A DNA stretch of 64,000 nt. It comes from an uncultured Clostridia bacterium (lineage in GTDB: Bacteria > Bacillota > Clostridia > TANB77 > CAG-465). A model generated the notes under the pieces. It made no database searches and had not been told where the DNA came from. It saw only the letters and a list, made by a program, of their open reading frames with translations. Numbering within the stretch: position 1 is the first letter of the stretch; each line of letters begins with the position of its first letter. Of this stretch, positions 1 to 64,000 are shown piece after piece. The translations under genes were made by a program, and so were the position numbers. The DNA lies in the NCBI GenBank assembly GCA_944387375.1, contig CALXEQ010000001.1, positions 483 to 64,482 on the forward strand, given 5' to 3'.

Positions 1-3000
1 AAAATTGAAGGAGCAGCAAATGGAATAGAATTTCAACCAACTATAAAGGTTTGGCTAAATGGTAATTCATCGGAAGATACAAAAACTGTAATTCCAGAAA
101 AAACTATTATTAGTGCTGCACCCAGATATAATATACAATTAGTTAGAAATACGTCATGGGATCAAAGAGTAACAGTAGATTTTGGAAATGGTAATGAAAC
201 AGGAAGAATGTATAGTTATGGATTTACTATACAATTATATAATGATAATGTATCAAAAGGATTAAAAGGAATAGAATTTCCAAAAGATGACATAACTTTT
301 GATATAAAATTAAAAATGGAAAAATCTAATAATAATTCTACACAAGTAGAGGACATAACAAATGATAGTGACATAAGACTTTGGAATTATAAAGTAAATC
401 TTCAAGATAATGAGGGAAAAATACCAGGAAGACAAATGTTATTTAATGGTATACCGCATAGTGGTTTTTGTTATTGGATTCCATATGGAACTGGAACCAT
501 TGAGCAAATGCAAAATGATATGAACAGAGTATATGATTCTGGCGATATAAGTATGACACAGATTGACTCATCCACATTAAGAGTCGTTATAAATGGTTAT
601 AAATTTAATGGATTATATCCTAAATATAAAGGTGGTAATAAAGCAGGTGCATCAGAGTTCCAATATGATAAAAATGTGGGGTGTTTTGTTGCAGATGAAT
701 TTCAAATTTTTGTACCAGATAATGAGGCTAATTTAGATGAAAGTGAAAATTACTATTTAACAGTATCAAATGAAAATTTTAATGCTACTTCTATATCTGG
801 ACAAAAAGTTTCACAACAACAAAGTTTAAAAGATGATTCAGATACGACAAAACATATTATATATAAGCCTGGATTTTATGGAGAATTGATTTGGCTTTGT
901 GATGAAAATAGAATAACTATAGGTTCAGGAGCACAATATGGAGATTCTTCAGCAGTAAAAGGTGATATTATAACAGTTAATTCTGTATCACAAATGGGAA
1001 CTACAAATGAAGATAATGTTTATGAAGTAGATAAATTAGTTAAATTCAATGGAGAAGCTGTTGAACCAGTTAAATATAATGGGAAATATTTCACAACTAC
1101 GTCTTTTGATACAATGACATTTGATATATATTTTGTTACAAAAAAAGATGGTAAAAATTGGAGTTCACAAGAGGAAAGAAATAACGCTAATATAGAAGAT
1201 TTGAAAATATACGAAAATATGGAAGATATACCGGAAGGAAGCCTATGTATTGGAGTATATTATGAATCTAAAGATGGATATTGTATGTTACCAAATTCAA
1301 GTGATCAGAGAAGTATATATACATATTTAAAAATAAAAGATACTGCTAAAATTGGACAAACATATGGTTTTGTTCAAACAAGTAAGTATTGGACTGTAGA
1401 TTTAGATAGAAATATATATTCTCAAATTAGACTTAATGGATATGAAAATTATCCAGAACCAGTATATGAAAATAGTGGTGTAAACTATATTAAAACTGAA
1501 TATGATGAAAATGGCGAGATTGTGCCTGGAACACATAATGGATCATATATTGGAACTACTATTTTAGTATTAGGTGCAAAACAAAAAATCCAACAGACAC
1601 CTGTAGATATTAACAACAATGAAAAAATAAATTACGATCTGGGAAAAAATGAAAATATTGTTAGATATAAGATTGAGCCAAGTTTATATCAAGAAGAGGA
1701 AAATAAAGCTGAGGTTACAGGGGTAACGATAAAAATATCAGACATATTACCTTCTGGTTTAACATATGTACCCAATAGTTCAAATTATGGTGAGCCAGAT
1801 ATTAATAAAAATGATGATGGAACAACTACACTTATTTGGCATATATATGATTGTATATCAGATCACTTAATAGAACCATTATATTTTGAGGCGAGAATAT
1901 CAGAAAATTCACTAAATGGTATACAATATACTAATAAAGCTATAATTTTATCTGACAATGATAAGATTGGAAATACAGAGTTAAGTTTTAGAACATCAAC
2001 ATCTACAATACAAATAATAAATTTATCATCACATAGACTATATAAAACTACAGATATGTCTGTAGTAGAAAAAGGTAAACAAATACATTATACTATATCA
2101 TATAAAAATAATACTGATGAAACAATCTCAGACTTTCAGCTTTTAGATGTTTTACCATATAATGGAGATGGTAGAGGAACAGAATATATAGGAGATTATA
2201 TTTTAGATAGAATAGAAGTAATGCAGTTGGATGAAACAGGAAAAAAGATATCAAATGATAATTTAAAAATATTATACACGGACGATGAGAATGTAAGAAA
2301 AACAGTGGTAGTTAGTGATGATGATTTAGGAGAAGGTTGGAAAGAAATAAAAAGTGAAAATGTAAATGATAAGGCTACAGCAATAGTAATAAAAGGAGAG
2401 ATAGCACCACAGGGGAGTTTAGAGGTAAATATATATTTACCTGTTAGTAATAATAGTGGTTTAAATAAATATGTAAATAATGCAACAGTACAAGTAGATA
2501 AAGCTACAGAAGAGATGGTAACAAGTAATGTTAATGTACAAGTAATAAAAAGACAAATAGAAGGAAAAGTGTGGGAAGATAGTAATGAAAATGGAATAAA
2601 AGATGAAGAAGAAATTGCAATAAGCAATATAGAAATGATACTAACAGATGAATTAGGAAATCAAGTGGAAGATGTAAATGGAAATATAATATCAAGTATA
2701 AGAACAGATGAAAATGGATATTATAAATTTGAAAATTTACCGATGGGAACATATTATGTAAAGATCAACATACCAAATAATGAATATGAACTAACAGAAA
2801 AAGAGGTTGGAACAAATAGTGAAATAAATAGTAAGTTTAATAAAGATACGCAAGAAACAGATGTGATAACAAAATTAAATGGAACAGATTTACCAGAGCT
2901 TACAGTATCAAATGTGAATGCTGGATTAATAAGTAGAAAAACAAGCGTTATGGTAAAACATGTAGATGAAAAAGGGAATAATTTGATAGAGCCAGAGACA

Positions 3001-3567
3001 ATAGATGGAAAAGTAGGAGATGAGTATCAAACACAAGCAAAAGATTTTGAAGAATATGAAGTAAAAGAGATAATAGGAAATGAGATAGGACAAATGACAC
3101 CAGAACAAATAACAGTAACATACGTATATAAAAAGATAGAAGGAAGTATAGAGATAACAAAAATAGATAAAAAAGACAATAGTAAGTTGATAGAAGGAGC
3201 AACATTTAGAATAGAAAAGTTAAAAGATAATGGAGAAGTAGATGAGGAGTTCTCATATCAAGAATTAACAACAGATAAAGAAGGAAAAGTAAAATTTGAA
3301 GGATTAGAAGTAGGAAAATATAGAGTAGCAGAGACAAGAGCGCCACAAGGATATGAATTGTCAAAAGATAGTATAGAAGTAGAAATAACAAAAGAAAATA
3401 GATATATAACATTAACAGCAGAAAATGAATTAAAACTAGTATTACCAGAAACAGGTGGTATAAATAATACAATAATTTTTGTAATAATTGGATTTTTAGC
3501 AATGATCATATCTTTAATTATTGCAAAATCTGAAAAAATTAAAAAATATTATATAAGACACAAATAG
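1..3567 (+). CDS. 5'-truncated LPXTG cell-wall-anchored adhesin (putative pilus tip adhesin) with SdrD-B/CnaB-like, MucBP and SpaA-type isopeptide domains
   Basis: Frame 1 is open from nt 1, with no stop before the annotated Met at 208, so the gene begins upstream of the window. The C-terminus is LPETGG, then a hydrophobic stretch, then a KKYYIRHK charged tail: a classic sortase sorting signal. Internal EGKVWEDSNENGIKDEEE...YYVKI matches an SdrD B-like repeat. VMVKHVDEKGNNL...VTYVYKK is MucBP-like. The terminal KDGKVKFEGLEVGKYRVAETRAPQGY is a SpaA-like pilin domain with an E-box. Confidence 0.8.
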   Translation, partial: KIEGAANGIEFQPTIKVWLNGNSSEDTKTVIPEKTIISAAPRYNIQLVRNTSWDQRVTVDFGNGNETGRMYSYGFTIQLYNDNVSKGLKGIEFPKDDITFDIKLKMEKSNNNSTQVEDITNDSDIRLWNYKVNLQDNEGKIPGRQMLFNGIPHSGFCYWIPYGTGTIEQMQNDMNRVYDSGDISMTQIDSSTLRVVINGYKFNGLYPKYKGGNKAGASEFQYDKNVGCFVADEFQIFVPDNEANLDESENYYLTVSNENFNATSISGQKVSQQQSLKDDSDTTKHIIYKPGFYGELIWLCDENRITIGSGAQYGDSSAVKGDIITVNSVSQMGTTNEDNVYEVDKLVKFNGEAVEPVKYNGKYFTTTSFDTMTFDIYFVTKKDGKNWSSQEERNNANIEDLKIYENMEDIPEGSLCIGVYYESKDGYCMLPNSSDQRSIYTYLKIKDTAKIGQTYGFVQTSKYWTVDLDRNIYSQIRLNGYENYPEPVYENSGVNYIKTEYDENGEIVPGTHNGSYIGTTILVLGAKQKIQQTPVDINNNEKINYDLGKNENIVRYKIEPSLYQEEENKAEVTGVTIKISDILPSGLTYVPNSSNYGEPDINKNDDGTTTLIWHIYDCISDHLIEPLYFEARISENSLNGIQYTNKAIILSDNDKIGNTELSFRTSTSTIQIINLSSHRLYKTTDMSVVEKGKQIHYTISYKNNTDETISDFQLLDVLPYNGDGRGTEYIGDYILDRIEVMQLDETGKKISNDNLKILYTDDENVRKTVVVSDDDLGEGWKEIKSENVNDKATAIVIKGEIAPQGSLEVNIYLPVSNNSGLNKYVNNATVQVDKATEEMVTSNVNVQVIKRQIEGKVWEDSNENGIKDEEEIAISNIEMILTDELGNQVEDVNGNIISSIRTDENGYYKFENLPMGTYYVKINIPNNEYELTEKEVGTNSEINSKFNKDTQETDVITKLNGTDLPELTVSNVNAGLISRKTSVMVKHVDEKGNNLIEPETIDGKVGDEYQTQAKDFEEYEVKEIIGNEIGQMTPEQITVTYVYKKIEGSIEITKIDKKDNSKLIEGATFRIEKLKDNGEVDEEFSYQELTTDKEGKVKFEGLEVGKYRVAETRAPQGYELSKDSIEVEITKENRYITLTAENELKLVLPETGGINNTIIFVIIGFLAMIISLIIAKSEKIKKYYIRHK

Positions 3568-3575
3568 TGTCTTAT
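3553..3575 (+). terminator. Weak hairpin overlapping the adhesin stop codon with no T-run; possible attenuator allowing readthrough into the pilin gene
   Basis: 9-bp inverted repeat ataagacac / gtgtcttat around the TAG stop. It is followed by atataat rather than a T-tract. Confidence 0.3.
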
Positions 3576-3665
3576 ATAATATTAAGATTTTAATAATAAC
3601 TATTGAAAAATTTTGTCGATTTGTGATATTTTTATAATGCGAAATATATAAGAGGAGGAAAATGT

Positions 3666-5423
3666 ATGAAAAGTAAAACAAAAAAGTATAGTATATTTTT
3701 TGTTGTTATGGTTATGGTATTAGTATCAACTTTAGCAGTAAAAGTAAAAGCTGCTGATCCTACAACAGGATCACTTACTATAGTTGCAAAGGAACAACAA
3801 AATAATACTACAAATAATGATCCTTTAAAAGGGGTAGAGTATACTTTATATAAAGTAGATGAAACTGTTGAAACTACAACACAAGCAGAAAGTTATATAA
3901 CTAGCAATTCAGTTACTGGAACAGCAAAAACAACAGGAGAAGATGGAACAGTTGTTTTTGATAACATAGATCTTGGCAGATATTATGTTAAAGTAACTAA
4001 TGTACCAGATGGTGTTGTAGCAACTGAAGATTTTATAGTAGAATTACCAAGAACTAATTCAACAGGTACAGGTTGGGATTATGATATAACAGTTGAGCCA
4101 AAAATAAAAACAGCTTTTGGTAATTTGGAGTTTACAAAAACAGATGCAAATGGTACTCCAATGAATGGAGTTGAATTTAAACTTCAAGTAAAGCAAAATA
4201 ATGGAGCATGGGTAGATTATGCTGCTCAAACTAATTTTACTACAAACAGTGAAGGTAAAATTACATTAAATAATTTACCAAGTTATGATTATAATTCAAA
4301 TACAGCAACTTATAGATTAGTTGAGGTATCAGTACCAGATACTGGATATATTATTAATAATAAACAATTAGCTACTTTAGTATGGAAAGTAAATAATGAC
4401 GGAACAATAACTATAGAAAATGAATCATCACTAGATAGTGATTTATTTACAGTTACAAAAGACGCAAATGTTACAAAAGTAACATATAAAAACGAAAAAC
4501 CAGAAGTAGAGAAAAAAGTTAAAAATGGTGGAGAATATTTAGATATGGTTGGCGCATTTTTAACAGATACTGTAGAATTTAAAGTAACAGCAGGTATACC
4601 AATGCAAATTGCGGATATGAAAACATATAAAATTACAGATAATATTCCACAAGGATTAACTTTAAATAGAGAAAGTATAAAAATTGAAGCAACAACAGCA
4701 GACAGTAGTGAGACAGTACCAACAGATGTATATACATTATCTCAAACAGGATTAGAAGTTACATTTAATCCACAAAAATTAGCTGAAAATAATTATAGTG
4801 CAATAATAATAACTTATACTGCAAAACTAAATATGGAAGAAGCAGTAATAGGTGGAGATGGTAATGTAAATACTGTAACACTTGAATATACAAACAAAGT
4901 TGCAGAAAATGGAGACGAAGAAGATAAAACAACAACTACAGATACTGCACAAGTTCATACAGGAGCGTTATCAATAGAAAAAGTAGAAAAAGGAAATGTT
5001 GAAACAAAGCTTGCAGGAGCTAAATTTAAAATAGCTACTACAGAGCAAAATGCAAAAGATGGAATATTTGTAAAAGATGAAACAGGAGCAGATATTGAAG
5101 TAGAAACAAATGATCAGGGTCAAGCAGTAATAGAAGGATTAAAATATGCAGATAATGAAGCTGATACATCATATTGGCTAGTTGAAACACAAGCACCAAG
5201 TTACATAGAAGATGGAGTAACAAAATATTACAATTTATTAAAGGATCCTGTAGAAGTACAAGTAGGAAAGACAACTCATGAAAGTGCTGTACAAATTGAA
5301 AATGGTAAAGGTTTTGATTTACCAGCAACAGGTAGTATAGGACTTGCAATATTTACAGTAGTAGGTATAGCAGTAATGGCAGGTGCAGTAGTTTTAAATA
5401 AAAAACAAAAAGTACAAGAATAA
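3666..5423 (+). CDS. LPXTG-anchored pilin-like surface protein (putative major pilin subunit)
   Basis: Strong SD agaggagg precedes the start. N-terminal signal peptide (MKSKTKKYSIFFVVMVMVLVSTLAVKVKA). Pilin-motif-like VTYKNEKPEV, E-box-like YWLVETQAPSY, and C-terminal LPATGS with a hydrophobic segment and KKQK tail. Confidence 0.75.
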   Translation: MKSKTKKYSIFFVVMVMVLVSTLAVKVKAADPTTGSLTIVAKEQQNNTTNNDPLKGVEYTLYKVDETVETTTQAESYITSNSVTGTAKTTGEDGTVVFDNIDLGRYYVKVTNVPDGVVATEDFIVELPRTNSTGTGWDYDITVEPKIKTAFGNLEFTKTDANGTPMNGVEFKLQVKQNNGAWVDYAAQTNFTTNSEGKITLNNLPSYDYNSNTATYRLVEVSVPDTGYIINNKQLATLVWKVNNDGTITIENESSLDSDLFTVTKDANVTKVTYKNEKPEVEKKVKNGGEYLDMVGAFLTDTVEFKVTAGIPMQIADMKTYKITDNIPQGLTLNRESIKIEATTADSSETVPTDVYTLSQTGLEVTFNPQKLAENNYSAIIITYTAKLNMEEAVIGGDGNVNTVTLEYTNKVAENGDEEDKTTTTDTAQVHTGALSIEKVEKGNVETKLAGAKFKIATTEQNAKDGIFVKDETGADIEVETNDQGQAVIEGLKYADNEADTSYWLVETQAPSYIEDGVTKYYNLLKDPVEVQVGKTTHESAVQIENGKGFDLPATGSIGLAIFTVVGIAVMAGAVVLNKKQKVQE

Positions 5424-5445
5424 AAAATAAAATTAATAAATAATA

Positions 5446-5482
5446 AAGGATTCTAGTTTAAAACTTAGAGTCCTTTATTTTG
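5446..5482 (+). terminator. Rho-independent terminator downstream of the pilin gene
   Basis: Imperfect hairpin aaaggattctagttt / aaacttagagtccttt followed by atttt. Confidence 0.5.
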
Positions 5483-5561
5483 TAAAATTAGTATATGTAT
5501 TGTCATATAAATTGTAAATAATACTTTTTATGATATAATAACTATGGTGGTAATAATGAAT

Positions 5562-6974
5562 ATAGATGAAAAATATGAAAAACTAATTACTTTTTTTAAA
5601 GAATTATCTAAAGTACCTAGAAATTCTAAAAAAGAAGAAAGGATAGCTGAATTTTTATGTAATTTTGCAAAAGAAAGAAATCTTTGGTATAGAAAAGATA
5701 ATTTTAATAATGTGTTAATTAAAAGAAAAGCAAGTATTGGTTATGAGAATAGAAAAGTAATAATGTTTCAAGCTCATACAGATATGGTATGTGAAAAAAC
5801 TAAGGATAGTACTCATAACTTTGACACTGATCCAATTGAAATAATAGATGAAGGAGATATATTAAGAGCAAAAGATACAACTCTTGGTGCAGATGATGGT
5901 ATAGGTGTTGCATATTTGCTACTTTTATTAGATGATAAAGATATTAAATTACCTGCTATTGAGTGTTTATTTACAACTCAAGAAGAAATTGGAATGAATG
6001 GTGCAAGAGCTTTTGATTATTCAGATATTAACGCTTCATATTTAATAAATTTAGATGGAGAAGAAGAAAATACTGCAATAGTAGGATGTGCTGGAGGAGT
6101 AAGTGTTAATTATTCTAAAGTAGTTAAACAAGAAAAGTGTAAAGGTAAAGCATATAAATTAGAGATAAGTGGACTTTATGGAGGGCATTCTGGTGTAGAT
6201 ATAGATAAAGGGAGGACAAATTCTAATTTACTTGTTGCATTGTTACTTGAAGATATATCAGATATAAAGATAGTATCGTTTAATGGTGGAAGTAAAGATA
6301 ATGCTATAGCAAATAGGAGTGAGATTGTATTTTTAAGTAATCTTAATGTTAAGTCAATTATAGATAAAAATTTATCTGGTGTAACTTTTAAAAATGAAGA
6401 TAAAAATGTAGAAATTAAAGTATCAATATTAGATGATACTCAATATAATTGTATTAGCAACTGTGAAAGTTTAAAATTTTTATCTTTAATAAGAGATTTA
6501 AGGCAAAATGTTATTGAATATAGCAAGGATATAGAAGGGCTCGTTGAAACATCTGGAAATATAGGCATTGTAAATATTAAAAATGGTAAAATTAGTATAG
6601 TCGAGTCTTTAAGATCTAGTGTAGATGCAAAACGTAATTTGGTAAAAGAGTATAATAACAATTTAGCAAGCAGTTTAGAATATGAAATAAAAGAAGAGGG
6701 AGAATATCCAGGATGGAAATATAATAAAAATTCAAAACTTGAAAAAATTTATATTCAAGCATATAAGAAATATCATAATGGAAATGATCCTATTGTGTGT
6801 GCAATACATGCAGGTGTTGAATGTGGAATGATTTATGAAAAACTTCCTCATTTAGATATGATATCTTTAGGTCCAGATGTTAAAGATGTTCATACAGTAA
6901 ATGAAAAATTATATCTTTTATCATGTAAGACATTACTTAATACATTACTTGAAATTATAAATAATTTAGATTAA
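5562..6974 (+). CDS. pepD: Aminoacyl-histidine dipeptidase (M20C, PepD family)
   Basis: N-terminus MNIDEKYEKLITFFKELSKVPRNSKKE is typical PepD. HTDMV metal-binding motif. Length is about 470 aa. Start moved from the track ATG at 5544 to the ATG at 5562, which has GGTGGT SD-like spacing. Confidence 0.8.
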   Translation: MDEKYEKLITFFKELSKVPRNSKKEERIAEFLCNFAKERNLWYRKDNFNNVLIKRKASIGYENRKVIMFQAHTDMVCEKTKDSTHNFDTDPIEIIDEGDILRAKDTTLGADDGIGVAYLLLLLDDKDIKLPAIECLFTTQEEIGMNGARAFDYSDINASYLINLDGEEENTAIVGCAGGVSVNYSKVVKQEKCKGKAYKLEISGLYGGHSGVDIDKGRTNSNLLVALLLEDISDIKIVSFNGGSKDNAIANRSEIVFLSNLNVKSIIDKNLSGVTFKNEDKNVEIKVSILDDTQYNCISNCESLKFLSLIRDLRQNVIEYSKDIEGLVETSGNIGIVNIKNGKISIVESLRSSVDAKRNLVKEYNNNLASSLEYEIKEEGEYPGWKYNKNSKLEKIYIQAYKKYHNGNDPIVCAIHAGVECGMIYEKLPHLDMISLGPDVKDVHTVNEKLYLLSCKTLLNTLLEIINNLD

Positions 6975-7004
6975 AAATATGCACAAGTGTTGCATATTTT
7001 TTTC
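6975..7004 (+). terminator. Rho-independent terminator after pepD
   Basis: Stem atatgca / tgcatat, 7-nt loop, then a TTTTTTT run. Confidence 0.7.
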
Positions 7005-7063
7005 TTTATTTTTTGTATTTTCTATAGTATAATAATGTAAATAAAAAAGGTAGAGATGTAAAA

Positions 7064-8620
7064 ATGTATAGATTAAGTGATATAAAAATACGAGATAATT
7101 TATCCGAAGAGCAAGTAATAGATATTGCACTTAAAAAATATAAAATAAATAAAAATGATGTTAAAAATGCATATATAAATAAAAGATCAGTTGATGCAAG
7201 AAATAAAACCGATATATTTTTTAACTATTCTGTAAATGTTAAATTAAAAAATAATAAAATGATAAAAGGTGCAAAATTTATTGAGGAAGATAAACTTCCG
7301 ACTATAGTAGTAAAAAGAAAAAGTAAATTTAAACCTGTAATTGTGGGAGCAGGTCCTGCAGGACTTTTTACAGCTTTAACGCTTATAGATAATGGTGTAT
7401 TACCTATTGTTATAGAACAGGGATCTAAAGTAGAAAAAAGAGTTAAGGATGTTGAAAACTTTACTAAAAATGGAGTACTTAACACATCATCTAATATACA
7501 GTTTGGAGAAGGTGGAGCAGGAACTTTTTCTGATGGTAAATTAAATACAGGAAATAATTCAAAATTTTCTAAAAAAGTATTAGAAGAATTTGTGAAATTT
7601 GGTGCACCAAAAGAAATATTATATAATGCTAAACCTCATCTTGGAACAGATAATTTAGTAAATATAGTAAAAAATATAAGAGAATATATAGTATCAAAAG
7701 GTGGTATTTTTTTATTTGATACTAAAGTGGAAGACTTTGAAATTAATAATGGAAAAATTTGTGGTGTATATGCAAATAATGAAAAAATTGATACAGATAC
7801 AGTAATACTTGCAATAGGTCATAGTGCAAGAGATACTTTTAAAAAACTTTTAGAAAAAAAAGTAAATATTATTCCAAAAAGTTTTGCTGTAGGTGTAAGA
7901 ATTGAACATTTGCAAAGTAATATAAATAAAGCTCAATATGGAGAAAATGCTAAATTTAAGCTACCACCAGCAGAGTATAAATTAGTATATCATGCTAAAA
8001 ATGGAAGAGTATGTTATACATTCTGTATGTGTCCAGGTGGACAAGTTATGGCATCATCTTCAGAGGAAAATACTATAGTTACAAATGGTATGAGTAATTT
8101 TTTACGTGACGGAAAAAATGCAAATAGTGCTTTACTTGTAAATGTTACACCAGATGATTGTAAGTATGATACTCCACTTAAAGGAATGTATTTTCAAGAA
8201 GAGCTAGAAAAAAGAGCTTTTGTACTTGGTGGCAAAAATTATTTTGCACCTGTTCAAAGAGTTAAAGATTATTTAGATAATATTAAAAGCTCAAAAGTAG
8301 GTAGTGTTTTGCCTACATATAAACCAGGATATACATTAGCTAATATAAATGAGTTATTTCCAGACTATATAAATGATACTTTAAAAGAGGCATTATTAGA
8401 GCTAGACAAAAAGTTAAATGGATTTTCAGATGATGATGCTATACTTACAGCAGTTGAGACAAGAACTTCTTCTCCTATTCAAATAGTAAGAGATAAAGAT
8501 AGTTTAATGTCAAATGTTGAAGGTATGTATCCTTGTGGTGAAGGTGCAGGATATGCAGGAGGAATAATGACATCTGCAATAGATGGAATAAGAGTAGCAG
8601 CAGAAGTACTAAAAAAATAA
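7064..8620 (+). CDS. FAD-dependent oxidoreductase (COG2509-like uncharacterised FAD-dependent dehydrogenase)
   Basis: Dinucleotide-binding motif VIVGAGPAGLFTAL. The second Rossmann segment is ILAIGHSARD. Size of about 518 aa is typical for this family. Confidence 0.7.
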   Translation: MYRLSDIKIRDNLSEEQVIDIALKKYKINKNDVKNAYINKRSVDARNKTDIFFNYSVNVKLKNNKMIKGAKFIEEDKLPTIVVKRKSKFKPVIVGAGPAGLFTALTLIDNGVLPIVIEQGSKVEKRVKDVENFTKNGVLNTSSNIQFGEGGAGTFSDGKLNTGNNSKFSKKVLEEFVKFGAPKEILYNAKPHLGTDNLVNIVKNIREYIVSKGGIFLFDTKVEDFEINNGKICGVYANNEKIDTDTVILAIGHSARDTFKKLLEKKVNIIPKSFAVGVRIEHLQSNINKAQYGENAKFKLPPAEYKLVYHAKNGRVCYTFCMCPGGQVMASSSEENTIVTNGMSNFLRDGKNANSALLVNVTPDDCKYDTPLKGMYFQEELEKRAFVLGGKNYFAPVQRVKDYLDNIKSSKVGSVLPTYKPGYTLANINELFPDYINDTLKEALLELDKKLNGFSDDDAILTAVETRTSSPIQIVRDKDSLMSNVEGMYPCGEGAGYAGGIMTSAIDGIRVAAEVLKK

Positions 8621-8640
8621 TATAAAAAGTGGTGAGATAT

Positions 8641-9999
8641 ATGATGTCGCAAAAAAATATAATTTTTTTAATTAAGGTTTTAGCAGCAGTTATTGTTATG
8701 ATTTTACTTATGTTTTTGTATAATCGTATACTAAATCTAGAAAGCTATGCTAAAGAGCAAGAAAATAAAATTGAAGAGGTATTTTCAAATGTAGAAAATA
8801 ATTTAGCAGTACTAGAGTTATATACAATATATGGTAATCATTTAAATGTTAACGGTTATTTATTAAAAGATTATTTAGAAAATATAACTGTAAACAACAT
8901 GTCTTTAATTTTAGAAGAAGATGATGGACAAGTTCTAGAGTATCCTCTAGAATATGCGCAACAAGAAGAAAAGTATGAGTTTACATTATCTAAAAATATA
9001 AACGAAGGTGTTGATCTTAATAGCATAGCTCAAGGAAATTATTATGTGTTTTTGAAGGTAAATGGAACTGCAGAAGAAAATAATGTAGAAAAATATTTTT
9101 CGCTAGATAATATAAGCATGTATAGTTCAAATGAATATTATACTCTAACAAAAAATAATACAAATAATAAAATAGATGTTTTATTTAATAGCTATTTAAA
9201 AGATGATGAATATAGTTTAGATTATATGGAAATTACCTCTGTGACTTGTAGCTTACCAGAAGACGTTGTAGACATTGTAATAGATCCAGGTCATGGTGGT
9301 TATGATGGCGGAGCTGTATATGAAGACTATGAAGAGGCTGAATTTACACTAGAGTATTCTAAGGCTCTAAAAGAAAAATTAGAGTCTTATGGGTATAAAG
9401 TAGCACTTACACGAGAAGAAGATGTGTATACTGAGTCGTATGGCCCAAATGGACGAGCAGTTATGCCAAATGCAAAAAAAGCAAAACTTGTTTTATCTAT
9501 ACATTTAAATAGTACAGCCTCACTTCCGGTAGAAGGTGGAGTTGAGATATATGCACCAAACAATGCAAATTTAGATTTTGCTAAGTCTTTTGCAGATAAT
9601 ATAGTAAATTATGCAAGTACAAGATATTCTGTAAATGGACAAAATAGAGTGGAAAATGGTGTATATGTATGGACATATAGTGAACAAGATGTAATAGATG
9701 CAAAAGAATATGCAGATTATATGGGATATGAAATGTATGAGAATTTAACTACACAAACGCCTTATCTTTTTATGATAAGAGAAAATGGTGGAATTATGAC
9801 AAAAGCATATGTTGATGGTAGAAATACAAGTATTGGCAATAATCCGTATTATAATAGCAATATAACAGCAGAGGCATATTTATTAGAGCTTGGATTTATA
9901 AACTCACAAGCTGATTTAAATAATTTAATAAACAATAAAGAGGCATATATAAATGCAATAGCAGATGCAATAGTTAGTAATTATTCTGTGTTAAAATAA
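8641..9999 (+). CDS. N-acetylmuramoyl-L-alanine amidase (Amidase_3) with N-terminal membrane anchor and an extra domain
   Basis: DPGHGGYDGGAV...SIHLNS...GVEIY motif series of Amidase_3. N-terminal TM helix. The track GTG start at 8629 was replaced by the ATG at 8641, which follows GGTGAG. Confidence 0.75.
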   Translation: MMSQKNIIFLIKVLAAVIVMILLMFLYNRILNLESYAKEQENKIEEVFSNVENNLAVLELYTIYGNHLNVNGYLLKDYLENITVNNMSLILEEDDGQVLEYPLEYAQQEEKYEFTLSKNINEGVDLNSIAQGNYYVFLKVNGTAEENNVEKYFSLDNISMYSSNEYYTLTKNNTNNKIDVLFNSYLKDDEYSLDYMEITSVTCSLPEDVVDIVIDPGHGGYDGGAVYEDYEEAEFTLEYSKALKEKLESYGYKVALTREEDVYTESYGPNGRAVMPNAKKAKLVLSIHLNSTASLPVEGGVEIYAPNNANLDFAKSFADNIVNYASTRYSVNGQNRVENGVYVWTYSEQDVIDAKEYADYMGYEMYENLTTQTPYLFMIRENGGIMTKAYVDGRNTSIGNNPYYNSNITAEAYLLELGFINSQADLNNLINNKEAYINAIADAIVSNYSVLK

Positions 10000-10012
10000 T
10001 GTATAAAATAAG

Positions 10013-10041
10013 TTGAAATGTACAAAAGACAATGATATAAT
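10013..10041 (+). promoter_or_regulatory. Sigma-A promoter for the nrdD operon (TTGAAA-17-TATAAT)
   Basis: ttgaaa at 10013-10018, a 17-nt spacer, tataat at 10036-10041, about 28 nt upstream of the nrdD ATG. Confidence 0.6.
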
Positions 10042-10068
10042 TTCAAATGTATTATAGGGGTGAATTAA

Positions 10069-12315
10069 ATGATTACTAAAGTAGTAAAAAGAGATGGAAG
10101 AAAAGTAAATTTTAATGTAGAAAGAATTGCAAAATCAATATATAAAGCAGCTAACTCAATAGGTGGACAAGATTATTCAAGATCAAAAGAACTCTCTGAA
10201 ATAGTATATAAAAAATTAGACAAAATTCAGCAGAATAATCAAATAGAAGCTAGTAGAATATATGATGTAGTAAAAGAAGTATTAATTGAACAAGGACATG
10301 AATCTACTCTTATAGCATATATGTTTTTTAGAGAGCAAAGAGATAAAGTAAGAGAAAGAAATTTACCTATAATAAAGACATATGAGAAGTTAACTTTTAA
10401 AGATTCAAAAGATAGTGATGTAAAAAGGGAAAATGCAAATATAAATGCAGATACTGCTATGGGTACAATGCTAAAGTACGGCTCTGAGGGAGCAAAAAAT
10501 TTCTATCAGCTATGTGTACTTAAGCCAGAACATGCACAAGCACATAAAAATGGGGATATACATATACATGATTTGGATTTTTTAACACTTACTACTACAT
10601 GTTGTCAAATAGATCTAATAAAACTATTTAAAGATGGCTTTTGTACAGGTGAAGGTTTTTTAAGAGAGCCACAAAGTATTGGAAGTTATGCCGCTCTTGC
10701 AGCAATTGCAATACAATCTAACCAAAACGATCAACATGGTGGACAGAGTATACCAAATTTTGAGTATGCTATGGCAAAAGGAGTAAAGGTAACATATAAA
10801 AAAGAGCATCTAAAAAATCTTGCAAAAGCAATAGAGCTTTTAACAGATGAAAAAGATCCGGAAAAACTTGCAAGTGATATTGTAAAATCTATTAAATATG
10901 ACAAAGACTTACTTGCAACATATAAAGATTCAAATGGATATTTAAAAGTAGAAAGACAATATTTAAGTAAGTATTTAGATAAAAATACTATTAAAAAAAT
11001 TCAAGATTTTTGTGTAAAATATACAGAAAAAGAAGTAGAAAAAGCTACTTATCAAGCAATGGAAGCTTTTATACATAACTTAAATACGATGCATTCAAGA
11101 GCAGGAGCTCAGGTACCATTTAGTAGTATAAATTATGGACTTGATACTTCTCCTGAAGGAAGACTTGTTATGAAAGAGCTTTTATATGCAACAGAGGCAG
11201 GTCTTGGAAATGGGGAGACACCAATATTTCCTATACAAATATTTAGAGTAAAGGATGGAATAAATTATAACCCAACAGATCTAAACTATGATATATTTAA
11301 GCTTAGTTGTAGAGTATCTGCTAAAAGACTGTTTCCAAACTTCTCATTTATAGATGCACCTTTTAATTTAAAATATTATAGAAAAGGAGACTATAATAGT
11401 GAGGTTGCATATATGGGATGTAGAACAAGAGTTATGGCAAATGTATATGATCCTTCAAAAGAGGTTACATGTGGTAGAGGAAATTTGAGTTTTACTTCAA
11501 TTAATCTTCCTCGTCTTGGAATAGAAGCAAAAGGTGATATAAATAAATTCTTTGAACTTTTAGATGAAAAAATGGATTTAGTAATAGATCAGCTTAAAGC
11601 AAGATTTGAGATACAGGCAAATAAACATGTATATAATTATCCATTTTTAATGGGACAGAATGTATGGCTTGATTCAGAAAAATTAAAAAATACAGATAAA
11701 GTAGGAGAGGTACTAAAGCATGGTACACTTACAGTTGGATTTATAGGACTTGCTGAGACTCTAAAGGCTTTAATTGGTAAACATCATGGGGAAAGTGAAG
11801 AGGCAAGAGAGCTTGGACTTAAAATAATTACTCATATGAGACAAAGGGTAGATGAAGAATCTCAAAAAGAAAAACTTAATTTTACACTTCTTGCAACTCC
11901 TGCAGAAGGCTTGTCTGGTAGATTTGTTAAGATGGACAAGAAAAAATATGGTATAATAGAGGGTGTAACAGATAGAGAATATTACACTAATTCATTTCAT
12001 ATACCGGTATATTATAAAATTAGTGCTTTTAACAAAATAAAAATTGAAGCACCATATCATGAACTAACAAATGGTGGTCATATAAGCTATGTTGAACTTG
12101 ATGGAGATCCAACTAAGAATTTACAAGCTTTTGAGCAGATAATAAGATGTATGAAAGAATCAGGAATTGGTTATGGTTCAATAAACCACCCAGTAGATAG
12201 AGATCCAATATGTGGATTTACAGGAATTATTAAGGATGTATGTCCATGTTGCGGTAGAAAAGAATTTGAAGAAATAGAAAAAGTAAGTGAAAGAATTCTA
12301 AGAATAAGGAGGTAG
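10069..12315 (+). CDS. nrdD: Anaerobic ribonucleoside-triphosphate reductase (class III RNR)
   Basis: N-terminal ATP-cone (VVKRDGRKVNFNVERIAKSI). About 750 aa. Glycyl-radical C-terminal region with CPCCGR zinc ribbon. Confidence 0.9.
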   Translation: MITKVVKRDGRKVNFNVERIAKSIYKAANSIGGQDYSRSKELSEIVYKKLDKIQQNNQIEASRIYDVVKEVLIEQGHESTLIAYMFFREQRDKVRERNLPIIKTYEKLTFKDSKDSDVKRENANINADTAMGTMLKYGSEGAKNFYQLCVLKPEHAQAHKNGDIHIHDLDFLTLTTTCCQIDLIKLFKDGFCTGEGFLREPQSIGSYAALAAIAIQSNQNDQHGGQSIPNFEYAMAKGVKVTYKKEHLKNLAKAIELLTDEKDPEKLASDIVKSIKYDKDLLATYKDSNGYLKVERQYLSKYLDKNTIKKIQDFCVKYTEKEVEKATYQAMEAFIHNLNTMHSRAGAQVPFSSINYGLDTSPEGRLVMKELLYATEAGLGNGETPIFPIQIFRVKDGINYNPTDLNYDIFKLSCRVSAKRLFPNFSFIDAPFNLKYYRKGDYNSEVAYMGCRTRVMANVYDPSKEVTCGRGNLSFTSINLPRLGIEAKGDINKFFELLDEKMDLVIDQLKARFEIQANKHVYNYPFLMGQNVWLDSEKLKNTDKVGEVLKHGTLTVGFIGLAETLKALIGKHHGESEEARELGLKIITHMRQRVDEESQKEKLNFTLLATPAEGLSGRFVKMDKKKYGIIEGVTDREYYTNSFHIPVYYKISAFNKIKIEAPYHELTNGGHISYVELDGDPTKNLQAFEQIIRCMKESGIGYGSINHPVDRDPICGFTGIIKDVCPCCGRKEFEEIEKVSERILRIRR

Positions 12316-12320
12316 TATAT

Positions 12321-12593
12321 ATGAAAATAAACGCAAGTGGAGAAAATATTTCTCAAGAGGAAATAAATGAATATGTAAAATATGTTGAGGAAAAATATCC
12401 AGATAAAAAAATTGCTACATTAGACTTAAATGTAAATGGAGATTATGTAGATTTAAATTATACTTTTGAAAACGATGTACCATTTGAAAGGATTAGAAGA
12501 ATAACAGGATATTTAGTTGGAACACTTGATAGATTTAATGATGGAAAAAGAGCAGAAGAGCGTGATAGAGTAAAACATGATGTATTAATATAG
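12321..12593 (+). CDS. Small hypothetical protein encoded between nrdD and nrdG
   Basis: 90-aa ORF with a strong SD (aaggaggtag) 7 nt upstream. Tightly packed between nrdD and nrdG. Confidence 0.5.
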   Translation: MKINASGENISQEEINEYVKYVEEKYPDKKIATLDLNVNGDYVDLNYTFENDVPFERIRRITGYLVGTLDRFNDGKRAEERDRVKHDVLI

Positions 12594-12601
12594 GAGAGAC
12601 T

Positions 12602-13108
12602 ATGTGCGATAAAATAAAAATAGCAGGAATTGTAGAAGAATCAATTGTGGATGGTCCAGGCATTAGGTTTGTTATATTTACACAAGGTTGTCCACATAAA
12701 TGTGTGGGATGTCATAATCCACAAACTCATGATTTTAATATGGGCAGATATGAAAATATAGATAAACTAGCAAAAAAAATAGATGAAAATCCATTACTTA
12801 GTGGTATAACTCTAAGTGGTGGAGAACCATTTTTACAACCTTTAGAGCTTGTAAAACTTATAGAGAAAATTAAAAATAAAAATTTAAATGTAATAACTTA
12901 TACCGGATTCACATATGAAGAATTAATACAAAGTAAAAATAAAAATGTATTAGAGTTTTTAAATAAAACAGATATATTAATTGATGGAAAGTTTATATTA
13001 GATCTTAAAGATGAAAATTTAATGTTTAGAGGAAGTTCTAATCAAAGAGTTATAGATGTTAAAAGAAGTATAAAAGAAAATAGAATTGTTGAATACGATT
13101 TTAAATAA
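12602..13108 (+). CDS. nrdG: Anaerobic ribonucleotide reductase activating protein (radical SAM)
   Basis: CPHKCVGCHNPQTH radical-SAM-like cysteine cluster. 168 aa. Lies directly after nrdD. Confidence 0.85.
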   Translation: MCDKIKIAGIVEESIVDGPGIRFVIFTQGCPHKCVGCHNPQTHDFNMGRYENIDKLAKKIDENPLLSGITLSGGEPFLQPLELVKLIEKIKNKNLNVITYTGFTYEELIQSKNKNVLEFLNKTDILIDGKFILDLKDENLMFRGSSNQRVIDVKRSIKENRIVEYDFK

Positions 13109-13169
13109 TTAGTTTATATAAATTATTTAATAGAGGAATAATAAAAATAAGTGTACTTAAGGAGGCAAA

Positions 13170-14312
13170 ATGGAAGAAAATAAATTTGACTTTAAATTTT
13201 TAAATAAAGTCATGTATATAGTTACTATTATAATAGTATTTTTTGCACTTAAAGAAGTTGGAGTAATAGATAAAGTTGTAGAAATTTTAGTAGCACTTAC
13301 TCCACTATATATGGGAATTGTTATATGTTGGCTATCTAGACCACTTGCAAATAAACTTAGAAAATGGGGGCTTAGTAAAAGCCTATCTGCAATAATTTCT
13401 CTAGTTGTTATATTTGCTATAGTCATTTTAGCTTTATCATATATAATACCAATAATAGTAACACAGGTAACTCAACTCATAAAAGATTTACCAACATTAT
13501 ATACTAGTGCAATAAATAAAATAAATTTACTTTTGTATGAAAGATTTGGACTCGATTATCAAATATCATCAAATATTGATGAGCTTGGTATAATATCAGA
13601 TTATTTAGGAGATATAGTAAGTTATTCTTTAAATACTGTACAAAAAGTAGGAGGCTTTTTATTTAGTGCTGTTACAGCTATTATAATATCATTTTTCATG
13701 GTTAAAGATATGGATAGAACTAAAAATAGTCTAATAGTTTTCTTATCTAAAAATAGTAAAGATTCTAATAGGTATAAGATGTTAGTTGAAATGGATGATA
13801 TATTAAACTCATATGTAAGAGGCTTGCTACTTGATAGCATAATTGTTGGTATAATGACAACAGTTGTTTGTATGGTATTACAACTTAAATATGCAGTTAT
13901 ATTTGGTATAATAATAACATTTTTAAATTTAATTCCATATATTGGTGCAGTTATATCCTATACAATTACTTCTATATATGCCTTTACTGTTGGAGGACCA
14001 GTTCTTGCAATAATTACATTTATAGCATCATTTATTATTCAGATGATAGATGCAAATATACTACAACCTAATATAATTGCAAAGTCTGTTAAATTACATC
14101 CAGTAGTAGTAATTTGTGGATTACTTGTATTTGAAAGACTATTTGGTATGTTTGGAATGCTTTTTGCAATGCCAGCCCTTGCAATAGCAAAGATATTTAT
14201 TAAATATAGATTTGGAATAAATTTTGACTTACCAGATGAAGATGATAAAAAGTCTAAAAAAGGAATACTTAAAAGAAAAAAGCAAGTAAAAACAATAAAT
14301 GAAAAGTCATAA
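13170..14312 (+). CDS. AI-2E family transporter (PerM-like membrane protein)
   Basis: 380 aa and multi-TM. The C-terminal region ...LNLIPYIGAVIS... and the length are typical of the AI-2E/UPF0118 family. Confidence 0.7.
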   Translation: MEENKFDFKFLNKVMYIVTIIIVFFALKEVGVIDKVVEILVALTPLYMGIVICWLSRPLANKLRKWGLSKSLSAIISLVVIFAIVILALSYIIPIIVTQVTQLIKDLPTLYTSAINKINLLLYERFGLDYQISSNIDELGIISDYLGDIVSYSLNTVQKVGGFLFSAVTAIIISFFMVKDMDRTKNSLIVFLSKNSKDSNRYKMLVEMDDILNSYVRGLLLDSIIVGIMTTVVCMVLQLKYAVIFGIIITFLNLIPYIGAVISYTITSIYAFTVGGPVLAIITFIASFIIQMIDANILQPNIIAKSVKLHPVVVICGLLVFERLFGMFGMLFAMPALAIAKIFIKYRFGINFDLPDEDDKKSKKGILKRKKQVKTINEKS

Positions 14313-14317
14313 AACTA

Positions 14318-14356
14318 AATAAACCTATAAAACATGCTTTATAGGTTTATTTTTAT
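14318..14356. terminator. Bidirectional rho-independent terminator between convergent genes
   Basis: Perfect 11-bp stem aaacctataaa / tttataggttt, 6-nt loop, flanked by an A-run and a T-run. Confidence 0.75.
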
Positions 14357-14372
14357 GTAGATTATAATTTTG

Positions 14373-15356
14373 CTATTTTTTCTCTATTAATGCTTCATGT
14401 AGTTTTTCCATAAATAGCTTAGACTTTTTAGTATCTACTATAATATTTATTGCAAGCTCACTAAATGATATCATATATACTTCAATATTTTCATCATTTG
14501 CTATCTTAAATATTTTAGAAATTGCTTCTCTATTAGATAGCATCATAGGTCCTACAATACAAATTTTAGATATATCATCTTTTTTAGTTATAAAGTGAAT
14601 ATTAAAATCTTCTTTTATATTTTTTCTTACTTTACTTCCTCTAGAACTTCTAAAGGTATTTTTAGCAGAAATTTCAATGTTACATTCTTTAGCAAGATTT
14701 ACAGATCTGTTATGTAGTACTTTTGCACCTGCAGAGGACGCTTCAAGCATTTCATCAAAAGATATTTCTTTTAAAAGCTTTGAGTTAGGTATTACTTTAG
14801 GGTCAGCAGAATAAATTCCATCTATATCGCTATATATTTCACATTTTTTAGCATTTAATGCTCCTGCAAGAGCTACAGCACTTAAATCTGAACCACCTCT
14901 TCCAAAAGTAGTAATATTTCCAAGCTTATCCATGCCTTGAAATCCTGTTACTATAACTATGTAATTGTCTTCTATATATGATATAAGATTAGATGTTACA
15001 ACATCTATTATTTTAGCATTACCAAAGTTTGAATCGGTAATTATTCCTGCTTGTGCACCAGTAAGACACACTGCCTTTATACCTTTTGAGTTTAGCATGA
15101 GAGATAGTAAAGAGGCAGTTTGCATTTCACCTGTAGAAAGTAAAAAATCTAAATCTTTTTTAGATATAAATTCGTTATTATTTGTATATTCTTCTGCTTT
15201 AGCAATTAAATTATTAGTAGTTTTTCCTTGTGCGGATACAACAACTACAACATCATTATTTTTATTTTTCTCTTTTATTATTTTATTGCATATTAGCTCT
15301 AGTTTTTCTTTATCTGCAACAGAGCTACCACCATATTTTTGTACAATTATATTCAT
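14373..15356 (-). CDS. Aspartate kinase (short form, single ACT domain)
   Basis: N-terminal VQKYGGSSV amino-acid-kinase motif. About 245-aa catalytic domain plus one ACT-like C-terminal domain. 327 aa in total. Confidence 0.7.
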   Translation of the reverse strand: MNIIVQKYGGSSVADKEKLELICNKIIKEKNKNNDVVVVVSAQGKTTNNLIAKAEEYTNNNEFISKKDLDFLLSTGEMQTASLLSLMLNSKGIKAVCLTGAQAGIITDSNFGNAKIIDVVTSNLISYIEDNYIVIVTGFQGMDKLGNITTFGRGGSDLSAVALAGALNAKKCEIYSDIDGIYSADPKVIPNSKLLKEISFDEMLEASSAGAKVLHNRSVNLAKECNIEISAKNTFRSSRGSKVRKNIKEDFNIHFITKKDDISKICIVGPMMLSNREAISKIFKIANDENIEVYMISFSELAINIIVDTKKSKLFMEKLHEALIEKK

Positions 15357-15443
15357 AATTTCACCACCATAATGTATTTTATGCTATACTTTAAAAAATG
15401 TTATATTATAATTTAAATTTTAATATAGTTATATGAATATTGC

Positions 15444-15472
15444 TTGACATAATATAAAAGCGATGATATAAT
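15444..15472 (+). promoter_or_regulatory. Consensus sigma-A promoter (TTGACA-17-TATAAT)
   Basis: ttgaca at 15444-15449, a 17-nt spacer, tataat at 15467-15472. It sits upstream of the 15582 gene. Confidence 0.6.
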
Positions 15473-15581
15473 TGTTTCGCAGTTATTTTTTAAATGTAAT
15501 AGCAAGTGATATTACAAAAAAATAATTTAGAAAAAACGTTTAAAAAATCTGTAAAAAAATTTTTAAAAAGGAGGAATGGTT

Positions 15582-16247
15582 ATGAAGAAAACATACAAGT
15601 TCATATCAAGACTTATTGTTGGTATTTTGTTAATTGCACTTGCAATATGGCTAATATGGATGGTACTTAGTACTATAGTGTTTCCTAAACTACCATTAAA
15701 AAACGATGTAGATTATGTACAGGACGTATCAAATTCAATGTCCGAACCAGACAAAACTTATGCTAGAAATGCAATAAGTGAAGCTTCAAAAGAAAATAAA
15801 ATAGCAATAGTTTTAGATTACCAATTAACTACATTTAATATTGATGAGACATATATAGACAAGATTGTTGGAAACATAGTAAATAATGTATATAAGACTC
15901 AGCCATATATTGTTTATACTTATTTTAAAGACACAGATACTTTAATAATTACAACAAATATTGATGATTCATCAAAAGATGTTGTAGATAAGACAAAAGA
16001 AGGCATAGACGATGATGCAAGAGTAGTAAAAGAAATATTATATTACCAACAAAATCTTGAAAAGGGAATGGGACTTAGAAGTTGGAATTTCAACTTAAAT
16101 CCAGAGTATGCAAGAAATACAGCATTTGCAGGTATTGGTTCAATTATATTATTAATACTTGGATTTGGTGTATTACCTACATCTGAAGAAGGATTAAGAT
16201 TTCCATTTAGAAGAAAGAAAAAAGCAAAAAGAGAAGCATCTGAGTAA
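15582..16247 (+). CDS. Hypothetical membrane-anchored protein
   Basis: An ORF with an N-terminal TM helix, a second TM near the C-terminus and a basic tail. The SD aaggagg sets the ATG at 15582 rather than the track's 15576. Confidence 0.5.
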   Translation: MKKTYKFISRLIVGILLIALAIWLIWMVLSTIVFPKLPLKNDVDYVQDVSNSMSEPDKTYARNAISEASKENKIAIVLDYQLTTFNIDETYIDKIVGNIVNNVYKTQPYIVYTYFKDTDTLIITTNIDDSSKDVVDKTKEGIDDDARVVKEILYYQQNLEKGMGLRSWNFNLNPEYARNTAFAGIGSIILLILGFGVLPTSEEGLRFPFRRKKKAKREASE

Positions 16248-16367
16248 TATAAAATAGGTTGTCAATTTATATTGGCAATCTATTTTTTCTTTTACTTTTT
16301 AATTATATTGAATTATATTAATTATATGATATAATTAATATGAGTTAATATACATTGGAGGATGATT

Positions 16368-17279
16368 ATGTTTTTTGACAAAATAAAAGAGAATTTAAGA
16401 AAGACAAAAGAAGCAATAGATGTAAAAATGAGTAACATTTTTGCAGATAAAAAAGATATAGAAGAGGTAATTGATGAAATTGAGGAAACTTTAATTTTAT
16501 CTGATGTAGGTTATGAAACAAGTACCAAGATTTGTGATAAATTAAGAGCAGATTTAAAAAAACAAGTAGATAAAAGTGAGAATGCAATAAAAGAGTTACT
16601 TAGAAAAGAAATGACAGAAGTTTTAACATCAGATGAGATTAATTTAAATAATAGTATTAATTTAGATGAAAAACAAGTAATATTAGTAGTAGGAGTAAAT
16701 GGTGTAGGAAAAACTACATCAATTGGGAAACTTGCTAAATTATATAAAAATGCTGGTAAAAGAGTATTACTTGCAGCAGCAGATACTTTTAGAGCAGGTG
16801 CAATAGAACAATTAGATGTATGGGCAAAAAGAAATGACGTAGATATTTGTCTTGGTAAAGAAATGCAAGACCCATCATCTGTAATATTTGATGCTACTAA
16901 AAAGTATATGAATGAAGACTATGATATATTAATTTGTGATACAGCAGGAAGACTTCATAACAAGAAAAACTTAATGGATGAACTTGAAAAAATGAAGAAA
17001 ATAATAGATAAAAATATACCAGATGATGTTTTAAAAGAAACAATTATGGTGCTTGATGCAACAACAGGTCAAAATGGTGCAATACAGGCAAAAAGCTTCT
17101 TAGAAAAAACAGATGTAAGTGGGATATTTTTAACAAAATTAGATTCAACAGCTAAAGGTGGAGTTGTATTTAGTATAGTAGATGAACTAAAAATACCTGT
17201 AAAATATATAGGTGTTGGAGAAGGAATAGATGATATAGAAATGTTTGATGCAAAAACTTTTGTTGATGCAATAATATAG
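16368..17279 (+). CDS. ftsY: Signal recognition particle receptor FtsY
   Basis: SRP GTPase motifs: GVNGVGKTTSIGKLA, DTAGR, TKLDSTAKGG. Start set at the ATG at 16368, 6 nt after GGAGG. Confidence 0.9.
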   Translation: MFFDKIKENLRKTKEAIDVKMSNIFADKKDIEEVIDEIEETLILSDVGYETSTKICDKLRADLKKQVDKSENAIKELLRKEMTEVLTSDEINLNNSINLDEKQVILVVGVNGVGKTTSIGKLAKLYKNAGKRVLLAAADTFRAGAIEQLDVWAKRNDVDICLGKEMQDPSSVIFDATKKYMNEDYDILICDTAGRLHNKKNLMDELEKMKKIIDKNIPDDVLKETIMVLDATTGQNGAIQAKSFLEKTDVSGIFLTKLDSTAKGGVVFSIVDELKIPVKYIGVGEGIDDIEMFDAKTFVDAII

Positions 17280-17288
17280 GAGGTATAT

Positions 17289-18197
17289 ATGGATAAATAT
17301 AAAGGGTTAGAAGAGATTTTATCTAAAGATAGTATAAAATATAATGAACCTATGAAAAAGCATACTACAATGAAAGTTGGAGGTCCATGTGATTGTATGG
17401 TAGAGCCTTCAAGTATAGAAGAAATTCAAAAAGTATTAGAGTATGTTAAAGAAAATAATATAAAATATTATATTATAGGAAATGGAAGTAATCTTTTGGT
17501 AAAAGATGAAGGGGTACATGCTTTAATAATTAAAATAGCAAATAAGTTTTCGGGCTTTGAGGTAAATGGTGAATATATTAAAGCATATTCTGGATGTTCT
17601 GTTCCAAAGCTTTCTCAAATTGCTAAAGAAAATTCATTATCAGGACTTGAATTTGCGTGTGGAATTCCAGGAAGTGTTGGTGGAGGAATTAGAATGAATG
17701 CAGGAGCATATGGCTCTGAGATGGTAAATGTGGTAGAAAAAGTAGGTTTTTTAGATGAAAATGGAAATTTAAAAGAAATTGATGGAAAAGATGCACACTT
17801 TACATATAGACATAGTATGTTTGTGGATAATCCACAGTATGTAGTTGTATATGCTATATATAAATTAGTAAAAGGAAATAAAGAAGAAATATCTAAAATA
17901 ATGGAAGAAAATATGAATTCTAGAAAGCAAAAACAACCAATAGAATATCCAAATTTTGGAAGTGTATTTAAAAGACCAGAAGGATATTTTGTAGGAAAAC
18001 TTGTAGATGATTGTGGACTTAAAGGATATAAAATAGGTGGAGCACAAGTATCTACAAAGCATTCTGGTTTTATGATAAATATAGGAGATGCAACTTGTAA
18101 AGATGTATTAGATTTAATAGAGTATGTAAAAGAAAAAGTATATGAAAAATTTAATGTTAAATTACAAGAAGAGGTTGTAATTTTAGGAGGAAATTAA
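17289..18197 (+). CDS. murB: UDP-N-acetylenolpyruvoylglucosamine reductase
   Basis: FAD-binding N-terminal domain (IIGNGSNLL). C-terminal MurB domain. 302 aa. Confidence 0.88.
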   Translation: MDKYKGLEEILSKDSIKYNEPMKKHTTMKVGGPCDCMVEPSSIEEIQKVLEYVKENNIKYYIIGNGSNLLVKDEGVHALIIKIANKFSGFEVNGEYIKAYSGCSVPKLSQIAKENSLSGLEFACGIPGSVGGGIRMNAGAYGSEMVNVVEKVGFLDENGNLKEIDGKDAHFTYRHSMFVDNPQYVVVYAIYKLVKGNKEEISKIMEENMNSRKQKQPIEYPNFGSVFKRPEGYFVGKLVDDCGLKGYKIGGAQVSTKHSGFMINIGDATCKDVLDLIEYVKEKVYEKFNVKLQEEVVILGGN

Positions 18198-18199
18198 TT

Positions 18200-19669
18200 A
18201 TGAAAGATTTATTAGAATGGTTAAAGCCAGGAGCTAGAGTAAAAAGATATATATTTACACTTATTATATCTGTATTACTTTTAATATTTTGTGGAATAAG
18301 TTTAGGTAGAACAAGTGATTTAACTCCTACTATGCTTATAGCATATGTGCTTTTAATTACATTATCTATATTTGGAATAATATTTTCATTTATTTTAGCA
18401 CAAAGAAATATATTACTTGTATCTTTAAAAAATATTTCTAAAAGAAATAAAAATGTACGTATAAGACAGTTGTTATATGGAGATCCAAGACTTAAAAAAG
18501 GACCGAGAGTAGTAGTAATTGGCGGAGGATCTGGTCTTCCTAATTTACTTAAAGGACTTAAAGAATATACATCAAATATTACAGCAGTAGTAAATGTTTC
18601 AGCAGATGATTATACACTAACTTCTGCTATGAGCAAGGAGGAGAGAATAACACCAGGAGATATTAGAAAGTGTGTATCTGCATTATCTACTTTCGAATCA
18701 GACTTTTCAAAGCTTTTAACATATAAGACAGTAGATGATACATCAGTTGGAAATTTAATAATAAATGCTCTAACAGATATTACAGGAAGTTTTCCAAAAG
18801 CTATAGACAAGCTATCAGATATATTTAAAGTACAAGGAGATATTTATCCTGTAACAACAGATGAGCTAATACTTTGTGCAGGACTTGAAAATGGTGAGGT
18901 CGTTGTTGGAAAAGAAAATATTAGTGAAAGAGTTAGAGAAACAAGAACAGCAATAAAACAAGTATTTTTAAAGGATGGAAGTCTAAAAGTTGTTCCAGAA
19001 GTAATAGATGCAATTAAAAAAGCAAATATTATAGTACTTGGACCAGGCTCATTATATACATCTATTATATCCAATTTATTATTTGAAGATGTAACAAAGG
19101 CAATTGTAAAATCTAAGGCTAAGAAAGTATATGTTGCAAACATTATGAATCAGCCAGGACAAACAGAAGGATATACTCTTGCAAGATATATAAATGAAGT
19201 TGAGAGATATTTAGGAAAGCATGTATTAGATTATGCAATAGTAAATAATGGTGAAATAACACCTGAAATGATAAAAGATTTTAACCAAGAAGATTCAACA
19301 TCAGTAACTATTGACCTTGAAAATATACAAAATAGAGCAATATGTGTAATACAAGAAGATTTAGTTTTAACTGCAAAAAATGCTTTAATACATGATTCAG
19401 ATAGACTTGCAGAGATAATAATGACACTTGCTTTAACAAAATCAATAGGAGATTTAAATATTGTATCTATAAAGAAAAAACATATGCAAAAGGAAAAAAT
19501 CCTTAATGGTAAGAGATTTATTAAAACAAAAATGCAAAATGCAAAAAGGAAAAAAGTTCAAAAAAAGATAGAAAAGCAAAAGAAAAATAAAAAGCCAAAA
19601 GAGATAAAAACTAGTGAGAAGACTCAAGCTACTATAAATAAAATAAAGGATGAAATCTCAAAGGAGTAG
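18200..19669 (+). CDS. YvcK/CofD-like gluconeogenesis factor family protein with N-terminal TM helices and a lysine-rich C-terminal extension
   Basis: VVVIGGGSGLPNLLKGLK and VLGPGSLYTSII motifs of the UPF0052/YvcK family. It has two extra N-terminal TM helices and a C-terminal KKxKK tail of about 60 aa. Confidence 0.7.
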   Translation: MKDLLEWLKPGARVKRYIFTLIISVLLLIFCGISLGRTSDLTPTMLIAYVLLITLSIFGIIFSFILAQRNILLVSLKNISKRNKNVRIRQLLYGDPRLKKGPRVVVIGGGSGLPNLLKGLKEYTSNITAVVNVSADDYTLTSAMSKEERITPGDIRKCVSALSTFESDFSKLLTYKTVDDTSVGNLIINALTDITGSFPKAIDKLSDIFKVQGDIYPVTTDELILCAGLENGEVVVGKENISERVRETRTAIKQVFLKDGSLKVVPEVIDAIKKANIIVLGPGSLYTSIISNLLFEDVTKAIVKSKAKKVYVANIMNQPGQTEGYTLARYINEVERYLGKHVLDYAIVNNGEITPEMIKDFNQEDSTSVTIDLENIQNRAICVIQEDLVLTAKNALIHDSDRLAEIIMTLALTKSIGDLNIVSIKKKHMQKEKILNGKRFIKTKMQNAKRKKVQKKIEKQKKNKKPKEIKTSEKTQATINKIKDEISKE

Positions 19670-19672
19670 GAA

Positions 19673-21490
19673 ATGTTTAAGTACAAAAGAGAAATAAATA
19701 ATTACGAACAAGCAAGACAAATTGAATATTCGCTAACGGATAATTCTAAAATATGTTTTTGTACAACAGGTACATTATATACAAAGAAGCCATATCATGG
19801 AATGTATATAAAAAATGGAAGAGTTTTACTAGAAAATATTGTAGAAACTTTTGATATAGATGGAAATACATATAGAATGGTAGAAATTGATACAAATTCA
19901 AAAGAGATGAATACAAAAGAATATTTAACAAGTATTGACTTGGAAAAGAATTATTTTGAATATAATTTTTCAGATTTAAATTATTCAAAAAGATTTTCAT
20001 TTGTTGAAAATGAAGGAATATTATGTATAGAATATACTATCAAAAACATGTTAAGGTCTAATGTTAAGTTTAAAGTTATTCCACTAATAACATATAGAGA
20101 TTTTTATAATATGAAAAATAACAGTATGTTAAAATTTAATCAAAGAGATACAGATGATGGTACATTTATTTCAATTAGTGTTTTAAAACAAGAAAATTTA
20201 GCATTAAAATCAGATAAAATGAATTGGGTAGCAGATAATAATGTATTAAGAGGAGTAAAGCATGAGCTTGTAAATACAGATTTAAAAAAAGAAATATATT
20301 TTGAAGACTTAGCAATATGTGGGCATTTTGAAGCAGATATTAAGGGCCTTAGTGAGACAAAGTTATATGTATTTTGTTCATGTAAAGAATTTAATTTAGA
20401 AAATATAAATGTATTATATGTGTTTAATAATATAGAAACTAGAAATAAAAATGCTACATTTGATGTAGATGATAGTTTTATAGAATTACAAGATTTAGCA
20501 AAATCAATGATTAACTCAAATATGAAAGACAGAATGATTACTTCTCTTCCATATTCAAGATTTTTTGATAGTAAATATATAAATTTAATACATTCACTAA
20601 ATGATAAAGAGTTGGAAAAAGATATAGAAGAGCTTATAGATATAGTTCGTGCAGTAGAAGGTAAATATTTATATTTTAAACGAGTAAAAGAAGCAAAAGT
20701 TACTGTTTTAAATGTGTATAAAATAATAAAAGAGTTATCTAAAATAGAACTTAAAGATGAGTTAAAAGAAAAATACAATATTTTAAGATTATGGTATATT
20801 GAAGCTGTAAATAGAATTCTTCAAAAAGAAGGAAGAATAGAGCTTTATATGGATTCGATAAAAGAGATTTTATATAATTTAATAGAGCCAGAAAATAGAG
20901 CTACTTGTTTTAAGTCAATAGAGGTTACAGCTTTAATGCTTAATGCGATTAAGGTATATTTAAATATATTAACTTGGATAGGTGATACGGACAAGCAATT
21001 TGAAATACAAGAAACTTATTTTAAAAATTTAATAGAAAATGAGTTTTGGATTAAAGAAAAGAATATAATGAAAAGAAGAATTGACGAAGAGGAGTCATAT
21101 GCAAATATTGAAATGATTTATACTTTAAGTCTATCTTTTCCTTGTGTAAGTGATGATATTCCAAATAAGTTATTAGACTCTATATTTAAAGAGTTATATA
21201 CACCATATGGACTTAGAACTATTTCTAAGTATTCACCTAATTATGATGGACTTATATATCCTAAATATATGGCACATTTTATAAAAGCTAACTTAAGACT
21301 TACAGGAATAACAAGAGCCTCTCAAAAAATAGCATATAATCTTGTTAAAGAATTATTACAAGATGTGGGAAAATATGTAAATGGTGGCACAAAAAAAGTT
21401 TATAGTGAAAAAGGCGTATCTATAGATGGTATGAGTTATGATATACTTACAAATGCTGAAATGGTAAGGTTATATCATATGTTTATGTAG
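19673..21490 (+). CDS. Hypothetical protein, divergent glycogen-debranching-enzyme-like (GDE_N_bis-like N-terminus)
   Basis: The N-terminal pattern TDNSKICFCTTGTLYTKKPYHGMYI resembles the TNGLGGYASSTI...RKYHGLL signature of bacterial/archaeal GDE N-termini, but the GG is lost. Catalytic motifs could not be recognised. Confidence 0.35.
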   Translation: MFKYKREINNYEQARQIEYSLTDNSKICFCTTGTLYTKKPYHGMYIKNGRVLLENIVETFDIDGNTYRMVEIDTNSKEMNTKEYLTSIDLEKNYFEYNFSDLNYSKRFSFVENEGILCIEYTIKNMLRSNVKFKVIPLITYRDFYNMKNNSMLKFNQRDTDDGTFISISVLKQENLALKSDKMNWVADNNVLRGVKHELVNTDLKKEIYFEDLAICGHFEADIKGLSETKLYVFCSCKEFNLENINVLYVFNNIETRNKNATFDVDDSFIELQDLAKSMINSNMKDRMITSLPYSRFFDSKYINLIHSLNDKELEKDIEELIDIVRAVEGKYLYFKRVKEAKVTVLNVYKIIKELSKIELKDELKEKYNILRLWYIEAVNRILQKEGRIELYMDSIKEILYNLIEPENRATCFKSIEVTALMLNAIKVYLNILTWIGDTDKQFEIQETYFKNLIENEFWIKEKNIMKRRIDEEESYANIEMIYTLSLSFPCVSDDIPNKLLDSIFKELYTPYGLRTISKYSPNYDGLIYPKYMAHFIKANLRLTGITRASQKIAYNLVKELLQDVGKYVNGGTKKVYSEKGVSIDGMSYDILTNAEMVRLYHMFM

Positions 21491-21505
21491 TATGGGAGAA
21501 AAATT

Positions 21506-21979
21506 ATGGTTAAGATAATATATTATTTAATTCCTTATGTTATAGCTTTATTTACTGTTATAATTTTTGGCTATTTAAAAAATAAAAAATATAATAATAT
21601 GTCTCAAGATAAAAAAGAGATAATAGATAAATCTAAAAATAAAGTAAAAAAGGTATCAATTGTATTTAATTGCATTATTTTTATAGTCATGTTTATATCA
21701 CTTGTATTTTTAATTGAAGCTATTGTTGATGCATATGAAGAGACAAATAATATAAGAAACTTTACATTAAATTCAGTATTGGCAATACAAGTTGATGAAA
21801 ACGGTAATCTTGTAACAAGTTTACCTACAATGGGCAGTGATACGCCGTTATATTCTCCAGCAACATTTACTTTACTTTTAATAATTGGTATTATTATTAT
21901 AAAAAATATTGTTACAAACATATTAATGCTTAATAATTTAGATGAAAAGCAAGAAAAAATTGTAAAAGAACATAATTAA
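21506..21979 (+). CDS. Hypothetical small membrane protein
   Basis: 157-aa ORF with several hydrophobic helices and SD gggag. No recognisable family. Confidence 0.4.
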   Translation: MVKIIYYLIPYVIALFTVIIFGYLKNKKYNNMSQDKKEIIDKSKNKVKKVSIVFNCIIFIVMFISLVFLIEAIVDAYEETNNIRNFTLNSVLAIQVDENGNLVTSLPTMGSDTPLYSPATFTLLLIIGIIIIKNIVTNILMLNNLDEKQEKIVKEHN

Positions 21980-22103
21980 GGAAATGTAGCATATTTAATT
22001 ATACTGTTTATAGTAATTTTTATATTAACTAGATTTATAATGCTTGGATTTATGAGAATAAGTTAAAATTAAGTTTTATATGTTTTTATATAAGGGGGAG
22101 ATT

Positions 22104-22664
22104 ATGGATATAATATTATTGTTATTTGTTTGTCCTATAGTATCAGCTGTTGTAATTATTATAACAATTGTTAATCATGTTTTATTAAAAAAAGAAAATA
22201 AAGATATAATTGAAAAAGCAAAAAAATTAGATTTTGTTAAGCGTATAAATAAATACGTTAAAATATTGTTAATAGTATATTTAGTATTTTTTATAGGGAT
22301 TTATGCATTGAACGTAATAAATGAAATGTATATTAGACAAAATGATATAAATGATAGTAATGAATTAGAAGATTTACCACCAGCTCTTCAAGATGTTATT
22401 AATTATACTAATACAGATGATAGATATATATATGAATCATTAATTACAGTAATTCAATTTTTTATATTAATATATGTACCTACTAGAGTAATTGCAAATA
22501 TAATATTAATTATAAAGTTATCTAGTAATAAAAATTTAAATGAGAATGAAAAAAGTATTATTAAAAAATATTATACATATAAAATGATAATTAATATTTG
22601 TTTGGGATTTATTATTTTTGGCGCTGTATCTATGATTAGGTTTATTTCATCATGGGCTGGTTGA
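22104..22664 (+). CDS. Hypothetical membrane protein
   Basis: Multi-TM ORF. Start set at the ATG at 22104 after the aagggggag SD. Confidence 0.4.
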   Translation: MDIILLLFVCPIVSAVVIIITIVNHVLLKKENKDIIEKAKKLDFVKRINKYVKILLIVYLVFFIGIYALNVINEMYIRQNDINDSNELEDLPPALQDVINYTNTDDRYIYESLITVIQFFILIYVPTRVIANIILIIKLSSNKNLNENEKSIIKKYYTYKMIINICLGFIIFGAVSMIRFISSWAG

Positions 22665-22702
22665 TAAAAGTTTAGAAAATATATTCTTAGAAAAGAAAGG
22701 AG

Positions 22703-22748
22703 TATATGATATATATTTTTTTAGTATATATCATAAACGTATTATGGT
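22703..22748 (+). CDS. 14-codon upstream ORF (MIYIFLVYIINVLW) overlapping the ruvC start
   Basis: Strong SD aaaggag 5-6 nt upstream of the ATG at 22703. Its TAA stop overlaps the ruvC ATG (ttATGGTAAta). ruvC itself has no SD. Confidence 0.3.
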
Positions 22749-23385
22749 AATACTTGGTATTGATCCAGGATTTGGAAGAATAGGTTATGGGATAATAAAT
22801 TTTAGTAATAATCAATATAAAATAGTGGAATATGGATGTATTACTACACCCGAAAATAGTTATTTTCCCAAAAGACTTAACAAAATAGAGGAAGATTTAG
22901 AAACAATTCTTTTAAGGCATAAAAATATTGATGTTGCATCTATTGAAGATTTATATTTTAATACCAATACTACAACAGCTATTAAAGTTGCACAAGCAAG
23001 AGGTGTTATATTGAATACTTTATCTAAACATAATATAGATATATACGAATATACACCAATTCAGGCAAAACAAGCAATAGTGGGATATGGTAGAGCAAAT
23101 AAACATCAGGTAATGGAGATGTTAAAAAGATTTTTAAAACTTGAAAATATGCCAAAACTTGATGATACAGCAGATGCGTTAGCTCTTGCTATTTGTCATA
23201 CTCAGTATAATAGATATATCGAGTTTGATGGTACAGATAAAAGTAAGAAGAAAAATTATACTAAGCTTGAAGAAATATATATAAAAGAATCTCAAAAAGA
23301 TAAAGAATTATTAAAAAAAAGAGATCAGATGATAAAAAAAGCTATAGAAAAAGAAAAGAAACAAAGAGTAATAAAAAATATATAA
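22744..23385 (+). CDS. ruvC: Crossover junction endodeoxyribonuclease RuvC with a K/E-rich C-terminal extension
   Basis: MVILGIDPGFGRIGYGII matches the RuvC N-terminus, including the catalytic Asp. An extra K/E-rich tail of about 45 aa follows. Confidence 0.85.
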   Translation: MVILGIDPGFGRIGYGIINFSNNQYKIVEYGCITTPENSYFPKRLNKIEEDLETILLRHKNIDVASIEDLYFNTNTTTAIKVAQARGVILNTLSKHNIDIYEYTPIQAKQAIVGYGRANKHQVMEMLKRFLKLENMPKLDDTADALALAICHTQYNRYIEFDGTDKSKKKNYTKLEEIYIKESQKDKELLKKRDQMIKKAIEKEKKQRVIKNI

Positions 23386-23411
23386 AGTAACAAATAAATA
23401 TAAAAAAACAT

Positions 23412-23449
23412 AAAATACACTAACTGTAAAGTGGGAGGTGTATTTTTTT
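23412..23449 (+). terminator. Hairpin plus T-run after ruvC that encloses the SD of the next gene
   Basis: aaaatacac ... gtgtatttt is a 9-bp stem with a 17-nt loop containing gggagg, followed by TTTTTTT and then the ATG at 23450. Confidence 0.35.
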
Positions 23450-24316
23450 ATGGAATTAGGATTAGCTTTAAGTGGTGGAGGCGTAAAGGGAGCAGCACAT
23501 ATTGGAGTAATAAAAGCTTTAGAAGAGGCAGGAATAAAAATAACTTCGATATCTGGAACAAGTAGTGGTAGTATTGTAGCTGTACTTTATGCTTGTGGAT
23601 ACTTACCAAATGAAATATATTATATATTTAAAAAATATTGTAAGTATATAACAGATTATGATAAATTAATTCCATTTAAACTACTTGGAACGTTATTTAC
23701 AGGCAAAATAAAATTAAAATCTTTAGCAAAGGGAGAAAATATTGAATATATAATACATAATATGTGCTATAAAAAGGGTAAGATAGATATTTGTCAGTTA
23801 AATATTCCATGTGCGGTTGCTACAGTAGATGTAATAGATGGAAAAATCGTATATTTTTGTAGTAGAAAAGCAAATAGAAATACTACATATTATGATGATA
23901 TACCAGAGATTATATATGGTGGAAGGTTATCTAGTATAGTAAGAGCAAGTACAGCTTTTCCTGCTGCTTTTTCACCTAAAAAAATTGGTAACCATTTACT
24001 TATTGATGGAGGAACACGTGTAAATAGTCCTGTTACTATATTAAAGGATATAAGGGAGAAAAATGAAAAAATTTTAGTTGCATATTTTGAAAAGATAGAC
24101 AATAATAGAGCACCTTCTAATATAATAGATACAGCCCTTAAGTCTTTTGATATTATGGGTCATGAAATAAATGAATGGCAAATAAAACAAGCAGATTATA
24201 TGATAGATATAGAAAGTAGAAATGTATCACTTCTTGATATTACTAAAATAGATTATATGGTAACATTAGGATATAGGACTACTAAAAAATATTTATATGA
24301 ACACGGTATTGTTTAA
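23450..24316 (+). CDS. Patatin-like phospholipase
   Basis: [12 protein letters not shown] oxyanion motif and GTSSGS (GxSxG) nucleophile elbow. The ATG at 23450 was preferred over the track GTG at 23438. Confidence 0.8.
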
Positions 24317-24353
24317 AAAAGAGAATTATTTGCGTTTTTTCCTCGAAAATGCT

Positions 24354-24381
24354 TGTAAAAATTAGAAAAAAAATATATAAT
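24354..24381 (+). promoter_or_regulatory. Sigma-A promoter upstream of guaB (TTGTAA-16-TATAAT)
   Basis: ttgtaa at 24354-24359 and tataat at 24376-24381. The leader is short, with no room for a purine riboswitch. Confidence 0.5.
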
Positions 24382-24414
24382 ATACCTACATATTTATATA
24401 GAAGGAGGATAAAA

Positions 24415-25911
24415 ATGAGTAAAATATTATCAGACATCTCAAGAACATTTAGTGAGTTTTTATTATTACCAAATTTAACTACAGAAAAATGTATTCCTGA
24501 GAATGTATCATTAAAAACACCAATAGTAAAATTTAAGAAAAATGAAGAACCAAAGTTATGTGCAAATATTCCTATGGTTTCTGCAATTATGCAATCTGTT
24601 TCTGGTGAAGAAATGGGGGTAGCACTTGCAAGAGAAGGAGGAATTGCGTTTATCTTTGGTTCTCAATCTATTGAGTCACAAGCAAAGATGGTTGAAAATG
24701 TTAAGAAAAATAAAGCTGGATTTGTAATAAGTGATTCTAATGTTACACCAGACGCTACATTAAGAGATGTAGTAGAGCTTGTTGAGCAAACAGGACACTC
24801 TACTGTAATGATTACAGATGATGGAACTGCAAATGGAAAATTCTTAGGTCTAGTTACAGATAAAGATTATAGACTTTCAAGAGATAATTTAGATGAAAAA
24901 ATAGAAAAATTTATGAATCGTAAAGAAAACTTGGTTTATGCAGATGAAGGCATAACACTTAAAGAGGCAAATGATAGAATTTGGGAAAATAAAATAAGTT
25001 GTCTACCTATACTAGATAAAGAAGGCAACTTAAAATTTTTAGTGTTTAGAAAAGATTATGAAGATAGAAAAAATAATTCTAATTCACTACTAGATGAAGA
25101 AAAAAGATATGTAGTAGGGGCTGGTATTAATACTCGTGATTATGAAAAAAGAATACCTGCACTTGTTGATGCTGGAGTAGATATTTTATGTATTGATTCA
25201 TCTGATGGATATTCAGTTTGGCAAAAAAATACAATAGATTTTGTTAGACAAAAATATGGTGATGATGTAAAAATTGGTGCAGGAAATGTTGTAGATGCAC
25301 AAGGATTTAGATATCTTGCAGATGCTGGTGCTGACTTTGTTAAAGTAGGTGTAGGTGGAGGCTCTATCTGTATTACACGTGAGACTAAAGGTATAGGTAG
25401 AGGACAAGCTAGTGCATTAATTGATGTAGTAGCAGAAAGAGATAAATATTTCGAGGAGACAGGTGTATATATACCAGTATGTTCAGATGGTGGTATAGTA
25501 CACGATTATCATATAACGCTTGCTTTGGCACTTGGAGCAGATTTTGTAATGATGGGAAGATATTTTGCAAGGTTTGATGAAAGTCCAACAAGAGTTGTAA
25601 AGAAAAACGGAAGCTTTTATAAAGAATATTGGGGTGAAGGCTCAAATAGAGCAAGAAACTGGCAAAGATATGATATGGGTGGAAGTAAAACTAAACTTGC
25701 CTTTGAAGAGGGCGTTGACTCATATATTCCATATGCTGGTACTTTAAAAGAAAACTTATCAATAACATTAGATAAGATAAAGTCTACTATGTGTAATTGT
25801 GGTTCTATAACAATTAAAGAGCTACATGAAAATGCAAGACTTACTTTAGTATCTAATGTAAGTATTCGTGAAGGTGGAGCACATGATGTAATAACTAAGG
25901 ATATTGAATAA
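24415..25911 (+). CDS. guaB: IMP dehydrogenase family protein (with a CBS pair)
   Basis: [22 protein letters not shown] resembles the IMPDH N-terminus. [23 protein letters not shown] catalytic-loop region. Lies upstream of guaA. SD aggagg precedes the ATG at 24415. Confidence 0.8.
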
Positions 25912-25923
25912 GGAGTAGTACTC

Positions 25924-27459
25924 ATGGAAAAAGAAGAAATTTTAATAATAGATTTTGGTGGACAATATAACCAATTAATCGCAAGAAGAGTTCGTGAAAA
26001 AAATGTATATTGTGAAGTTGTACCAAACACAATATCAATTGAAAAAATAAAAGAGAAAAATCCTAAAGGAATAATTTTTACAGGTGGACCATCAAGTATA
26101 TATGAAACTAATGCACCAAAATGTGATAGTCAAGTATTTGAACTTGATATACCAATTCTTGGAATTTGTTATGGAATGCAATTTATGGCATATACTCTTG
26201 GAGGAGAAGTTAAAAAAGCAACTAAAAGAGAGTATGGACAAATGGAAGTAGATTTGGATAACAACTCAAAGTTATTTAAAGGATTTAAAAATAGCAATAT
26301 TTGCCTTATGAGCCATACAGATTATGTAGATAGTGTACCTGAAGGATTTGAAAAAATAGCAAAAAGTAATACTTGTAAAATTGCAGCAATGGAGAATAAA
26401 AGCAAGAATTTTTATGGTGTGCAGTTTCATCCAGAAGTAAATCATACAATTGATGGAGACAAAATAATTGAAAATTTTGTAATAGATATTTGTGGATGCA
26501 AAGGCTTATGGAAAATGGATTATTTTACAAAGACAACAATAGAAAAGCTAAAAGAGAAAATAAAGGATAAAAAAGCATTATGTGCTTTATCTGGTGGCGT
26601 TGATTCTTCTGTTGCAGCAGTACTTTTATCTAAAGCTATAGGTAATAATTTAACTTGTATATTTGTAGATCATGGTCTTCTTAGAAAAAATGAAGTAGAA
26701 GAAGTAGAAAAAATATTTACAGAAAAATTTGATGTAAATTTTGTAAAAGTAGATGCTAAAGAAAGATTTTTAAATAAGCTTAAAGGAGTAACATCTCCAG
26801 AGAAAAAAAGAAAAATAATAGGAGAAGAATTTATACGAGTATTTGAAGAAGAAGCTAAAAAGATAGGAAAAGTAGATTATCTTGTTCAAGGAACTATTTA
26901 TCCAGATGTAATTGAAAGTGGTCTTGGAAAAAGCTCAGTAATAAAAAGCCATCATAATGTTGGTGGACTTCCAGACTATGTAGATTTTAAAGAAATAGTT
27001 GAGCCATTAAGAGATCTATTTAAAGATGAGGTAAGAAAAGTAGGAAAAGAGGTAGGGCTACCAGATTATTTAGTAAATAGACAGCCTTTTCCAGGTCCTG
27101 GTCTTGCAATTAGAATTATAGGAGATATAACAGAAGAAAAATTAGATATTTTAAAAGAAGCTGACTATATATTTAGAGATGAGATTAGTAAGAATAATTT
27201 AGATAAAAGTTTAAGTCAATATTTTGCTGTCTTAACAGATACACGTTCTGTAGGAGTTATGGGAGATGAAAGAACATATGACTATATGGTAGCATTAAGA
27301 GCAGTTATAACAGATGACTTTATGACTGCAAAATTTGCAAAAATTCCATATGAGATATTAGATAAAATATCTAAAAGAATTGTTAATGAAGTTGAGCATG
27401 TAAATAGAATAGTTTATGATATAACATCTAAGCCTCCTGCAACTATTGAATGGGAATAA
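25924..27459 (+). CDS. guaA: GMP synthase (glutamine-hydrolysing)
   Basis: GATase class I domain with ICYGMQ. ATP-PPase SGGVDSSV motif. 511 aa. Confidence 0.92.
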
Positions 27460-27489
27460 AAAATATGGGTAATTTACCCATATTTTTTG
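27460..27489 (+). terminator. Rho-independent terminator after guaA
   Basis: Perfect palindrome aatatgggtaa / ttacccatatt followed by a TTTTTT run. Confidence 0.75.
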
Positions 27490-27516
27490 TATGTAAAGTA
27501 AAATCAATGAATTTTC

Positions 27517-27545
27517 TTTACAAAATTTACATAAAGTGGTATAAT
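27517..27545 (+). promoter_or_regulatory. Strong sigma-A promoter with extended -10 (TTTACA-17-TGgTATAAT) driving the 27.8-33.4 kb operon
   Basis: tttaca at 27517-27522, a 17-nt spacer ending in tgg, and tataat at 27540-27545. Confidence 0.6.
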
Positions 27546-27616
27546 TTACTTGCGTTAAAAATATAAAACTTATAATATTAATATATTATTTGGAAGGAGG
27601 AATGATATGAATATTG

Positions 27617-27676
27617 AAAAAGGAGACAGTTTAATTATGCATTTTAAACAAATTTTAGCAGTATAAAGAAAAAATA
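27617..27676 (+). CDS. 19-codon leader ORF (MNIEKGDSLIMHFKQILAV) in the 5' leader of the operon
   Basis: Near-perfect SD ggaaggagg 6 nt upstream. It lies about 70 nt after the promoter and about 170 nt before the 992-aa gene. Confidence 0.25.
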
Positions 27677-27844
27677 TTAATGTAAATTCATTATAGAATT
27701 AATATCTTAAAGTATATTTAGGATTTATAAAAAAATATTAAATTTACTAAAATATATAAAAGTAATTTAGATAATATTTTATCTTTATTATTTGCTAGTT
27801 CTTCAATGAACTTATTTTAAGTAAATTTATTGGAGGTGTTTTAA

Positions 27845-30823
27845 ATGCAACTGATAACATTAAAGGAAAAAAAGGAAGAAGTAAAGAATTTATTAAATAT
27901 GGATGCAGATTTTATAGTTTTAGATGTAGATAGAACAATAATAAATACTACATCTTGGTATCAAGCTTGTATGTGTCCAAATTTACTTATTCGTGAAGAG
28001 TTTACTAAAGATTTCAAAAAAATTAATGATCTAACTTTTAAAAATCCAACAGAGGATAAATTAAAAGTATTTAGAAAAGAAACTTTTAATTTAATTGAAA
28101 AGACTATTTCTAAAAAGTTTTTAAGAAGAATAAGAAATATTCCTAATATTAGAGGATATTTTAAACTTGGAGATAATACTAATATTTGGAGATTTTATGT
28201 TGCAGGTCTATATACAGCAAATAATTTAGTAAAGATTTATGATGATGCAATAGATTATATAAAATATGCATTTAAATATTATGGAAATAATCTAAAAGTT
28301 ATATTTTTGACTTCTGGTTATGAACCATTTATTCGAGGAGTAGTAGATGGTATAATAGCAAAGACAAATCTTAACAAAATAAACTACTCTGTAATTGGCT
28401 CACAGATATGCTTTGAAAAGTCTAAGATAAAAGAAATATTTCATATGAGTCAATTTGAAAAAGAAAAAATTGTCAAAATGATAATTAAAAATGGCGGAAA
28501 AGTAAGATTTTTAGCAGATGATTCAAAAGATAATGTTGCTCTTTTTAATATTGTAAAAAATAATGGAGGAGTAGCATTAAATATTGAACACCGAAAAAAT
28601 AGTACTAAAAATCCAACATGGAAAAGCTATATGGAAACTATAACTAAAGATTATATAAAATTTGCAGTAAAAAATGATGATTCTACAGCAGGATTAAATA
28701 AAGAAAATATAGTAATGCCTGAGTTTTTAGAGCGACTTGCTGTAAATACAAATGAAATAGGGATAGCTTCTATGAGTAGAGATAATTTTAAAAATACTTT
28801 ATCTTCTTTAAAAGAAAAAATAAAAAATGAAAAAATAAAAGAAGAGTTTGAAAGTAATGTATTAAAATTAATATTTGAAAAATCAAATACTATTTATTTT
28901 AGAGGCAAGCTGTTTTATATGTGGCTTCCACAATATTTATTTATAGACAACAGATCAATAAATGATAGATTAAAAGATCTTTTTAAAACTAGTGCTAATT
29001 TACTAAAAATAGTGTATAATGAGGGTATTATAGATGAAGAATTAACATATTATCAAAAAGTTATTGTATATTCTTTTATAGATCATTTACAAGAGGCAAT
29101 ATTATATATATTAAATTTGATTGAACAAAATAGTTTAGCAAATAACAATATTTATAATACTGAACATGATAAAATAATAGAGTTAGCACAAAATGTAAGT
29201 GATATGTTATATGCACATTTTTATGTAGATGGTATAGAAAAACAAATATTAAAAAATATCTTAGATGATTTAGAAACTCTTGAAATAGTTAAGTCATTAC
29301 CAAGATATACAGATGTATATAAGCGTATGAGAGAGTTAGATGATAATGTTACTATTTTTAAATTTGTAAAATCAATAGCAGATAAAATGTATCAAAATAG
29401 CAAAAAGTTAGATTATATTATATCTTTTCCTTATGGTGGAATAACTCTTGGGTTTGCTATGAGATCATATATGAAATTTGGCTTAAAGCAAAAAGAAGAG
29501 CCAAGACTTTTAAATAGTCATTTTAGTTCTAAGCAAAAATTAAGAGAAAAAAGAACAGAAAAAGATAAAGATTTTTCAATATTTAAATTTATACCTAAAA
29601 AATACAATTGTTATGTTGATGAAATTAAAAAAGGAAATGCTACTATTTTATTACTAGATAATAACGTTACTACTTTTAAGACTTTAGATTTGTGTAAGAA
29701 TTTCTTAACTCAAATTGGAAATGAAGTTTTTGCGGCAGTTGCGGCGGTTAATTATGATAATATAGCAGAATTTTTATTAAATAAAGAAAGTGAAAATTTG
29801 GTACCAAACTGGAGAAAAGTTTTAGATTTTTGTCCAACAGATGAATATGTTACAGCTTTTAATACATGGAATACATCCAGAAAATCTAAAATACTCCAAG
29901 ATGTATTTTATATAAAAGAGTTAGCTCAAAACATACAATTAGAAAAAATAAAAAATATGAATAAAGATTATATATTTAAAGTATGTAGAGTACAAAATGT
30001 TCAAGATTTAAATGCTATAGTTAAAAATGGTGCAAATATGATAGGAATACATGCAGTATATCCAGATAGGATAAAATACTTAAAAAATGAAATAAAATAT
30101 GAACCATTAGAAACTAATTTAGATATAGATGAAAATTTACCAATTGGTATGTTAGAACTTGAAGGAATTAGAGATATTCAAAACTATATACCAGATTATA
30201 TAAAACAAGCTGTTCTTTTTGAAAGACCTTTAAGCATAGATAATATGATAAAGTCATGTGATATGTACAATTTACCAAAAGAAAAAATATATATTCAGCT
30301 TCAGCATAGAACAAATAGAGAATATATACAAACTATAAAAAGTAACTTAAGTAAAAAAGTAATTGCAACAATAGGACTTTTTCAAAAGGATTTTGAAGAG
30401 TATTTTTGGAAAATTCATGATATTTTAGATCCAGATACAGACTATATTTTAATTGATATGTCAAAGCATCAACCAGATTTAATTTCATTTTCTGAAAGCT
30501 ATAAAGATAGTATAGATAAGGTTGCTGTATTAAATCATTTAGCACCTATTATGCAAAATAATTCTGTTCCAGTTATTATTGCAGATGATACTACTGTTTA
30601 CCAAATGGGGTGTTATTTAAAAGAAATTAGCAAATATAACATAAAAATAAAAGGAATAGATATGCAAAATAGTGTGGAATTACCATCAAATGAGCAAAAA
30701 TATCAATATGTAAAATGCAATGATAAAACATATCAAGTAAAAATTAGAAAGTCTGGTACTGAACTTGCTAAATGGGATGAATTTTTTAATAAAAATAATT
30801 ATAAATTGGAGGTAAAACTATGA
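27845..30823 (+). CDS. 992-aa multidomain protein: N-terminal HAD-phosphatase-like, central PRTase-like, C-terminal TrpF/PRAI-like TIM-barrel domain
   Basis: HAD motifs I (FIVLDVDRT), II (IFLTSG) and IV (FLADDSKDN). PRT-fold motif ILLLDNNVTTFKT preceded by FPYGGITLG. C-terminal KVCRVQNVQDLNAIVKNGANMIGIHAVYPD aligns with the TrpF KICGIT...GAD.IGFVF..SPR start. Confidence 0.55.
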   Translation: MQLITLKEKKEEVKNLLNMDADFIVLDVDRTIINTTSWYQACMCPNLLIREEFTKDFKKINDLTFKNPTEDKLKVFRKETFNLIEKTISKKFLRRIRNIPNIRGYFKLGDNTNIWRFYVAGLYTANNLVKIYDDAIDYIKYAFKYYGNNLKVIFLTSGYEPFIRGVVDGIIAKTNLNKINYSVIGSQICFEKSKIKEIFHMSQFEKEKIVKMIIKNGGKVRFLADDSKDNVALFNIVKNNGGVALNIEHRKNSTKNPTWKSYMETITKDYIKFAVKNDDSTAGLNKENIVMPEFLERLAVNTNEIGIASMSRDNFKNTLSSLKEKIKNEKIKEEFESNVLKLIFEKSNTIYFRGKLFYMWLPQYLFIDNRSINDRLKDLFKTSANLLKIVYNEGIIDEELTYYQKVIVYSFIDHLQEAILYILNLIEQNSLANNNIYNTEHDKIIELAQNVSDMLYAHFYVDGIEKQILKNILDDLETLEIVKSLPRYTDVYKRMRELDDNVTIFKFVKSIADKMYQNSKKLDYIISFPYGGITLGFAMRSYMKFGLKQKEEPRLLNSHFSSKQKLREKRTEKDKDFSIFKFIPKKYNCYVDEIKKGNATILLLDNNVTTFKTLDLCKNFLTQIGNEVFAAVAAVNYDNIAEFLLNKESENLVPNWRKVLDFCPTDEYVTAFNTWNTSRKSKILQDVFYIKELAQNIQLEKIKNMNKDYIFKVCRVQNVQDLNAIVKNGANMIGIHAVYPDRIKYLKNEIKYEPLETNLDIDENLPIGMLELEGIRDIQNYIPDYIKQAVLFERPLSIDNMIKSCDMYNLPKEKIYIQLQHRTNREYIQTIKSNLSKKVIATIGLFQKDFEEYFWKIHDILDPDTDYILIDMSKHQPDLISFSESYKDSIDKVAVLNHLAPIMQNNSVPVIIADDTTVYQMGCYLKEISKYNIKIKGIDMQNSVELPSNEQKYQYVKCNDKTYQVKIRKSGTELAKWDEFFNKNNYKLEVKL

Positions 30824-31593
30824 AAAAGATGATTGTTTTAGATTTAGATGGAACTACTTTAAGAAATGATAAGACTGTATCAGATAATACAATAAACACA
30901 TTACTTGAGTGTAGAGGGCAAGGAAATACTATATTATTTGCTACTGCAAGACCACCAAGAGATGCATATAAGTATGTACCAGTACCATTAAGAGATAATC
31001 CAATTATTTGTTATAATGGTGCGTGCATTATATCATCTGAAAAATTAAATGTTTTATACAAAAAAGAAATTCCAAAAGAAGACGTGTTAAAGGTGTTAGA
31101 CATTATAGAAAAACATGGATATAATAACATGTGTATTGAAGTAAATGATGCTTTATATTCAAATTTTGATACAACAGATTTTTTTGGTAATGCTAAAAAT
31201 TGTATAGTAGATTTAAAGGAAATGGAGTTTGAAGCAGCATATAAAGTTATTATATGTAGCAAAAAGCAAATAACAGATGATGTTATAAAGGAATTTCCAA
31301 AATCTTGTAAGGGTATAATTACAGATAATGGAACACTTTGTCAAATAATTAATAGTGAAGCTTCAAAGTGGACATGCATTGAATCTTTATCTAAAAAATT
31401 AGATATAGCAAAAGAAAATATAATAGCTTTTGGTGATGACTTTAATGATTTAGATATGATAAAAAATGCAGGTGTAGGTATTGCTATGGGAAATGCTCAA
31501 CAAGAAATAAAAAATATTGCAGATTTTGTTACAGATACAAATACAAATGATGGAGTTGCAAAATATTTAGATAAAAATATTTTAAGAAAGTAG
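30820..31593 (+). CDS. Cof-type HAD-IIB sugar/phosphoester phosphatase
   Basis: IVLDLDGTTL motif I and GDDFNDLDMI motif IV. 257 aa. ATGA start-stop overlap with the upstream gene. Confidence 0.8.
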   Translation: MKKMIVLDLDGTTLRNDKTVSDNTINTLLECRGQGNTILFATARPPRDAYKYVPVPLRDNPIICYNGACIISSEKLNVLYKKEIPKEDVLKVLDIIEKHGYNNMCIEVNDALYSNFDTTDFFGNAKNCIVDLKEMEFEAAYKVIICSKKQITDDVIKEFPKSCKGIITDNGTLCQIINSEASKWTCIESLSKKLDIAKENIIAFGDDFNDLDMIKNAGVGIAMGNAQQEIKNIADFVTDTNTNDGVAKYLDKNILRK

Positions 31594-31603
31594 GTATGAT
31601 ATT

Positions 31604-32791
31604 ATGAAGATAATTAATAGTAGTAATAGTCCATTAAAGGTGAAAGATGTAGATGTAGCTGATGTAAATATTAGTGAGTATGATAAGAATTCGTGGTTAT
31701 TAGAAGTAGATAACGAGTATTATATGGCTGTTAAAAGAAAGTTTAATAACAATGTAACAAGTACTAAAGTTATTGAACTTGAAAATGCATATTGTAATGT
31801 TTTAAAGCCAGATGATAATTTAAAATTAAATGTTCAGTATGGAGACAAAGATGCAACTATTGTAGATATGCACGGAATAGATAATTTTAGATTTGCAAAG
31901 TCTTTAGTATTTAATGATTCTACAGTAAGAAAAATTATTTTAAAGCTTAAGATATTAGAGAAGGATAAAAAATACTTTAGATTTGGTGCATCTGGTGCAA
32001 GAGAGTCAGATTTTCATCCTGGTGGTGAGGTATATGAGAGTATGCTAATTAGTGGTAAAGATACAAGTGGATATGCACAAAGTGTTAGTGGATATTTACC
32101 TCATGGTAAAGAATTTAGTAAAAGTATATCTTTATATGATAGGGATAAGAGATATCTAAGAGATGAGAGAATTGTATATTCTCATACAGCTATTTTAAAA
32201 AAATGTGAAGCAAAAGATAGAACGTCTTTATATATAAAAATTAATCCTAAAAGGGATAATGTAAGTTTTTTAGATATTTTAAATGAACTTGCTACAAAAC
32301 TTGGAATGGTATCATATGCAGTTCAAATGTGTATACAGACTAATAATACAAATGAGCATACAACTCAAATTAAGGGAAGAGTATTAAGACATATGCCCAT
32401 GAAACCATTTGATGTATTGCAAGATGCAACAGATATAGGACTTGAGCAACTATTTATTATAGATAATCAAAATATTGTTTATGGTGTTGGAACAAAGTAT
32501 AACAGATATGAACCAGAATGGAAAGAGTTTACAGGTGGAAGACAGTATGAAAGAAGAGGTCATATTCATGCAACGATTGTAAATAATAATGATGAAAATA
32601 AACATGAAGTATTTCATTTAAGAGATGCATTTATATCACAAGCATCAAATGTACAAGTTGTTTTAACACCAGTTGATACTGTTTATAGAATTTATCCTTT
32701 ATATAAAAATGGAGATAAATATCTATGCAAAGCAACAGATAAAAATATAGATACTGTACTAGAAAATATTAGAAAAATAGATAAAGTATAG
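31604..32791 (+). CDS. Hypothetical protein (395 aa), no recognisable family
   Basis: ORF in the operon with a 10-nt gap to each neighbour. No motif recognised. Confidence 0.55.
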   Translation: MKIINSSNSPLKVKDVDVADVNISEYDKNSWLLEVDNEYYMAVKRKFNNNVTSTKVIELENAYCNVLKPDDNLKLNVQYGDKDATIVDMHGIDNFRFAKSLVFNDSTVRKIILKLKILEKDKKYFRFGASGARESDFHPGGEVYESMLISGKDTSGYAQSVSGYLPHGKEFSKSISLYDRDKRYLRDERIVYSHTAILKKCEAKDRTSLYIKINPKRDNVSFLDILNELATKLGMVSYAVQMCIQTNNTNEHTTQIKGRVLRHMPMKPFDVLQDATDIGLEQLFIIDNQNIVYGVGTKYNRYEPEWKEFTGGRQYERRGHIHATIVNNNDENKHEVFHLRDAFISQASNVQVVLTPVDTVYRIYPLYKNGDKYLCKATDKNIDTVLENIRKIDKV

Positions 32792-32801
32792 GAGGTATGT
32801 T

Positions 32802-33386
32802 ATGAAAGCGTTGTGTATAAATGGAAGTCCAAGAGAAGATGGAAGTACGGCATATTTAATAGGAAAAGTTGCAGAAGGCATGAGACAAAAAAATATTGAG
32901 GTAAAAAGTTATTGCTTGGGAAAATTAAATATAAATTATTGCCTTGGATGTAAAAAATGCTATAAAGAGGGTATTTGTATACAAAAAGATGATATGGATA
33001 TTTTAATTAATGAACTAAAAAATGCAGATATAGTAGTTATTGGAACACCAGATTATTGGGGAGATGTAAGTGGACAACTTAAAGTGTTTTTTGATAGAAA
33101 TACACCTTATGCAAATACTAATGTAAATAGAATTAATATGCCTCATCCAAAATTTGGAATTGCAATATCAGTAAGAGAAGGGCCAGAAGATTTTGAAAAT
33201 ACTAATATAATTAATTCTATTAATCATTACTTTGGTCATTTGGAAATAACGCCTATTGCAAAACTTGCTCTAACAGATACATCTACATTAGAAGATTTGT
33301 TAAAAAATCAAAAAGAAAAAATAGATGAAGCTTATCAGATTGGACTCAAAGTACTAGATTTAGTAAAAACAAAAAAGAGAATTTAG
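32802..33386 (+). CDS. Flavodoxin-like NAD(P)H-dependent FMN reductase / iron-sulfur flavoprotein
   Basis: N-terminal INGSPREDGST flavodoxin-like nucleotide loop and the CLGCKKCYKEGIC cysteine cluster typical of iron-sulfur flavoproteins. SD aggagg. Confidence 0.65.
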   Translation: MKALCINGSPREDGSTAYLIGKVAEGMRQKNIEVKSYCLGKLNINYCLGCKKCYKEGICIQKDDMDILINELKNADIVVIGTPDYWGDVSGQLKVFFDRNTPYANTNVNRINMPHPKFGIAISVREGPEDFENTNIINSINHYFGHLEITPIAKLALTDTSTLEDLLKNQKEKIDEAYQIGLKVLDLVKTKKRI

Positions 33387-33410
33387 ATTTTAAATTCTCT
33401 TTTTATTTTT
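33372..33410. terminator. Bidirectional terminator closing the operon and the convergent CAP-domain gene
   Basis: Stem aaaagagaattta / taaattctctttt with flanking A and T runs. Confidence 0.65.
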
Positions 33411-33423
33411 ATATAAGTTATAA

Positions 33424-34401
33424 TTATTTTCCAATAAACATAAGAACAATAACATATCCATATGTTTCACTTTCCTCAAGACCTATTCCTATATAATTAA
33501 ATGAATTTGAAAGTATATTTTGGCTATGTTCACTAGATTTCATAAATGAATTTATTGCATCGTCTATATTATTATTTCCAGCTATATTTTCACCTGCTGT
33601 TTTGTAAGTTACACCAGCATTTTGCATCATCTCAAAAGGAGTGCCATATGTAGGAGAGGTATGAGAGAAGTAATTGTTTACTACCATATCTTGAGCTTTA
33701 GTTTGAGCAGTTGCAGTAAGTAGTGAATCTAGTGTAAATAGTGGAAGACCATTTTCTTTTCTTATTTCATTCAATTTAGATAGAATGTATTCTATATTTG
33801 CATTAGAATCTGGTGTACTTGGAGTTGTATTTTCCTGTTCATTAGTATTTTCTTGAGTAGTATTAGAATTGTTGTTTGAATCTTCTAAATTACATTCAAG
33901 AAGATCTTCTCTAATCATTCCAACTAAATTGTCTTGAGTAATTACAAGAAGAAAACTATCTATTGCACCTATTACATATACTTGATCTCCTGCATTTAGT
34001 TTTCCATACATTCTAAATGATGTTGAGGGTCCTCCTCTTACAATAGTATTATCTCCTTTAACTGTTGCATGAAATGGAGAATAATCTGTATAAGTGAGTG
34101 AAGAAATATTTTCTCCTGTTACTTTTGCATATTCTTTAGATATAATACCCACTTCATTATTTTCAAGTTGTACAATGTAAAAATTATCTATTGATCCTAC
34201 AAGCTTAATTTTAGTATTAGGATCAAGAGTTCGTATAAAAGATGAATAGTCTGTATTTGGCTTATTTCTAAGATTTACATTTGCTGTAGTTACACCATAT
34301 TCAGGAGAAAAATGAGTAATAGTTGCAGCAAATATAGTAGAAAATAAAATAACAAACATAATAGCAATTATTACTATTATAATATTTTTTGTGTTTTTCA
34401 T
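33424..34401 (-). CDS. Secreted SH3b + CAP (SCP/PR-1, YkwD-like) domain protein
   Basis: C-terminal NYFSHTSP...GENIAGN...SEHSQNIL CAP-domain motifs. Two SH3b-like segments. N-terminal signal/anchor MKNTKNIIIVIIAIMFVILF. Start set at the ATG at 34401 (SD gaggtg) rather than the track TTG at 34470. Confidence 0.7.
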   Translation of the reverse strand: MKNTKNIIIVIIAIMFVILFSTIFAATITHFSPEYGVTTANVNLRNKPNTDYSSFIRTLDPNTKIKLVGSIDNFYIVQLENNEVGIISKEYAKVTGENISSLTYTDYSPFHATVKGDNTIVRGGPSTSFRMYGKLNAGDQVYVIGAIDSFLLVITQDNLVGMIREDLLECNLEDSNNNSNTTQENTNEQENTTPSTPDSNANIEYILSKLNEIRKENGLPLFTLDSLLTATAQTKAQDMVVNNYFSHTSPTYGTPFEMMQNAGVTYKTAGENIAGNNNIDDAINSFMKSSEHSQNILSNSFNYIGIGLEESETYGYVIVLMFIGK

Positions 34402-34502
34402 TTTTTTCACCTCACTAATATTATTACCAATTTCTTCCTGTATATTATAAAAATTAGTATATTTTTCCAATTTTTAAAAAGAATATTTATGAGGTGTAAA
34501 GT

Positions 34503-35684
34503 ATGCAAAAAGGATTTTGGTTGAATAAAAATAAAATTACAAATGTATATCCATACCTATCTAAGAATATGGAATGTGATGTAATAATAGTTGGTGGTGG
34601 AATATGTGGGGCAATAACATCATATTTTCTAGCAAAAGATGGATTTAAAGTCGCTGTAATAGAAAAAAATATTATAGGATATAAAAATACTAGTCTTTCA
34701 TCTGCATGTATTACCGATTTTGTTGACGATTTGTATATTAAAAATAGTAAAGATACAAAAGATAATATAAGAAGAAAAATTTTTGATATGAAAAAAAGAG
34801 CAAATGCTTTATTAGATGAGATATTAGTAGATATTCAAAAGCAAGAATATTTAAAAAAGACAGATTATACAATATTAAATAATAAAATGTTTCAAAAGGG
34901 ATTATTTAGGAGTGAAGCAAATATAAGAGAAGAGCTTGGAGAAAAAGCTGAGCTTTTAGAGGATATAGATTATATGAATACGCATTGTGCAGTAAATATA
35001 AAAGGTGGAAGTAGAATGATTGATGCATATGATTTTACATCTAAAATTTTTGAGTATATATCATCTTTTCCTAATGTATATATTTTTGAAAATACAAAGT
35101 TGAAAAATATAAATGCAAATTATGATTATGTTGAGATAACTACTCAAAATGATTTTAAAATAAAAGCATCATCTTTAATATTAACTACTGGAATTGATAG
35201 TTTTGCCTTATCTAAAATACCAAATATTGAAGTTTATAGAAGATTTAGTATTGTTACAAATATTAACTTAAACAAAAGAATATGTGCTAAGCTTTTAAAT
35301 GATATTCCAATATATATTAGAAATGATGAAAGAGGTAATATGATAGTATCAGGTATAGATACGAAGTATATTGCAAAAATGGAAAATGAAAAATATATAG
35401 ACATGTTAAAAAAGGATAATGCAAGAAGACTTACATCTGTAATTAGTAAATTATTTCCAAAGGTAGAAATATCTAAAGAAATAGGAATGTATAGTGGAAA
35501 TATATATGTAACAAAAGATAATATGCCAATAATTGGAGAAATAGAAGATGTTCCAAATACATACATAAATTTAGGTGTTGGAAGTTCTTCAATTTCTCAA
35601 ATGCTAATAGGAGCAGACATATTAAAAGATGCAATAAAAGGATATTATAAAAAGGAAATGAATCTATTTAAACTTACCAGATAA
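34503..35684 (+). CDS. FAD-dependent oxidoreductase (DAO family)
   Basis: DVIIVGGGICGAITSYFLAKDGFKVAVIEK Rossmann motif. Confidence 0.7.
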   Translation: MQKGFWLNKNKITNVYPYLSKNMECDVIIVGGGICGAITSYFLAKDGFKVAVIEKNIIGYKNTSLSSACITDFVDDLYIKNSKDTKDNIRRKIFDMKKRANALLDEILVDIQKQEYLKKTDYTILNNKMFQKGLFRSEANIREELGEKAELLEDIDYMNTHCAVNIKGGSRMIDAYDFTSKIFEYISSFPNVYIFENTKLKNINANYDYVEITTQNDFKIKASSLILTTGIDSFALSKIPNIEVYRRFSIVTNINLNKRICAKLLNDIPIYIRNDERGNMIVSGIDTKYIAKMENEKYIDMLKKDNARRLTSVISKLFPKVEISKEIGMYSGNIYVTKDNMPIIGEIEDVPNTYINLGVGSSSISQMLIGADILKDAIKGYYKKEMNLFKLTR

Positions 35685-35772
35685 GCTTTGTTAAAATTTG
35701 TTGTAATTAGTAAAAAAAACTTTAATTTTGGCTTCTCCTGTGATATAATACCAGCAGGAAGGAAGATGATAT

Positions 35773-36447
35773 ATGATGAACAAGCTTAGGGTAGTTTATG
35801 GTAAATCAAAAGATGCAATGTATATATCACAAGAAGATACAATAAGAATATTTAGCGACGCATTTTTAAAGGCACAAATACCAGTAGTTAGATCTAAAGA
35901 TAGTAACTTGGTGGAAATGATGTTTGCTCATCCACTTACTGATGGATATGAAAGTACAGGTGAAATTTTTGAGGTAAATTTAACTGAAGAGGTAGATACA
36001 CGTTATTTAATAAAAGAGTTAAATAGATCTCTACCAGCAGGATTTATTGTAATGTCTGCAGAATATGTATCATCTAATGAAGATAGTATAAATTTAAGAG
36101 TGTATGCAGCAGAATATGTAATTAGCTTGGATTATACAGAAAAATTTAAAGATAAATCTTTAAGAGAAAAAGATGAGATAAGATCTTATTATAGAAAAAA
36201 AATGGAAATGTATCTTGCTCAATCACAAATATTAGTTGTTAAAAAGAGCTATGATAGAATGGAAAGGTTAGATATAAAACCACAAATTGAAAAATATAAT
36301 TTTAATATAGATGATAGTGTAGATATAGTGGTATCTGCTGGTGCAAGATCTAATATATCTCCAGCTATTTTAATGGATGGATATATGGAATATATAAATG
36401 AAAAAGTTCCATATGATGTAAAACGAGTTAGAATATTATATAATTAA
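35773..36447 (+). CDS. DUF2344 / TIGR03936-like radical-SAM-linked protein (orphan)
   Basis: RVVYGKSKDAMYISQEDTIRIFSDAFLKAQIPVVRSKDSN...FAHPLTDGYESTGEIFEVNL follows the RFxKGGxLRFISHLDLMRxFERAxRRAxLPxAxSxGFNPxPxISFAxPLxVGxES pattern of this family. Confidence 0.5.
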   Translation: MMNKLRVVYGKSKDAMYISQEDTIRIFSDAFLKAQIPVVRSKDSNLVEMMFAHPLTDGYESTGEIFEVNLTEEVDTRYLIKELNRSLPAGFIVMSAEYVSSNEDSINLRVYAAEYVISLDYTEKFKDKSLREKDEIRSYYRKKMEMYLAQSQILVVKKSYDRMERLDIKPQIEKYNFNIDDSVDIVVSAGARSNISPAILMDGYMEYINEKVPYDVKRVRILYN

Positions 36448-36505
36448 ACAAATAAGTAGTAATAATTCTGTAACATAAAAGTAATGTTTTATTGTAAACA
36501 AATAG

Positions 36506-36534
36506 TTGACATTGAAATTTTAATATGCGATAAT
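36506..36534 (+). promoter_or_regulatory. Sigma-A-type promoter upstream of spoVG (TTGACA-17-GATAAT)
   Basis: ttgaca at 36506-36511, a 17-nt spacer, gataat at 36529-36534. Confidence 0.55.
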
Positions 36535-36566
36535 TAAGTTAACATTCAAGGAAGGCGGTGTAGACT

Positions 36567-36821
36567 ATGCAAATTACAGATGTAAGAGTTAGAAAAGTAA
36601 CTTCTCAAAACAGAATGAAAGCTATTGCATCAATAACAATTGATGACGTATTTGTAATTCACGACATCAAAGTTATTGAAAGCGATAAAGGTTTATTTAT
36701 TGCTATGCCTAGCAGAAAAACTCCAAATGGAGAATTTAAGGATATTGCTCATCCTATCAATACTGAAACTAGAGAAATGTTACAAAAATTAATTATTGAT
36801 AAATATAATGAGGCTGAGTAA
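36567..36821 (+). CDS. spoVG: Septation protein SpoVG
   Basis: [11 protein letters not shown]...[20 protein letters not shown]...[10 protein letters not shown] is the highly conserved SpoVG sequence. Confidence 0.93.
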
Positions 36822-36848
36822 TAGTTAGATAAATTATATTGAAAGTTT

Positions 36849-36874
36849 AGAGGGTTTTGATGCCCTCTTTTTTA
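36849..36874 (+). terminator. Rho-independent terminator after spoVG
   Basis: agaggg / ccctct stem followed by TTTTTT. It overlaps the track's 36857 start, which is therefore rejected. Confidence 0.65.
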
Positions 36875-36889
36875 ATAGGAGATGAGAAA

Positions 36890-38542
36890 ATGACAAACGA
36901 GTATGTAAAAGATATAGTAAAAAAAATTCCTTATGAACCTGGAATTTATATGATGAAAGATGAAAAGGGAGAAATTATTTATGTTGGTAAAGCTATATCT
37001 TTAAGAAAAAGGGTAAGACAATATTTTCAAAAAAATAATAAAACAGCAAGAATAGAAAAAATGGCATCTTTAGTTAGAAATATAGATTATATAGTAGTAA
37101 AAAATGAGGTAGAAGCACTAAATCTTGAATGTAACTATATAAAAAAGTTGTCTCCTAAATTTAATGTAATGCTTAAAGATGATAAGACATACCCATATAT
37201 TAAAGTTACAATAAAAGATAAATATCCTTTAATATATGTGACCAGAAGAAGAGTAAATGATAAGTCTTTGTATTTTGGACCATATACTAATGTTTCAGCA
37301 ATGCGTGATGCATTACATACAATAAAAGAAATATTTCCTGTTAAAAGATGTAAATATAATTTAGATAAAACTAAAGTTAAAAATGCATGCTTATATTATC
37401 ATATAGGAAGATGTTTAGGACCATGTATTAATGAGGTAAGTCTTAAAGCATATAAAGAAATGATAGAACAAGTTGTATTGTTTTTAGAAGGAAAGACATC
37501 TGATGTAAAAAAGATGATACAAAGTCAGATAGATGAATGTATTGAAAAATTAGAATTTGAAAAAGCATCTGTTCTAAAGCAAAGATTAGACAATATAGAA
37601 AAATTTAGTCAAAAACAAAATGTGTCTAATTTAAATGAGTTAAGTACAGATATATGGGGATATGTGTTTTTGAATGATACATTATATATACAAATATTTA
37701 AAATTAGAGATTATAAGATAGTTTTGCATGATAATGTAAAGATTACAGAGGTATCTCAAGATGAAATAGAGGAGTCTTTAGTACAAATTGTATCAAATTA
37801 TTATACAGACAATAAGGATATGCCAAAAAAAGTATATATAAAATTAGATGAACAAAATATTGTACTTATTAATAAGCTTTTTGATAATAGACAAATAAAA
37901 CTACAAGTTAATTGTCCTAAACGTGGAGAAAAATTAAATTTAATTAAAATGGTAGAAAATAATATTCATATTAATATTGAAGATAATAAAAATAATGTAG
38001 TAAGTGATTTATCTGCTTTACTTGATTTTAAAGAGGGAATAGATTCTATAGAGTGTTATGATATTTCTAATTTAAGAAATGAATATATAGTAGGTTGTAT
38101 GATAAGATTTGAAGACGGTAAACTTAACAAAAGCATGTATAGAAAATTTAAAATTAGAAGTACACTTACTCAAGATGATCCACTTTGTATGTATGAGGTT
38201 ATACAAAGAAGATTAAAACACGCTCAAGATTGGCCACTACCAGATGTAATGCTAATAGATGGTGGAAAAACTCAGCTTAATATGGTAAAAAAAGCAATGC
38301 AGGAGTCTGGTGAACATACTAATATTTATGGTATGGTTAAAAATGATAAACATAGAACACGTGGTTTAATAGATGAAAACGGTAATGAATTTGACTTATC
38401 TAAGGATAAAAAAATACTTAATTTTTTAACTTTTTTACAAGATGAGGTGCATAGGTTTGTTATAACTTATCATAGAAAGTTAAGAGATAGTGTAAAACTT
38501 AAAGATGGAACTGTATATAAAAATGTGAAGAGAAAAAAATAG
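36890..38542 (+). CDS. UvrC-like excinuclease subunit lacking the C-terminal (HhH)2 domain
   Basis: GIY-YIG domain (GIYMMKDEKGEIIYVGKAISLRKRVRQYF). UVR domain (FEKASVLKQRLDNIEK). UvrC endonuclease-domain motifs IECYDISNL...GCMIRFEDGKLNKSMYRKFKI and DEVHRFVITYHRK. The protein then ends with no HhH. SD aggag 9 nt before the ATG at 36890. Confidence 0.65.
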   Translation: MTNEYVKDIVKKIPYEPGIYMMKDEKGEIIYVGKAISLRKRVRQYFQKNNKTARIEKMASLVRNIDYIVVKNEVEALNLECNYIKKLSPKFNVMLKDDKTYPYIKVTIKDKYPLIYVTRRRVNDKSLYFGPYTNVSAMRDALHTIKEIFPVKRCKYNLDKTKVKNACLYYHIGRCLGPCINEVSLKAYKEMIEQVVLFLEGKTSDVKKMIQSQIDECIEKLEFEKASVLKQRLDNIEKFSQKQNVSNLNELSTDIWGYVFLNDTLYIQIFKIRDYKIVLHDNVKITEVSQDEIEESLVQIVSNYYTDNKDMPKKVYIKLDEQNIVLINKLFDNRQIKLQVNCPKRGEKLNLIKMVENNIHINIEDNKNNVVSDLSALLDFKEGIDSIECYDISNLRNEYIVGCMIRFEDGKLNKSMYRKFKIRSTLTQDDPLCMYEVIQRRLKHAQDWPLPDVMLIDGGKTQLNMVKKAMQESGEHTNIYGMVKNDKHRTRGLIDENGNEFDLSKDKKILNFLTFLQDEVHRFVITYHRKLRDSVKLKDGTVYKNVKRKK

Positions 38543-38551
38543 GGGGATTTT

Positions 38552-38938
38552 ATGAAGGTAATAACTATAAAGCAACCTTGGGCAACATTAATTGTAGAAG
38601 GATATAAGAGATTTGAATTTAGAAGTTGGAAAACAAATTATAGAGGGGATATACTTATTCATGCTGGAAAAGGAATAGATAAAGAGGCAATGGAGCGTCT
38701 TAAAAAATATTTACCAGATGAAATACCTATTGGAAAAATAATAGGCAAGGCAACTCTTACAGACTGCGTTCCAATGAGTAAAGATTTTGCAGATATGCTA
38801 TCAAAAGAAAATAATGATATTTATACAACTCATTCTTTTTCTAGAAATTATGGATTTAAACTTGAAAATGTAGAAAAGCTAGATAATCTAATTGAAATTA
38901 GAGGACAACTCGGACTTTGGAATTACAATAATAGTTGA
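38552..38938 (+). CDS. ASCH (PUA-like) domain protein
   Basis: MKVITIKQPWATLIVEGYKRFEFRSW is the ASCH signature. Confidence 0.65.
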   Translation: MKVITIKQPWATLIVEGYKRFEFRSWKTNYRGDILIHAGKGIDKEAMERLKKYLPDEIPIGKIIGKATLTDCVPMSKDFADMLSKENNDIYTTHSFSRNYGFKLENVEKLDNLIEIRGQLGLWNYNNS

Positions 38939-39066
38939 CATAAAATTAAAAACGTGTTATAATAACTACAGACGTTTTTTTACTTTATATTAGTACTTAA
39001 TAGTCTAATAGGGAATATGATTTCTTAGTCAAAAGGATAGTATTCTAGAAAAAAGGAGTTGAAAAA

Positions 39067-39582
39067 ATGAACAGTTTTGTTGGTAAAGCTATAAGCAATA
39101 CCAAGAAAATGGTACCAGACTATTGGAAAAATACTTGCAAGAACCGTTTAAACGGTGGAGTTGGTAGCGTATATGACCAATTTTCAAGCGTTGAAGAACT
39201 TGAGAAAGCTCTTTTAAATGCTGATTGGACTGAAACTACACATCCTGACGTTATGCCGGGTTGCAGAGTGTTTAAGGCTCACTTAGAGGGAAGATTTGGA
39301 ATCGTTAAGATCTCAGATCTACCAGACGATGCTAAGATCGTTGCTGATGATAGTAAGCATACTGGTAAAGTTGCTATGACTGTCAAAGGCATAAGAGGAA
39401 AAATAGTACCTGATACTTATCTAATTGTAGGTAAGGAAGATGGTGTAGACGTTGTGTTTACATTTCATCCAGGTGAACCTATTCGTCCTTCTGTGATTGA
39501 AGTGTCTGAAGTTAGTCATGGTTCTATAGTCTCTAAAGCGAAAGCTAAGAGTTTAGGCTTTGACTATGCTAAGATAGTTTAG
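39067..39582 (+). CDS. Hypothetical protein with anomalous GC content (about 40-48% against about 27% background), possible horizontally acquired orphan
   Basis: Good SD aaaaaggag. Clear ORF using GC-rich codons (ccg, ggc, cgt) that are rare elsewhere in the window. No family recognised. Confidence 0.6.
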   Translation: MNSFVGKAISNTKKMVPDYWKNTCKNRLNGGVGSVYDQFSSVEELEKALLNADWTETTHPDVMPGCRVFKAHLEGRFGIVKISDLPDDAKIVADDSKHTGKVAMTVKGIRGKIVPDTYLIVGKEDGVDVVFTFHPGEPIRPSVIEVSEVSHGSIVSKAKAKSLGFDYAKIV

Positions 39583-39755
39583 TCTGTCTGGTGGCGGTAA
39601 AATGGCTCTGACATAGATAGATATTTAATATTTATTAGTATGTCCCGCGACTAATCCCGAGCTCTACCTTTTTTAAGGATTAAATTAGACCTCTATATGG
39701 TTTGACACCCATAATATGTTTATTTTATGAACTAAAAAAGCTAGTTATTAACACA

Positions 39756-39788
39756 GAAGATGAATTAAAATTCATCTTTATTTTTTTG
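39756..39788 (+). terminator. Rho-independent terminator closing the GC-anomalous islet
   Basis: gaagatgaatt / aattcatctt stem with an aaaa loop, followed by a tttatttttttg run. Confidence 0.65.
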
Positions 39789-39866
39789 TCTTTTAGATTT
39801 TGTATACTATTTAATTGAAAAATTGTAAATTATTATATATCATATTAGTATAGGAGGGGAAGATAT

Positions 39867-40562
39867 ATGAATATGAAAAATGTGCTAATAGGAGTATTTG
39901 CTACAACAACAGTAATATTTGCTGGATTTACAATATATTTGGGAATAACTCTATCAAATGAAGTCGAAAAAAACGCTCAACTTGAAGCACTAACAGCTCA
40001 AGAAGAAGTAGAAGTTAAAGAAGAAACAGAAAGTCAAAATATTAATGAAGAGGAATATAGTAGAATTTTTAAGTTCTCAGATGAAATTAATGTAGTTAAT
40101 GTACAAGATAGAAATTATACAACAATAACAAGAAGCTCATCTGCACCACTTGGTGTAGGAGCTACTATAGAAAATGATAGTATTGTATGTTTGTCATTAG
40201 AAAAAATAGAAAATGATATGTCATTTGATGTTGAAAAATATGATTATTATCCTAGAATTGATTTTGGAGATAGAAAAGTTCAAAATGTATATAATACAGG
40301 ACCAGGTGGAACAGGTTATGGATTTTTTATATTATTTTTAATGGAAGATGGAACAGTTGAATATATGCCACTTGCATATGCTATAGCTAATAATGATTTT
40401 AGGAGTTATGGAAAGATAGAAGGAGCAGAAAATATTGTAGATATATTAGATGCTAGTGCACCACTTTATGGTACGACCACTTTACTAGTTCAAAAAGACG
40501 GTACAGCATATGATATAGGAGACCAACTAATGAGGATAATCGAGCAGTATCCAGATAGGTAA
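39867..40562 (+). CDS. Hypothetical membrane-anchored protein
   Basis: SD ggagggg. An N-terminal TM helix followed by a soluble domain. No family recognised. Confidence 0.5.
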   Translation: MNMKNVLIGVFATTTVIFAGFTIYLGITLSNEVEKNAQLEALTAQEEVEVKEETESQNINEEEYSRIFKFSDEINVVNVQDRNYTTITRSSSAPLGVGATIENDSIVCLSLEKIENDMSFDVEKYDYYPRIDFGDRKVQNVYNTGPGGTGYGFFILFLMEDGTVEYMPLAYAIANNDFRSYGKIEGAENIVDILDASAPLYGTTTLLVQKDGTAYDIGDQLMRIIEQYPDR

Positions 40563-40573
40563 AATATAAAACT

Positions 40574-40622
40574 AAAAAAGCATAATTTTACATTTTATTT
40601 TAATGTAAGTTATGCTTTTTTA
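40574..40622. terminator. Bidirectional terminator between convergent genes
   Basis: Long hairpin aaaaagcataa ... ttatgcttttt with extra inner pairing (ttacatt / aatgtaa). Confidence 0.65.
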
Positions 40623-40627
40623 TATAT

Positions 40628-41122
40628 TTATACATTTATATATTCTTTAAATTGGTTTTTCCAAATATTTGTTAGATTTTCTAGCGAATATTTTGCATTT
40701 GCAGGGCTAGAGGAAGGAAGACAAATAATTGGAATATTTATTTTATCTTTATAAAATTTTAAAAATATTTTGTATGATGTATTTCCATTACAAAATATTG
40801 CTTGTATATTACTATTTAAAATAATTTTATCTATATTGTTTGGAGTAGCTTTTTTTATACTTGAATCACTTGATGCGGTTATTTGGCAACTTTTAATAGT
40901 ATCCCAAAGTGCAATATGGTATTTGAGTAAAAATTCTTTTTTTGTTTCTATGTTATTTTGTATTTTTTCATTAAAGATATTCTCTAGTATTTTCCAAAAT
41001 CTATTTTGTGGATGTCCATAGTAAAAATTAATTTCTCGAGACTTTACTGATGGAAAACTTCCAAGTATTAAAATTTTACTTTCGTTATTATATACTGGCT
41101 CAAATGGATGTGTTACTATCAT
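40628..41122 (-). CDS. Uracil-DNA glycosylase superfamily protein (family 6 hypoxanthine-DNA-glycosylase-like)
   Basis: ILILGSFPSVKSRE...YYGHPQNRFW motifs of the G/U-mismatch and hypoxanthine DNA glycosylase clade. 164 aa. Confidence 0.7.
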   Translation of the reverse strand: MIVTHPFEPVYNNESKILILGSFPSVKSREINFYYGHPQNRFWKILENIFNEKIQNNIETKKEFLLKYHIALWDTIKSCQITASSDSSIKKATPNNIDKIILNSNIQAIFCNGNTSYKIFLKFYKDKINIPIICLPSSSPANAKYSLENLTNIWKNQFKEYINV

Positions 41123-41228
41123 TTTTACCTCCTTTTTTTATATATTCTATCATATAAATCAAGTTATAAAAATATTGAGTAAAGTTTTTTTATGTGATAA
41201 TATTAAATTAATATAGGAGGTTAGTGTT

Positions 41229-42176
41229 ATGAAAGAGATAGATGAAGAAATGAATGGTTTTAAGGATATGAGGATAGTAGATAACTTTTACCAAACATCA
41301 AGTTTTTTCCCTATGCCTACTACTGAGATTGGAACTTTAAATGAGGAAGGAAAGACAAACTTAGGCTCATATTCTTTATGTTTTCCATATTATATAGCAG
41401 GAAAAGACTATTATGCTATGTTACTTTGCTGTAGAAATAGTTCTAACACATGTAAAAATATATTAAGAACCGGAAAGTGTTCAATTAATTTTATAACTCA
41501 CGATAGAAAATTTTTTAAAGAGGCTGTAAGACTAGGATACCCAGGTGAGACAACAGATGAAAAAATGAAAGATTGTTTATTTACTTTAGTTGATGGGAAA
41601 AGAGCAAGAGAAAATCCTAATGAAAAATATCCTAAGGTTGTAAAGGAAGCATATCAAGTATTTGAATGTACATGGGTAAAAGAATTAGATAATGCTCAAG
41701 ACGATAAAGTACAAGACGAATATTTACCACCATATCATAATTTTAATGGTATAACAAGTCAATATGGAGCACATTTTATATTAAAAATAGATAATATTTT
41801 AATGAAGAAAAAATATTATAATTCAATAATAAATGGTGTAACTGCATCAGGATTTCCTCAGATTCCAGTAGATTATGGATATAGAGACAGCAAATATTTC
41901 TGGTATACAAAGTTTAGAAGACCTATTGCAGAACCAATACCAGCAAGTAAAGGAATAAGTTTAGATACAGTAAAATATGCAGCGTCAAGACTTGATCCAG
42001 ATGTTAAATTTACAGATGAAGCATGTAAAAAATTAGTTAAAGTACCAAGAGTATTTTTAAATACAGTATTAAAAGGATGTGTAGCATGGGCAAAAGAGAA
42101 TAATGTATCTTTAATTACAGAAAAGGAAATGGATATAATTAATGATAAAAGAAATAAAGAAAAGCAAGGAAAATAG
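41229..42176 (+). CDS. Flavin-reductase-like (FMN-binding split-barrel) domain protein
   Basis: TNLGSYSLCF...CKNILRTGKCSINFITHDRKFFKEAV follows the flavin reductase-like domain pattern. Low certainty. Confidence 0.45.
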   Translation: MKEIDEEMNGFKDMRIVDNFYQTSSFFPMPTTEIGTLNEEGKTNLGSYSLCFPYYIAGKDYYAMLLCCRNSSNTCKNILRTGKCSINFITHDRKFFKEAVRLGYPGETTDEKMKDCLFTLVDGKRARENPNEKYPKVVKEAYQVFECTWVKELDNAQDDKVQDEYLPPYHNFNGITSQYGAHFILKIDNILMKKKYYNSIINGVTASGFPQIPVDYGYRDSKYFWYTKFRRPIAEPIPASKGISLDTVKYAASRLDPDVKFTDEACKKLVKVPRVFLNTVLKGCVAWAKENNVSLITEKEMDIINDKRNKEKQGK

Positions 42177-42278
42177 TTTATTTATTACAAAAATGTTACT
42201 AAAAAAAGTATACTAAAACATATAATTTAGTTGATAATTCAAAGAAAATGTAGTAAAATATGCATGAAAGGTGATTTT

Positions 42279-43322
42279 ATGATAGGAATTACAAAAAGTG
42301 AATTTGAAAACTCATTATTAAGACAAGATGTAGTTGAATATTACCTTAATATGTCAAAAGATGAGATTGAATATAAATTTGGAAAAGAAATATCTGACAT
42401 GGTAGGATATAATCAAAATAATCCACATGAGTGCTATAATTTATTTGAACATACTTTAAGAACTGTTAAGGATATTCCTACAGGTGAATTGTCAAATGAA
42501 GAAATAAAATTATTGAAAATATCAGCGTTTTTACACGATATTGGAAAACCAGCTGTTGCACAAGAAGTATTTGGAAAAATCACTTATTTTGGAAGTGAAA
42601 TAGAGTCATCAAAAATGGCAAAGAATTTTTTAGAAGAACTAGGATATTCTCAAGAAGACATACAAAGAATATGTTTTTATATACTACATTTAGAAGATTT
42701 TATGTATTATAAGGATGATTTACCATATTATTATGATCATCATGCTTTTATAAAGAAAATATCACCTCAAACTATTGCAGAGCAAATGATAGAAAACGAA
42801 TATAAATTTATATCAATAGGGTTAGATAATTTACAAATTAAAGCGGTGTGTTATGCTTTAGTTAGAAATGAAGAATGGCCACTTTTTGAGGATGAAAAAG
42901 GAAATGAAGTGAAGATAGCGCCTGTTGATATGCAGGATTTAAAATGCAGACTTGTTGATATAAAAAATGAGTATACTCCTACATTAAAAGATTATAAAAT
43001 GCTTGTAAAGCTTAGTATAGCAAATTATAAAGCACAAGCAAAAAGATCTTATCAAAGAGGAAAGCTAATAGCTACTCGTGCTGAAAAAGTAAGAGTTGCA
43101 GCTATAATAGAGGGAGTATTACCTGAAGCATATAAAGTATTTAAAAATTCAATGGAAAAATATCAGATGGACGGAGCTTTAACTCAAGAATTGATTGATG
43201 CAACGAATGAATATAATGAGCTTGTTGCTATGAATCAAATAGAACAGATGAGAGAAGAAAATGCTAAAAATTTAATGAACAAATTTAATGATATGAAAAT
43301 ACGATTAACTATGAAATCTTAG
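42279..43322 (+). CDS. HD-domain phosphohydrolase
   Basis: LFEHTLRT...LHDIGKP is an HD motif. Start set at the ATG at 42279 after aaaggtga. Confidence 0.65.
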   Translation: MIGITKSEFENSLLRQDVVEYYLNMSKDEIEYKFGKEISDMVGYNQNNPHECYNLFEHTLRTVKDIPTGELSNEEIKLLKISAFLHDIGKPAVAQEVFGKITYFGSEIESSKMAKNFLEELGYSQEDIQRICFYILHLEDFMYYKDDLPYYYDHHAFIKKISPQTIAEQMIENEYKFISIGLDNLQIKAVCYALVRNEEWPLFEDEKGNEVKIAPVDMQDLKCRLVDIKNEYTPTLKDYKMLVKLSIANYKAQAKRSYQRGKLIATRAEKVRVAAIIEGVLPEAYKVFKNSMEKYQMDGALTQELIDATNEYNELVAMNQIEQMREENAKNLMNKFNDMKIRLTMKS

Positions 43323-43331
43323 GAGGATATT

Positions 43332-43733
43332 ATGGTAGAAGAATATTATAATTTACCTATGGTAAGAGAAAATTTTGTCTCAAGAAATTTAAAAAAATTG
43401 TTTCAAGGCTTTTTTAATATAAAAAGAAAAAAAAGAGACCAAAAAAGAGCACAAATATTAGCACAAAGAGCAAAACAAAATAACAAATTTAGTGATTCTG
43501 TTAAAGTTAGTGGTGTGCATCAAAGAGTAGATATTTATGAGTTTCAAAATATGTATAGACGTGGTGATATATCTATTGAAAATATGAATGAAGATCAAAA
43601 ATATGCTTTAATAAAACTATTTGAAATGCAAAATGAGAGATTAAGAGCAAGTATACAAGAACATAAGAAAAATACAGAAGCATATAATATGGAAGTTCAA
43701 AGATTAAAAAAAGAATTAGATATAATTGGATAA
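43332..43733 (+). CDS. Hypothetical coiled-coil protein
   Basis: 133-aa charged ORF with SD aggagg. Confidence 0.45.
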   Translation: MVEEYYNLPMVRENFVSRNLKKLFQGFFNIKRKKRDQKRAQILAQRAKQNNKFSDSVKVSGVHQRVDIYEFQNMYRRGDISIENMNEDQKYALIKLFEMQNERLRASIQEHKKNTEAYNMEVQRLKKELDIIG

Positions 43734-43734
43734 A

Positions 43735-43760
43735 AGTAGAAAATTTTTTCTACTTTTTTC
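43735..43760 (+). terminator. Rho-independent terminator
   Basis: agtagaaaa / ttttctact stem followed by a T-run. Confidence 0.6.
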
Positions 43761-43803
43761 TTGTATTTATATGGTATAATATAATTATTTAGGAGATGAT
43801 AAC

Positions 43804-44340
43804 ATGAATGAAATAATAGAAAATATAATAACTAGAAGAAGTATAAAATCATATGATAAGAGTAAAAAAGTGGAAAAAGAAAAACTAGATAAAATATTAG
43901 AAGCTGGTACATATGCTGCATGTGGAATGGGAGCACAGTCTCCATTAATTGTAGTTGTTCAAGATGAAAAAATAAGAGAAAAGCTAAGGAAAATGAATCT
44001 TAAAGCTATGGGTAAAACAGGTAATGAAGCTATAGATCCATTTTATAGTGCACCAATAATAGTAATAGTTCTTGCAGATAAGAGTATAATGACATATAAA
44101 GAGGATGGAAGTTTAGTTATAGGAAATATGATGAATGCTGCACATAGTCTAAATGTTGATTCTTGTTGGATACATAGGGCATATGAAGAATTTGAGAGTG
44201 AAGAAGGAAAAGAATTATTAAAAAGTTGGGGGATTGATGAAAATAAGTATGTAGGAGTTGGACATTGTATATTAGGATATAGAAATTGTGAGTATCCAAG
44301 TTCCAAACCTAGAAAAAAGGATTATATAAAATATATATAA
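43804..44340 (+). CDS. Nitroreductase family protein
   Basis: ITRRSIKSYD N-terminal motif. About 178 aa. Confidence 0.78.
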   Translation: MNEIIENIITRRSIKSYDKSKKVEKEKLDKILEAGTYAACGMGAQSPLIVVVQDEKIREKLRKMNLKAMGKTGNEAIDPFYSAPIIVIVLADKSIMTYKEDGSLVIGNMMNAAHSLNVDSCWIHRAYEEFESEEGKELLKSWGIDENKYVGVGHCILGYRNCEYPSSKPRKKDYIKYI

Positions 44341-44354
44341 AATATAATAATTAA

Positions 44355-44396
44355 ATAAAAATAGATGCTGATATTAAATCCAGCATCTATTTTTAA
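44355..44396. terminator. Bidirectional terminator
   Basis: atagatgctg / cagcatctat stem flanked by an A-run and a T-run. Confidence 0.65.
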
Positions 44397-44407
44397 CGTG
44401 TATATAT

Positions 44408-45328
44408 TTAAGAATTATTAGTTTTATTAAAATAAATTCCCTGATATAAATTTTTTTCTTTTAAAATTTTTTCAATTCCATTAAGAACTAATTTCTTATG
44501 AGTATTCCAATTTGGTGCTATAAGAAGATCTTTTGGAGCATCACCACTTATTCTATGAATTATTATATCAGGATTTATATGAGTTATAATATATGTAAGA
44601 CAATTTAAATAATATTCTAGAGTAATAGGAGTGTATACATTATCTAAATACATTTTTTCTAATTTTGTATTACTTATTATATAGGTAGAATGTATTTTTA
44701 TACCTTGAATATTTTGATTATTTAAAAAGTTTACAGTTTCTTTTATATCATTAAAAGCTTCTTTAGGAAGTCCTACCATTATATGAGCTATAACATCTAT
44801 TTTATATTTATTTAAGATTTTTACAGCATTTATAAAATCTTCAGAAGAATAACATCTATTAATTAATTCTCCTAATTTATCATTTGATGTTTGAAGACCA
44901 AGTTCTACACAAACATAATATTTTTTGCTATATTCATGTAATAATTTAGCTATATTTTCGTCTATGCAATCAGGTCTTGTTGCAATTTGTATTCCTACAA
45001 TTTTCTTATTTATAAAAACTTGATCATATTTTTTCTTTAAGTTTTCAACAGAATCATAAGTATTAGTAAAATTTTGAAAATATGCGATAAATTTGTTTGC
45101 TCTTTTTCCTCTATAGCTCTTTAAATGATTATTTATTTGAGAAGGAATATCTATTTTATTTAGATGTTCACCCGAACCTCTTTGTCCACAAAATATACAT
45201 CCACCAGTTCCTTTTTTTCCATCACGATTGGGGCAAGTAAAGTTAGCATCTATGCAGATTTTTAAAGTTCTTTCGCCAAATTTGTTTTTTAAATAAGTAT
45301 TTAAGTGATTATATCTTTCTTTTTCCAT
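44408..45328 (-). CDS. Radical SAM protein, TIGR01212 family
   Basis: CPNRDGKKGTGGCIFCG cysteine motif and the typical length (about 306 aa) of TIGR01212. Confidence 0.8.
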   Translation of the reverse strand: MEKERYNHLNTYLKNKFGERTLKICIDANFTCPNRDGKKGTGGCIFCGQRGSGEHLNKIDIPSQINNHLKSYRGKRANKFIAYFQNFTNTYDSVENLKKKYDQVFINKKIVGIQIATRPDCIDENIAKLLHEYSKKYYVCVELGLQTSNDKLGELINRCYSSEDFINAVKILNKYKIDVIAHIMVGLPKEAFNDIKETVNFLNNQNIQGIKIHSTYIISNTKLEKMYLDNVYTPITLEYYLNCLTYIITHINPDIIIHRISGDAPKDLLIAPNWNTHKKLVLNGIEKILKEKNLYQGIYFNKTNNS

Positions 45329-45417
45329 AATATATTTAGTATAGCAAAAATTTACATAAAAAACAATATTAAAAATAAGTATAATTTAATAAATTTTGTA
45401 AATAATATTTTTAGGAG

Positions 45418-45633
45418 ATGAGAAATATGAGAAAAGGTGATGATAGAATAAAATGTAATGTAGCAAAATGTGTACATAATTGTATAGATGATTCAACATG
45501 TAGATTAAATTCAATAAAAGTATGTGAATGTATGAATGATAAAAATAGTAAAAAAAGAGAAGATCAAACTGCATGTGGTTCTTATGAGTACTCTGGAAAT
45601 TTGAATCAATCGGAGATACTAGGAGGCAATTAA
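45418..45633 (+). CDS. DUF1540-like small cysteine-rich protein
   Basis: CNVAKCVHNC...CRLNSIKVCEC, a repeated Cys pattern typical of DUF1540. SD aggag. Terminator immediately downstream. Confidence 0.6.
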   Translation: MRNMRKGDDRIKCNVAKCVHNCIDDSTCRLNSIKVCECMNDKNSKKREDQTACGSYEYSGNLNQSEILGGN

Positions 45634-45662
45634 AAGCTCACTTCAAATGAAGTGAGTTTTTG
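45634..45662 (+). terminator. Rho-independent terminator
   Basis: aagctcacttca / tgaagtgagt stem plus TTTTT. Confidence 0.65.
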
Positions 45663-45669
45663 GTATTAT

Positions 45670-46119
45670 TCGGATATTATCATATAAACATTGTGATTTA
45701 CTGTTCTTGAAGGATAAACACGTGTTACTGTTGTTAAGAATTTTACTTTTTCAACGACACAATCATATAATACATATTTGTACTTATATTTTAGATATTC
45801 GTTTTCAAATATTTCTTTATATACATCATCTATTAATAATGTGTTTTCATATTCACAATCTTTAAACTTTGACTTTACAGGAATAAATTCTCCAACATAT
45901 TTTAGTATGGGATTTATTCGTATTATTGATTCTTTATTAAAATAATTTCCTAAATGAAGTATTTTTAGTCCGACCTCTTTTGTCTATATCAAAGTTTATT
46001 TGTTCTAAATCTGTGTCGCTGTCTGCCTTTCTTGCAAGATATATTAAATTATCCTCATTTTTAATTTGATAAATTTCAAGTCCGTCTAATTTACGTGAGT
46101 TATTTAAAAATTTTCTCAT
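45670..46119 (-). pseudogene. Frameshifted gene: 60-codon N-terminal ORF (46119..45937) continues in another frame for about 90 more codons
   Basis: The minus-strand ORF has a good SD (aggaaggag) and stops at 45937. An open frame without a Met (NKESIIRINPILKYVGEF...VYPSRTVNHNVYMIISE) continues directly downstream in a different frame. Confidence 0.45.
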
Positions 46120-46317
46120 AATTAACTCCTTCCTGACACGTATTAATGTGTCTATAAATTATTATATATTTCCATATACATGAGTATTATATCACAGTTA
46201 CTGTATTATGTAAAGCAGACAACAAATATATTTAATTATTTAAGATAGATACTTGAAAAAATTAGTTGCATAAGTACTAAAATAGTAATATAATAATATA
46301 GATAAAGGAGAAAAAAT

Positions 46318-47703
46318 ATGTCAAATTTAAAAATAGAAGAATTTAAAAATAATATAAGAGGAAAGAAAGTATCCGTAATAGGACTTGGAATAAGTAATAT
46401 TCCTGCAATAAAATACTTAAATAAACTTGGTGCATATATTGTTGGAAGAGACAAAAAAGAAGAAATTCCAGAAGAGTTAAATGGATTAGAAAATATAGAA
46501 TATATTTTAGGAGATAAATATTTAGATGGATTAGAAAATTCAGACTATATATTAAGATCTCCAGGAGTAAAACCATTTATTCCAGAAATACAAAAAGCTG
46601 TTCAAATGGGTGTTATACTTACTTCTGAAATGGAACTGTTTATACATTTGACCAATGCTACAGTAATTGGAATAACAGGGTCAGATGGTAAGACAACCAC
46701 TACTACACTTACATCATTATTTTTAAAAGAGGCTGGAAAAAATGTTTATGTTGGTGGAAATATAGGAATACCTCTATTAGATAAAGTAGAAGAAATAACA
46801 CAAGAGGATTATGTAGTACTTGAACTTAGTAGTTTTCAACTTATGACAATGGATGAGAAAATAGATAGAGCGGCAATAACAAATATTTCACCTAATCATT
46901 TAGATTATCATAGAAGTTATGAAGAATATATTTTTGCTAAAACTAACATATTTAATGGACAAGATGAAAATGGAATTTTGGTATTAAATAATGATAATGA
47001 GCTTACAAAAGAATTTGGTCAAAAAGCCAAAGGTAAGGTAAGAATGTTTAGTTTAGAAGAAAAAGTAGATTGTGGTGTGTATTATGAAAATGGCGAGATT
47101 ATATCAACTGTTAATGGTAATGAAGAGAAAATAATGGATGCAAAAGAAGTAAAACTTGTTGGAATGCATAATATAGCCAACATTTGTACAGCAGCATCTT
47201 TAGTAATAGACATTACAGGTAAAGAAGTGATAAAAAAAGTAGCAAAAAATTTTGGCGGAGTTGAGCATAGAATGGAACTTGTAAGAGAATACAATGGAGT
47301 TAAATGGTATAATGATTCAATTGCAAGTAGTCCGACACGTACTATTGCAGGTCTTAAATCTTTTGATCAAAAAGTAATACTTATTGCTGGTGGTTATGAT
47401 AAAAATATTCCATATGATATTATGGGACCATATATAATGAATAAAGTTAAACTTTTAATATTAGTTGGTACAACTTCTCCAAAAATAAAAGATGCAGTAG
47501 AAATAGAAGCTAAAAGACGTAGAAAAAAGACAATGCCTATAGTAGAATTTGAAAATTTAAAAGATGCAGTAGAATATGCAAAAGAAAATTCTGAAAAAGG
47601 AGATGTTGTTGCTATGTCTCCTGCAAGTGCTTCTTTTGATTTGTACAAAAATTTTGAAGAAAGAGGTAATTATTTTAAAAAATTAGTAAATAGTTTTAAA
47701 TAA
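46318..47703 (+). CDS. murD: UDP-N-acetylmuramoylalanine--D-glutamate ligase
   Basis: GITGSDGKTTTT P-loop, Mur ligase central and C-terminal domains. 461 aa. TTGCAT-17-TATAAT promoter-like sequence just upstream. Confidence 0.88.
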   Translation: MSNLKIEEFKNNIRGKKVSVIGLGISNIPAIKYLNKLGAYIVGRDKKEEIPEELNGLENIEYILGDKYLDGLENSDYILRSPGVKPFIPEIQKAVQMGVILTSEMELFIHLTNATVIGITGSDGKTTTTTLTSLFLKEAGKNVYVGGNIGIPLLDKVEEITQEDYVVLELSSFQLMTMDEKIDRAAITNISPNHLDYHRSYEEYIFAKTNIFNGQDENGILVLNNDNELTKEFGQKAKGKVRMFSLEEKVDCGVYYENGEIISTVNGNEEKIMDAKEVKLVGMHNIANICTAASLVIDITGKEVIKKVAKNFGGVEHRMELVREYNGVKWYNDSIASSPTRTIAGLKSFDQKVILIAGGYDKNIPYDIMGPYIMNKVKLLILVGTTSPKIKDAVEIEAKRRRKKTMPIVEFENLKDAVEYAKENSEKGDVVAMSPASASFDLYKNFEERGNYFKKLVNSFK

Positions 47704-47712
47704 TAATTTAAG

Positions 47713-47749
47713 TTACTTTATACGAAAGTATAGAGTAATTTTTTATTTT
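47713..47749 (+). terminator. Strong rho-independent terminator after murD (GAAA tetraloop)
   Basis: tactttatac-gaaa-gtatagagta stem-loop followed by attttttatttt. Confidence 0.75.
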
Positions 47750-47804
47750 ATGATATATTTTTTATATAACAAGGGAAATATATGAAAACGAGAGGAGATA
47801 AAAA

Positions 47805-50387
47805 ATGCCAAGATTTAAAGATAGAGTGTATTTGCAAAAAGAAATATATGAAAAAATAGTAAAAAATAAAGTAAGTGATAAGGAATTTAATGAGCTTATT
47901 TCCAATTATATAAGAGAATATATTAATTATTCAATAAGAGATACACAGTATAAAGATTATGTAGATAATATAAATGTAGATATTTTAGATAATGGTGTTG
48001 TAAAAGCATATATAAATGGTGAAGAATTAATGACAATTAATCTAGATGAAAATATAATAAATGGTCAAAGAAATAAAGAAAATAAATTATCTAGAATAGA
48101 TTGTATGATTGATTCTACTATAGATGTACAGGAATCTCTTTTTGAAATGGATGCAAAAGGTAATTCTCCAACTTATGGATCATCTTTAGATGAACAAACA
48201 AAAGCACAAGTACTAGAAAATAATATAAATAAAGCGTATATGGATAATTCAAAAGAAATATTTAATATAGAAAGTGGCGAATATATTAATCCTAATATTG
48301 TTAAAAAATCTATTTTACAGGTATATTCTGATGCTATTAGATGGGATAAAAATATGGATGTTAACTCATTAAATAAAATTATTAACGATTTTCATAGATA
48401 ATATCAAAGAACAGATGAAGTAATAGAAATTCCTTCTGAAGATTTTACTGTAGAGATTGATGGAAAAAACGAAAAAGTATCATATCAAGATATTATTGTA
48501 TCCCAAAAACCTGAAATTATTGAAAAAAATAAGGAATTAGATAAAGTATATAATTTGGATGGAACAAAAAAAGAGCTAGATGAGATAATAAAATTAAGAG
48601 ATGAAGAGATTGGTAAAATATTAGAAAATAATAGTATTGGTGATGATAAAAAAGAAGCTTTAGTAAATCAGTTAAAAGAGGCGTATTCTAATGTAATATA
48701 TGATGCATTTTTAAAAGATAATCTATTAGATATGGTAAAAAGGCTAGGTTATGATAAAGTAAAAGAAGAATTAAACAAGTTAGAAAATAATGATATTGGA
48801 AATTTAAAAAGTGTTGGTGGAGATACAAAGAAAAATATAGAATATCTGCAAAATAATAAAGATAGGATTATGGAAAAATTAACACCTGAAAATTGTGAAA
48901 AATATGAAGAATTATTAAATAAAATACAGCAAGATATACAAAAGCAAAATGAGGCAATAATTAATATAGATAAAAATGAGATTTCAAGGTTAAATGAAGA
49001 AATAGAAAAATTAAAATTACAAGTCAATGAAAAAGGTGAAAGTATAATTGAGCCATATAATGAAGAAGAGTTAAAACAAGCAGATAATAATAGAAGAGAA
49101 AAGAGAGAAAAAAGAAAAGAAGCGTTAAAAGAAAAAGCAAATGAAATAAAAGAGAAAAATAGTAAGAAAAAAGATCCTGAAAGTATAGATGAAGATACAA
49201 AAACTACTAAGAAAGAAAAAAATGGTGATAATGAAAATTCAAAAGAAAATAATCAAGAAAAGACTAATGTTGAAAACATGTATTATGATACAAACTTAAA
49301 AGATGATATTGAAAGACTAAATAAAAAAATAGATGAAATAAGTCAAGATGGCAATGTAAATAAAGATATTTTGGAAGAATTAAATAATCTTAATGCAAAG
49401 GTTAGTAATTTAGATATAAAAGATAATGATACAGAAATTTCAAAAATAAAGGAAGAGATATCTAATTTACAAGACAAAATTGATTCTATAGAAAATAAAG
49501 ATGAAATGTCAAAAGATGAAAATATGGAAGTAGAAACACCTAAAAATGGAGAAAAGATAAATGATAATGAAAGTATTATAGATAATGAAGAAATAGAGCA
49601 AAATAAAAAAGATACATTGCTAAAAGATGAACATAAAAAAGGCAGTAGTAATACAGAAATTGAAAATAATTTTGATGACAATATCAAGGAAGAAAATAAT
49701 TTGGAAGATAATAAAGAAGATGTAGAGAAAAGTGCTATTAAAGAGGAAATAAAGGAAAATAACTTAGATATAGAAGATAAAAAAACAAAAGATGCAGAAG
49801 ATTTAATAGATAATGAAAAAGAAGAACAAAATTTAAATGATGTAGTATTAAAAGATGATAATGAGGAAAAAATTAGTAATATAGATAGTAAAGTTAATTT
49901 AGAAGATAATGTAAAAGTTGAAAGTAATAAAGAGAATGTTAATATAAATATAAAAGAAAATGATGATAAAGAAGAAAATATTCAAAGAAAAGACAATAAA
50001 TTAGAAAAAGAGCATGAATATAAAGATGTAGAAGCAAGAGTAGAAAGTTTTAAGGAATATGCAAAAGAATTATCAAAGAAAATAATGGATAAGAAATTAT
50101 CAGAAATATTATCTAGTGAAAAATTAAATACTCATCAAAAGGCAGTAGAAGTTGGAAACTTAAATAATAAGAAACAGGAATATTATGAATACATATTAGA
50201 TTTGGTAAAAAAAGTTACAATAAGAGAGAATAGTTTAGCTGAATATAAGGGAAAGGTAGATGAAAAAAATAAAAAGATTGTTGAGCTAGAAGAAGCATTA
50301 AAAGATATTAAAAGTATAGAAGAGCACTTAAAACAAGTAGAGCAAGAGATAAAAGAAGAAGAAAGGAGTAATAATCTTGGAAAATAA
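47805..50387 (+). pseudogene. About 860-aa E/K-rich coiled-coil low-complexity protein interrupted by a single in-frame TAA (48399-48401)
   Basis: Track ORFs 47805..48401 and 48555..50387 are in the same frame. The 153 nt between them contains no stop. The second part starts with TTG, has no SD, and has no ATG for about 290 nt. Confidence 0.5.
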
Positions 50388-50610
50388 AATATTAACTATT
50401 AATAATTTAGAAAAAATAAAATCAGATTTTGAGACAGGAAAAATTAAAGAATCAGATATAAATGGAGATGAAGCTCTTCTTATAAGTGTGCTATATGAAT
50501 TGCAATTAATTGAGCTTGATGATGAAATACAAAAAATGAAAGATGAAATTGAGGATTACAAAATAAGGATGAGAAAGGCCATAGAGTTTTTAAAAAGAAA
50601 AAAGAGTTAA
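50377..50610 (+). CDS. Small hypothetical coiled-coil protein (TTG start, overlaps the end of the upstream gene)
   Basis: 77-aa ORF with aggag 8 nt upstream of the TTG. It overlaps the upstream stop in the +1 frame. Confidence 0.3.
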   Translation: MENKILTINNLEKIKSDFETGKIKESDINGDEALLISVLYELQLIELDDEIQKMKDEIEDYKIRMRKAIEFLKRKKS

Positions 50611-50623
50611 AAGGAGGTAATAT

Positions 50624-51161
50624 ATGGATGAAAATACTATAAAAGGATTAGAAGTCGGATCTAGACTTCATGACGAATGGAGAAAGCCTAGAAAACTTGA
50701 AGATGGTAAGTATGAGCCAAGGTAGAAAGTTACAAATGATGTTACATATGAAGAATTACCAAGAGATTGGCAAGAAGAAAATCTTCAAGCAGGACTTGCA
50801 GTAGTGCCTATTGTTGGAAAAAAGAAGAGTTAAGTAATGCTGAAATGGAAGAATGCGCAAAAAAGTACATGATGAATGGTGTTCAAGAAAAGAAATAATA
50901 ATAACAGCATATATGAATAAATTAGAGCAACAAGGTATTGATGAAAATGAAATATTAAAGAAAAAAGATGAAAAATTTGGATGGGATATTAGCCTTATGG
51001 TATCATATGATGAATTAAGTGAAGAAGAAAAACAAAAAGATAGAGATCAAGTTATTCAAGCCTTAAAGTTAAATAAAGAGATTTCAAAAGGTAGTATAAA
51101 AATTGAAGATTTATCAAAAAAATATGAAAAACAAATAAATGAATTAAAAGAAATAAGCTAA
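50624..51161 (+). pseudogene. About 178-codon gene remnant with three in-frame stops (TAG 50723, TAA 50834, TGA 50840) behind a strong SD
   Basis: aaaggaggtaatat-ATG start. A single reading frame runs to 51161 and is broken three times. Both halves contain an HDEW-R/C-xRK motif. Confidence 0.4.
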
Positions 51162-51260
51162 AAATTAAATATTTTTAAATAAATAGTTGACAAAATTGAT
51201 GTGAGAATGTATAATATGTGTAAAGTTTTTAAGCTTTACACATTTTTTAAGGTGATTCCT

Positions 51261-51581
51261 ATGGATAAAAATGTAGAATTTACTTTGCTATATGATATAT
51301 ATGGTAAATTATTAACACAAAAACAGCAAGAAATATTTGAAGAATATTATTTATATAATTTATCTTTAAGAGAAATTGCTGAAAATAAGAATATTTCATA
51401 TCAGGCGGTAAGGGATAGTATAAAATCAAGTGAAAGTACATTGCTAAATTTTGAAAATGTAACTAAAACATTATCTCTTACAAAACGAATGAAAAAGGCA
51501 TATGAGTTATGTGATAGTGAAGATTTAAATAAAAAAAGACAACAGTTAAAAAAACTCTTAAGAAGTGAGGATGATATATAA
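51261..51581 (+). CDS. ylxM: YlxM/p13-like putative DNA-binding protein (UPF0122) upstream of ffh
   Basis: EFTLLYDIYGKLLTQKQQEIFEEYYLYNLSLREIAE helix-turn-helix region. Conserved position before ffh. Start at the ATG at 51261 (SD aaggtga) rather than the track's 51201. Confidence 0.8.
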   Translation: MDKNVEFTLLYDIYGKLLTQKQQEIFEEYYLYNLSLREIAENKNISYQAVRDSIKSSESTLLNFENVTKTLSLTKRMKKAYELCDSEDLNKKRQQLKKLLRSEDDI

Positions 51582-52915
51582 TGTTTGATAGCTTGTCAGA
51601 TAAACTGCAAAATGTAATGAAGAAAATTAAAGGTCAAACAAGAATTTCAGAAAAAGAACTAAAAGAAATGCTAAGAGAAGTAAAACTTGCTCTTCTTGAG
51701 GCGGATGTTAACTATAAAGTTGTAAAAGATTTTGTTTCATCTATTGAATCTAAAGCATTAGGTGAAGATGTTATGAAATCTTTAACACCAGGACAACAGG
51801 TTGTTAAAATAGTAAGAGATGAGTTAACAGAACTTTTAGGTGATACCAATAGTGGAATTAATTTTTCTTCAAATCCACCAACAGTAATAATGCTTGTAGG
51901 ATTGCAAGGTAGTGGTAAAACAACATTATGTGGAAAATTAAGTAATTATCTAAGAAAACAAGGTAAAAAACCACTTATGATAGCATGCGATGTATATAGA
52001 CCTGCTGCTATAAAACAACTTGAAACTTTAGGTAAAAGTTTAAATGTTGATGTTTATAGTGAGCCAGACAATAAAGATGTAATATCAATTGCAAAAAATG
52101 GTATAAAAATGGCAAATTCTAAGCTATGTAATGTAGTACTTATAGATACAGCTGGTAGATTACAAATAGATGAAGCATTAATGAATGAACTAGTAGAGTT
52201 GAAAAAAACAATAAGACCACATGAAATAATGCTTGTAATTGATGCTATGATTGGTCAAGAGGCTGTAAATGTAGCACAAACTTTTAATGATAAACTAGGG
52301 ATTGATTCTATTACAATGTCAAAATTGGATTCCGATTCTAGAGGTGGTGCTGCTCTTTCAGTAAAAAGCATTACTAAAAAGCCAATAAAATTTGCATCAG
52401 TTGGAGAAAAGCTTAGTGATTTAGAGCCTTTCTATCCAGATAGAATAGCATCTCGTATTTTAGGTATGGGAGATGTACTTTCTATTATAGATAAAGCGGA
52501 AGAAGCTTATGAGGAAGAGGAAGCTGTAGAGCTAGAGAAAAAAATAAAGAAAAATGAGTTTACTTTAGATGATTATTTAGCTCAAATGAAAAAAATAAGA
52601 AAAATGGGATCTTTTAAGCAAATTCTTGCTATGCTTCCAGGAATACCTAAAGAGATAAGAGATGTTGAAATTGATGAAAAACAATTACTTCGTATAGATG
52701 CAATTATTACTTCGATGACAAAAGAAGAAAGAAGAAATCCTAAGATTTTGAATGCTTCACGTCGTCAAAGAATTGCAAAAGGAAGTGGAAATAAAGTTCA
52801 AGATATCAATAGATTTATAACTCAGTTTGAACAAATGCAAAAAATGATGAAATCTATGATGAGTGGTAATGGGAAATATCCTAAAATACCAGGAATGAAC
52901 AAATTATTTAAGTAA
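51581..52915 (+). CDS. ffh: Signal recognition particle protein Ffh
   Basis: GLQGSGKTT, DTAGR, M-domain with Met-rich C-terminus. TAATG overlap with ylxM. Confidence 0.93.
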   Translation: MFDSLSDKLQNVMKKIKGQTRISEKELKEMLREVKLALLEADVNYKVVKDFVSSIESKALGEDVMKSLTPGQQVVKIVRDELTELLGDTNSGINFSSNPPTVIMLVGLQGSGKTTLCGKLSNYLRKQGKKPLMIACDVYRPAAIKQLETLGKSLNVDVYSEPDNKDVISIAKNGIKMANSKLCNVVLIDTAGRLQIDEALMNELVELKKTIRPHEIMLVIDAMIGQEAVNVAQTFNDKLGIDSITMSKLDSDSRGGAALSVKSITKKPIKFASVGEKLSDLEPFYPDRIASRILGMGDVLSIIDKAEEAYEEEEAVELEKKIKKNEFTLDDYLAQMKKIRKMGSFKQILAMLPGIPKEIRDVEIDEKQLLRIDAIITSMTKEERRNPKILNASRRQRIAKGSGNKVQDINRFITQFEQMQKMMKSMMSGNGKYPKIPGMNKLFK

Positions 52916-52950
52916 AATTGTTTATATTCACTATAAGGAGGTGAAACTTG

Positions 52951-53193
52951 ATGGTAAAGATTAGATTAAGAAGAGATGGTGCCAAAAAAGCTCCATATTA
53001 TACAATAGTTGTTGCTGATTCTAGATATCCAGCAGATGGAAGATTCATTGAGAAAGTAGGAACATACAACCCGATGACTGAACCTGCTGAATTAAAAATT
53101 GATACAGAAAAAGTAGCAGAATGGATTAAAAAAGGAGCTAAACCAACAGATACTGCTATGGCTCTTATTAAAAAAGCAGGATTAGAAATATAG
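52951..53193 (+). CDS. rpsP: 30S ribosomal protein S16
   Basis: [25 protein letters not shown] is the conserved S16 N-terminus. SD aaggaggtg. Confidence 0.93.
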
Positions 53194-53206
53194 GAGGACA
53201 AGAATA

Positions 53207-53455
53207 ATGTATAAAGATTTGTTAGAATACATAGTTAAAAATCTTGTTGCTTATCCAGAAAAGATCGAAATCTCTGAAGTTCAAACAGAAGGGAAAGTAG
53301 CTTTAAAGTTAAAAGTAGCAAAAGAAGATATGGGTAGAGTAATTGGAAAAGAAGGAAGAATAATTCGTTCTATAAGAGAAATTATCTATGCATATGCTGC
53401 AAAAGAATCAAAAAAAGTCTCTGTAGATGTTGAAGAAACAAAGGAGAATAATTAA
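53207..53455 (+). CDS. KH-domain RNA-binding protein (YlqC-like)
   Basis: VIGKEGRIIRSIREI GXXG KH motif. Conserved position between rpsP and rimM. Confidence 0.8.
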   Translation: MYKDLLEYIVKNLVAYPEKIEISEVQTEGKVALKLKVAKEDMGRVIGKEGRIIRSIREIIYAYAAKESKKVSVDVEETKENN

Positions 53456-53458
53456 TAT

Positions 53459-53965
53459 ATGTCAAGTGTTTTAATAGGACAGATAGTAAATGTACATGGT
53501 ATAAAAGGAGAAGTAAAAATATATCCATATACTGATGATTTAGAAAATTTATCTAAAAAGCTTAAAAATATATTTTTAGATGAAAATATGGATGGAGAAT
53601 GCTACAAGACAAATTGTAGAATTCAAAAAGGTATGCTTCTTTGCAAAATATCTGGTGTTGATACTATTGAACAAGCAGAAAAGCTTAGAGGAAAGTATGT
53701 ATATATAGACGAAAGAAATCTAGATAAACTTGAGGATGATAATTATTATGTTAAAGATTTATTAGGTCTTGATATTATAGATATAAATACAAATAGTTTA
53801 TTTGGAAAATTAGAATATATATATAATACTGGAGCAAATGATGTTTATGAAGTTATAACACAAGATAATAAAAAAGTATATTTACCAGCTATAAAGCAAG
53901 TTATAAAAAAAGTGGATATTAAAAATAAGAAAATATATGTAGAGATAATGAAAGGACTAATATAA
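53459..53965 (+). CDS. rimM: Ribosome maturation factor RimM
   Basis: IGQIVNVHGIKGEVKIYPYTD N-terminal motif. 168 aa. Confidence 0.88.
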   Translation: MSSVLIGQIVNVHGIKGEVKIYPYTDDLENLSKKLKNIFLDENMDGECYKTNCRIQKGMLLCKISGVDTIEQAEKLRGKYVYIDERNLDKLEDDNYYVKDLLGLDIIDINTNSLFGKLEYIYNTGANDVYEVITQDNKKVYLPAIKQVIKKVDIKNKKIYVEIMKGLI

Positions 53966-53967
53966 TA

Positions 53968-54684
53968 GTGAAATTTGTTGTATTAACACTTTTTAAAGAA
54001 ATGTTTGATGCTTTTGTAAGTACTAGTATTATTAAAAGAGCAATAGATAAAGATATTGTATCAATTGATGTATTAGATATAAGAGATTTTACTAAGGATA
54101 AGCATAAAAGAGTAGATTTTCCACCTTATGGTGGGGGAAGTGGTATGATAATGTCTGCACAACCTTTAGGAGATGCTATAGATTATGCTGTTTTATCTTT
54201 AGAAAAATATAAAAAGGAGATAAAAATTATATATATGTCTCCGCGAGGAAAAGTATTGAATTACAATATTTCTAAAAATATTTCGAAAAGTAATTATAAT
54301 TATATAATTATTTGTGGTCATTATGAGGGAATAGATGAAAGAATAATTGAAGAATATAATGTAGAAGAAATTTCAATTGGAGACTATGTACTTACTGGTG
54401 GCGAGCTTGCATGTCAAGTTTTGATGGACAGTGTTATTCGTCTTATACCAGGTGTAATTAGTCAAGAATCTTTATCTGAAGAATCTCATACCAATGGATT
54501 ATTAGAATATCCACAATATACTAAGCCTTATGAATTTAAGGGAAGAAAAGTACCAGATATACTTTTATCTGGACATCATAAAATGATTGCAGATTATAGA
54601 AAAAAAGAATCTATTAGAATAACACAAAAACATAGACCAGATTTAATAAATAATAAAATAATTCCAAAAAAGGAGGGAAAATAA
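53968..54684 (+). CDS. trmD: tRNA (guanine37-N1)-methyltransferase
   Basis: VLTLFKEMF start (GTG), SPRGK, and [10 protein letters not shown]...[14 protein letters not shown] motifs. Confidence 0.9.
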
Positions 54685-54686
54685 TA

Positions 54687-55034
54687 ATGGATATAATAAA
54701 TGCAATAGAAAATGAATATAAAAAAGAAGAAATAGTACCGTTTAAAGTTGGTGATACAGTAGATGTACACATCAAAATTAAAGAAGGAAATAAAGAAAGA
54801 ATACAGGTATTTACTGGTACTGTTATAAAACGTCAAAACAGTGGATTAAATGAAACATTCACAGTAAGAAAAATATCTTATGGTGTTGGCGTTGAAAAAA
54901 CATTCCCAACTCATTCACCAAGAATTGCTAAAATTGAAGTAAAAAGAGTTGGTAAAGTTAGACGTGCTAAATTATATTACTTAAGAGATAGAGTAGGTAA
55001 AGCTGCTAAGACTAAAGAAAAAATAGAACAATAA
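54687..55034 (+). CDS. rplS: 50S ribosomal protein L19
   Basis: [33 protein letters not shown] is conserved L19. Confidence 0.93.
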
Positions 55035-55049
55035 TAGTATATATAATAA

Positions 55050-55083
55050 GCTCCCAGTACTTTTTAAATACCGGGAGTTTAAA
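55050..55083 (+). terminator. Terminator-like hairpin after rplS
   Basis: gctcccagtac ... taccgggagtt stem with one mismatch, followed by a T-rich stretch. Confidence 0.45.
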
Positions 55084-55193
55084 TATATATTATAAAATAT
55101 TGCTAAATATCTTAACATGTAGTAAAATAAATAATATATGACAAAATTGTATAAATTTTTTATATATTATGGATAATAAAAGGATGGATATTA

Positions 55194-56362
55194 TGAAATA
55201 TGGATTATTATATTATAAAGATACAGACAATATAGGAGATGACGTTCAAAGTTATGCTCAGGAGAGATTTTTACCACATGTAGATTATTTGGTAGATAGA
55301 GAAAATTTGGAAATGTTTGTTCCAGATAAAAAGGAAAAAGTTAAAGTTATTATGAATGCTTGGTATGTTCATGATATGCTTAATTTTGACATATCACCTT
55401 ATATAGAGCCACTATATATTTCTATGTTTTTAAAGAGAATACCATATAAAGGTGGTATTACGATTGGTACAGATTATCTTAATGATAATATTTTAAATAG
55501 TTTTAAAAAGTATGGACCTATTGGCACAAGGGACATGCATACTAAAAAAGTATTAGATTCATTAAATATACCTAATTATTTTTCGGGATGTATGACGCTT
55601 ACTATAAATAAACTTCCAGATGTAAAAAAGGAAGATTATATTGTGGTAGTTGGTCTTAAAGAGCATGAAATTGAATATATTAAGAAAAAAACTAATCGTA
55701 AAGTTATAAAATTTGTACAAGATGTAGAAAGAGGAAGCTTTTCTAATGAGTCTTGGCAAGAAAGAAGAAAAAGAGTAGAAGATGTTTTAAGGCTATATCA
55801 AGGTGCACATTTGGTAATAATTACAAAACTTCATTGCTCATTACCTTGTCTTGCTATTGGTACTCCTGTTTTATTATTATATGATACTTCTTTTGCTGAA
55901 AATGAAGATCGTATAGGTACATATTTATCATATTTAAATTATGTAAAAAGAGAAGAATTTTTAGATACAGATATAGATTTTGAAAATCCTAAGCCAAATT
56001 CTTCTGAATATTTAAAACTTAGAGAAGAATTAGAGAAAAAGTGTAAAGAATTTATAAATTCTGAGATTAAAGAGGAGCCTTTAATAGATATACAAGACTA
56101 TAAAGAAAGCTTGAAAAAAAGTAAAAATATGAGAAGTTTACCTATAAAATTAGTTACCACACTTCAGGATACATATGAAAAAGAGTGTGAAAAAAGTGCA
56201 AAAATGTATGATGAGATAAATGAATTAAAATATTGGAAAGATCATTATGAAAAATTATATAGGCAAACAGATGAAATTTTAAGCAATACAGTTGATTTTA
56301 AATTAAAAAGATTTGGTAATAAAATAAAGAAAAAATTAAAAATAAAGAAAGATAAAAAATAA
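55194..56362 (+). CDS. Polysaccharide pyruvyl transferase family protein (putative)
   Basis: N-terminal KYGLLYYKDTDNIGDDVQSYAQ resembles the PS_pyruv_trans NxGD motif. SD aaggatgg precedes the ATG at 55194. Confidence 0.45.
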
Positions 56363-56395
56363 TAAAATTAAAAATATTAGGAAAGGAGGATTAGT

Positions 56396-57259
56396 ATGAA
56401 TATAAATTGGTACCCAGGGCACATGGTTAAAGCACAAAATGATATAAAATCTACTATAAAACTAATAGATATAGTTGTTGAAGTTTTAGATGCAAGAATT
56501 CCACTTGCAAGCAAGAATCCAATAATAGATGATATATCTAAAGAAAAGCAAAAAATAATTGTGCTAAATAAAAAAGATTTGGCAGATGATATAGAAACTA
56601 AAAGATGGATAGAATATTTTAAAAATAATAATACTGCATGTATAGCAGTAGATTCTTCTAATCCTCAAGATATAAAAAATATAGTAGAGTGTATATTACA
56701 AAAAGGAAAAGAAGTTTATAAAGATAAAATTAAAAGCGTAGATTTTAATTATAATCCAATATATAGAGTTCTTATTGCAGGAATTCCAAATGTTGGAAAA
56801 TCTACTATAATAAATAAAATAGCAAATAAAAATAGTGCAAACGTCTCTAATAAACCTGGTGTTACTAAAAAGAACCAGTGGATAAGAGTTAATAAAAATA
56901 TAGATTTACTTGATACACCCGGCCTTTTGTGGCCGAGATTAGATGATAATAATGCAGGAATAAAACTTGCTTTAACAGGAAATATAAAAAAAGAAATATT
57001 AGACTTAGAGTCAATTGCATGTCTTGGAATAGAGATGCTACTTAAAAATGACAAGTATAAATCTATGTTTTTAGAAAAATACAAAATTAATGACGAAGAT
57101 ATTGATTCTTTAGATTCATATGATATACTAGAGTTACTAGGAAGAAAAAGAGGATGTTTAGTATCTGGTGGAAATGTAGATATGCAAAAAGCGTCAAATG
57201 TATTCTTAGAAGATTTAAAGTCAGGAAAGATTGGCAAAATAAGTCTAGAAAATGTATAA
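56396..57259 (+). CDS. rbgA: Ribosome biogenesis GTPase A (YlqF/RbgA)
   Basis: INWYPGHMVKA start. Circularly permuted GTPase motifs (VLNKKDL ... GIPNVGKST). Confidence 0.88.
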   Translation: MNINWYPGHMVKAQNDIKSTIKLIDIVVEVLDARIPLASKNPIIDDISKEKQKIIVLNKKDLADDIETKRWIEYFKNNNTACIAVDSSNPQDIKNIVECILQKGKEVYKDKIKSVDFNYNPIYRVLIAGIPNVGKSTIINKIANKNSANVSNKPGVTKKNQWIRVNKNIDLLDTPGLLWPRLDDNNAGIKLALTGNIKKEILDLESIACLGIEMLLKNDKYKSMFLEKYKINDEDIDSLDSYDILELLGRKRGCLVSGGNVDMQKASNVFLEDLKSGKIGKISLENV

Positions 57260-57284
57260 TTTTTTAGGAAAGGATTTGGATAAA

Positions 57285-58721
57285 ATGGATAATAAAGAAT
57301 TTGTAAAAGATTTAACTAAAATGGAAGATGATTTTGCTAAGTGGTATACAGATATTGTTCTTAAAGCAGAACTAGTAGATTATGCACCTATTAAAGGATT
57401 TATGGTAATAAGACCATATGGCTATTCTATATGGGAAAATATACAAAATGTTTTAGATAAAAAATTTAAAGAATTAGGACATAAAAATGCGTATTTTCCA
57501 TTACTTATACCAGAATCAATGTTAAATAAAGAAAAAGAACATGTTGAGGGATTTGCTCCTGAGGTTGCTTGGGTAACACAAGGGGGAGAAAATGAACTTC
57601 AAGAAAGACTATGTATAAGACCAACATCTGAGACTATTATTTGTACTATGTACTCAAAATGGGTAAGATCATATAGAGACTTACCATTAAAATATAATCA
57701 GTGGGCAAATGTTGTAAGATGGGAGAAAACAACAAGACCATTTTTAAGAACAGCAGAATTTTTATGGCAAGAAGGTCATACAATTCATGCAACTGAACAA
57801 GAAGCTATAGAAGAGACACTAACAATGCATAAAGTGTATGCAGATTTTTGTAAAGATTATTTAGCAATTCCTGTTATAATGGGACAAAAATCTGAAAAAG
57901 AGAAGTTTGCTGGAGCACAGGCAACATATACAATTGAAGCTATGATGCATGATGGAAAAGCTTTACAATCTGGAACTTCACATTATTTTGGAAATCATTT
58001 TGCTAAAGCTTTTGATATAAAATTTCAAAATAAAGAAGGAAAATTGGAATATTGTTACCAAACTTCTTGGGGAATGACAACACGTATAATTGGAGGAATT
58101 ATAATGGTTCATGGTGATGATAGAGGATTAAAATTACCTCCAAAAATAGCACCAATTCAAGTTGTAATAGTGCCTATTGCTCAACAAAAAGAAAATGTTC
58201 TTGAAGTAACTAAAAATTTGCAAGAAAAATTGTCTGATAAATATAGTGTAGAGCTTGATGAAAGAAGTGAAGTGTCTCCAGGATTTAAGTTTAATTACTG
58301 GGAACTAAGAGGAGTACCAGTAAGGATAGAAATAGGACCTAAAGATATAGCTAACAATCAATGTGTAGTATTTAGAAGAGATACATTAGAAAAAGAAATA
58401 GTTTCTTTAGATGATTTAGAAGAAAAAATAGAATTTTTGATGGAAGACATACAAAATAATATGTATGAAAAAGCAAAAGAAAATTTTGAAAAACGTACAT
58501 TTATTGCACATGATTTTGAAGAATATAAGAAAATATTTAAAGAAAATGAAGGATTTGCAAAAATTATGTGGTGTGGAGATAGAGAATGTGAAGATAAAAT
58601 AAAAGAAGAAAATTCTACAACAATTAGATGTATTCCATTTGAAGAAGACAAATTTCAAGATGTATGTTCTATATGTGGTAAAAAGGCAAAACATATGGTA
58701 TATACAGCAAGACAATATTAA
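57285..58721 (+). CDS. proS: Proline--tRNA ligase (archaeal/eukaryotic-type class II)
   Basis: Class II aaRS motifs. The C-terminal zinc-binding CxxC...CxxC region (CIPFEED...CSICGKK) is typical of short-type ProRS. Start at the ATG at 57285 after aggaaagga. Confidence 0.88.
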   Translation: MDNKEFVKDLTKMEDDFAKWYTDIVLKAELVDYAPIKGFMVIRPYGYSIWENIQNVLDKKFKELGHKNAYFPLLIPESMLNKEKEHVEGFAPEVAWVTQGGENELQERLCIRPTSETIICTMYSKWVRSYRDLPLKYNQWANVVRWEKTTRPFLRTAEFLWQEGHTIHATEQEAIEETLTMHKVYADFCKDYLAIPVIMGQKSEKEKFAGAQATYTIEAMMHDGKALQSGTSHYFGNHFAKAFDIKFQNKEGKLEYCYQTSWGMTTRIIGGIIMVHGDDRGLKLPPKIAPIQVVIVPIAQQKENVLEVTKNLQEKLSDKYSVELDERSEVSPGFKFNYWELRGVPVRIEIGPKDIANNQCVVFRRDTLEKEIVSLDDLEEKIEFLMEDIQNNMYEKAKENFEKRTFIAHDFEEYKKIFKENEGFAKIMWCGDRECEDKIKEENSTTIRCIPFEEDKFQDVCSICGKKAKHMVYTARQY

Positions 58722-58740
58722 TAGATAAATTATAAATGAA

Positions 58741-58772
58741 AAGAAGTATCATTTTGATGCTTCTTTTGTCGT
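58741..58772 (+). terminator. Terminator-like hairpin after proS
   Basis: aagaagtatc / gatgcttctt stem with a wobble pair, then a T-rich tract. Confidence 0.45.
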
Positions 58773-58844
58773 ATGAGGAGGTAGTGACAAATAGATACAA
58801 TATATTTTCTATGGATTCAAATAATTTCAGAAATTAATAATAAA

Positions 58845-59567
58845 ATGAATATTGATATTTTCAATAAATTAATTAAAGAATACTTTACATTAGAGAATTT
58901 GTTTTATAAGAAAAATATAGAAGTAAATATAGATAAAGAAATAGTTTTTTTACTTGAAAGTGATAATATAAAAAATAAAGCAAAAAATATATATAATAAA
59001 TTAAAATTGGAAAATAAAAATATTATTACAATTTTAGATGAAGAATATCCCAAAGTATTATTAAATAAAAATAACGATATACCATTTTGTATAATATGTA
59101 ACAGAAAAATTAATTTTAATAACAAAAATATATATATTTATTTTAACGAATATTTTTCAAAATATGGTATAAAAGTATTAAATTATTTTATAAAAATATT
59201 TAATAATAATAATTGTAATGTTTTTTCTAAATATAAAGAAAAATGCCTAAAAATAAAATATATAAGTATATCTAATATTGATGAATATAACTTTAAAGAA
59301 AGTTATTATATTTATATAAGTAAGAGCTATAAAGAAATATTTTTGAAAGCTTTAGATTATTTAGTAATAATTGAAGCAAAGTATGAAGAAGAAGTGATTA
59401 AATTAGTTGATATGCTTTTGCAAAATAATAAAGATATATATGTAGTTCCATCTAATATTTTTAATAAAAATAGTTATTTTTCTAATTATTTAATAAAACA
59501 AGGAGCAGATATTTTACTTAATAAACAAGACATAAAGTTTATTGTATCTAGAAAAAGAATTTATTGA
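58845..59567 (+). CDS. Extremely AT-rich degenerate DprA/Smf-like protein
   Basis: IITILDEEYPKVLL...DIPFCIICNRK aligns with the DprA VTLLDDDYPALL...DPPPLLYVRGR region. The downstream Rossmann GSR and SGxAxGID motifs are not recognisable. Confidence 0.4.
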   Translation: MNIDIFNKLIKEYFTLENLFYKKNIEVNIDKEIVFLLESDNIKNKAKNIYNKLKLENKNIITILDEEYPKVLLNKNNDIPFCIICNRKINFNNKNIYIYFNEYFSKYGIKVLNYFIKIFNNNNCNVFSKYKEKCLKIKYISISNIDEYNFKESYYIYISKSYKEIFLKALDYLVIIEAKYEEEVIKLVDMLLQNNKDIYVVPSNIFNKNSYFSNYLIKQGADILLNKQDIKFIVSRKRIY

Positions 59568-59617
59568 CTTTTTTTGGGGTTCATTATATAATTTAATGTG
59601 TAAAAGAGGAGAGATAT

Positions 59618-60472
59618 ATGAATAATAACGAGTTAGAAAAAGTAGAACAAAAAAATGAAGTGATAGAAGAGTCTAACTTAAATGAAAAGTCACGTAAAGG
59701 CAAAACAAAAAAGAAAAAAAGTACGTTAGATAATATAATTTCTGCAATAATATTGATTGTATGTATTTGTGGGCTTATATATTCTGGAAAAATGCTTTAT
59801 ACATGGATTATGAATAATATAGAAAGTAATAATATAATGAATGATGTAAATGATATTGCAGGGGTATCAGATATAAAAGAAGATGAAGATCCAGGTGCTG
59901 AATTTGGTTTGGACTTTGAAGCTTTACTTGCATATAATTCTGATATAGTTGGTTGGATAAGAATTCCTAACACATCAATAAGTTATGCTTTAGTTCAAGC
60001 AGAAGATAACAGCAAATATCTAAGACACTCATTGGATTTAACATGGAATGAGTTTGGATGGCCATTTTTAGATTATAAGAATTCTCCAGATTTTACAGAT
60101 AAAAATACGGTAATTTATGGGCATAATATAGTAAGTGGATTAATGTTTGCTGATTTAGCTAATATTTATAATGGTTCACTTGGAAACGATGTTACAATAA
60201 ACATATATAGAAGTGATTATAGATTGCTTACATATAAAGTATTTTCTGCTTATGTATATGACCCAGAAATGTATTACTTGACAACTAACTTTGCAAATGA
60301 TGAGCAATATAGCACATATTTAAATACTATGTCATCAAGAAGTGCTATTAATTTTAATCAAACAGTTGGAGTAGATGATACAATTATAACATTACAGACA
60401 TGTACTTCTGATACAAAAAGAAGAATTATAGTACATGCAAAATTAATTTCTAATGTAGAGATGCCTAGATAA
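59618..60472 (+). CDS. srtB: Class B sortase
   Basis: Motif-by-motif similarity to Clostridioides SrtB: LVQAEDNSKYL, VIYGHNI, VFSAY, TLQTCT (catalytic Cys), HAKLI. N-terminal membrane anchor. Confidence 0.85.
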   Translation: MNNNELEKVEQKNEVIEESNLNEKSRKGKTKKKKSTLDNIISAIILIVCICGLIYSGKMLYTWIMNNIESNNIMNDVNDIAGVSDIKEDEDPGAEFGLDFEALLAYNSDIVGWIRIPNTSISYALVQAEDNSKYLRHSLDLTWNEFGWPFLDYKNSPDFTDKNTVIYGHNIVSGLMFADLANIYNGSLGNDVTINIYRSDYRLLTYKVFSAYVYDPEMYYLTTNFANDEQYSTYLNTMSSRSAINFNQTVGVDDTIITLQTCTSDTKRRIIVHAKLISNVEMPR

Positions 60473-60482
60473 TAATTTAAAA

Positions 60483-60520
60483 GTGCATATCCAAAAATTG
60501 GTATGTGCTTTTTTTGAAAA
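60483..60520 (+). terminator. Terminator after srtB
   Basis: Imperfect hairpin gcatatcca ... tggtatgtgc followed by TTTTTTT. Confidence 0.5.
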
Positions 60521-60589
60521 AATAGTCGTATTTTATTTACAAAAAGATTATATTGTTATATAATTTTTCCCTGTGCAATAAGAGGGGAG

Positions 60590-61738
60590 ATGAAGCCTTT
60601 GCAGAGATTGCAATTTGATTTAGGGGAACAGATCTCAAGAAAAGAATATTTAAAAAGAAAAAGAAAAAACTCTAAACTTCTAAGAAAAAGAAGTAAGATA
60701 ACATATATTTTAATAGCTATATTTATAGCTCTTGCAATTTATATAGTTGTACAAGTTTGTATATATAGAAAATATAATAATTTTAAATATACTGTTGGTG
60801 AAGGAGTTGGAAGTCAAGCTATATATAGTATCTATTTTGTAACAGAAGGATATACGTATGATCCTATATACTCAGTAAGTACAATACTTTCATCTGGGAA
60901 AAATGAAGAAAGTATACTTCCATCAAGTGATATACAACAAATTTCAGTTACACAAGAGTGTTTATATGGATTAAGAAATGGAGTAGTATGTAAGATTGCA
61001 AGAGAAAGCTATCAAATAGAAGAGCTTGTAGCAGATAACGTGGAAAAATATATAGTAAATAACGGATATATATTTTATATAACAGCAGATGAAAAAAGAT
61101 TAAAATCATATAATTTATCTACAAAAGAGACAGTAGCTTTTGATATTACCCAAGTACAACAAATTTTAGCAGATGATACAAATGTATATGGAATAACTCA
61201 TGACACATCAGAAAAAGCTATATATAAATTTGATTATATAGGACAAGGAAAAATAAAACTTACAAATAATGAATGGGTATCATATGCAATACTTGATAAT
61301 GGAATTATATATTTTGTAAATAAGAGTGATTCAAATAAAATATATAGAGTAAGTTCAAGTGGAAATGATGTTACAAAAGTTGCAGATATAAAGACTGTTG
61401 CAGATAGTGGACAAGTAGAAGAGGCAAATGGCAAAAAGTATATGTTTATCAAGGATAATAAATTATATTATATAAATACTGATGATGAGGATGCATTATG
61501 GTGTTATGATTTAAAAAGTGGAGAAAATAAAAGAATTATATCTGCATCTATTGAAATATTGCAAAATATAGATAATACAGTTTTTTATAAAATAGATAAG
61601 GAAATGGGTGTTTATTTATATAATTATGATACTAGTTTTATGTCTTTGGTAACAAAAAGAAGAGTAAAGGAATTTGTAATAGATAATTATGCTCAAATAC
61701 CGACTGACGTAAAAATAGATAATAATTATAACATTTAA
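60590..61738 (+). CDS. Membrane-anchored DUF5050-like beta-propeller repeat protein
   Basis: Basic N-terminus plus a TM helix. Repeated YxxN...IYxx blades (GYIFYITADEKRLKSYNL, GIIYFVNKSDSNKIYRV, KLYYINTDDEDALWCYDL) as in DUF5050. Confidence 0.45.
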   Translation: MKPLQRLQFDLGEQISRKEYLKRKRKNSKLLRKRSKITYILIAIFIALAIYIVVQVCIYRKYNNFKYTVGEGVGSQAIYSIYFVTEGYTYDPIYSVSTILSSGKNEESILPSSDIQQISVTQECLYGLRNGVVCKIARESYQIEELVADNVEKYIVNNGYIFYITADEKRLKSYNLSTKETVAFDITQVQQILADDTNVYGITHDTSEKAIYKFDYIGQGKIKLTNNEWVSYAILDNGIIYFVNKSDSNKIYRVSSSGNDVTKVADIKTVADSGQVEEANGKKYMFIKDNKLYYINTDDEDALWCYDLKSGENKRIISASIEILQNIDNTVFYKIDKEMGVYLYNYDTSFMSLVTKRRVKEFVIDNYAQIPTDVKIDNNYNI

Positions 61739-61862
61739 TTTTTGTAAAAATAATGTAATATGTTTGAAATAAAGTAAAAAATATTTATATAAATTTTAGT
61801 TTTAATTGATACTTTTTTTCTTTTGATATATAATGAAGATAGAATAAGAGGGGGTAATGCAT

Positions 61863-62147
61863 ATGAAAAAAAGGTTTAATATGATATTTGGAGCTGTATT
61901 TATGTGTATGGCTATTATATCACAAGTTTTAGCTGTTACGTATGCTCCTAATAAAAATGATAATATAATAAAAGATAACGTGTCTACATTAGATAAAATA
62001 TATACACAAGATGATGTTGACAGAGTATTAGAAATATATAATGGAAACAATGATCTTACACAACAAGAACTTGAAGTATATGACTTAGATAATAATGGTG
62101 TAATAAATTCAATAGATGCATCTATTATGTTAGATTATATTAAGTAA
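61863..62147 (+). CDS. Small secreted protein consisting of a signal peptide plus a dockerin-like Ca-binding module
   Basis: Signal peptide MKKRFNMIFGAVFMCMAIISQVLA. DLDNNGVINSIDASIMLDYIK matches a dockerin type I repeat. There is a weaker first repeat, DDVDRVLEIYNGNND. A TTGATA-17-TATAAT promoter lies upstream. Confidence 0.5.
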   Translation: MKKRFNMIFGAVFMCMAIISQVLAVTYAPNKNDNIIKDNVSTLDKIYTQDDVDRVLEIYNGNNDLTQQELEVYDLDNNGVINSIDASIMLDYIK

Positions 62148-62161
62148 TAATAAGTATTGTG

Positions 62162-62200
62162 GAGATAGCCAAATTTATGGTTATCTCTTTTTATTTTTGC
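62162..62200 (+). terminator. Rho-independent terminator
   Basis: ggagatagcc ... ggttatctc stem followed by ttttt. Confidence 0.6.
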
Positions 62201-62270
62201 AAATTTCTTGAATTTCTAGGCTTTTTGTAATATAATATGCTTGTAATATGCCTTTTAAAGGATGGAGATT

Positions 62271-63155
62271 ATGAAAAAAGTAAAGTTAATATATAACTCT
62301 GGAGCAGGACAGAGTAAGTTTACATATTTTTTGGATACGATAATAGAAAAATTTGTAGAAAATGATATAGAGGTATCTATATATAGAACAAATCAAAACA
62401 CAAATTTAGAAGAATTTTTAAAAGATGCAAATAATGAAAATTTATATGGCATTATAGTAGCTGGTGGAGATGGTACTATAAATAGAGTAGTAAATATTAT
62501 GATGAACTATGAAATAAAAGTTCCACTTGGAATAATACCTGCAGGTACATCCAATGATTTTGCAAAACATATTAATATGCCTAATAATTTTTCAGATTGT
62601 ATAGAAAAAATATTAAAAAATAATGTAAAACCTGTTGATGTTGGAAAAGCTAATGATAAGTATTTTATTAATGTATGTTCTGCAGGACTTTTTACTAATT
62701 CTTCGCAAAAAGCAGATAAAAATCTAAAAGAAGCTGTTGGTAAGCTTTCCTATTTTATAACTGGTGCAAAAGAATTATTTAAGTTTAGGCCATTTAGCGT
62801 AAAGATAGAAACAGATGATGAAATATTTATAGAAAATATAAACTTATTTTTAATATTTAATGGAAGTAGTGTTGGAGGTATGACATACTTTACATCGGAC
62901 TCTAGCATACAAGATGGTCTGCTTGATTTGGTAATAATAAAAAACTGTAATCTCCATGAGCTTGGAGGATTAGTTGCCAAAGTTATGGCAGGACATAAAT
63001 TAGAAGATAAAAATATAATATATAAAAAGACTAAAAATATAAAGATAGAAAAAATGAAAGGAAACTGTGATAGACCAGACGTAGATGGAGATGAAGGACC
63101 AGATTTTCCATTAACTGTTACATGTGTTGAAGGCGCTATTAATATGTTTTTATAA
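62271..63155 (+). CDS. Diacylglycerol kinase family lipid kinase (YegS/DagK-like)
   Basis: VAGGDGTINRVV signature and GIIPAGTSNDFA motif. About 295 aa. Confidence 0.82.
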   Translation: MKKVKLIYNSGAGQSKFTYFLDTIIEKFVENDIEVSIYRTNQNTNLEEFLKDANNENLYGIIVAGGDGTINRVVNIMMNYEIKVPLGIIPAGTSNDFAKHINMPNNFSDCIEKILKNNVKPVDVGKANDKYFINVCSAGLFTNSSQKADKNLKEAVGKLSYFITGAKELFKFRPFSVKIETDDEIFIENINLFLIFNGSSVGGMTYFTSDSSIQDGLLDLVIIKNCNLHELGGLVAKVMAGHKLEDKNIIYKKTKNIKIEKMKGNCDRPDVDGDEGPDFPLTVTCVEGAINMFL

Positions 63156-63172
63156 AATGGAGGTGAGAATTT

Positions 63173-64000
63173 GTGATAGGTATAAAAAAGATAAAAAAAG
63201 TTATGCTAGATACTGAAAAAATCTTAGGGAAATACGCGTGTAAATCTAAAGAGGCTATAAGAGAGTATCCACAAGATGAAGATATTAGACTTGAATATGC
63301 GCGTGATGTAGATAAAATTATACATTCATCTTGTTATACAAGATATATGTCTAAAACACAAGTTTTTGTTGATCCTATAAATGATAATATATCTACACGA
63401 ATGACTCACGTTCAATATGTATCAAAAGCGGCAAGGACTATAGCTAGAGCTTTAAGGTTAAATGAAGATTTATGCGAAGCTATTGCTTTAGGACATGATG
63501 TAGGACATACACCATATGGGCATTTTGGAGAAAGAGTTTTAAATAAACTTTCTAAAAATTATAATGACGGAAAGTGTTTTGCACATAATTTAAATAGTGT
63601 AAGAGTATTTACTTTACTTGAGAAAAAAGGAGAAAGTACTAATCTTACTCTACAGGTTTTAGATGGAATAATGTGTCATAATGGTGAGTTTATACAAGAA
63701 AAATATACACCAAATAGAAATAAAAACTTTAGCACTTTAAAAAAGGAATACGAAGAATGTTTAAAGGATGAAAAAAATATAAAACAACTGGTACCTATGA
63801 CTCTTGAAGGGTGTGTTGTTAGAATATCAGATATTATTGGATATATAGGAAAAGATATTGATGATGCTAATCGACTCGGAGTGTTTAATAAAGAATTATT
63901 ACCAGAAAATGTGAAGAAATATTTAGGTACAGAAAATACACAGATTATGAATAGTATTATAATTGATGTTATAAGAAATAGTTATAATAAGCCATATATA
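63173..64000 (+). CDS. dGTP triphosphohydrolase-like HD-domain protein (3' end beyond window)
   Basis: RDVDKIIHSSCYTRYMSKTQVF and LGHDVGHTPYGH HD motifs. The GTG at 63173 has SD ggaggtg. No stop before the window end. Confidence 0.7.
   Translation, partial: MIGIKKIKKVMLDTEKILGKYACKSKEAIREYPQDEDIRLEYARDVDKIIHSSCYTRYMSKTQVFVDPINDNISTRMTHVQYVSKAARTIARALRLNEDLCEAIALGHDVGHTPYGHFGERVLNKLSKNYNDGKCFAHNLNSVRVFTLLEKKGESTNLTLQVLDGIMCHNGEFIQEKYTPNRNKNFSTLKKEYEECLKDEKNIKQLVPMTLEGCVVRISDIIGYIGKDIDDANRLGVFNKELLPENVKKYLGTENTQIMNSIIIDVIRNSYNKPYI

Follow-up and report, generated by a model that had tools for sequence, protein, structure and literature searches.

A four-gene operon downstream of guaBA encodes a predicted phosphatase/phosphoribosyltransferase/Amadori-isomerase fusion and a partner with the fold of zinc decarboxylases

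The window analysed here is a 64,000-nucleotide stretch of DNA from an uncultured Clostridia bacterium. Four genes, all on the + strand, lie in it directly downstream of guaB and guaA, with the following features.

24349–27459, + strand: guaB (24349–25911) and guaA (25924–27459), directly upstream of the operon (Pfam IMPDH/CBS and GATase/GMP_synt_C)
27517–27545, + strand: putative sigma-70-type promoter with extended -10, TTTACA-17-TGgTATAAT (sequence match)
27546–27844, + strand: 5′ leader of ~300 nt, conserved with the closest relative, L028
27607–27666, + strand: 19-codon small open reading frame in the leader, MNIEKGDSLIMHFKQILAV, with a strong GGAGG ribosome-binding site (sequence)
27845–30823, + strand: gene 1, A992, a 992-aa four-domain fusion (AlphaFold model, pLDDT 89.9)
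27902–28714, + strand: HAD-IB-type phosphatase domain, A992 residues ~20–290
28715–29329, + strand: mainly helical region, residues ~291–495 (secondary structure of the model)
29330–29944, + strand: type I phosphoribosyltransferase (PRT)-like domain, residues ~496–700 (model, motif, weak profile matches)
29957–30799, + strand: divergent PRAI (TrpF)-type (beta-alpha)8 barrel, residues ~705–985
30820–31593, + strand: gene 2, Cof-type HAD-IIB sugar-phosphate phosphatase, 257 aa (PF08282, TIGR00099)
31604–32791, + strand: gene 3, U395, 395 aa, zinc-enzyme fold of C11orf54 / acetolactate decarboxylase (structure prediction, fold search)
32802–33386, + strand: gene 4, iron-sulfur flavoprotein with ISF-type FMN reductase fold, 194 aa, accessory (PF03358, Cys motif)
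33372–33404, no strand assigned: hairpin flanked by an A-run and a T-run, candidate bidirectional terminator (dG -13 kcal/mol, z -4.4)

Genes 1 and 2 share an ATGA overlap and the two following junctions are 10-nt gaps, an anatomy that a sequence-only reading of this DNA had claimed and that the sequence itself shows. Genes 1, 2 and 4 each have a GGAGG-type ribosome-binding site in front. The extended -10 promoter put forward in that reading is the top match of the region (11/12 plus the TG) and is kept in L028, an 80%-identical relative, with an identical -35 and a near-identical -10 element; as a class, promoter-like matches show no enrichment in this AT-rich DNA (38 seen, 53 expected). The claimed terminator likewise corresponds to a hairpin, with a 14 bp stem that would also serve the convergent gene at 33424–34470; with just two G–C pairs in its stem, it escaped a consensus scan. 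Pfam agrees with the placement of guaB–guaA upstream, where guaA has its own terminator hairpin (27456–27490, dG -17.2), and the remaining neighbours are ruvC, patatin, CAP/SH3, DAO, spoVG and uvrC genes. No exporter, NRPS or kinase gene accompanies the window copy, which is surrounded by housekeeping genes.

The leader shows 88% column identity with that of L028, while the adjoining guaA terminator has diverged, and its fold is better than that of shuffled sequences (z -3.9). The 19-codon open reading frame is retained at the same position in L028 despite a 9-nt in-frame indel. Conservation of both leader and small frame stops at this relative, neither being conserved in more distant ones, and Rfam found no riboswitch or other RNA family in the leader or in the whole window.

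No model of Pfam, PADLOC or PHROG recognises either of the two core proteins, A992 and U395, and neither has a match among PDB sequences: searches of the PDB with single sequences and with profiles gave chance matches only, and Pfam searches over each member of both alignments revealed no consistent family. NCBI labels them 'HAD family hydrolase' and 'hypothetical protein'. The A992 family is rare (198 cluster representatives in 1.84 billion proteins) and is claimed by no annotated family or pathway. Foldseek with the whole A992 model against the PDB returned generic TIM-barrel matches only and did not resolve the PRT-like domain. As judged from the predicted folds of its parts, A992 is a phosphatase/phosphoribosyltransferase/Amadori-isomerase fusion. 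Its N-terminal domain resembles HAD-IB phosphatases in a fold search with the predicted structure and carries their motifs: D27-V-D29-R-T31 (I), T156/S157 (II), K206 (III) and D225-D226 (IV), with D27, D29, K206, D225 and D226 invariant among 29 sequences of identity down to 28%. The helical region that follows also accompanies the PRT-like domain in stand-alone relatives of ~400 aa.

We compared the PRT-like domain with the type I PRPP loop, defined as four hydrophobic residues, two acidic residues, any three and T-G-x-T. The corresponding segment of A992, ILLLD605-N-N-V-T-T610-F-K-T613, runs across strand 600–608 and then into helix 612–623, and a PYGG loop lies at 529–532. The loop is degenerate: D605, T610 and T613 are invariant, N606 occupies the second acidic position and F replaces Gly. 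APRT, OPRT and GntX models match several members, all below threshold, and PF00156 exceeds its cut-off in the relative P0222 but no curated cut-off is ever reached in the A992 subfamily. Because of these D-N/F substitutions and missing curated matches, the domain may only bind nucleotide. The earlier proposal of a PRT-like domain stands in part: the degenerate loop and the recurrent APRT/OPRT and P0222 matches favour it, the substitutions within the loop count against it, and it is less well supported than the proposals of a HAD phosphatase and a PRAI-like barrel, which motifs and fold bear out.

For the barrel, the closest folds are solved TrpF structures. None of the 29 members matches a Pfam model at E<=1, and the NCBIfam PRAI model reaches 20 bits where 172 are required, so that the link to PF00697 is transitive only, through the relatives P0207, P0213, P0219 and P0222 (31–48 bits, cut-off 22.7). 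In TrpF, a Cys on strand 1 and an Asp on strand 6 form the catalytic acid–base pair. The equivalent C714 and D871, at the ends of strands 1 and 6 in the model, show no variation across 38 sequences, stand-alone barrels among them, and correspond in the alignment to the Cys of KxCG and the Asp of LLD in canonical relatives. The phosphate-binding loops GGTG/AGG/SG (after strand 6 and on strands 7 and 8), retained in distant relatives, are replaced by HQPD/ADD/QNS in the A992 subfamily. Further acidic and polar residues are invariant (D866, H875, D915, D939 and E945) and could mean metal-dependent chemistry instead of an Amadori shift.

The third gene product had been listed as unknown; it still belongs to no annotated family, but its model shares the fold of C11orf54 (DUF1907) and acetolactate decarboxylase (ALDC), and we predict on this basis a zinc decarboxylase-like enzyme. 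H320-x-H322...H338 is invariant in 61 sequences with ALDC-like spacing and forms a candidate zinc site. PF08925 and PF03306 give no match at E<=1 in any of the 61 U395 members, and a U395 profile run against PDB sequences found neither 1xcr nor ALDC. All characterised relatives of this fold decarboxylate 2-hydroxy-3-oxo acids (PMC12337341); U395 could also be a hydrolase rather than a lyase. We found no description of bacterial U395-like proteins or of PRT–PRAI fusions in the literature.

The flanking assignments of the sequence-only reading hold for both remaining proteins. Gene 2 scores 179.6 bits with the Cof model TIGR00099 (cut-off 137) and matches PF08282 at E 1e-61 over residues 5–250, and reaches no equivalog-level model. 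Gene 4 matches PF03358 (FMN_red) at E 4e-20 (72 bits, cut-off 24), and its C47-x2-C50-x2-C53-x5-C59, conserved in six homologues, conforms to the compact CX2CX2CX5-7C motif of iron-sulfur flavoproteins (PMC3164229).

Two features of the relatives define the cassette: (i) barrel and U395 genes lie side by side in 26 of 28 loci, which range from Clostridia to Streptomyces and include loci with stand-alone barrels (L018, L019 and L023), split forms (L014 and L030) and a Streptomyces plasmid; and (ii) a phosphatase of some family (Cof, HAD_2, His_Phos_1 or HD_3) is nearly always present in the cluster. The gene set is found again in relatives, and the operon arrangement is therefore not due to chance. 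The operon had been described as a self-contained four-gene unit. It is real and syntenic, but the unit under selection is the barrel and U395 (plus a phosphatase), not four genes. A Cof gene occurs in the cluster at 18/28 loci and a flavoprotein gene at 6/28, with variable position and strand; we propose that the flavoprotein either serves the pathway as an accessory redox partner or is a passenger unrelated to it. L012 lacks U395 and has an aldo-keto reductase and a histidine phosphatase in its place. Some distant relatives are PRT-like + HAD_2 fusions, and one relative gives a weak PRTase_2 match. Carriers span four phyla (Clostridia and Bacilli, plus Bacteroides, Bdellovibrionota and Streptomyces). 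A homologous cluster, L034, lies on a faecal scaffold labelled 'unverified bacteriophage'; we dropped a phage origin because neither core family has relatives among the 2.9 million viral contigs of IMG/VR, and the scaffold is therefore probably bacterial.

The guaBA neighbourhood had been taken as a hint of a nucleotide function, and this link recurs. Gua genes adjoin the cassette in four lineages (window/L028, L002/L003, L018 and L024), with IMPDH inside the same operon in L024 and guaB and/or guaA adjacent in the others. Nucleotide genes at other loci encode dNK, thymidylate- or guanylate-kinase-like, Ham1, NTPase_I-T, NUDIX, PurP-like, SAICAR-synthetase and MGS-like proteins. Distant loci carry nucleoside kinases, nucleotidases, a one-module NRPS and exporters, and in some relatives NRPS A-T-C modules and ABC/MFS exporters lie inside the core-bearing operons, contexts in keeping with the natural-product role that had been called possible. 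The accessory genes vary among loci, and part of the purine signal could therefore stem from neighbouring unrelated clusters.

From the folds of the two core proteins, our leading reading (probability roughly 0.4) is that the cassette is biosynthetic and yields a small molecule derived from ribose and linked to purine nucleotide metabolism at the level of IMP, XMP or GMP, by a chemistry that we infer as follows. The PRT-like domain would move 5-phosphoribosyl from PRPP onto an amine that keeps an N–H, the leading candidate being the exocyclic amine of a purine or aminoimidazole nucleotide, to give an N-glycosylamine. The fused HAD-IB domain would then take off a phosphate, and dephosphorylation ahead of the barrel fits the loss of the TrpF phosphate-binding loops. 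The Cys/Asp pair of the barrel would carry out an Amadori rearrangement to a 1-amino-1-deoxy-ribulose derivative, whose alpha-hydroxy-carbonyl, or a beta-keto-acid, could be chelated by the His3-zinc site of U395 and its C–C bond broken via a zinc-stabilised enediolate. Decarboxylation is the sole chemistry demonstrated to date for this fold (PMC12337341). The Cof phosphatase would release the free product, which other lineages may elaborate and secrete since there the core is joined to the kinases, nucleotidases, NRPS and exporters described above. Stand-alone barrel and U395 pairs occur without PRT or HAD domains, so the core must be able to manage a pre-existing metabolite. Two precedents are available for such recruitment. 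Chlamydia TrpF acts on the product of GTP cyclohydrolase II, a purine-derived ribosylamine, on the way to dihydroneopterin monophosphate (PMC4161248), and the pentostatin and adechlorin clusters have co-opted homologues of PriA and HisG (PMC13055916). A more specific version, which we regard as doubtful, is that the cassette makes a new purine-derived metabolite serving as an antimetabolite or signal directed against guanine-nucleotide synthesis, both in gut Clostridia and in the NRPS- and exporter-bearing versions of Bacillus and Streptomyces; an Amadori-rearranged N-ribosyl purine or aminoimidazole compound, cut by a new zinc lyase, is proposed as an example.

Other chemistries have to be weighed against this biosynthetic reading. 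An isomerase followed by a decarboxylase is familiar catabolic logic, as in tetronate pathways, and the cassette could accordingly belong to a primary-metabolism route for catabolism or salvage of a pentose, sugar acid or nucleoside without PRPP chemistry. The barrel would be a sugar(-phosphate) isomerase, the two HAD enzymes would trim phosphates and U395 would decarboxylate a beta-keto sugar acid, by analogy with 3-dehydro-L-gulonate decarboxylase. The housekeeping setting of the window copy, which has no exporter, the substitution of U395 in L012 and the decarboxylation of 2-hydroxy-3-oxo acids by known enzymes of this fold (PMC12337341) agree with such a route. We consider it unlikely, however, as genes for taking up or oxidising a sugar (transporter, kinase or dehydrogenase) are missing from the window operon, the family is very rare, the barrel is specifically of the PRAI family and fused to a PRT-like domain, and NRPS and efflux genes stand beside relatives. 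The recurrent gua genes and the Chlamydia TrpF precedent (PMC4161248) would also suit a GTP- or GMP-derived pterin- or flavin-like route, in which the barrel performs its Amadori step on a ring-opened guanine nucleotide (a ribosylaminopyrimidine), U395 is a zinc enzyme of ring opening or side-chain cleavage and the phosphatases yield the free product. Sub-threshold matches of the Cof-type phosphatases to riboflavin-pathway phosphatases and a GCHY-1 (FolE2-type) gene ~4 kb away in L030 point in this direction, but no cyclohydrolase or other pterin or flavin gene is linked consistently, the fold of U395 has no relation to that of known cyclohydrolases or of PTPS/QueD and the fused PRT-like domain is left without a role, making this route quite improbable.

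The order of PRT, PRAI and decarboxylase-like functions parallels TrpD–TrpF–TrpC, and L016 and L025 have 3-hydroxyanthranilate-dioxygenase-like cupins next to the core. A counterpart of the tryptophan pathway that works on an anthranilate-type arylamine, with U395 as the decarboxylating TrpC step towards an indole-glycerol-like or related aromatic product, is nonetheless highly improbable: the barrel lacks the phosphate-binding loops required for PRA or CdRP, the U395 fold is unrelated to IGPS, and the context is overwhelmingly one of purines and nucleotides with no further trp genes linked. A defence role had been called possible too. The PRTase + HAD modules of Ter systems have been predicted to make nucleoside-like signals (Anantharaman et al. 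2012, cited in PMC7824862), and an anti-phage or signalling module of this kind, producing a nucleotide-derived signal or toxin, might be suspected from the PRTase_2 match and the L034 scaffold label. PADLOC (E<=0.1) and PHROG searches were empty, Ter, nuclease and effector genes are absent nearby, the viral contigs contain no relatives and the window copy sits in a housekeeping region rather than in a defence island; we find this explanation scarcely plausible.

The two core proteins lie outside Pfam families and yet form a pair conserved over four phyla, and the cassette hints at a purine-linked metabolite from gut anaerobes. If the biosynthetic reading is true, Amadori-isomerase chemistry of the Trp/His type would extend to a new substrate class and the just-deorphanised C11orf54/ALDC fold would gain a third function. 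The more specific version, if true, would add two new enzyme families: a PRAI-type isomerase that is independent of phosphate and, with a reaction of its own, the first C11orf54-like enzyme from bacteria. Cultured carriers exist (the Bacillus cereus group, B. pfraonensis, Anaerocolumna xylanovorans and Streptomyces sp. NBC_00984), and the question is therefore directly testable.

Compared with known systems, the barrel differs from TrpF/PRAI (PF00697) and HisA/PriA in having no direct Pfam or NCBIfam membership, in its fusion to HAD and PRT-like domains, in its pairing with U395 and in its location outside trp and his operons. U395 is ~12% identical to C11orf54/PTD012 (DUF1907, a zinc beta-keto-L-gulonate decarboxylase) and to bacterial alpha-acetolactate decarboxylase, is ~80 residues longer and has other partner enzymes in another context. 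The flavoprotein has the FMN_red fold and CX2CX2CX5-7C motif of the Isf family of anaerobes but is only loosely tied to the cassette. Ter-linked modules (predicted by the Aravind group) similarly combine a PRTase with HAD phosphoesterases for a predicted nucleoside derivative; they have no PRAI barrel or U395, whereas Ter genes are absent here and the A992 subfamily matches neither PRTase_2 nor PRTase_3. The pentostatin, coformycin and adechlorin clusters contain a HisG-like PRT, a PriA/HisA-like isomerase, a SAICAR-synthetase homologue and an SDR. We rejected a coformycin-like identity for the cassette, as the SAICAR-synthetase/SDR pair is present in L024 and missing from the window and every other locus searched (window and L001–L025). 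The PRT here is type I-like rather than HisG-type, the hosts are mostly Firmicutes, and those clusters contain nothing equivalent to U395. The shared element is the co-recruitment of a PRT and a phosphoribosyl (Amadori) isomerase for purine-nucleoside specialised metabolism, with dephosphorylation last.

The four genes downstream of guaB and guaA form a compact operon with the layout that the sequence-only reading had proposed: an ATGA overlap joins genes 1 and 2, and 10-nt gaps separate the other two pairs. Both gua genes are confirmed by Pfam.

24349–25911, upstream of the operon: guaB
25924–27459, upstream of the operon: guaA
27456–27490: hairpin at the 3′ end of guaB-guaA (dG –17.2, z –4.8)
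27517–27545: promoter-like site, TTTACA-17-TATAAT with TG
27845–30823, + strand: gene 1, A992 (992-aa ORF)
30820–31593, + strand: gene 2, Cof (257-aa ORF)
31604–32791, + strand: gene 3, U395 (395-aa ORF)
32802–33386, + strand: gene 4, Fe-S flavoprotein (194-aa ORF)
33372–33404: 14-bp hairpin between an A-run and a T-run (dG –13, z –4.4)

The bounding signals also agree with the earlier proposal. The promoter-like site is the top match in the region and is kept in the closest relative, L028; promoter-like matches overall are not enriched in the AT-rich DNA of the window, a stretch of Clostridia-like chromosome with low GC (~26%). The terminator-like hairpin ends the operon facing a convergent gene. 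The ~300-nt leader (27546–27844) is 88% identical to that of L028, a relative at 80% protein identity, although the guaA terminator beside it is divergent. Its folding is more stable than that of shuffled sequences (z –3.9), it matches no Rfam family, and its conservation does not reach relatives beyond L028. Within it, a strong GGAGG site precedes a 19-codon small ORF (27607–27666), which L028 retains in spite of an in-frame indel of 9 nt. A purine riboswitch lies in front of guaB in many Firmicutes; the Rfam scan of the window (1–64000) returned none before guaB, no tRNA and no family at gathering score. Alignments of the 520-aa guaB ORF to homologues and to the IMPDH Pfam model begin only at about residue 20–33, and the true start codon may thus lie downstream of 24349.

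The Pfam check suggested by the sequence-only reading places neither A992 nor U395 in an annotated family. Neither matches Pfam, PADLOC or PHROG models or, with profile searches included, PDB sequences, and a Pfam scan of every member of both alignments gave no consistent family. U395 falls in >100 clusters, each either without a name or called ‘hypothetical’. A 5.8-billion-protein index contains only 30 clusters of A992, and an HMM search run exhaustively over 1.84 billion proteins recovered 198 cluster representatives.

Within A992, the HAD motifs (D27xD29xT, T156/S157, K206 and D225-D226) do not vary even in sequences with as little as 28% identity, which speaks for a working phosphatase domain. 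The middle domain (residues ~496–700) has a strand-loop-helix bearing ILLLD605-N-N-V-T-T610-F-K-T613, plus a PYGG loop, which together make up a degenerate type I PRT signature. Sub-threshold APRT, OPRT and GntX matches fall exactly here in several members. The PRT-like assignment made earlier has weaker support than the others: the distant relative P0222 exceeds the Pribosyltran cut-off (32.5 versus 26.3), and matches within the A992 subfamily are sub-threshold. For the barrel, we regard intermediate sequences as the decisive link to PRAI. P0207, P0213, P0219 and P0222 match the A992 profile with E-values of 1e-17 to 1e-26 in the exhaustive search and pass the Pfam PRAI cut-off (31–48 bits versus 22.7). 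In a joint alignment, the distant relatives carry the TrpF motifs in textbook form (KxCG, LLD..GGTG, AGG and DxESGVE). The A992 subfamily, stand-alone barrels included, retains the Cys of strand 1 (C714) and the Asp of strand 6 (D871) and has HQPD, ADD and QNS in place of the glycine-rich phosphate loops. The barrel, correctly recognized as PRAI-like at the outset, is therefore a divergent member of the PRAI family with a retained acid–base pair and a remodelled phosphate site.

A wider undescribed family, without U395, fuses helical, PRT and canonical-motif PRAI domains; it includes P0222 (L026, 8001–11648) and P0213 (L027, 7236–9494), and one of its members, with the Ham1 and NTPase_I-T neighbourhood given below for P0222, ends in a guanylate-kinase-like domain. 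Other distant relatives are helical, PRT-like and HAD_2 fusions.

Gene order was compared across 28 non-redundant loci whose flanks were long enough. Their sources are Clostridia MAGs, Bacillus pfraonensis, the B. cereus group, Lachnospiraceae, Anaerocolumna, a Bacteroides MAG, a Bdellovibrionota MAG and a Streptomyces linear plasmid. U395 adjoins A992 or its barrel at 26 of the 28 (exceptions, L006 and L012) and Cof lies within the cluster at 18; the flavoprotein is found at 6, in variable position and strand. The barrel occurs alone (~285 aa) with U395 in L018, L019 and L023, and A992 is split ahead of it in L014 and L030, so that the minimal unit is barrel plus U395. Loci without Cof usually have another phosphatase (HAD_2, His_Phos_1 or HD_3). 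In one MAG (L012, 8100–9777), the genes after A992 encode a histidine phosphatase and an aldo-keto reductase in place of Cof and U395, which suggests that A992 yields a phosphorylated carbonyl compound for which reduction is an alternative fate.

A compact version occurs in a cultured strain, on the mobilizable linear plasmid NZ_CP108736.1 of Streptomyces sp. NBC_00984 (L033, 164544–172104): Cof on the divergent strand, U395, A992, a PfkB-type kinase and a Cmx/CmrA-type MFS efflux pump. Another copy (L034, 1281–9210) lies on a human-faeces scaffold, MT835751.1, labelled ‘UNVERIFIED: Bacteriophage sp.’; its order, dNK-dNK-A992-U395-...-Cof-CYTH, is that of the Lachnospiraceae MAG locus L017. 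Since 2.9 million IMG/VR contigs hold no relatives of either family, this record is probably a bacterial contig under a wrong label.

Profile matches assign gene 2 as a Cof-type HAD-IIB phosphatase (PF08282, E 1e-61; TIGR00099, 179.6 bits, cut-off 137). Gene 4 has an FMN_red fold and C47-x2-C50-x2-C53-x5-C59, kept in six homologues; a compact cysteine motif of this type is the defining mark of iron-sulfur flavoproteins (PMC3164229).

Two distinct lineages carry a +1 frameshift that interrupts the U395 homologue, at ~14255–14262 in L001 (same site in L008) and ~13915–13920 in L002/L003. Each break falls at a zero-frame CGG (GAC-[C]GG-AAG and ATA-[C]GG-TAA), and skipping the bracketed C regains the homologous frame. 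These genomes make essentially no use of CGG (0/6408 codons in L001, 0/5979 in L008, 1/17811 in the window). Read in the +1 frame, most differences between L001 and L008 3′ of the site are synonymous, and hence the 3′ part seems to be still under selection. Possible explanations are programmed +1 shifting where the codon is hungry or unassigned, a gene that has been split, and an assembly error that the records share.

Four lineages have genes for GMP synthesis near the cassette: guaB-guaA precedes it in the window and L028, guaB-NUDIX-guaA follows it immediately in L002/L003, guaA lies 3′ of the minimal pair in L018, and IMPDH shares an operon with U395-A992-PfkB in L024, the only locus with a SAICAR-synthetase and SDR pair. 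Tandem dNK-like kinases lie directly upstream in L013, L015, L017, L022 and L034. Distant loci add thymidylate-kinase-like and AAA_28 kinases, CYTH, HD_3/YfbR nucleotidase and MGS-like proteins, two PurP-like ATP-grasp genes and 3-HAO-like cupins. They also bring in ABC or MFS exporters and a one-module NRPS (A-T-C) whose gene is in translational coupling with A992. P0222 neighbours Ham1, NTPase_I-T, guanylate kinase, NUDIX, glycosyltransferase, SDR and ABC genes. The theme is purine nucleotide handling, with elaboration and export in many lineages.

The best-supported model, to which we give a probability of about 0.4, is one in which we infer every chemical step. An N-glycosylamine would be formed PRT-style from PRPP and an N-H-bearing amine, the fused HAD domain would take off the phosphate, a PRAI-type Amadori rearrangement would follow, U395 would cleave a C–C bond zinc-dependently via an enediolate, and Cof would dephosphorylate. 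Decarboxylation is the sole chemistry known for the fold that U395 shares with C11orf54 and acetolactate decarboxylase. Rival readings, rated less likely and given here in falling order, are sugar-acid catabolism, a pterin-like route from GTP, a Trp-like route with an arylamine, and defence. For the five-step model, there is precedent that PRAI-type isomerases can act on purine-derived ribosylamines: Chlamydia TrpF uses the GTP cyclohydrolase II product (PMC4161248), and PriA and HisG homologues were recruited into the pentostatin and adechlorin clusters (PMC13055916).

Because the parts have known folds, the operon is an enzyme cassette rather than a new category; what is new is the pairing of A992 with U395 and the remodelled barrel, both open to testing in cultured carriers. 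Neither family is described in the literature or in curated models, and the PGAP names are ‘HAD family hydrolase’ for A992 and ‘hypothetical protein’ for U395, including on the L033 plasmid. U395 has invariant H320-x-H322...H338, plus additional invariant Arg, Glu and His residues, a pattern that would fit a putative His3 zinc site. C11orf54, a zinc-dependent beta-keto-L-gulonate decarboxylase, was characterized in 2025 and explicitly tied to acetolactate decarboxylase (PMC12337341, PMC12435205).

Follow-up and report, generated by a model that had tools for sequence, protein, structure and literature searches.

Which reactions can be assigned to a 992-residue protein in which three catalytic folds seem to follow one another, and to what kind of pathway might they belong? 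The protein is encoded by the first gene of a four-gene operon in a 64,000-nucleotide stretch of DNA from an uncultured Clostridia bacterium (the window). The initial annotation, made from the sequence, had read from the translation HAD motifs at the N terminus, a phosphoribosyltransferase (PRT)-fold loop, and a TrpF-like C terminus retaining the catalytic cysteine position. Our analysis supports this reading for all three folds, through transitive homology and a structural model rather than by direct detection, and every sequence element quoted in that annotation is present where it had been placed. Two features had been missed: the phosphate-binding motifs of TrpF are replaced in the barrel, and the large gene is accompanied by a conserved partner gene. 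The features discussed below are the following.

27517..27545, + strand: promoter-like site, TTTACA-17-TATAAT with extended TG (consensus match at 11/12 positions)
27845..30823, + strand: 992-aa four-domain protein (HAD, helical, PRT, and PRAI-like barrel), first gene of the operon
27896..28630, + strand: predicted HAD-type phosphatase domain, residues ~18-262 (invariant columns, secondary structure of the model, relatives with PF12710)
28631..29344, + strand: helical domain, residues ~263-500 (pLDDT ~90; common to the wider PRT family)
29345..29944, + strand: predicted type I phosphoribosyltransferase-fold domain, residues ~501-700 (PRT profiles, relatives, Foldseek)
29945..30820, + strand: predicted divergent PRAI (TrpF)-family (beta/alpha)8 barrel, residues 701-992 (transitive profiles, model)
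30820..31593, + strand: Cof-type HAD-IIB phosphatase (PF08282, 1e-61; TIGR00099, 8e-53)
31604..32791, + strand: 395-aa conserved partner (no Pfam match; C11orf54/PTD012-like model)
32802..33386, + strand: NADPH-dependent FMN-reductase-like flavoprotein (PF03358, 4e-20), last gene of the operon

A conserved four-domain protein

The open reading frame at 27845..30823 starts with ATG, comprises 992 codons and a stop, carries a GGAGG Shine-Dalgarno sequence ~9 nt upstream, and is set in DNA of 23 to 26% GC. An exhaustive profile search of a library of 1.8 billion sequences returned 82 homologue clusters at E<1e-30, that is, a family of ~80 clusters, each of ~980 aa and none of them named. Conservation extends over the full length in 29 aligned homologues (28 to 80% identity), and the motif residues D27, D29, K206, D225, D226, D605, N607, T610, T613, C714, and D871 are invariant family-wide. 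This conservation rules out an artifact of the reading frame or assembly, as well as a chance coincidence of motifs.

Direct searches recognized little of this architecture. Neither the window's protein nor any of the 29 family members matched a Pfam model at E<=1, NCBIfam gave only subthreshold matches (PRAI at E=6e-4, FCP1-type HAD at E=3e-3, and APRT at E=0.1), and PDB sequence searches with the single sequence and the full-length profile returned nothing usable for this protein or for its 395-aa partner. The profile alignments that the initial annotation had suggested as a check gave nothing as direct Pfam matches; through intermediate relatives, they support the PRT, PRAI, and HAD assignments alike. 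Judged from its sequence and its model, the 992-aa product is a real, conserved protein that combines a predicted phosphatase, a predicted PRT, and a putative, divergent TrpF-type isomerase in one chain.

The N-terminal domain contains HAD motifs I (IVLDVDRTII, residues 24-33, with D27-V-D29-R-T31), II (FLTSGY, residues 154-159, with T156/S157), and IV (FLADDS, residues 222-227, with D225-D226), as had been noted, and also motif III, represented by K206. All four are invariant or conservatively kept across the family, and the model shows a large helical cap inserted after motif I. This domain of the window's protein had no direct Pfam match, and its profile had no match in the PDB; its relatives P0201 and P0238 pass PF12710 (55 and 35 versus 27 bits), and two family members score below threshold in NCBIfam against FCP1 (E=3e-3) and HAD-IB (E=0.02).

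The stretch that follows, residues 263-500, had been described as a linker devoid of recognizable motifs. It indeed matches no database entry, and AlphaFold2 predicts a helical domain rather than a disordered segment, with helices at residues 372-484 at a pLDDT of ~90. R353, G354, Y358, and P362 (RGKLFYxWLPQY) and R496-E-L-D499 are invariant, and the domain also occurs in ~400-aa proteins composed of the helical and PRT domains and in PRT-PRAI fusions.

A PRT fold with a degenerate PRPP loop

Among solved structures, the PRT domain profile matches 56 chains of the type I PRT fold, which comprise PRTs, PRPP synthetases, and the PurR repressor; the best match is OPRT at 2.8e-5. Foldseek likewise matches the domain to OPRT (4fym), and the relative P0222 passes PF00156 (32.5 versus 26.3 bits). 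Taken alone, the window's protein reached a single PRT model, APRT in NCBIfam, at the E value of 0.1 given above. YGG at residues 530-532 and SSK at residues 561-563 also lie in this domain.

A canonical PRPP loop consists of four hydrophobic residues and two acidic residues followed by xxTGxT. The corresponding region here, ILLLDNNVTTFKT at residues 601-613, includes ILLLD605-N-N-V-T-T-F-K-T613; compared with DD..TG.T, DNNVTTFKT retains the first acidic residue and three threonines, whereas the second acidic residue and the glycine are lost. The loop with DN and TTFKT in place of DD and TGGT had already been recognized, together with the suggestion that PRPP binding may be altered, which is plausible. 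With the second acidic residue and the glycine gone, the domain may bind PRPP rather than turn it over. D605, T609, T610, T613, and the length of the loop are strictly conserved in the family.

A TrpF-related barrel with replaced phosphate motifs

The barrel starts with FKVCRVQNV...GANMIGIHAVYPD at residues 711-741, and the AlphaFold2 model contains eight beta/alpha units at residues 710-983 (pLDDT ~90), in agreement with the (beta/alpha)8 barrel anticipated in the initial annotation. Its relationship to TrpF runs through a sister clade of unnamed metagenomic and genomic PRT-PRAI fusions (e.g., P0207, P0213, P0222, and P0241), which have the same helical, PRT, and barrel core. The barrels of the window's protein and of this clade align by hhalign with a probability of 99.9% and an E value of 1e-33 over 260 columns, and the remote relatives of the family profile have E values of 1e-13 to 1e-26. 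Sister-clade relatives exceed the PF00697 PRAI gathering cutoff (28 to 56 versus 22.7 bits), and the joint profile matches TrpF structures (4AAJ at 1.8e-8; 1LBM/1NSJ at 7e-6). The 992-aa protein itself, like its 29 homologues, does not reach the PF00697 cutoff, and it scores 20.2 bits against the NCBIfam model PRK01222, whose cutoff is 172.

In Thermotoga maritima TrpF, catalysis involves Cys7 at the end of beta1 and Asp126 at the end of beta6. C714 (nt 29984-29986), which lies in the KVCRVQNV segment singled out earlier and is invariant, and D871 (nt 30455-30457) fall in these two columns, aligning in the joint profile to VKICG and ILLDT of 1LBM (T. maritima TrpF). They are the most conserved positions common to both clades.

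TrpF binds phosphate through GGxG after beta6, xGGL after beta7, and SSGVE after beta8. In the window's protein, GGTG is replaced by HQPD (residues 875-878) together with a 12-residue insert, AGGL by ADDT (residues 913-916), and SSGVE by QNSVE within DMQNSVE (residues 939-945); in the alignment, a new invariant acidic/His cluster sits exactly where TrpF binds phosphate. A beta-hairpin (residues 953-966) directly precedes the last helix of the barrel. The sister clade retains KICG, LLDS..GGTG, AGGL, D(V/L)ESSVE, and DDN.NTG.T. Its members have no HAD domain and no partner, and their neighbors encode an APH-type kinase or a 2-hydroxyacid-dehydrogenase-type reductase. The HAD domain is absent from all 11 relatives with GGTG, AGGL, ESSVE, and DDN.NTG.T and present in every full-length protein whose barrel carries HQPD/ADDT/QNSVE. 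This association of HAD presence with loss of the phosphate motifs is statistically weak, representing essentially one evolutionary split.

Foldseek aligned the barrel with TIM barrels including TrpA and KGPDC, and TrpF was absent from the top 50. Since enolase-superfamily, TrpA, and KGPDC barrels all ranked above any TrpF, the fold by itself does not point specifically to TrpF; at 10 to 15% identity and target-normalized TM-scores of 0.3 to 0.6, such TIM-barrel scores are nondiscriminating.

The operon and its conserved partner

The start of the Cof-type phosphatase gene overlaps the stop codon of the 992-aa gene. A homologue is found in 10 of 17 loci, and in other loci a HAD_2, His_Phos_1, or HD_3/YfbR-like phosphatase occupies its position. 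Because these displacements are nonhomologous, a second phosphatase step appears to matter.

The 395-aa partner is more widely linked, with a homologue in 14 of the 17 loci, adjacent to the large gene in most of them; the trio of large gene, Cof phosphatase, and partner also occurs in two isolate genomes, those of Anaerocolumna xylanovorans and of a Bacillus cereus-group member. The partner family comprises ~100 clusters. The partner matched neither PF08925 in Pfam nor any NCBIfam model, and its family profile, including a second search, found no DUF1907, PDB, or more distant relative. Its model (pLDDT 96.3) nevertheless matches the fold of human C11orf54/PTD012 (DUF1907), a zinc-containing beta-keto-L-gulonate decarboxylase, and of acetolactate decarboxylase (ALDC), Foldseek aligning it with 1xcr at E=2.6e-10, with a probability of 1.0, 327 aligned columns, and a target-normalized TM-score of 0.63. 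Identity to C11orf54 is 12%, and at its N terminus the partner carries ~80 additional residues that are rich in beta structure. E316, G319-H320-x-H322, and H338 are invariant in the partner alignment (A2), and R318 and H334 are nearly so; for R317, within ERRGH, the reading comes from the window sequence alone. The resulting pattern, R317-x-x-H320-x-H322...H334/H338, resembles the zinc site of C11orf54, whose ligands are H266, H268, H278, and R263 (PMC12337341), in a comparison of motifs. We infer from this motif and from the fold match at 12% identity that the partner is zinc-enzyme-like, with a predicted zinc site.

Gene content varies among the loci. L011 carries a split form, [HAD-helical-PRT] plus [barrel], and N-terminal-only proteins of ~600 to 700 aa are also found; L015 and L016 have a minimal pair of barrel and partner with no HAD or PRT nearby, and L003 and L009 have the large gene and no partner. 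These four loci indicate that the four activities are not obligatorily coupled. Two reductases suggest a keto-sugar product: an aldo/keto reductase found in L009 where the partner would be, and a reductase of the 2-hydroxyacid-dehydrogenase type whose gene overlaps the stop codon of P0207, a PRT-PRAI fusion. Relatives are fused to PfkB kinase, LOG, guanylate kinase, or P-loop kinase, and distant loci have dNK-like kinases, CYTH, NTP_transf_5, an IMP-cyclohydrolase-like MGS domain, NRPS modules, and exporters as neighbors. The kinase and LOG fusions, together with the dNK-like, CYTH, NTP_transf_5, MGS, and NRPS neighbors, suggest nucleoside-like chemistry.

Proposed pathway

In tryptophan and histidine biosynthesis, a phosphoribosyl group is transferred to nitrogen, and the ribosylamine then undergoes an Amadori rearrangement. 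We propose, tentatively and as a possibility that falls short of probable, that the 992-aa protein unites several activities in one enzyme and applies this logic to a different acceptor in an undescribed small-molecule pathway, with the following steps. The helical and PRT module would join PRPP to an amine or other N-nucleophile, yielding an N-(5-phosphoribosyl) compound from which the N-terminal HAD domain would remove the 5-phosphate. As one candidate acceptor, 3-hydroxyanthranilate is hinted at by a neighboring gene in L013. The barrel, with Cys714 as general base and Asp871 as general acid, would then open the N-riboside and isomerize it to a 1-amino-1-deoxy-ribulose derivative. Its canonical phosphate loops would have been exchanged for the polar cluster H875, Q876, D878, D914, D915, Q941, N942, and E945 because its substrate is, in this proposal, no longer phosphorylated. 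The partner could bind the keto/hydroxyl system of the barrel product and carry out enediolate-type chemistry, whether a TrpC-like decarboxylative ring closure, a C-C cleavage, or an isomerization. The pathway would also require a second, stand-alone phosphatase, and in some lineages the product may be passed to NRPS modules, nucleoside-type kinases, and exporters.

The domain identities, the conservation of residues, and the linkage of the genes are observed, and from them we infer the sequence of the steps, a substrate without phosphate, the chemistry of the partner, and the acceptor. Since the large gene mostly adjoins the gene of the zinc-enzyme-like partner, the 992-aa protein probably signals the presence of a pathway, as yet undescribed, whose product is a nucleoside-like or amino-sugar metabolite. 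It speaks against the stepwise proposal that a simple scheme needs fewer enzymes than two phosphatases plus kinases. A more daring version, which we regard as doubtful, would make the barrel the first TrpF-family enzyme acting on a nonphosphorylated N-riboside, which the fused PRT and HAD domains would generate in situ, and the C11orf54/ALDC-like zinc enzyme a nonhomologous analogue of indole-glycerol-phosphate synthase. Together they would convert PRPP and an amine, by a route not known before, into a heterocycle derived from a ribulosamine, or into a ribitylamine.

Alternative explanations

The degenerate PRPP loop is also what would be expected if the PRT fold served for ligand binding or regulation without catalysis, as in PurR and PyrR, and the enzyme acted on a preformed ribosylamine or nucleotide in a salvage, catabolic, or detoxification role. 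It might, for instance, dephosphorylate and isomerize an N-riboside that had been imported or damaged, and the partner would complete the breakdown. The presence of PurR repressor chains among the weak matches of the PRT profile, the barrel-partner modules of L015 and L016, and the absence of NRPS and exporter genes from the window's operon point in the same direction. So does the position of the operon next to guaB-guaA in the window, guaA being adjacent in L015 as well, although this purine connection is only a hint. We nevertheless find such a role unlikely, given the strict conservation of the PRPP-loop residues and length, the fully canonical PRPP loop of the sister clade, where it is likewise fused to this helical domain and barrel, and the biosynthetic-looking NRPS, exporter, and kinase neighbors in at least 8 loci. 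About as improbable, in our view, is a barrel of TrpF descent that has abandoned the Amadori reaction, its replaced loops forming a metal site (H875, D878, D914, D915, Q941, N942, and E945) for a lyase, aldolase, decarboxylase, or epimerase acting on a sugar acid or keto-sugar, in functional match to the decarboxylase-like partner. The new acidic/His cluster would fit such a site, the partner resembles 3-keto-L-gulonate decarboxylase, and the best Foldseek barrels are metal-dependent enolase-superfamily enzymes, 2-methylisocitrate lyase, class II aldolase, and KGPDC. These Foldseek scores do not discriminate among TIM barrels, however, and it is the two TrpF catalytic residues that are conserved above all others across both clades.

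The sporadic taxonomic spread of the family (Clostridia, Bacillus, Bacteroides, and Bdellovibrionota) and the integrase or transposase genes near L001, L002, L008, and L014 could instead evoke a system for antiphage defense or conflict in which a signal or toxin derived from a nucleotide is produced or degraded, the more so as LOG, CYTH, and P-loop kinase domains recur in conflict systems. None of the four operon proteins matched a PADLOC model, no effector-type domain (nuclease, pore, TIR, or Sir2) was seen, and the NRPS and ABC-exporter context points to secondary metabolism, which makes a defensive function very improbable.

Relation to known systems

The biosynthetic proposal has its nearest parallel in TrpD-TrpF-TrpC, in which PRPP-dependent N-ribosylation is likewise followed by an Amadori rearrangement in a (beta/alpha)8 barrel. 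The barrels are homologous and share the Cys7 and Asp126 columns, and the decarboxylative ring closure of TrpC could be paralleled by the decarboxylase-related partner. The PRT, however, is of the type I rather than the TrpD fold; the phosphate motifs of TrpF are replaced; the chain additionally contains a helical domain and a HAD phosphatase; and the follow-up enzyme would have a C11orf54/ALDC-like fold rather than the TrpC barrel. Recruitment of HisG/HisA-type enzymes is known from nucleoside-antibiotic clusters, as with the PriA homologue AdeK in the adechlorin/2'-amino-dA pathway, and for pentostatin (PMC13055916). As proposed here, such clusters take a PRT and a phosphoribosyl Amadori isomerase from primary metabolism for a nucleoside-like product (PMC13055916). 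They use separate HisG-type ATP-PRT and HisA/PriA barrels and belong to Actinomycetota, unlike the fused type I PRT, TrpF-family barrel, and HAD domain found mainly in Clostridia. This PriA/AdeK case was the only precedent in our literature search, which yielded no described HAD-PRT-TrpF enzyme or "TrpF-like" natural-product enzyme. Minimycin-type C-nucleoside pathways combine NRPS, a ribose-5-phosphate-attaching enzyme, and a HAD phosphatase (PMC6908994), a gene content like that of the distant loci; the likeness is one of logic only, a YeiN-type C-glycosynthase standing in for the PRT and no Amadori isomerase being involved.

If the proposal is correct, the TrpF barrel, among the most thoroughly studied of enzyme scaffolds, has been retooled to work without its phosphate handle and joined to two substrate-preparing enzymes, and the partner provides a bacterial context for the fold of C11orf54, whose first physiological activity was reportedly assigned only in 2025. 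The cassette recurs in genomes of the Bacillus cereus group and of gut-associated Clostridia, and it may direct the synthesis of a nucleoside-like or amino-pentulose natural product that is so far undescribed; under the most daring version, gut Clostridia and some Bacillus would make a class of ribulosamine-derived heterocycles or ribitylamines, elaborated by NRPS in some lineages. Two linked families annotated without function (~80 and ~100 clusters) are now defined by concrete residues, and the domain assignments make the 992-aa "hypothetical protein" annotatable even if the mechanism is wrong.

Upstream region and last gene

The promoter-like site at 27517..27545, a putative promoter by consensus match, lies downstream of a terminator-like hairpin of guaA and ~300 nt upstream of the 992-aa reading frame. 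When a functional tie of the operon to guaB/guaA was considered, cotranscription appeared unlikely in view of this hairpin, the separate promoter-like site, and an adjacency that is conserved only for guaA in L015. Rfam found no riboswitch or leader at gathering level anywhere in the window, and only noise at E<=5 over 27400-27900. The flavoprotein encoded at the other end of the operon, which has a homologue in 3 of the 17 other loci, carries an N-terminal C-x2-C-x2-C-x5-C motif in its sequence.

RESULTS

The large gene opens an operon in the window, and a GGAGG ribosome-binding site precedes it. The operon and its upstream region contain the following features.

~27462-27490: terminator-like hairpin directly after guaA
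27517-27545: strong promoter-like site upstream of the large gene, followed by a leader of ~300 nt
27845..30823, + strand: large gene, ATG start, 992 aa
30820-31593, + strand: Cof-type HAD-IIB phosphatase, its start overlapping the large gene's stop
31604-32791, + strand: partner gene, 395 aa, ten bases after the Cof phosphatase gene
32802-33386, + strand: FMN-reductase-like flavoprotein, ten bases after the partner gene

The AT-rich gap separating guaA from the large gene spans 385 nt (27460-27844), and no Rfam family matched in it. Within the leader, a separate GGAGG accompanies a 19-codon mini-ORF (27607-27666, MNIEKGDSLIMHFKQILAV). The flavoprotein begins with a C-x2-C-x2-C-x5-C pattern (NYCLGCKKCYKEGIC) reminiscent of iron-sulfur flavoproteins.

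The window is AT-rich (23-31% GC), and its GC skew is positive and monotonic; the 992-codon open frame is therefore not a product of chance. The AT-rich composition is Clostridia-like, and identity to proteins of uncultured Clostridia is 55-62%. A word-indexed search matched 30 clusters of ~980 aa, and the large-protein family profile, run exhaustively against 1.8 billion representatives, gave 198 matches, 82 of them below 1e-30. Across a 29-sequence alignment, in which identity to the window protein falls from 80% to 28%, ~85 columns are invariant, including D27, D29, K206, D225, D226, D605, N607, T610, and T613 in the part running up to and through the phosphoribosyltransferase (PRT) region, and C714, D871, H875-D878, D915, D939, Q941, N942, and E945 in the C-terminal barrel.

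The initial annotation had read HAD, PRT, and TrpF-like (PRAI) folds from the translation, and each motif was recovered: HAD motifs at the N terminus (IVLDVDRTII, 24-33; FLTSGY, 154-159; FLADDS, 222-227), a PRT-type loop (ILLLDNNVTTFKT, residues 601-613), and a TrpF-like start (FKVCRVQNV...GANMIGIHAVYPD, residues 711-741). Neither the window protein nor any homologue matched Pfam, and PDB sequence searches with the large protein found no match. Sub-threshold NCBIfam matches of the window protein to PRAI (E=6e-4, residues 809-887), FCP1-type HAD (E=3e-3, 24-75), and APRT (E=0.1, 589-640), of which the PRAI and APRT matches each recur in 5 of the 29 family members, are hints that point in the same direction. 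An AlphaFold2 model built from the family alignment (mean pLDDT 89.8, pTM 0.83) resolves four units.

Residues ~18-262: alpha/beta domain bearing a large inserted helical region
Residues ~263-500: all-helical domain
Residues ~501-700: alpha/beta domain
Residues 710-983: eight beta/alpha repeats, with a beta-hairpin ahead of the last helix

The expected C-terminal (beta/alpha)8 barrel is present in the model. The stretch between the HAD and PRT parts, previously taken for a motif-free linker, is a conserved helical domain in the model rather than a structureless gap, while remaining without a recognized family in Pfam. This domain also lies N-terminal to the PRT core in ~400-aa stand-alone proteins, PRT-HAD_2 fusions, and PRT-PRAI fusions.

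The decisive evidence for the predicted domain identities comes from transitive homology. The family profile reaches, at E values of 1e-13 to 1e-26 and with matches spanning the barrel, a sister clade of helical+PRT+PRAI fusions whose members exceed the PF00697 PRAI gathering score (28-56 versus 22.7 bits); one of them, P0222, also exceeds that of PF00156 Pribosyltran (32.5 versus 26.3 bits). The target-clade barrel (HQPD type, including the window protein) aligned alone to the sister-clade barrel with 99.9% probability by hhalign (E=1e-33, 260 columns). A joint barrel profile matched TrpF crystal structures from P. furiosus (4AAJ, 1.8e-8) and T. maritima (1LBM/1NSJ, 7e-6) as well as 5LHF (1.2e-5), placing K-x-C on VKICG (Cys7) and L-x-D on ILLDT (Asp126); the corresponding residues, C714 and D871, do not vary in either clade. 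The PRT-domain profile matched 56 solved type I PRT-fold chains (OPRT, purine PRTs, amidophosphoribosyltransferases, PRPP synthetases, and the PurR repressor), and Foldseek found OPRT 4fym. For the N-terminal domain, the HAD profile had no match in the PDB; all four HAD motifs are conserved across the family, and two remote relatives, P0201 and P0238, exceed the PF12710 HAD threshold (55 and 35 versus 27 bits). The three folds first read from the translation are upheld by these relatives together with the model, and we regard the domain assignments as very probably correct.

The two clades differ at the sites that define the canonical enzymes. Textbook motifs are present in the sister clade, and in the target clade KVCR replaces KICG, LIDMSKHQPD with a 12-residue insert replaces LLDS..GGTG, ADDT replaces AGGL, DMQNSVE replaces D(V/L)ESSVE, and DNNVTTFKT occupies the PRT loop where the sister clade has DDN.NTG.T. 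The substrate 5-phosphate of TrpF is gripped by Gly-rich loops that follow strands 7 and 8; the window protein's barrel departs from these defining phosphate-binding motifs, an invariant polar/acidic cluster standing in their place throughout the target clade. The HAD domain is absent from all 11 canonical-motif relatives and present in all full-length HQPD-type proteins. This coincidence of motif replacement with an N-terminal HAD is suggestive only, as it amounts to essentially one evolutionary split.

The partner family comprises ~100 clusters, named only "hypothetical protein," and has no Pfam match. Its invariant residues include E316, G319, H320, H322, and H338, with H139-P-G-G-E142, R318, and H334 near-invariant. 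The very confident model (pLDDT 96.3, pTM 0.94) had a single strong Foldseek match, human PTD012/C11orf54 (E=2.6e-10, 327 aligned columns, target-normalized TM-score 0.63, 12% identity). Work from 2025 showed C11orf54 to be the zinc-dependent beta-keto-L-gulonate decarboxylase (PMC12337341; commentary PMC12435205). Its structure is related to that of acetolactate decarboxylase; H266, H268, and H278 bind the zinc, and R263 is catalytic (PMC12337341). By motif comparison rather than superposition, the partner's R317-x-x-H320-x-H322...H334/H338 repeats the spacing of R263/H266/H268/H278.

The comparison drew on 17 loci taken from GTDB species genomes (Clostridia MAGs, Bacillus pfraonensis, a Bacteroides MAG, a Bdellovibrionota MAG, and Lachnospiraceae). 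A partner homologue occurs in 14 of the 17 and a Cof phosphatase homologue in 10, and the flavoprotein in only 3 (4 of 18 with the window's own locus counted). The trio of large gene, Cof phosphatase, and partner is also found in Anaerocolumna xylanovorans and a Bacillus cereus-group isolate. In L011, the large gene is split into [HAD-helical-PRT] and [barrel], and an HD_3/YfbR-like nucleotidase is used. Loci L015 (9995-12062) and L016 (9959-12047) carry a stand-alone 283-288-aa HQPD-type barrel with the partner directly after it and no HAD or PRT part nearby; argS and guaA flank the L015 pair. The partner-less L009 operon (4045-9780) encodes a PAP2 phosphatase, the large protein, and, swapped for Cof and partner, a histidine-phosphatase-family enzyme and an aldo/keto reductase. 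In the Bdellovibrionota locus L013 (7989-14297), an AAA_28 kinase comes first, followed by the partner, the large gene, a HAD_2 phosphatase, and a 3-hydroxyanthranilate 3,4-dioxygenase, the last two ORFs overlapping. In more distant loci, the pair neighbors NRPS modules, CYTH or CYTH-adenylation proteins, ABC exporters, one or two dNK/AAA_28 kinases, an NTP_transf_5 protein, and an MGS/IMP-cyclohydrolase-like protein.

Fusions among the profile-search relatives add a C-terminal PfkB sugar/nucleoside kinase to the full-length protein (P0141), a LOG (nucleotide N-glycosidase) domain between PRT and barrel (P0174), or guanylate kinase to PRT-PRAI (P0222); P0193 joins a P-loop kinase to HAD, and P0257 reverses the order, with PRAI ahead of helical+PRT. 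The sister-clade loci L018 (6121-10483) and L021 (6001-10788) hold canonical-motif PRT-PRAI fusions with conserved-looking neighbors of their own. P0213 lies between an upstream Rv3785_N-domain protein and a downstream APH-family kinase, and a 2-hydroxyacid-dehydrogenase-type reductase overlaps the stop of the canonical fusion P0207.

DISCUSSION

By score, the window protein falls outside the curated PRAI, PRT, and HAD families, and it is best described as known folds in an undescribed four-domain architecture, its barrel TrpF derived with a rebuilt substrate-anchoring site. The partner is obligate-looking, and its fold has only recently been given a function.

The most economical reading is that the large protein is a substrate-channeling enzyme. 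The PRT domain would join PRPP to an amine-type acceptor, the HAD domain would strip the 5-phosphate, and the barrel, with the acid/base pair kept and the phosphate grip lost, would catalyze Amadori rearrangement of the free N-riboside, leaving an alpha-hydroxy-ketone system on which the zinc-enzyme-like partner could act. The same working logic is proposed as in TrpD/TrpF(/TrpC) and HisG/HisA, and AdeK, a PriA homologue, is a precedent for the recruitment of such isomerases into nucleoside-antibiotic clusters (PMC13055916). A ketose product is supported by the reductases that occupy the partner's place in L009 and follow P0207. Since the second phosphatase is repeatedly replaced by nonhomologues, further dephosphorylation would matter, and the kinase neighbors and fusions suggest nucleoside-like intermediates. 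The L013 dioxygenase may hint at an anthranilate-type aromatic amine. Taken whole, with the zinc-enzyme step included, we hold this scheme to be plausible rather than probable.

Other readings bear on the same observations. The PRT domain, whose loop is altered and whose profile matches include both PRPP-using enzymes and the PurR repressor, might be noncatalytic, with the system serving salvage or catabolism; we consider this unlikely. It also seems improbable that the barrel, which retains C714 and D871 and carries the polar/acidic cluster, switched reaction type and became metal dependent. That the cassette is a conflict system is very unlikely; PADLOC recognized none of the operon proteins.

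Tyrosine-integrase or transposase genes lie within a few kilobases of the cassette in L001 (7190-8170), L002 (6301-7281), L008 (10261-10947), and L014 (14101-15198), consistent with horizontal mobility of the module. Upstream of an ABC-type gene, L007 (19614-20192) carries an unusual tandem of three consecutive SAM-I riboswitch aptamers, each full-length (83, 82, and 83 bits), on the same strand with a spacing of ~230 nt.

What the first reader, a model, noticed from the sequence alone, without database searches (positions are those of the whole stretch)
39067..39790. Roughly 700-bp GC-anomalous islet: orphan 171-aa gene plus a GC-rich noncoding tail ending in a strong terminator
Local GC is about 40-48% against about 27% elsewhere. 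Codons ccg, ggc and cgt, unusual for this genome, are used. No repeats, integrase or tRNA flank the region. The roughly 175-nt segment after the stop (tctgtctggtggcgg...gtcccgcgactaatcccgagctctacc) is also GC-rich. It lies between the gene and a clean intrinsic terminator at 39756-39788, as if it were a co-transcribed structured 3' UTR or small RNA. The compact, horizontally acquired look suggests a toxin, immunity or anti-defence type gene.
Basis: seen in the sequence. Interest (0 to 1): 0.55.

Follow-up and report, generated by a model that had tools for sequence, protein, structure and literature searches.

The report
Unknown gene plus novel structured RNA
The GC-rich patch is not a recently imported islet: it is a conserved, strongly promoted unit in a group of uncultured gut Clostridia, made of an uncharacterised protein gene followed directly by a previously undescribed, pseudoknotted ~165-nt structured RNA.

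Summary
The composition anomaly is real but milder than stated. The gene 39067-39582 is 38.6% GC against 26.6% for the window. Its GC3 is 0.273 against 0.124 (z = 7). The first 88 nt of the tail are 40.9% GC, the richest intergenic stretch in the window.

The "recent horizontal islet" reading fails. The gene sits at the same place and diverges in step with its neighbours in about 10 related low-GC Clostridia. No mobility genes, tRNA or flanking repeats are present. A perfect sigma-70 promoter precedes it.

The "structured 3' RNA" reading is strongly supported. Across 13 distinct sequences, 38 pairs in six helices, one of them a pseudoknot, are 96% paired. Twenty-two pairs show compensatory changes, against 5-7 in slid controls. 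No Rfam 15 family matches.

The protein has no Pfam, NCBIfam, PHROG, PADLOC, PDB or BFVD relative, despite a pLDDT 94.6 model. Its family has about 690 clusters. Members are fused to HD domains and to a CCA-adding/repair enzyme, and lie next to PARG in megaphage-like contigs. A homologous HD gene lies 2.6 kb downstream in the window.

My best reading is that the protein and RNA act together in RNA-end or nucleotide processing. That function is inferred, not shown.

The parts
38935..38963 (+). Sigma-70 promoter: TTGACA, 17 nt, TATAAT, with a TG extension.
   Evidence: It scores 12 of 12 consensus matches with TG, the best site in the region. A TTGACA or TTTACA -35 hexamer and a (near-)TATAAT -10 hexamer lie upstream of every ortholog; the TG extension is present in most, not all.
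38971..39066 (+). Conserved 5' UTR. It has a possible hairpin (GGAATAT 39012-39018 with GTATTCT 40-46), an invariant GTCA at 39028-39031, and an AGGAG ribosome-binding site at 39054-39058.
   Evidence: Alignments A4 and A5. The hairpin has only weak covariation support (7 pairs, 1 compensatory).
39067..39582 (+). Gene X: a 171-aa protein of an uncharacterised family. It is the GC-richest ORF of the window.
39583..39744 (+). Novel structured RNA core of about 162 nt, with helices a, b (pseudoknot), c, d, e1 and e2.
   Evidence: Alignment A3 and pair counts; covariance model R1; no Rfam match.
39594..39648 (+). Helix a (GCGG 39594-97 with CCGC 39645-48), stacked on variable hairpin c (39610-15 with 39639-44).
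   Evidence: Helix a is 100% paired, and 3 of its 4 pairs have compensatory changes (pair types include GC, UA, AU and CG). Helix c is 100% paired, with 3 of 6 compensatory.
39604..39663 (+). Pseudoknot helix b (GGCTC 39604-08 with GAGCT 39659-63). It crosses helix a.
   Evidence: It is 98.5% paired, and 3 of 5 pairs have compensatory changes, in L010, L067 and L068.
39664..39744 (+). 3' domain. Helix d (39664-75 with 39733-44) carries a C.C mismatch conserved in 12 of 13 sequences. It encloses e1 (39686-90 with 39718-22) and e2 (39694-700 with 39709-16). The e2 loop is TTTGACAC at 39701-08, in which TGAC is invariant.
   Evidence: Helix d has 9 of 11 pairs compensatory. e1 is 92% paired and e2 is 90% paired.
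39755..39787 (+). Intrinsic terminator: an AT-rich hairpin (AGAAGATGAAT / ATTCATCTT) followed by a U-run.
   Evidence: A hairpin plus T-run is seen in most orthologs, with different stems in L068 and L074 (read by eye).
42231..43322 (+). HD-domain protein of 363 aa, the likely functional partner of X.
   Evidence: It is homologous to the HD half of the natural HD-X fusion in L013 (BLASTP 5e-38). It has a Pfam HD match. Its best family and PDB matches are to the HD region of CCA tRNA nucleotidyltransferases. It lies within 3.7 kb downstream of X in all 16 clade loci long enough to show it.

Best explanation
SHOWN.
- Positions 38935-39787 form one vertically inherited transcription unit in a genus-level group of uncultured, ~26% GC gut Clostridia.
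- Its parts, in order, are a consensus promoter, a conserved 5' UTR, gene X, a ~162-nt RNA and an intrinsic terminator.
- The RNA starts 3-8 nt after the stop codon. It folds into a pseudoknotted 5' domain (helices a, b, c) and a 3' domain (d, e1, e2).
- The GC excess has two ordinary sources. One is a Gly/Val/Pro/Ala-rich protein whose codons shift from A-ending to T- or C-ending (GCT, GGT, ACT, GTT, CGT, GAC, AAC, ATC). The other is the G+C-rich helices and junctions of the RNA in an AT-rich genome.
- X belongs to a large unannotated family of about 690 clusters at 50% identity. The family is repeatedly fused to HD phosphohydrolase domains. One member is fused to a complete CCA-adding/repair enzyme. 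In megaphage-like contigs, X lies next to PARG and tRNA arrays.
- The window encodes the matching HD protein 2.6 kb downstream.

INFERRED (about 35% likely).
- X acts with the HD protein on nucleic-acid (RNA 3'-end) or nucleotide/ADP-ribose-type substrates.
- In this clade the co-transcribed RNA is its dedicated partner: a substrate, scaffold or regulator. It is made in cis from the same strong promoter, either as the 3' part of the mRNA or after processing.
For: - Composition.
- Vertical inheritance and synteny.
- Promoter.
- RNA structure: 96.1% of 492 cells are paired and 22 of 38 pairs have both-side changes. None of 500 shuffles reaches this. Slid controls give 34-52% paired and 5-7 such pairs.
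- RNA conservation: 35% of ungapped RNA columns are invariant across 8 species, against 14-15% of four-fold degenerate sites.
- Strand: several pairs are G-U, which only fits the + strand, and the reverse strand scores at most 24.5 bits with the covariance model.
- X-RNA adjacency is kept in 14 of 14 ortholog loci while both flanks vary.
- Protein links: fusions of HD, or of a CCA-adding enzyme plus HD, with X; homology between the window HD protein and the fused HD; an HD gene downstream of X in every clade locus long enough to show it; PARG, NMNAT-Nudix and tRNA arrays near X in viral contigs.
Against: - No experiment or transcript data support any of this.
- The RNA was found only next to close orthologs. 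Model R1 found none in 57 loci of more distant X homologs. X therefore works without this RNA elsewhere, and the RNA could be functionally unrelated to it.
- X is not basic, so nothing marks it as an RNA binder.
- The PARG and NAD-related contexts point as much to nucleotide or ADP-ribose chemistry as to RNA ends.
- Part of the GC3 excess may be a residue of old horizontal transfer rather than expression-linked bias. GC3 varies from 0.14 to 0.27 among orthologs.
Confidence: 0.6

Rival explanations
1. The RNA is an autonomous trans-acting small RNA or protein-sequestering RNA. It is merely co-transcribed with X, or processed from its 3' UTR, and has no functional tie to X.
For: - It ends in its own terminator.
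- X homologs elsewhere lack it.
- 3'-UTR-derived sRNAs are an established class (general knowledge).
Against: - X and the RNA stay strictly adjacent in 14 of 14 loci while both flanks change.
- No separate promoter is evident between the coding sequence and the RNA (read from the sequence; scan).
- The RNA has six helices and a pseudoknot, more than typical base-pairing sRNAs.
Confidence: 0.3
2. The RNA is a cis-acting catalytic or ligand-sensing element in the 3' UTR. It could be a self-cleaving ribozyme that trims the mRNA, or an aptamer for a nucleotide such as ADP-ribose, NAD or a 2',3'-cyclic NMP.
For: It has a pseudoknotted core with many invariant unpaired nucleotides: UAARAU, GACU, CUCUAUAUG and UGAC. 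An alternative pairing, GGUA with UACC, is possible in 90% of cells.
Against: - No match to any ribozyme or riboswitch family in Rfam 15.
- I found no sequence in the RNA complementary to the left arm of the terminator, so there is no obvious expression platform (by eye).
- The alternative pairing shows no compensatory change.
Confidence: 0.15
3. One reading: a recently acquired horizontal islet carrying a toxin, immunity or anti-defence gene.
For: - GC and GC3 are outliers.
- The family is GC-richer than its flanks in most of 44 loci. Extremes are L077 (58% against 30%) and L076 (38% against 21%).
- Family members occur in viral contigs.
Against: - Same locus, and divergence in step with neighbours, across related species.
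- No integrase, tRNA or flanking repeats.
- No significant PADLOC or PHROG hit.
- The codon shift is towards T- and C-ending codons, not a uniform GC rise.
Confidence: 0.08
4. The tail is only a terminator plus generic stabilising hairpins. Its apparent conservation comes from the close relatedness of the genomes.
For: The genomes are 72-82% identical over the whole region, intergenic DNA included. The window sequence folded alone has only z = -2.7.
Against: - 22 pairs have compensatory changes, against 5-7 in slid controls.
- The pseudoknot helix b has three compensatory changes, each seen in a different sequence.
- Loops and junctions are invariant at twice the rate of four-fold degenerate sites.
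Confidence: 0.05
5. The RNA is a riboswitch-like leader controlling read-through into the downstream HD operon.
For: In L074 the order is X, RNA, terminator, HD, 133-aa gene.
Against: - In the window, L001, L067, L069 and L071, a convergent UDG gene and other variable genes lie between the RNA and HD.
- No antiterminator pairing was found by eye.
- The downstream genes have promoter-like sites of their own.
Confidence: 0.05

Closest known systems
Orphan structured ncRNA motifs found as GC-rich intergenic regions in AT-rich Firmicutes (Breaker-laboratory GC-IGR approach; examples are raiA and OLE). This comparison rests on my own knowledge.
   Same: A GC-enriched, covariation-supported, multi-helix RNA with conserved unpaired nucleotides in a low-GC genome, and with unknown function.
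   Different: It matches no Rfam 15 family. It lies in a 3' UTR directly after a stop codon. Its distribution, as far as seen, is one narrow clade.
3'-UTR-derived small RNAs of enterobacteria, such as CpxQ and SroC (my own knowledge).
   Same: It is encoded at the 3' end of an mRNA and shares that mRNA's terminator.
   Different: Those RNAs are short, simply structured base-pairing RNAs. This one is about 162 nt with six helices and a pseudoknot.
Protein-plus-adjacent-RNA modules, such as TnpB or IscB with omega RNA, and Rsr-Y RNA-RtcB RNA-repair operons (my own knowledge).
   Same: A structured RNA is encoded immediately beside the protein gene. The family has links to RNA-repair-type enzymes through CCA-adding enzyme and HD fusions.
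   Different: There is no RuvC, Ro or RtcB homology. There are no transposon ends and no Y-RNA or tRNA-like match. No binding has been shown.
Multifunctional CCA-adding/repair enzyme (NCBIfam NF008137). Its HD domain has 2',3'-cyclic phosphodiesterase and phosphatase activities (my own knowledge). CCA-adding enzymes serve in tRNA repair in jumbo phages (PMC7824862).
   Same: P0110 is this enzyme with an X domain added at its C-terminus. The window's HD protein best matches the HD region of CCA enzymes.
   Different: The window has no nucleotidyltransferase domain near X. X itself has no detectable similarity to any part of CCA enzymes.

Membership tests
Any Rfam 15 RNA family (riboswitches, ribozymes, SRP, 6S, tmRNA, Y RNA, sRNAs) | A covariance-model score at or above the family's gathering threshold | tested here: not met
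   No hits at gathering score in the 64-kb window. In permissive scans of 1001, 221 and 236 nt, only chance-level hits appeared (E >= 0.36, far below gathering score).
Conserved structured RNA (generic) | Base pairs maintained by compensatory substitutions beyond controls | tested here: met
   96.1% of cells paired; 22 of 38 pairs compensatory; 0 of 500 shuffles reach this; slid controls give 5-7 pairs.
H-type pseudoknot | Two helices with crossing strands, each supported independently | tested here: met
   Helix a (3 of 4 pairs compensatory) and helix b (3 of 5) cross each other.
Intrinsic terminator | A stable hairpin immediately followed by a U-run at the end of the unit | tested here: met
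   Hairpin 39758-39777 plus a U-run. It is seen in most orthologs. The consensus scan missed it because it has fewer than 3 G-C pairs.
Transcription-terminating riboswitch | Lies in the 5' leader of the regulated gene on the same strand | tested here: not met
   It follows gene X. The next gene downstream varies, and in several species it is a convergent UDG.
Transcription-terminating riboswitch | Ligand binding and a mutually exclusive antiterminator | not testable with these tools
   No complement to the left arm of the terminator was seen by eye. Ligand binding needs in-line probing.
Horizontally acquired genomic islet | Atypical base composition and codon use | tested here: met
   GC z = 4.1 and GC3 z = 7.1.
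Horizontally acquired genomic islet | Patchy presence among close relatives, or divergence out of step with flanking genes | tested here: not met
   It is present at the same site in all related loci fetched (every one was fetched through X, so loci lacking X could not appear). Its nucleotide identity tracks that of UvrC, ASCH and HD.
Horizontally acquired genomic islet | Mobility signatures: integrase, tRNA target, flanking repeats | tested here: not met
Known anti-phage defence or toxin-antitoxin protein families | A significant match to a PADLOC, Pfam or NCBIfam model | tested here: not met
   The best PADLOC match has E = 0.023 (DrmC, 13 bits). There is no Pfam, NCBIfam or PHROG hit.
Type III toxin-antitoxin (RNA antitoxin) | Tandem RNA repeats upstream of the toxin gene | tested here: not met
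   The RNA lies downstream of the gene and is single-copy. No tandem repeats were found.
tRNA or tRNA-like element | A cloverleaf detected by ARAGORN | tested here: not met
   No genes were called in the window.
HD phosphohydrolase partnership (X with a CCA-enzyme-type HD) | X and HD fused in some genomes, and encoded as neighbouring genes in others | tested here: met
   Fusions in L013, L014, P0041 and P0110. The window HD protein is homologous to the fused HD at 5e-38. HD lies within 3.7 kb of X in 16 clade loci.

The most novel reading that the evidence does not exclude
X, the CCA-enzyme-type HD protein and the co-transcribed pseudoknotted RNA form a previously unknown RNA-centred system. 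Two forms are possible. It could be an RNA-end healing or modifying ribonucleoprotein whose own 3' RNA is the substrate, scaffold or sensor. Or the RNA could be a new ribozyme or aptamer class sitting in a 3' UTR.
Probability: 0.2. Interest if true: 0.85.

Novelty: new variant of a known kind. Interest (0 to 1): 0.62.

Why it matters
- It adds a well-supported candidate to the short list of complex bacterial RNAs of unknown function, and in an unusual position: directly after a stop codon.
- It defines a sizeable protein family of about 690 clusters, found in bacteria, CPR bacteria (Saccharibacteria) and megaphages. The family has no annotation and no structural relative. Domain fusions tie it to HD and CCA-type RNA-repair enzymes and to ADP-ribose/NAD genes in phages. 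That makes its biochemistry directly testable.
- It is a caution for genome scanning: a GC and codon outlier in an AT-rich genome can be an old, resident gene plus a structured RNA rather than a fresh horizontal acquisition.

Tried and rejected
1. SRP Alu-domain resemblance. GUGG ... GUCCCA-CGACUCGG-GAGCU recalls human 7SL. The topology differs and no SRP model matches.
2. An alternative helix GGUA/UACC extending helix b. It is 90% paired but has no compensatory change. The substitutions in L072 and L073 are compensated in helices a and d instead. I kept it only as a possible alternative conformer.
3. TTGACA in the e2 loop as the -35 of an internal promoter. The flanking stems covary, and the spacing to any -10-like hexamer is not conserved.
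4. Stop-codon read-through or frameshift stimulated by the pseudoknot. The downstream frame stops after 5 codons.
5. A T-loop-like GUUCGAA in helix c. It occurs only in L069; the other species have a variable hairpin there.
6. An antiterminator for the terminator. No complementary segment was found.
7. The RNA elsewhere. Model R1 found no copy in 57 distant-homolog loci. There was no blastn hit in 50,697 phage genomes and no pattern hit in IMG/VR. A literature search for the sequence strings gave nothing relevant.
8. X in cultured phages. tblastn with three family members found nothing in INPHARED.
9. RNA-level constraint inside the coding sequence as the cause of the GC excess. Overall synonymous identity is no higher than in the neighbours (0.655 against 0.68-0.77). 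Four-fold sites are only slightly more conserved (0.62 against 0.50-0.59).
10. Structure-based annotation of X. The best Foldseek hits have E >= 0.02 and TM <= 0.29, with a faint NTF2-like flavour. A profile search against PDB sequences gave E >= 0.48.

Full report
**Observation.** The ORF at 39067-39582 (+, 171 aa) is the GC-richest of 53 ORFs in a 26.6% GC window. Its GC is 38.6% (z = 4.1). By codon position the values are GC1 0.51, GC2 0.37 and GC3 0.273, against a mean GC3 of 0.124 with sd 0.021 (z = 7.1).

The first 88 nt after the stop codon are 40.9% GC. That exceeds all 697 other 88-nt intergenic windows, whose maximum is 39.8%. The whole tail to 39755 is only 32.9%. There is no tRNA, no meaningful flanking repeat and no integrase. 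The neighbours are UvrC, an ASCH protein and a UDG-family glycosylase. A hairpin plus U-run lies at 39755-39787.

**Not a recent islet.** The exact protein occurs on many contigs of the same species, always between ASCH and the downstream genes. Genome and assembly searches recovered orthologs at 62-96% amino-acid identity in MAGs titled "uncultured Clostridia bacterium" and in unlabelled assembly contigs, all about 24-29% GC. In nearly all of them the local context is the same.

The nucleotide identity of X to each relative (69-96%) tracks that of UvrC, ASCH, the HD gene and the 133-aa gene, so inheritance is vertical. What varies is the neighbourhood:
- The 231-aa gene at 39867-40562 is present in most contigs of this species and in L007, but absent from L001.
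- The UDG and the 315-aa gene come and go.
- L071 has extra genes, including a peptidase S41 gene, between ASCH and X.
- X and its tail stay together in 14 of 14 loci.

**Why it is GC-rich.** The protein is enriched in Gly, Val, Pro and Ala. Its codons shift from A-ending (A3 is 0.28 against 0.47) to T- and C-ending:

| Codon | Gene X | Window background |
|---|---|---|
| GCT | 0.90 | 0.32 |
| GGT | 0.60 | 0.34 |
| ACT | 0.67 | 0.36 |
| CGT | 0.40 | 0.06 |
| GAC | 0.46 | 0.10 |
| AAC | 0.50 | 0.10 |
| ATC | 0.27 | 0.01 |

(Fractions within each amino acid.)

From my own knowledge, this pattern resembles the preferred codons of highly expressed genes in low-GC Firmicutes. It fits the perfect TTGACA-17-TATAAT promoter with a TG extension at 38935-38963 (12 of 12 matches) and the AGGAG ribosome-binding site.

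GC3 is above background in every ortholog, from 0.14 to 0.27. Synonymous sites are not unusually conserved overall, so RNA structure inside the coding sequence is not the cause.

Family-wide, the gene is GC-richer than its flanks in most of 44 loci. Some cases are dramatic: L077 has 58% GC and GC3 0.72 in a 30% GC locus, behind a host-type promoter, and L076 has 38% against 21%. The family as a whole has therefore moved horizontally. An old transfer may contribute here, but it is not recent.

**The tail is a structured RNA.** The noncoding block after the stop codon is conserved in all close orthologs. On a MAFFT alignment of 13 distinct sequences that was not fitted to any structure (A3), I defined six helices from the sequence:

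| Helix | Window coordinates | Note |
|---|---|---|
| a | 39594-97 / 39645-48 | |
| b | 39604-08 / 39659-63 | crosses a, so it forms a pseudoknot |
| c | 39610-15 / 39639-44 | base of a variable hairpin, stacked on a |
| d | 39664-75 / 39733-44 | C.C mismatch conserved in 12 of 13 sequences |
| e1 | 39686-90 / 39718-22 | |
| e2 | 39694-700 / 39709-16 | loop UUUGACAC, with UGAC invariant |

The pair counts are strong:
- 96.1% of 492 cells are paired.
- 22 of 38 pairs have changes on both sides.
- None of 500 shuffles reaches these values.
- When partners are slid by 1-3 columns, only 34-52% of cells pair and 5-7 pairs are "compensatory".

Helix a alone shows GCGG/CCGC, GUGG/CCAC, GUGA/UCAC, GUAG/CUAU and GAGG/CCUC. 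Helix b has three compensatory changes, in L010, L067 and L068. RNAalifold independently found helices a, c, d, e1 and e2.

Because the genomes are 72-82% identical overall, plain conservation is weak evidence. Even so, 35% of ungapped RNA columns are invariant in 8 species, and 29% of unpaired columns, against 14-15% of four-fold degenerate sites. Several pairs are G-U (for example 10 of 13 sequences at the first pair of helix b), and the reverse strand scores weakly with the covariance model, so the RNA is on the + strand. Most species carry an additional small hairpin (P0) before helix a. The window species lacks it.

**No known RNA family matches.** Rfam 15 gives nothing at gathering thresholds over the window. 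Permissive scans of the region and of an ortholog give only chance-level hits. ARAGORN finds nothing.

A covariance model built from A3 (R1) finds one copy in the window (39569-39749, 163 bits) and one after each close ortholog (120-182 bits). It finds none in 57 loci encoding more distant X homologs. The RNA pattern is also absent from 50,697 phage genomes and from IMG/VR.

**What the RNA is not.**
- It is not a leader for a downstream gene. The next gene varies, and in several species it is a convergent UDG.
- I found no antiterminator complement to the terminator.
- The alternative GGUA/UACC pairing has no covariation.
- No separate promoter is apparent between the coding sequence and the RNA, so co-transcription from the strong X promoter is the simplest reading. 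This is an inference.

**The protein.** X has no significant hit in Pfam, PHROGs, NCBIfam or PADLOC, nor by profile against PDB sequences. An AlphaFold2 model built on 36 homologs is confident (pLDDT 94.6, pTM 0.86; three N-terminal helices followed by a seven-stranded sheet). Even so, it has no structural neighbour in the PDB or BFVD (best E 0.02, TM at most 0.29).

Invariant residues include R27, S34, W54, H59, D95, K97, T99, H134 and S142. They sit in motifs THPDVMPGCRVF, DDxKxTG and TFHPGEPxxPS. This set looks more like an active site or ligand pocket than a purely structural core; that is my inference.

An exhaustive profile search finds 690 clusters at 50% identity. Longer members are informative:
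- P0110 is a complete "multifunctional CCA addition/repair protein" (NF008137, 4e-67; PolyA_pol head, RNA-binding and HD domains) with X at its C-terminus. It sits in a phage-like contig.
- P0041 and the ORFs in L013 and L014, from other Clostridia, are HD-X fusions.
- P0105, at 3049 aa, has four X copies and a PolyA_pol_RNAbd domain.
- Others carry DUF4116 or pentapeptide repeats.

The 363-aa HD protein in the window (42231-43322) is homologous to the HD half of the L013 fusion (5e-38). Its best family and PDB matches are to the HD region of CCA tRNA nucleotidyltransferases. A homolog lies within 3.7 kb downstream of X in all 16 clade loci long enough to see it, and directly after the X-RNA unit in L074. 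This fusion-versus-neighbour pattern argues that X and HD work together.

In megaphage-like viral and metagenome contigs (8 loci), X follows a microbial-type PARG gene, by 2 nt in L055. Where arrays are seen (6 of those loci), it lies 2-4 kb from tRNA arrays. In L063 an NMNAT-Nudix gene follows it. CCA-adding enzymes in jumbo phages are interpreted as tRNA-repair functions (PMC7824862).

**Interpretation.**
- Shown: a resident, strongly promoted unit made of a 5' UTR, gene X, a novel pseudoknotted RNA and a terminator; and a genomic link between X and a CCA-type HD phosphohydrolase.
- Inferred: X acts on RNA 3' ends or on nucleotide/ADP-ribose-type substrates together with HD. In this clade the co-transcribed RNA is its substrate, scaffold or regulator. 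I put this at about one in three.
- Main rival: an autonomous sRNA that merely shares the transcript.
- Less likely: a 3'-UTR ribozyme or aptamer; a plain stabiliser; a leader for the HD operon; or a fresh horizontal toxin/anti-defence islet.

**Verdict.** The RNA is a new family of a known general kind, conserved structured bacterial ncRNA. It sits in an unusual position and is coupled to an unannotated, structurally orphan protein family.

Noticed in passing
window 38971-39066 (invariant GTCA at 39028-39031) and 39701-39708: The 5' UTR is conserved among orthologs. Its only invariant tetranucleotide, GUCA, is complementary to the invariant UGAC in the e2 hairpin loop of the 3' RNA. The complementarity runs to 6 bp in the window (GUCAAA with UUUGAC) and 4-6 bp in other species. 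This could be a 5'-3' kissing contact. Covariation at the flanking positions is inconclusive.
   Followed up: partly
L077 315-854 (and the GC-rich stretch to about 1430): In a 30% GC contig, the X homolog is 58% GC (GC3 0.72) and sits directly behind an AT-rich TTGACA-17-TATAAT promoter. A GC-rich 141-aa ORF of unknown function lies on the opposite strand. This looks like recent horizontal transfer of the family.
   Followed up: partly
L011-L066, L076, L077 (44 loci): Across the family, the gene is GC-richer than its flanking DNA in most loci. In several the difference is 10-28 percentage points.
   Followed up: partly
L025, L034, L035, L038, L055, L056, L061, L062: In related megaphage-like contigs of up to 424 kb, X immediately follows a microbial-type PARG gene, with a 2-nt gap in L055. 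In six of these loci it lies 2-4 kb downstream of tRNA arrays (Ser, Gln, Met, Ile, Tyr, Cys); no tRNA was found in L025 or L034. A 650-671-aa ORF with no Pfam hit follows it.
   Followed up: partly
P0105 (3049 aa): A giant protein with four copies of the X domain and a PolyA_pol_RNAbd domain. Its origin and the rest of its architecture are unknown.
   Followed up: no
window 39867-40562: A 231-aa ORF with an N-terminal hydrophobic segment and no family match. It is present in most contigs of this species and in L007, but absent from L001 and from the other related species. It is a strain-variable insertion right after the X-RNA terminator.
   Followed up: partly
window 39667 and 39741 (alignment A3 columns 133 and 207): A C.C mismatch inside helix d is conserved in 12 of 13 sequences, while the pairs around it covary. 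It may be a recognition or tertiary-contact site.
   Followed up: no
orthologs L010, L067-L074, just 5' of helix a: An extra small hairpin (P0) with different stems in different species (GTGCAA/TTGCAC, GTGTATT/AATACAC, GTATAT/ATATAC). It is present in most species but missing in the window species and in L008.
   Followed up: partly
window 43332-43733: A 133-aa ORF with no family match that always directly follows the HD gene (14 loci). It may be a third component of the X/HD system.
   Followed up: partly
window 45329-46317: A 989-nt stretch (23.7% GC) with no ORF of 100 aa or more and no Rfam hit.
   Followed up: no
window 208-5423: Two large LPXTG/SpaA-type pilin or adhesin genes open the window.
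   Followed up: no
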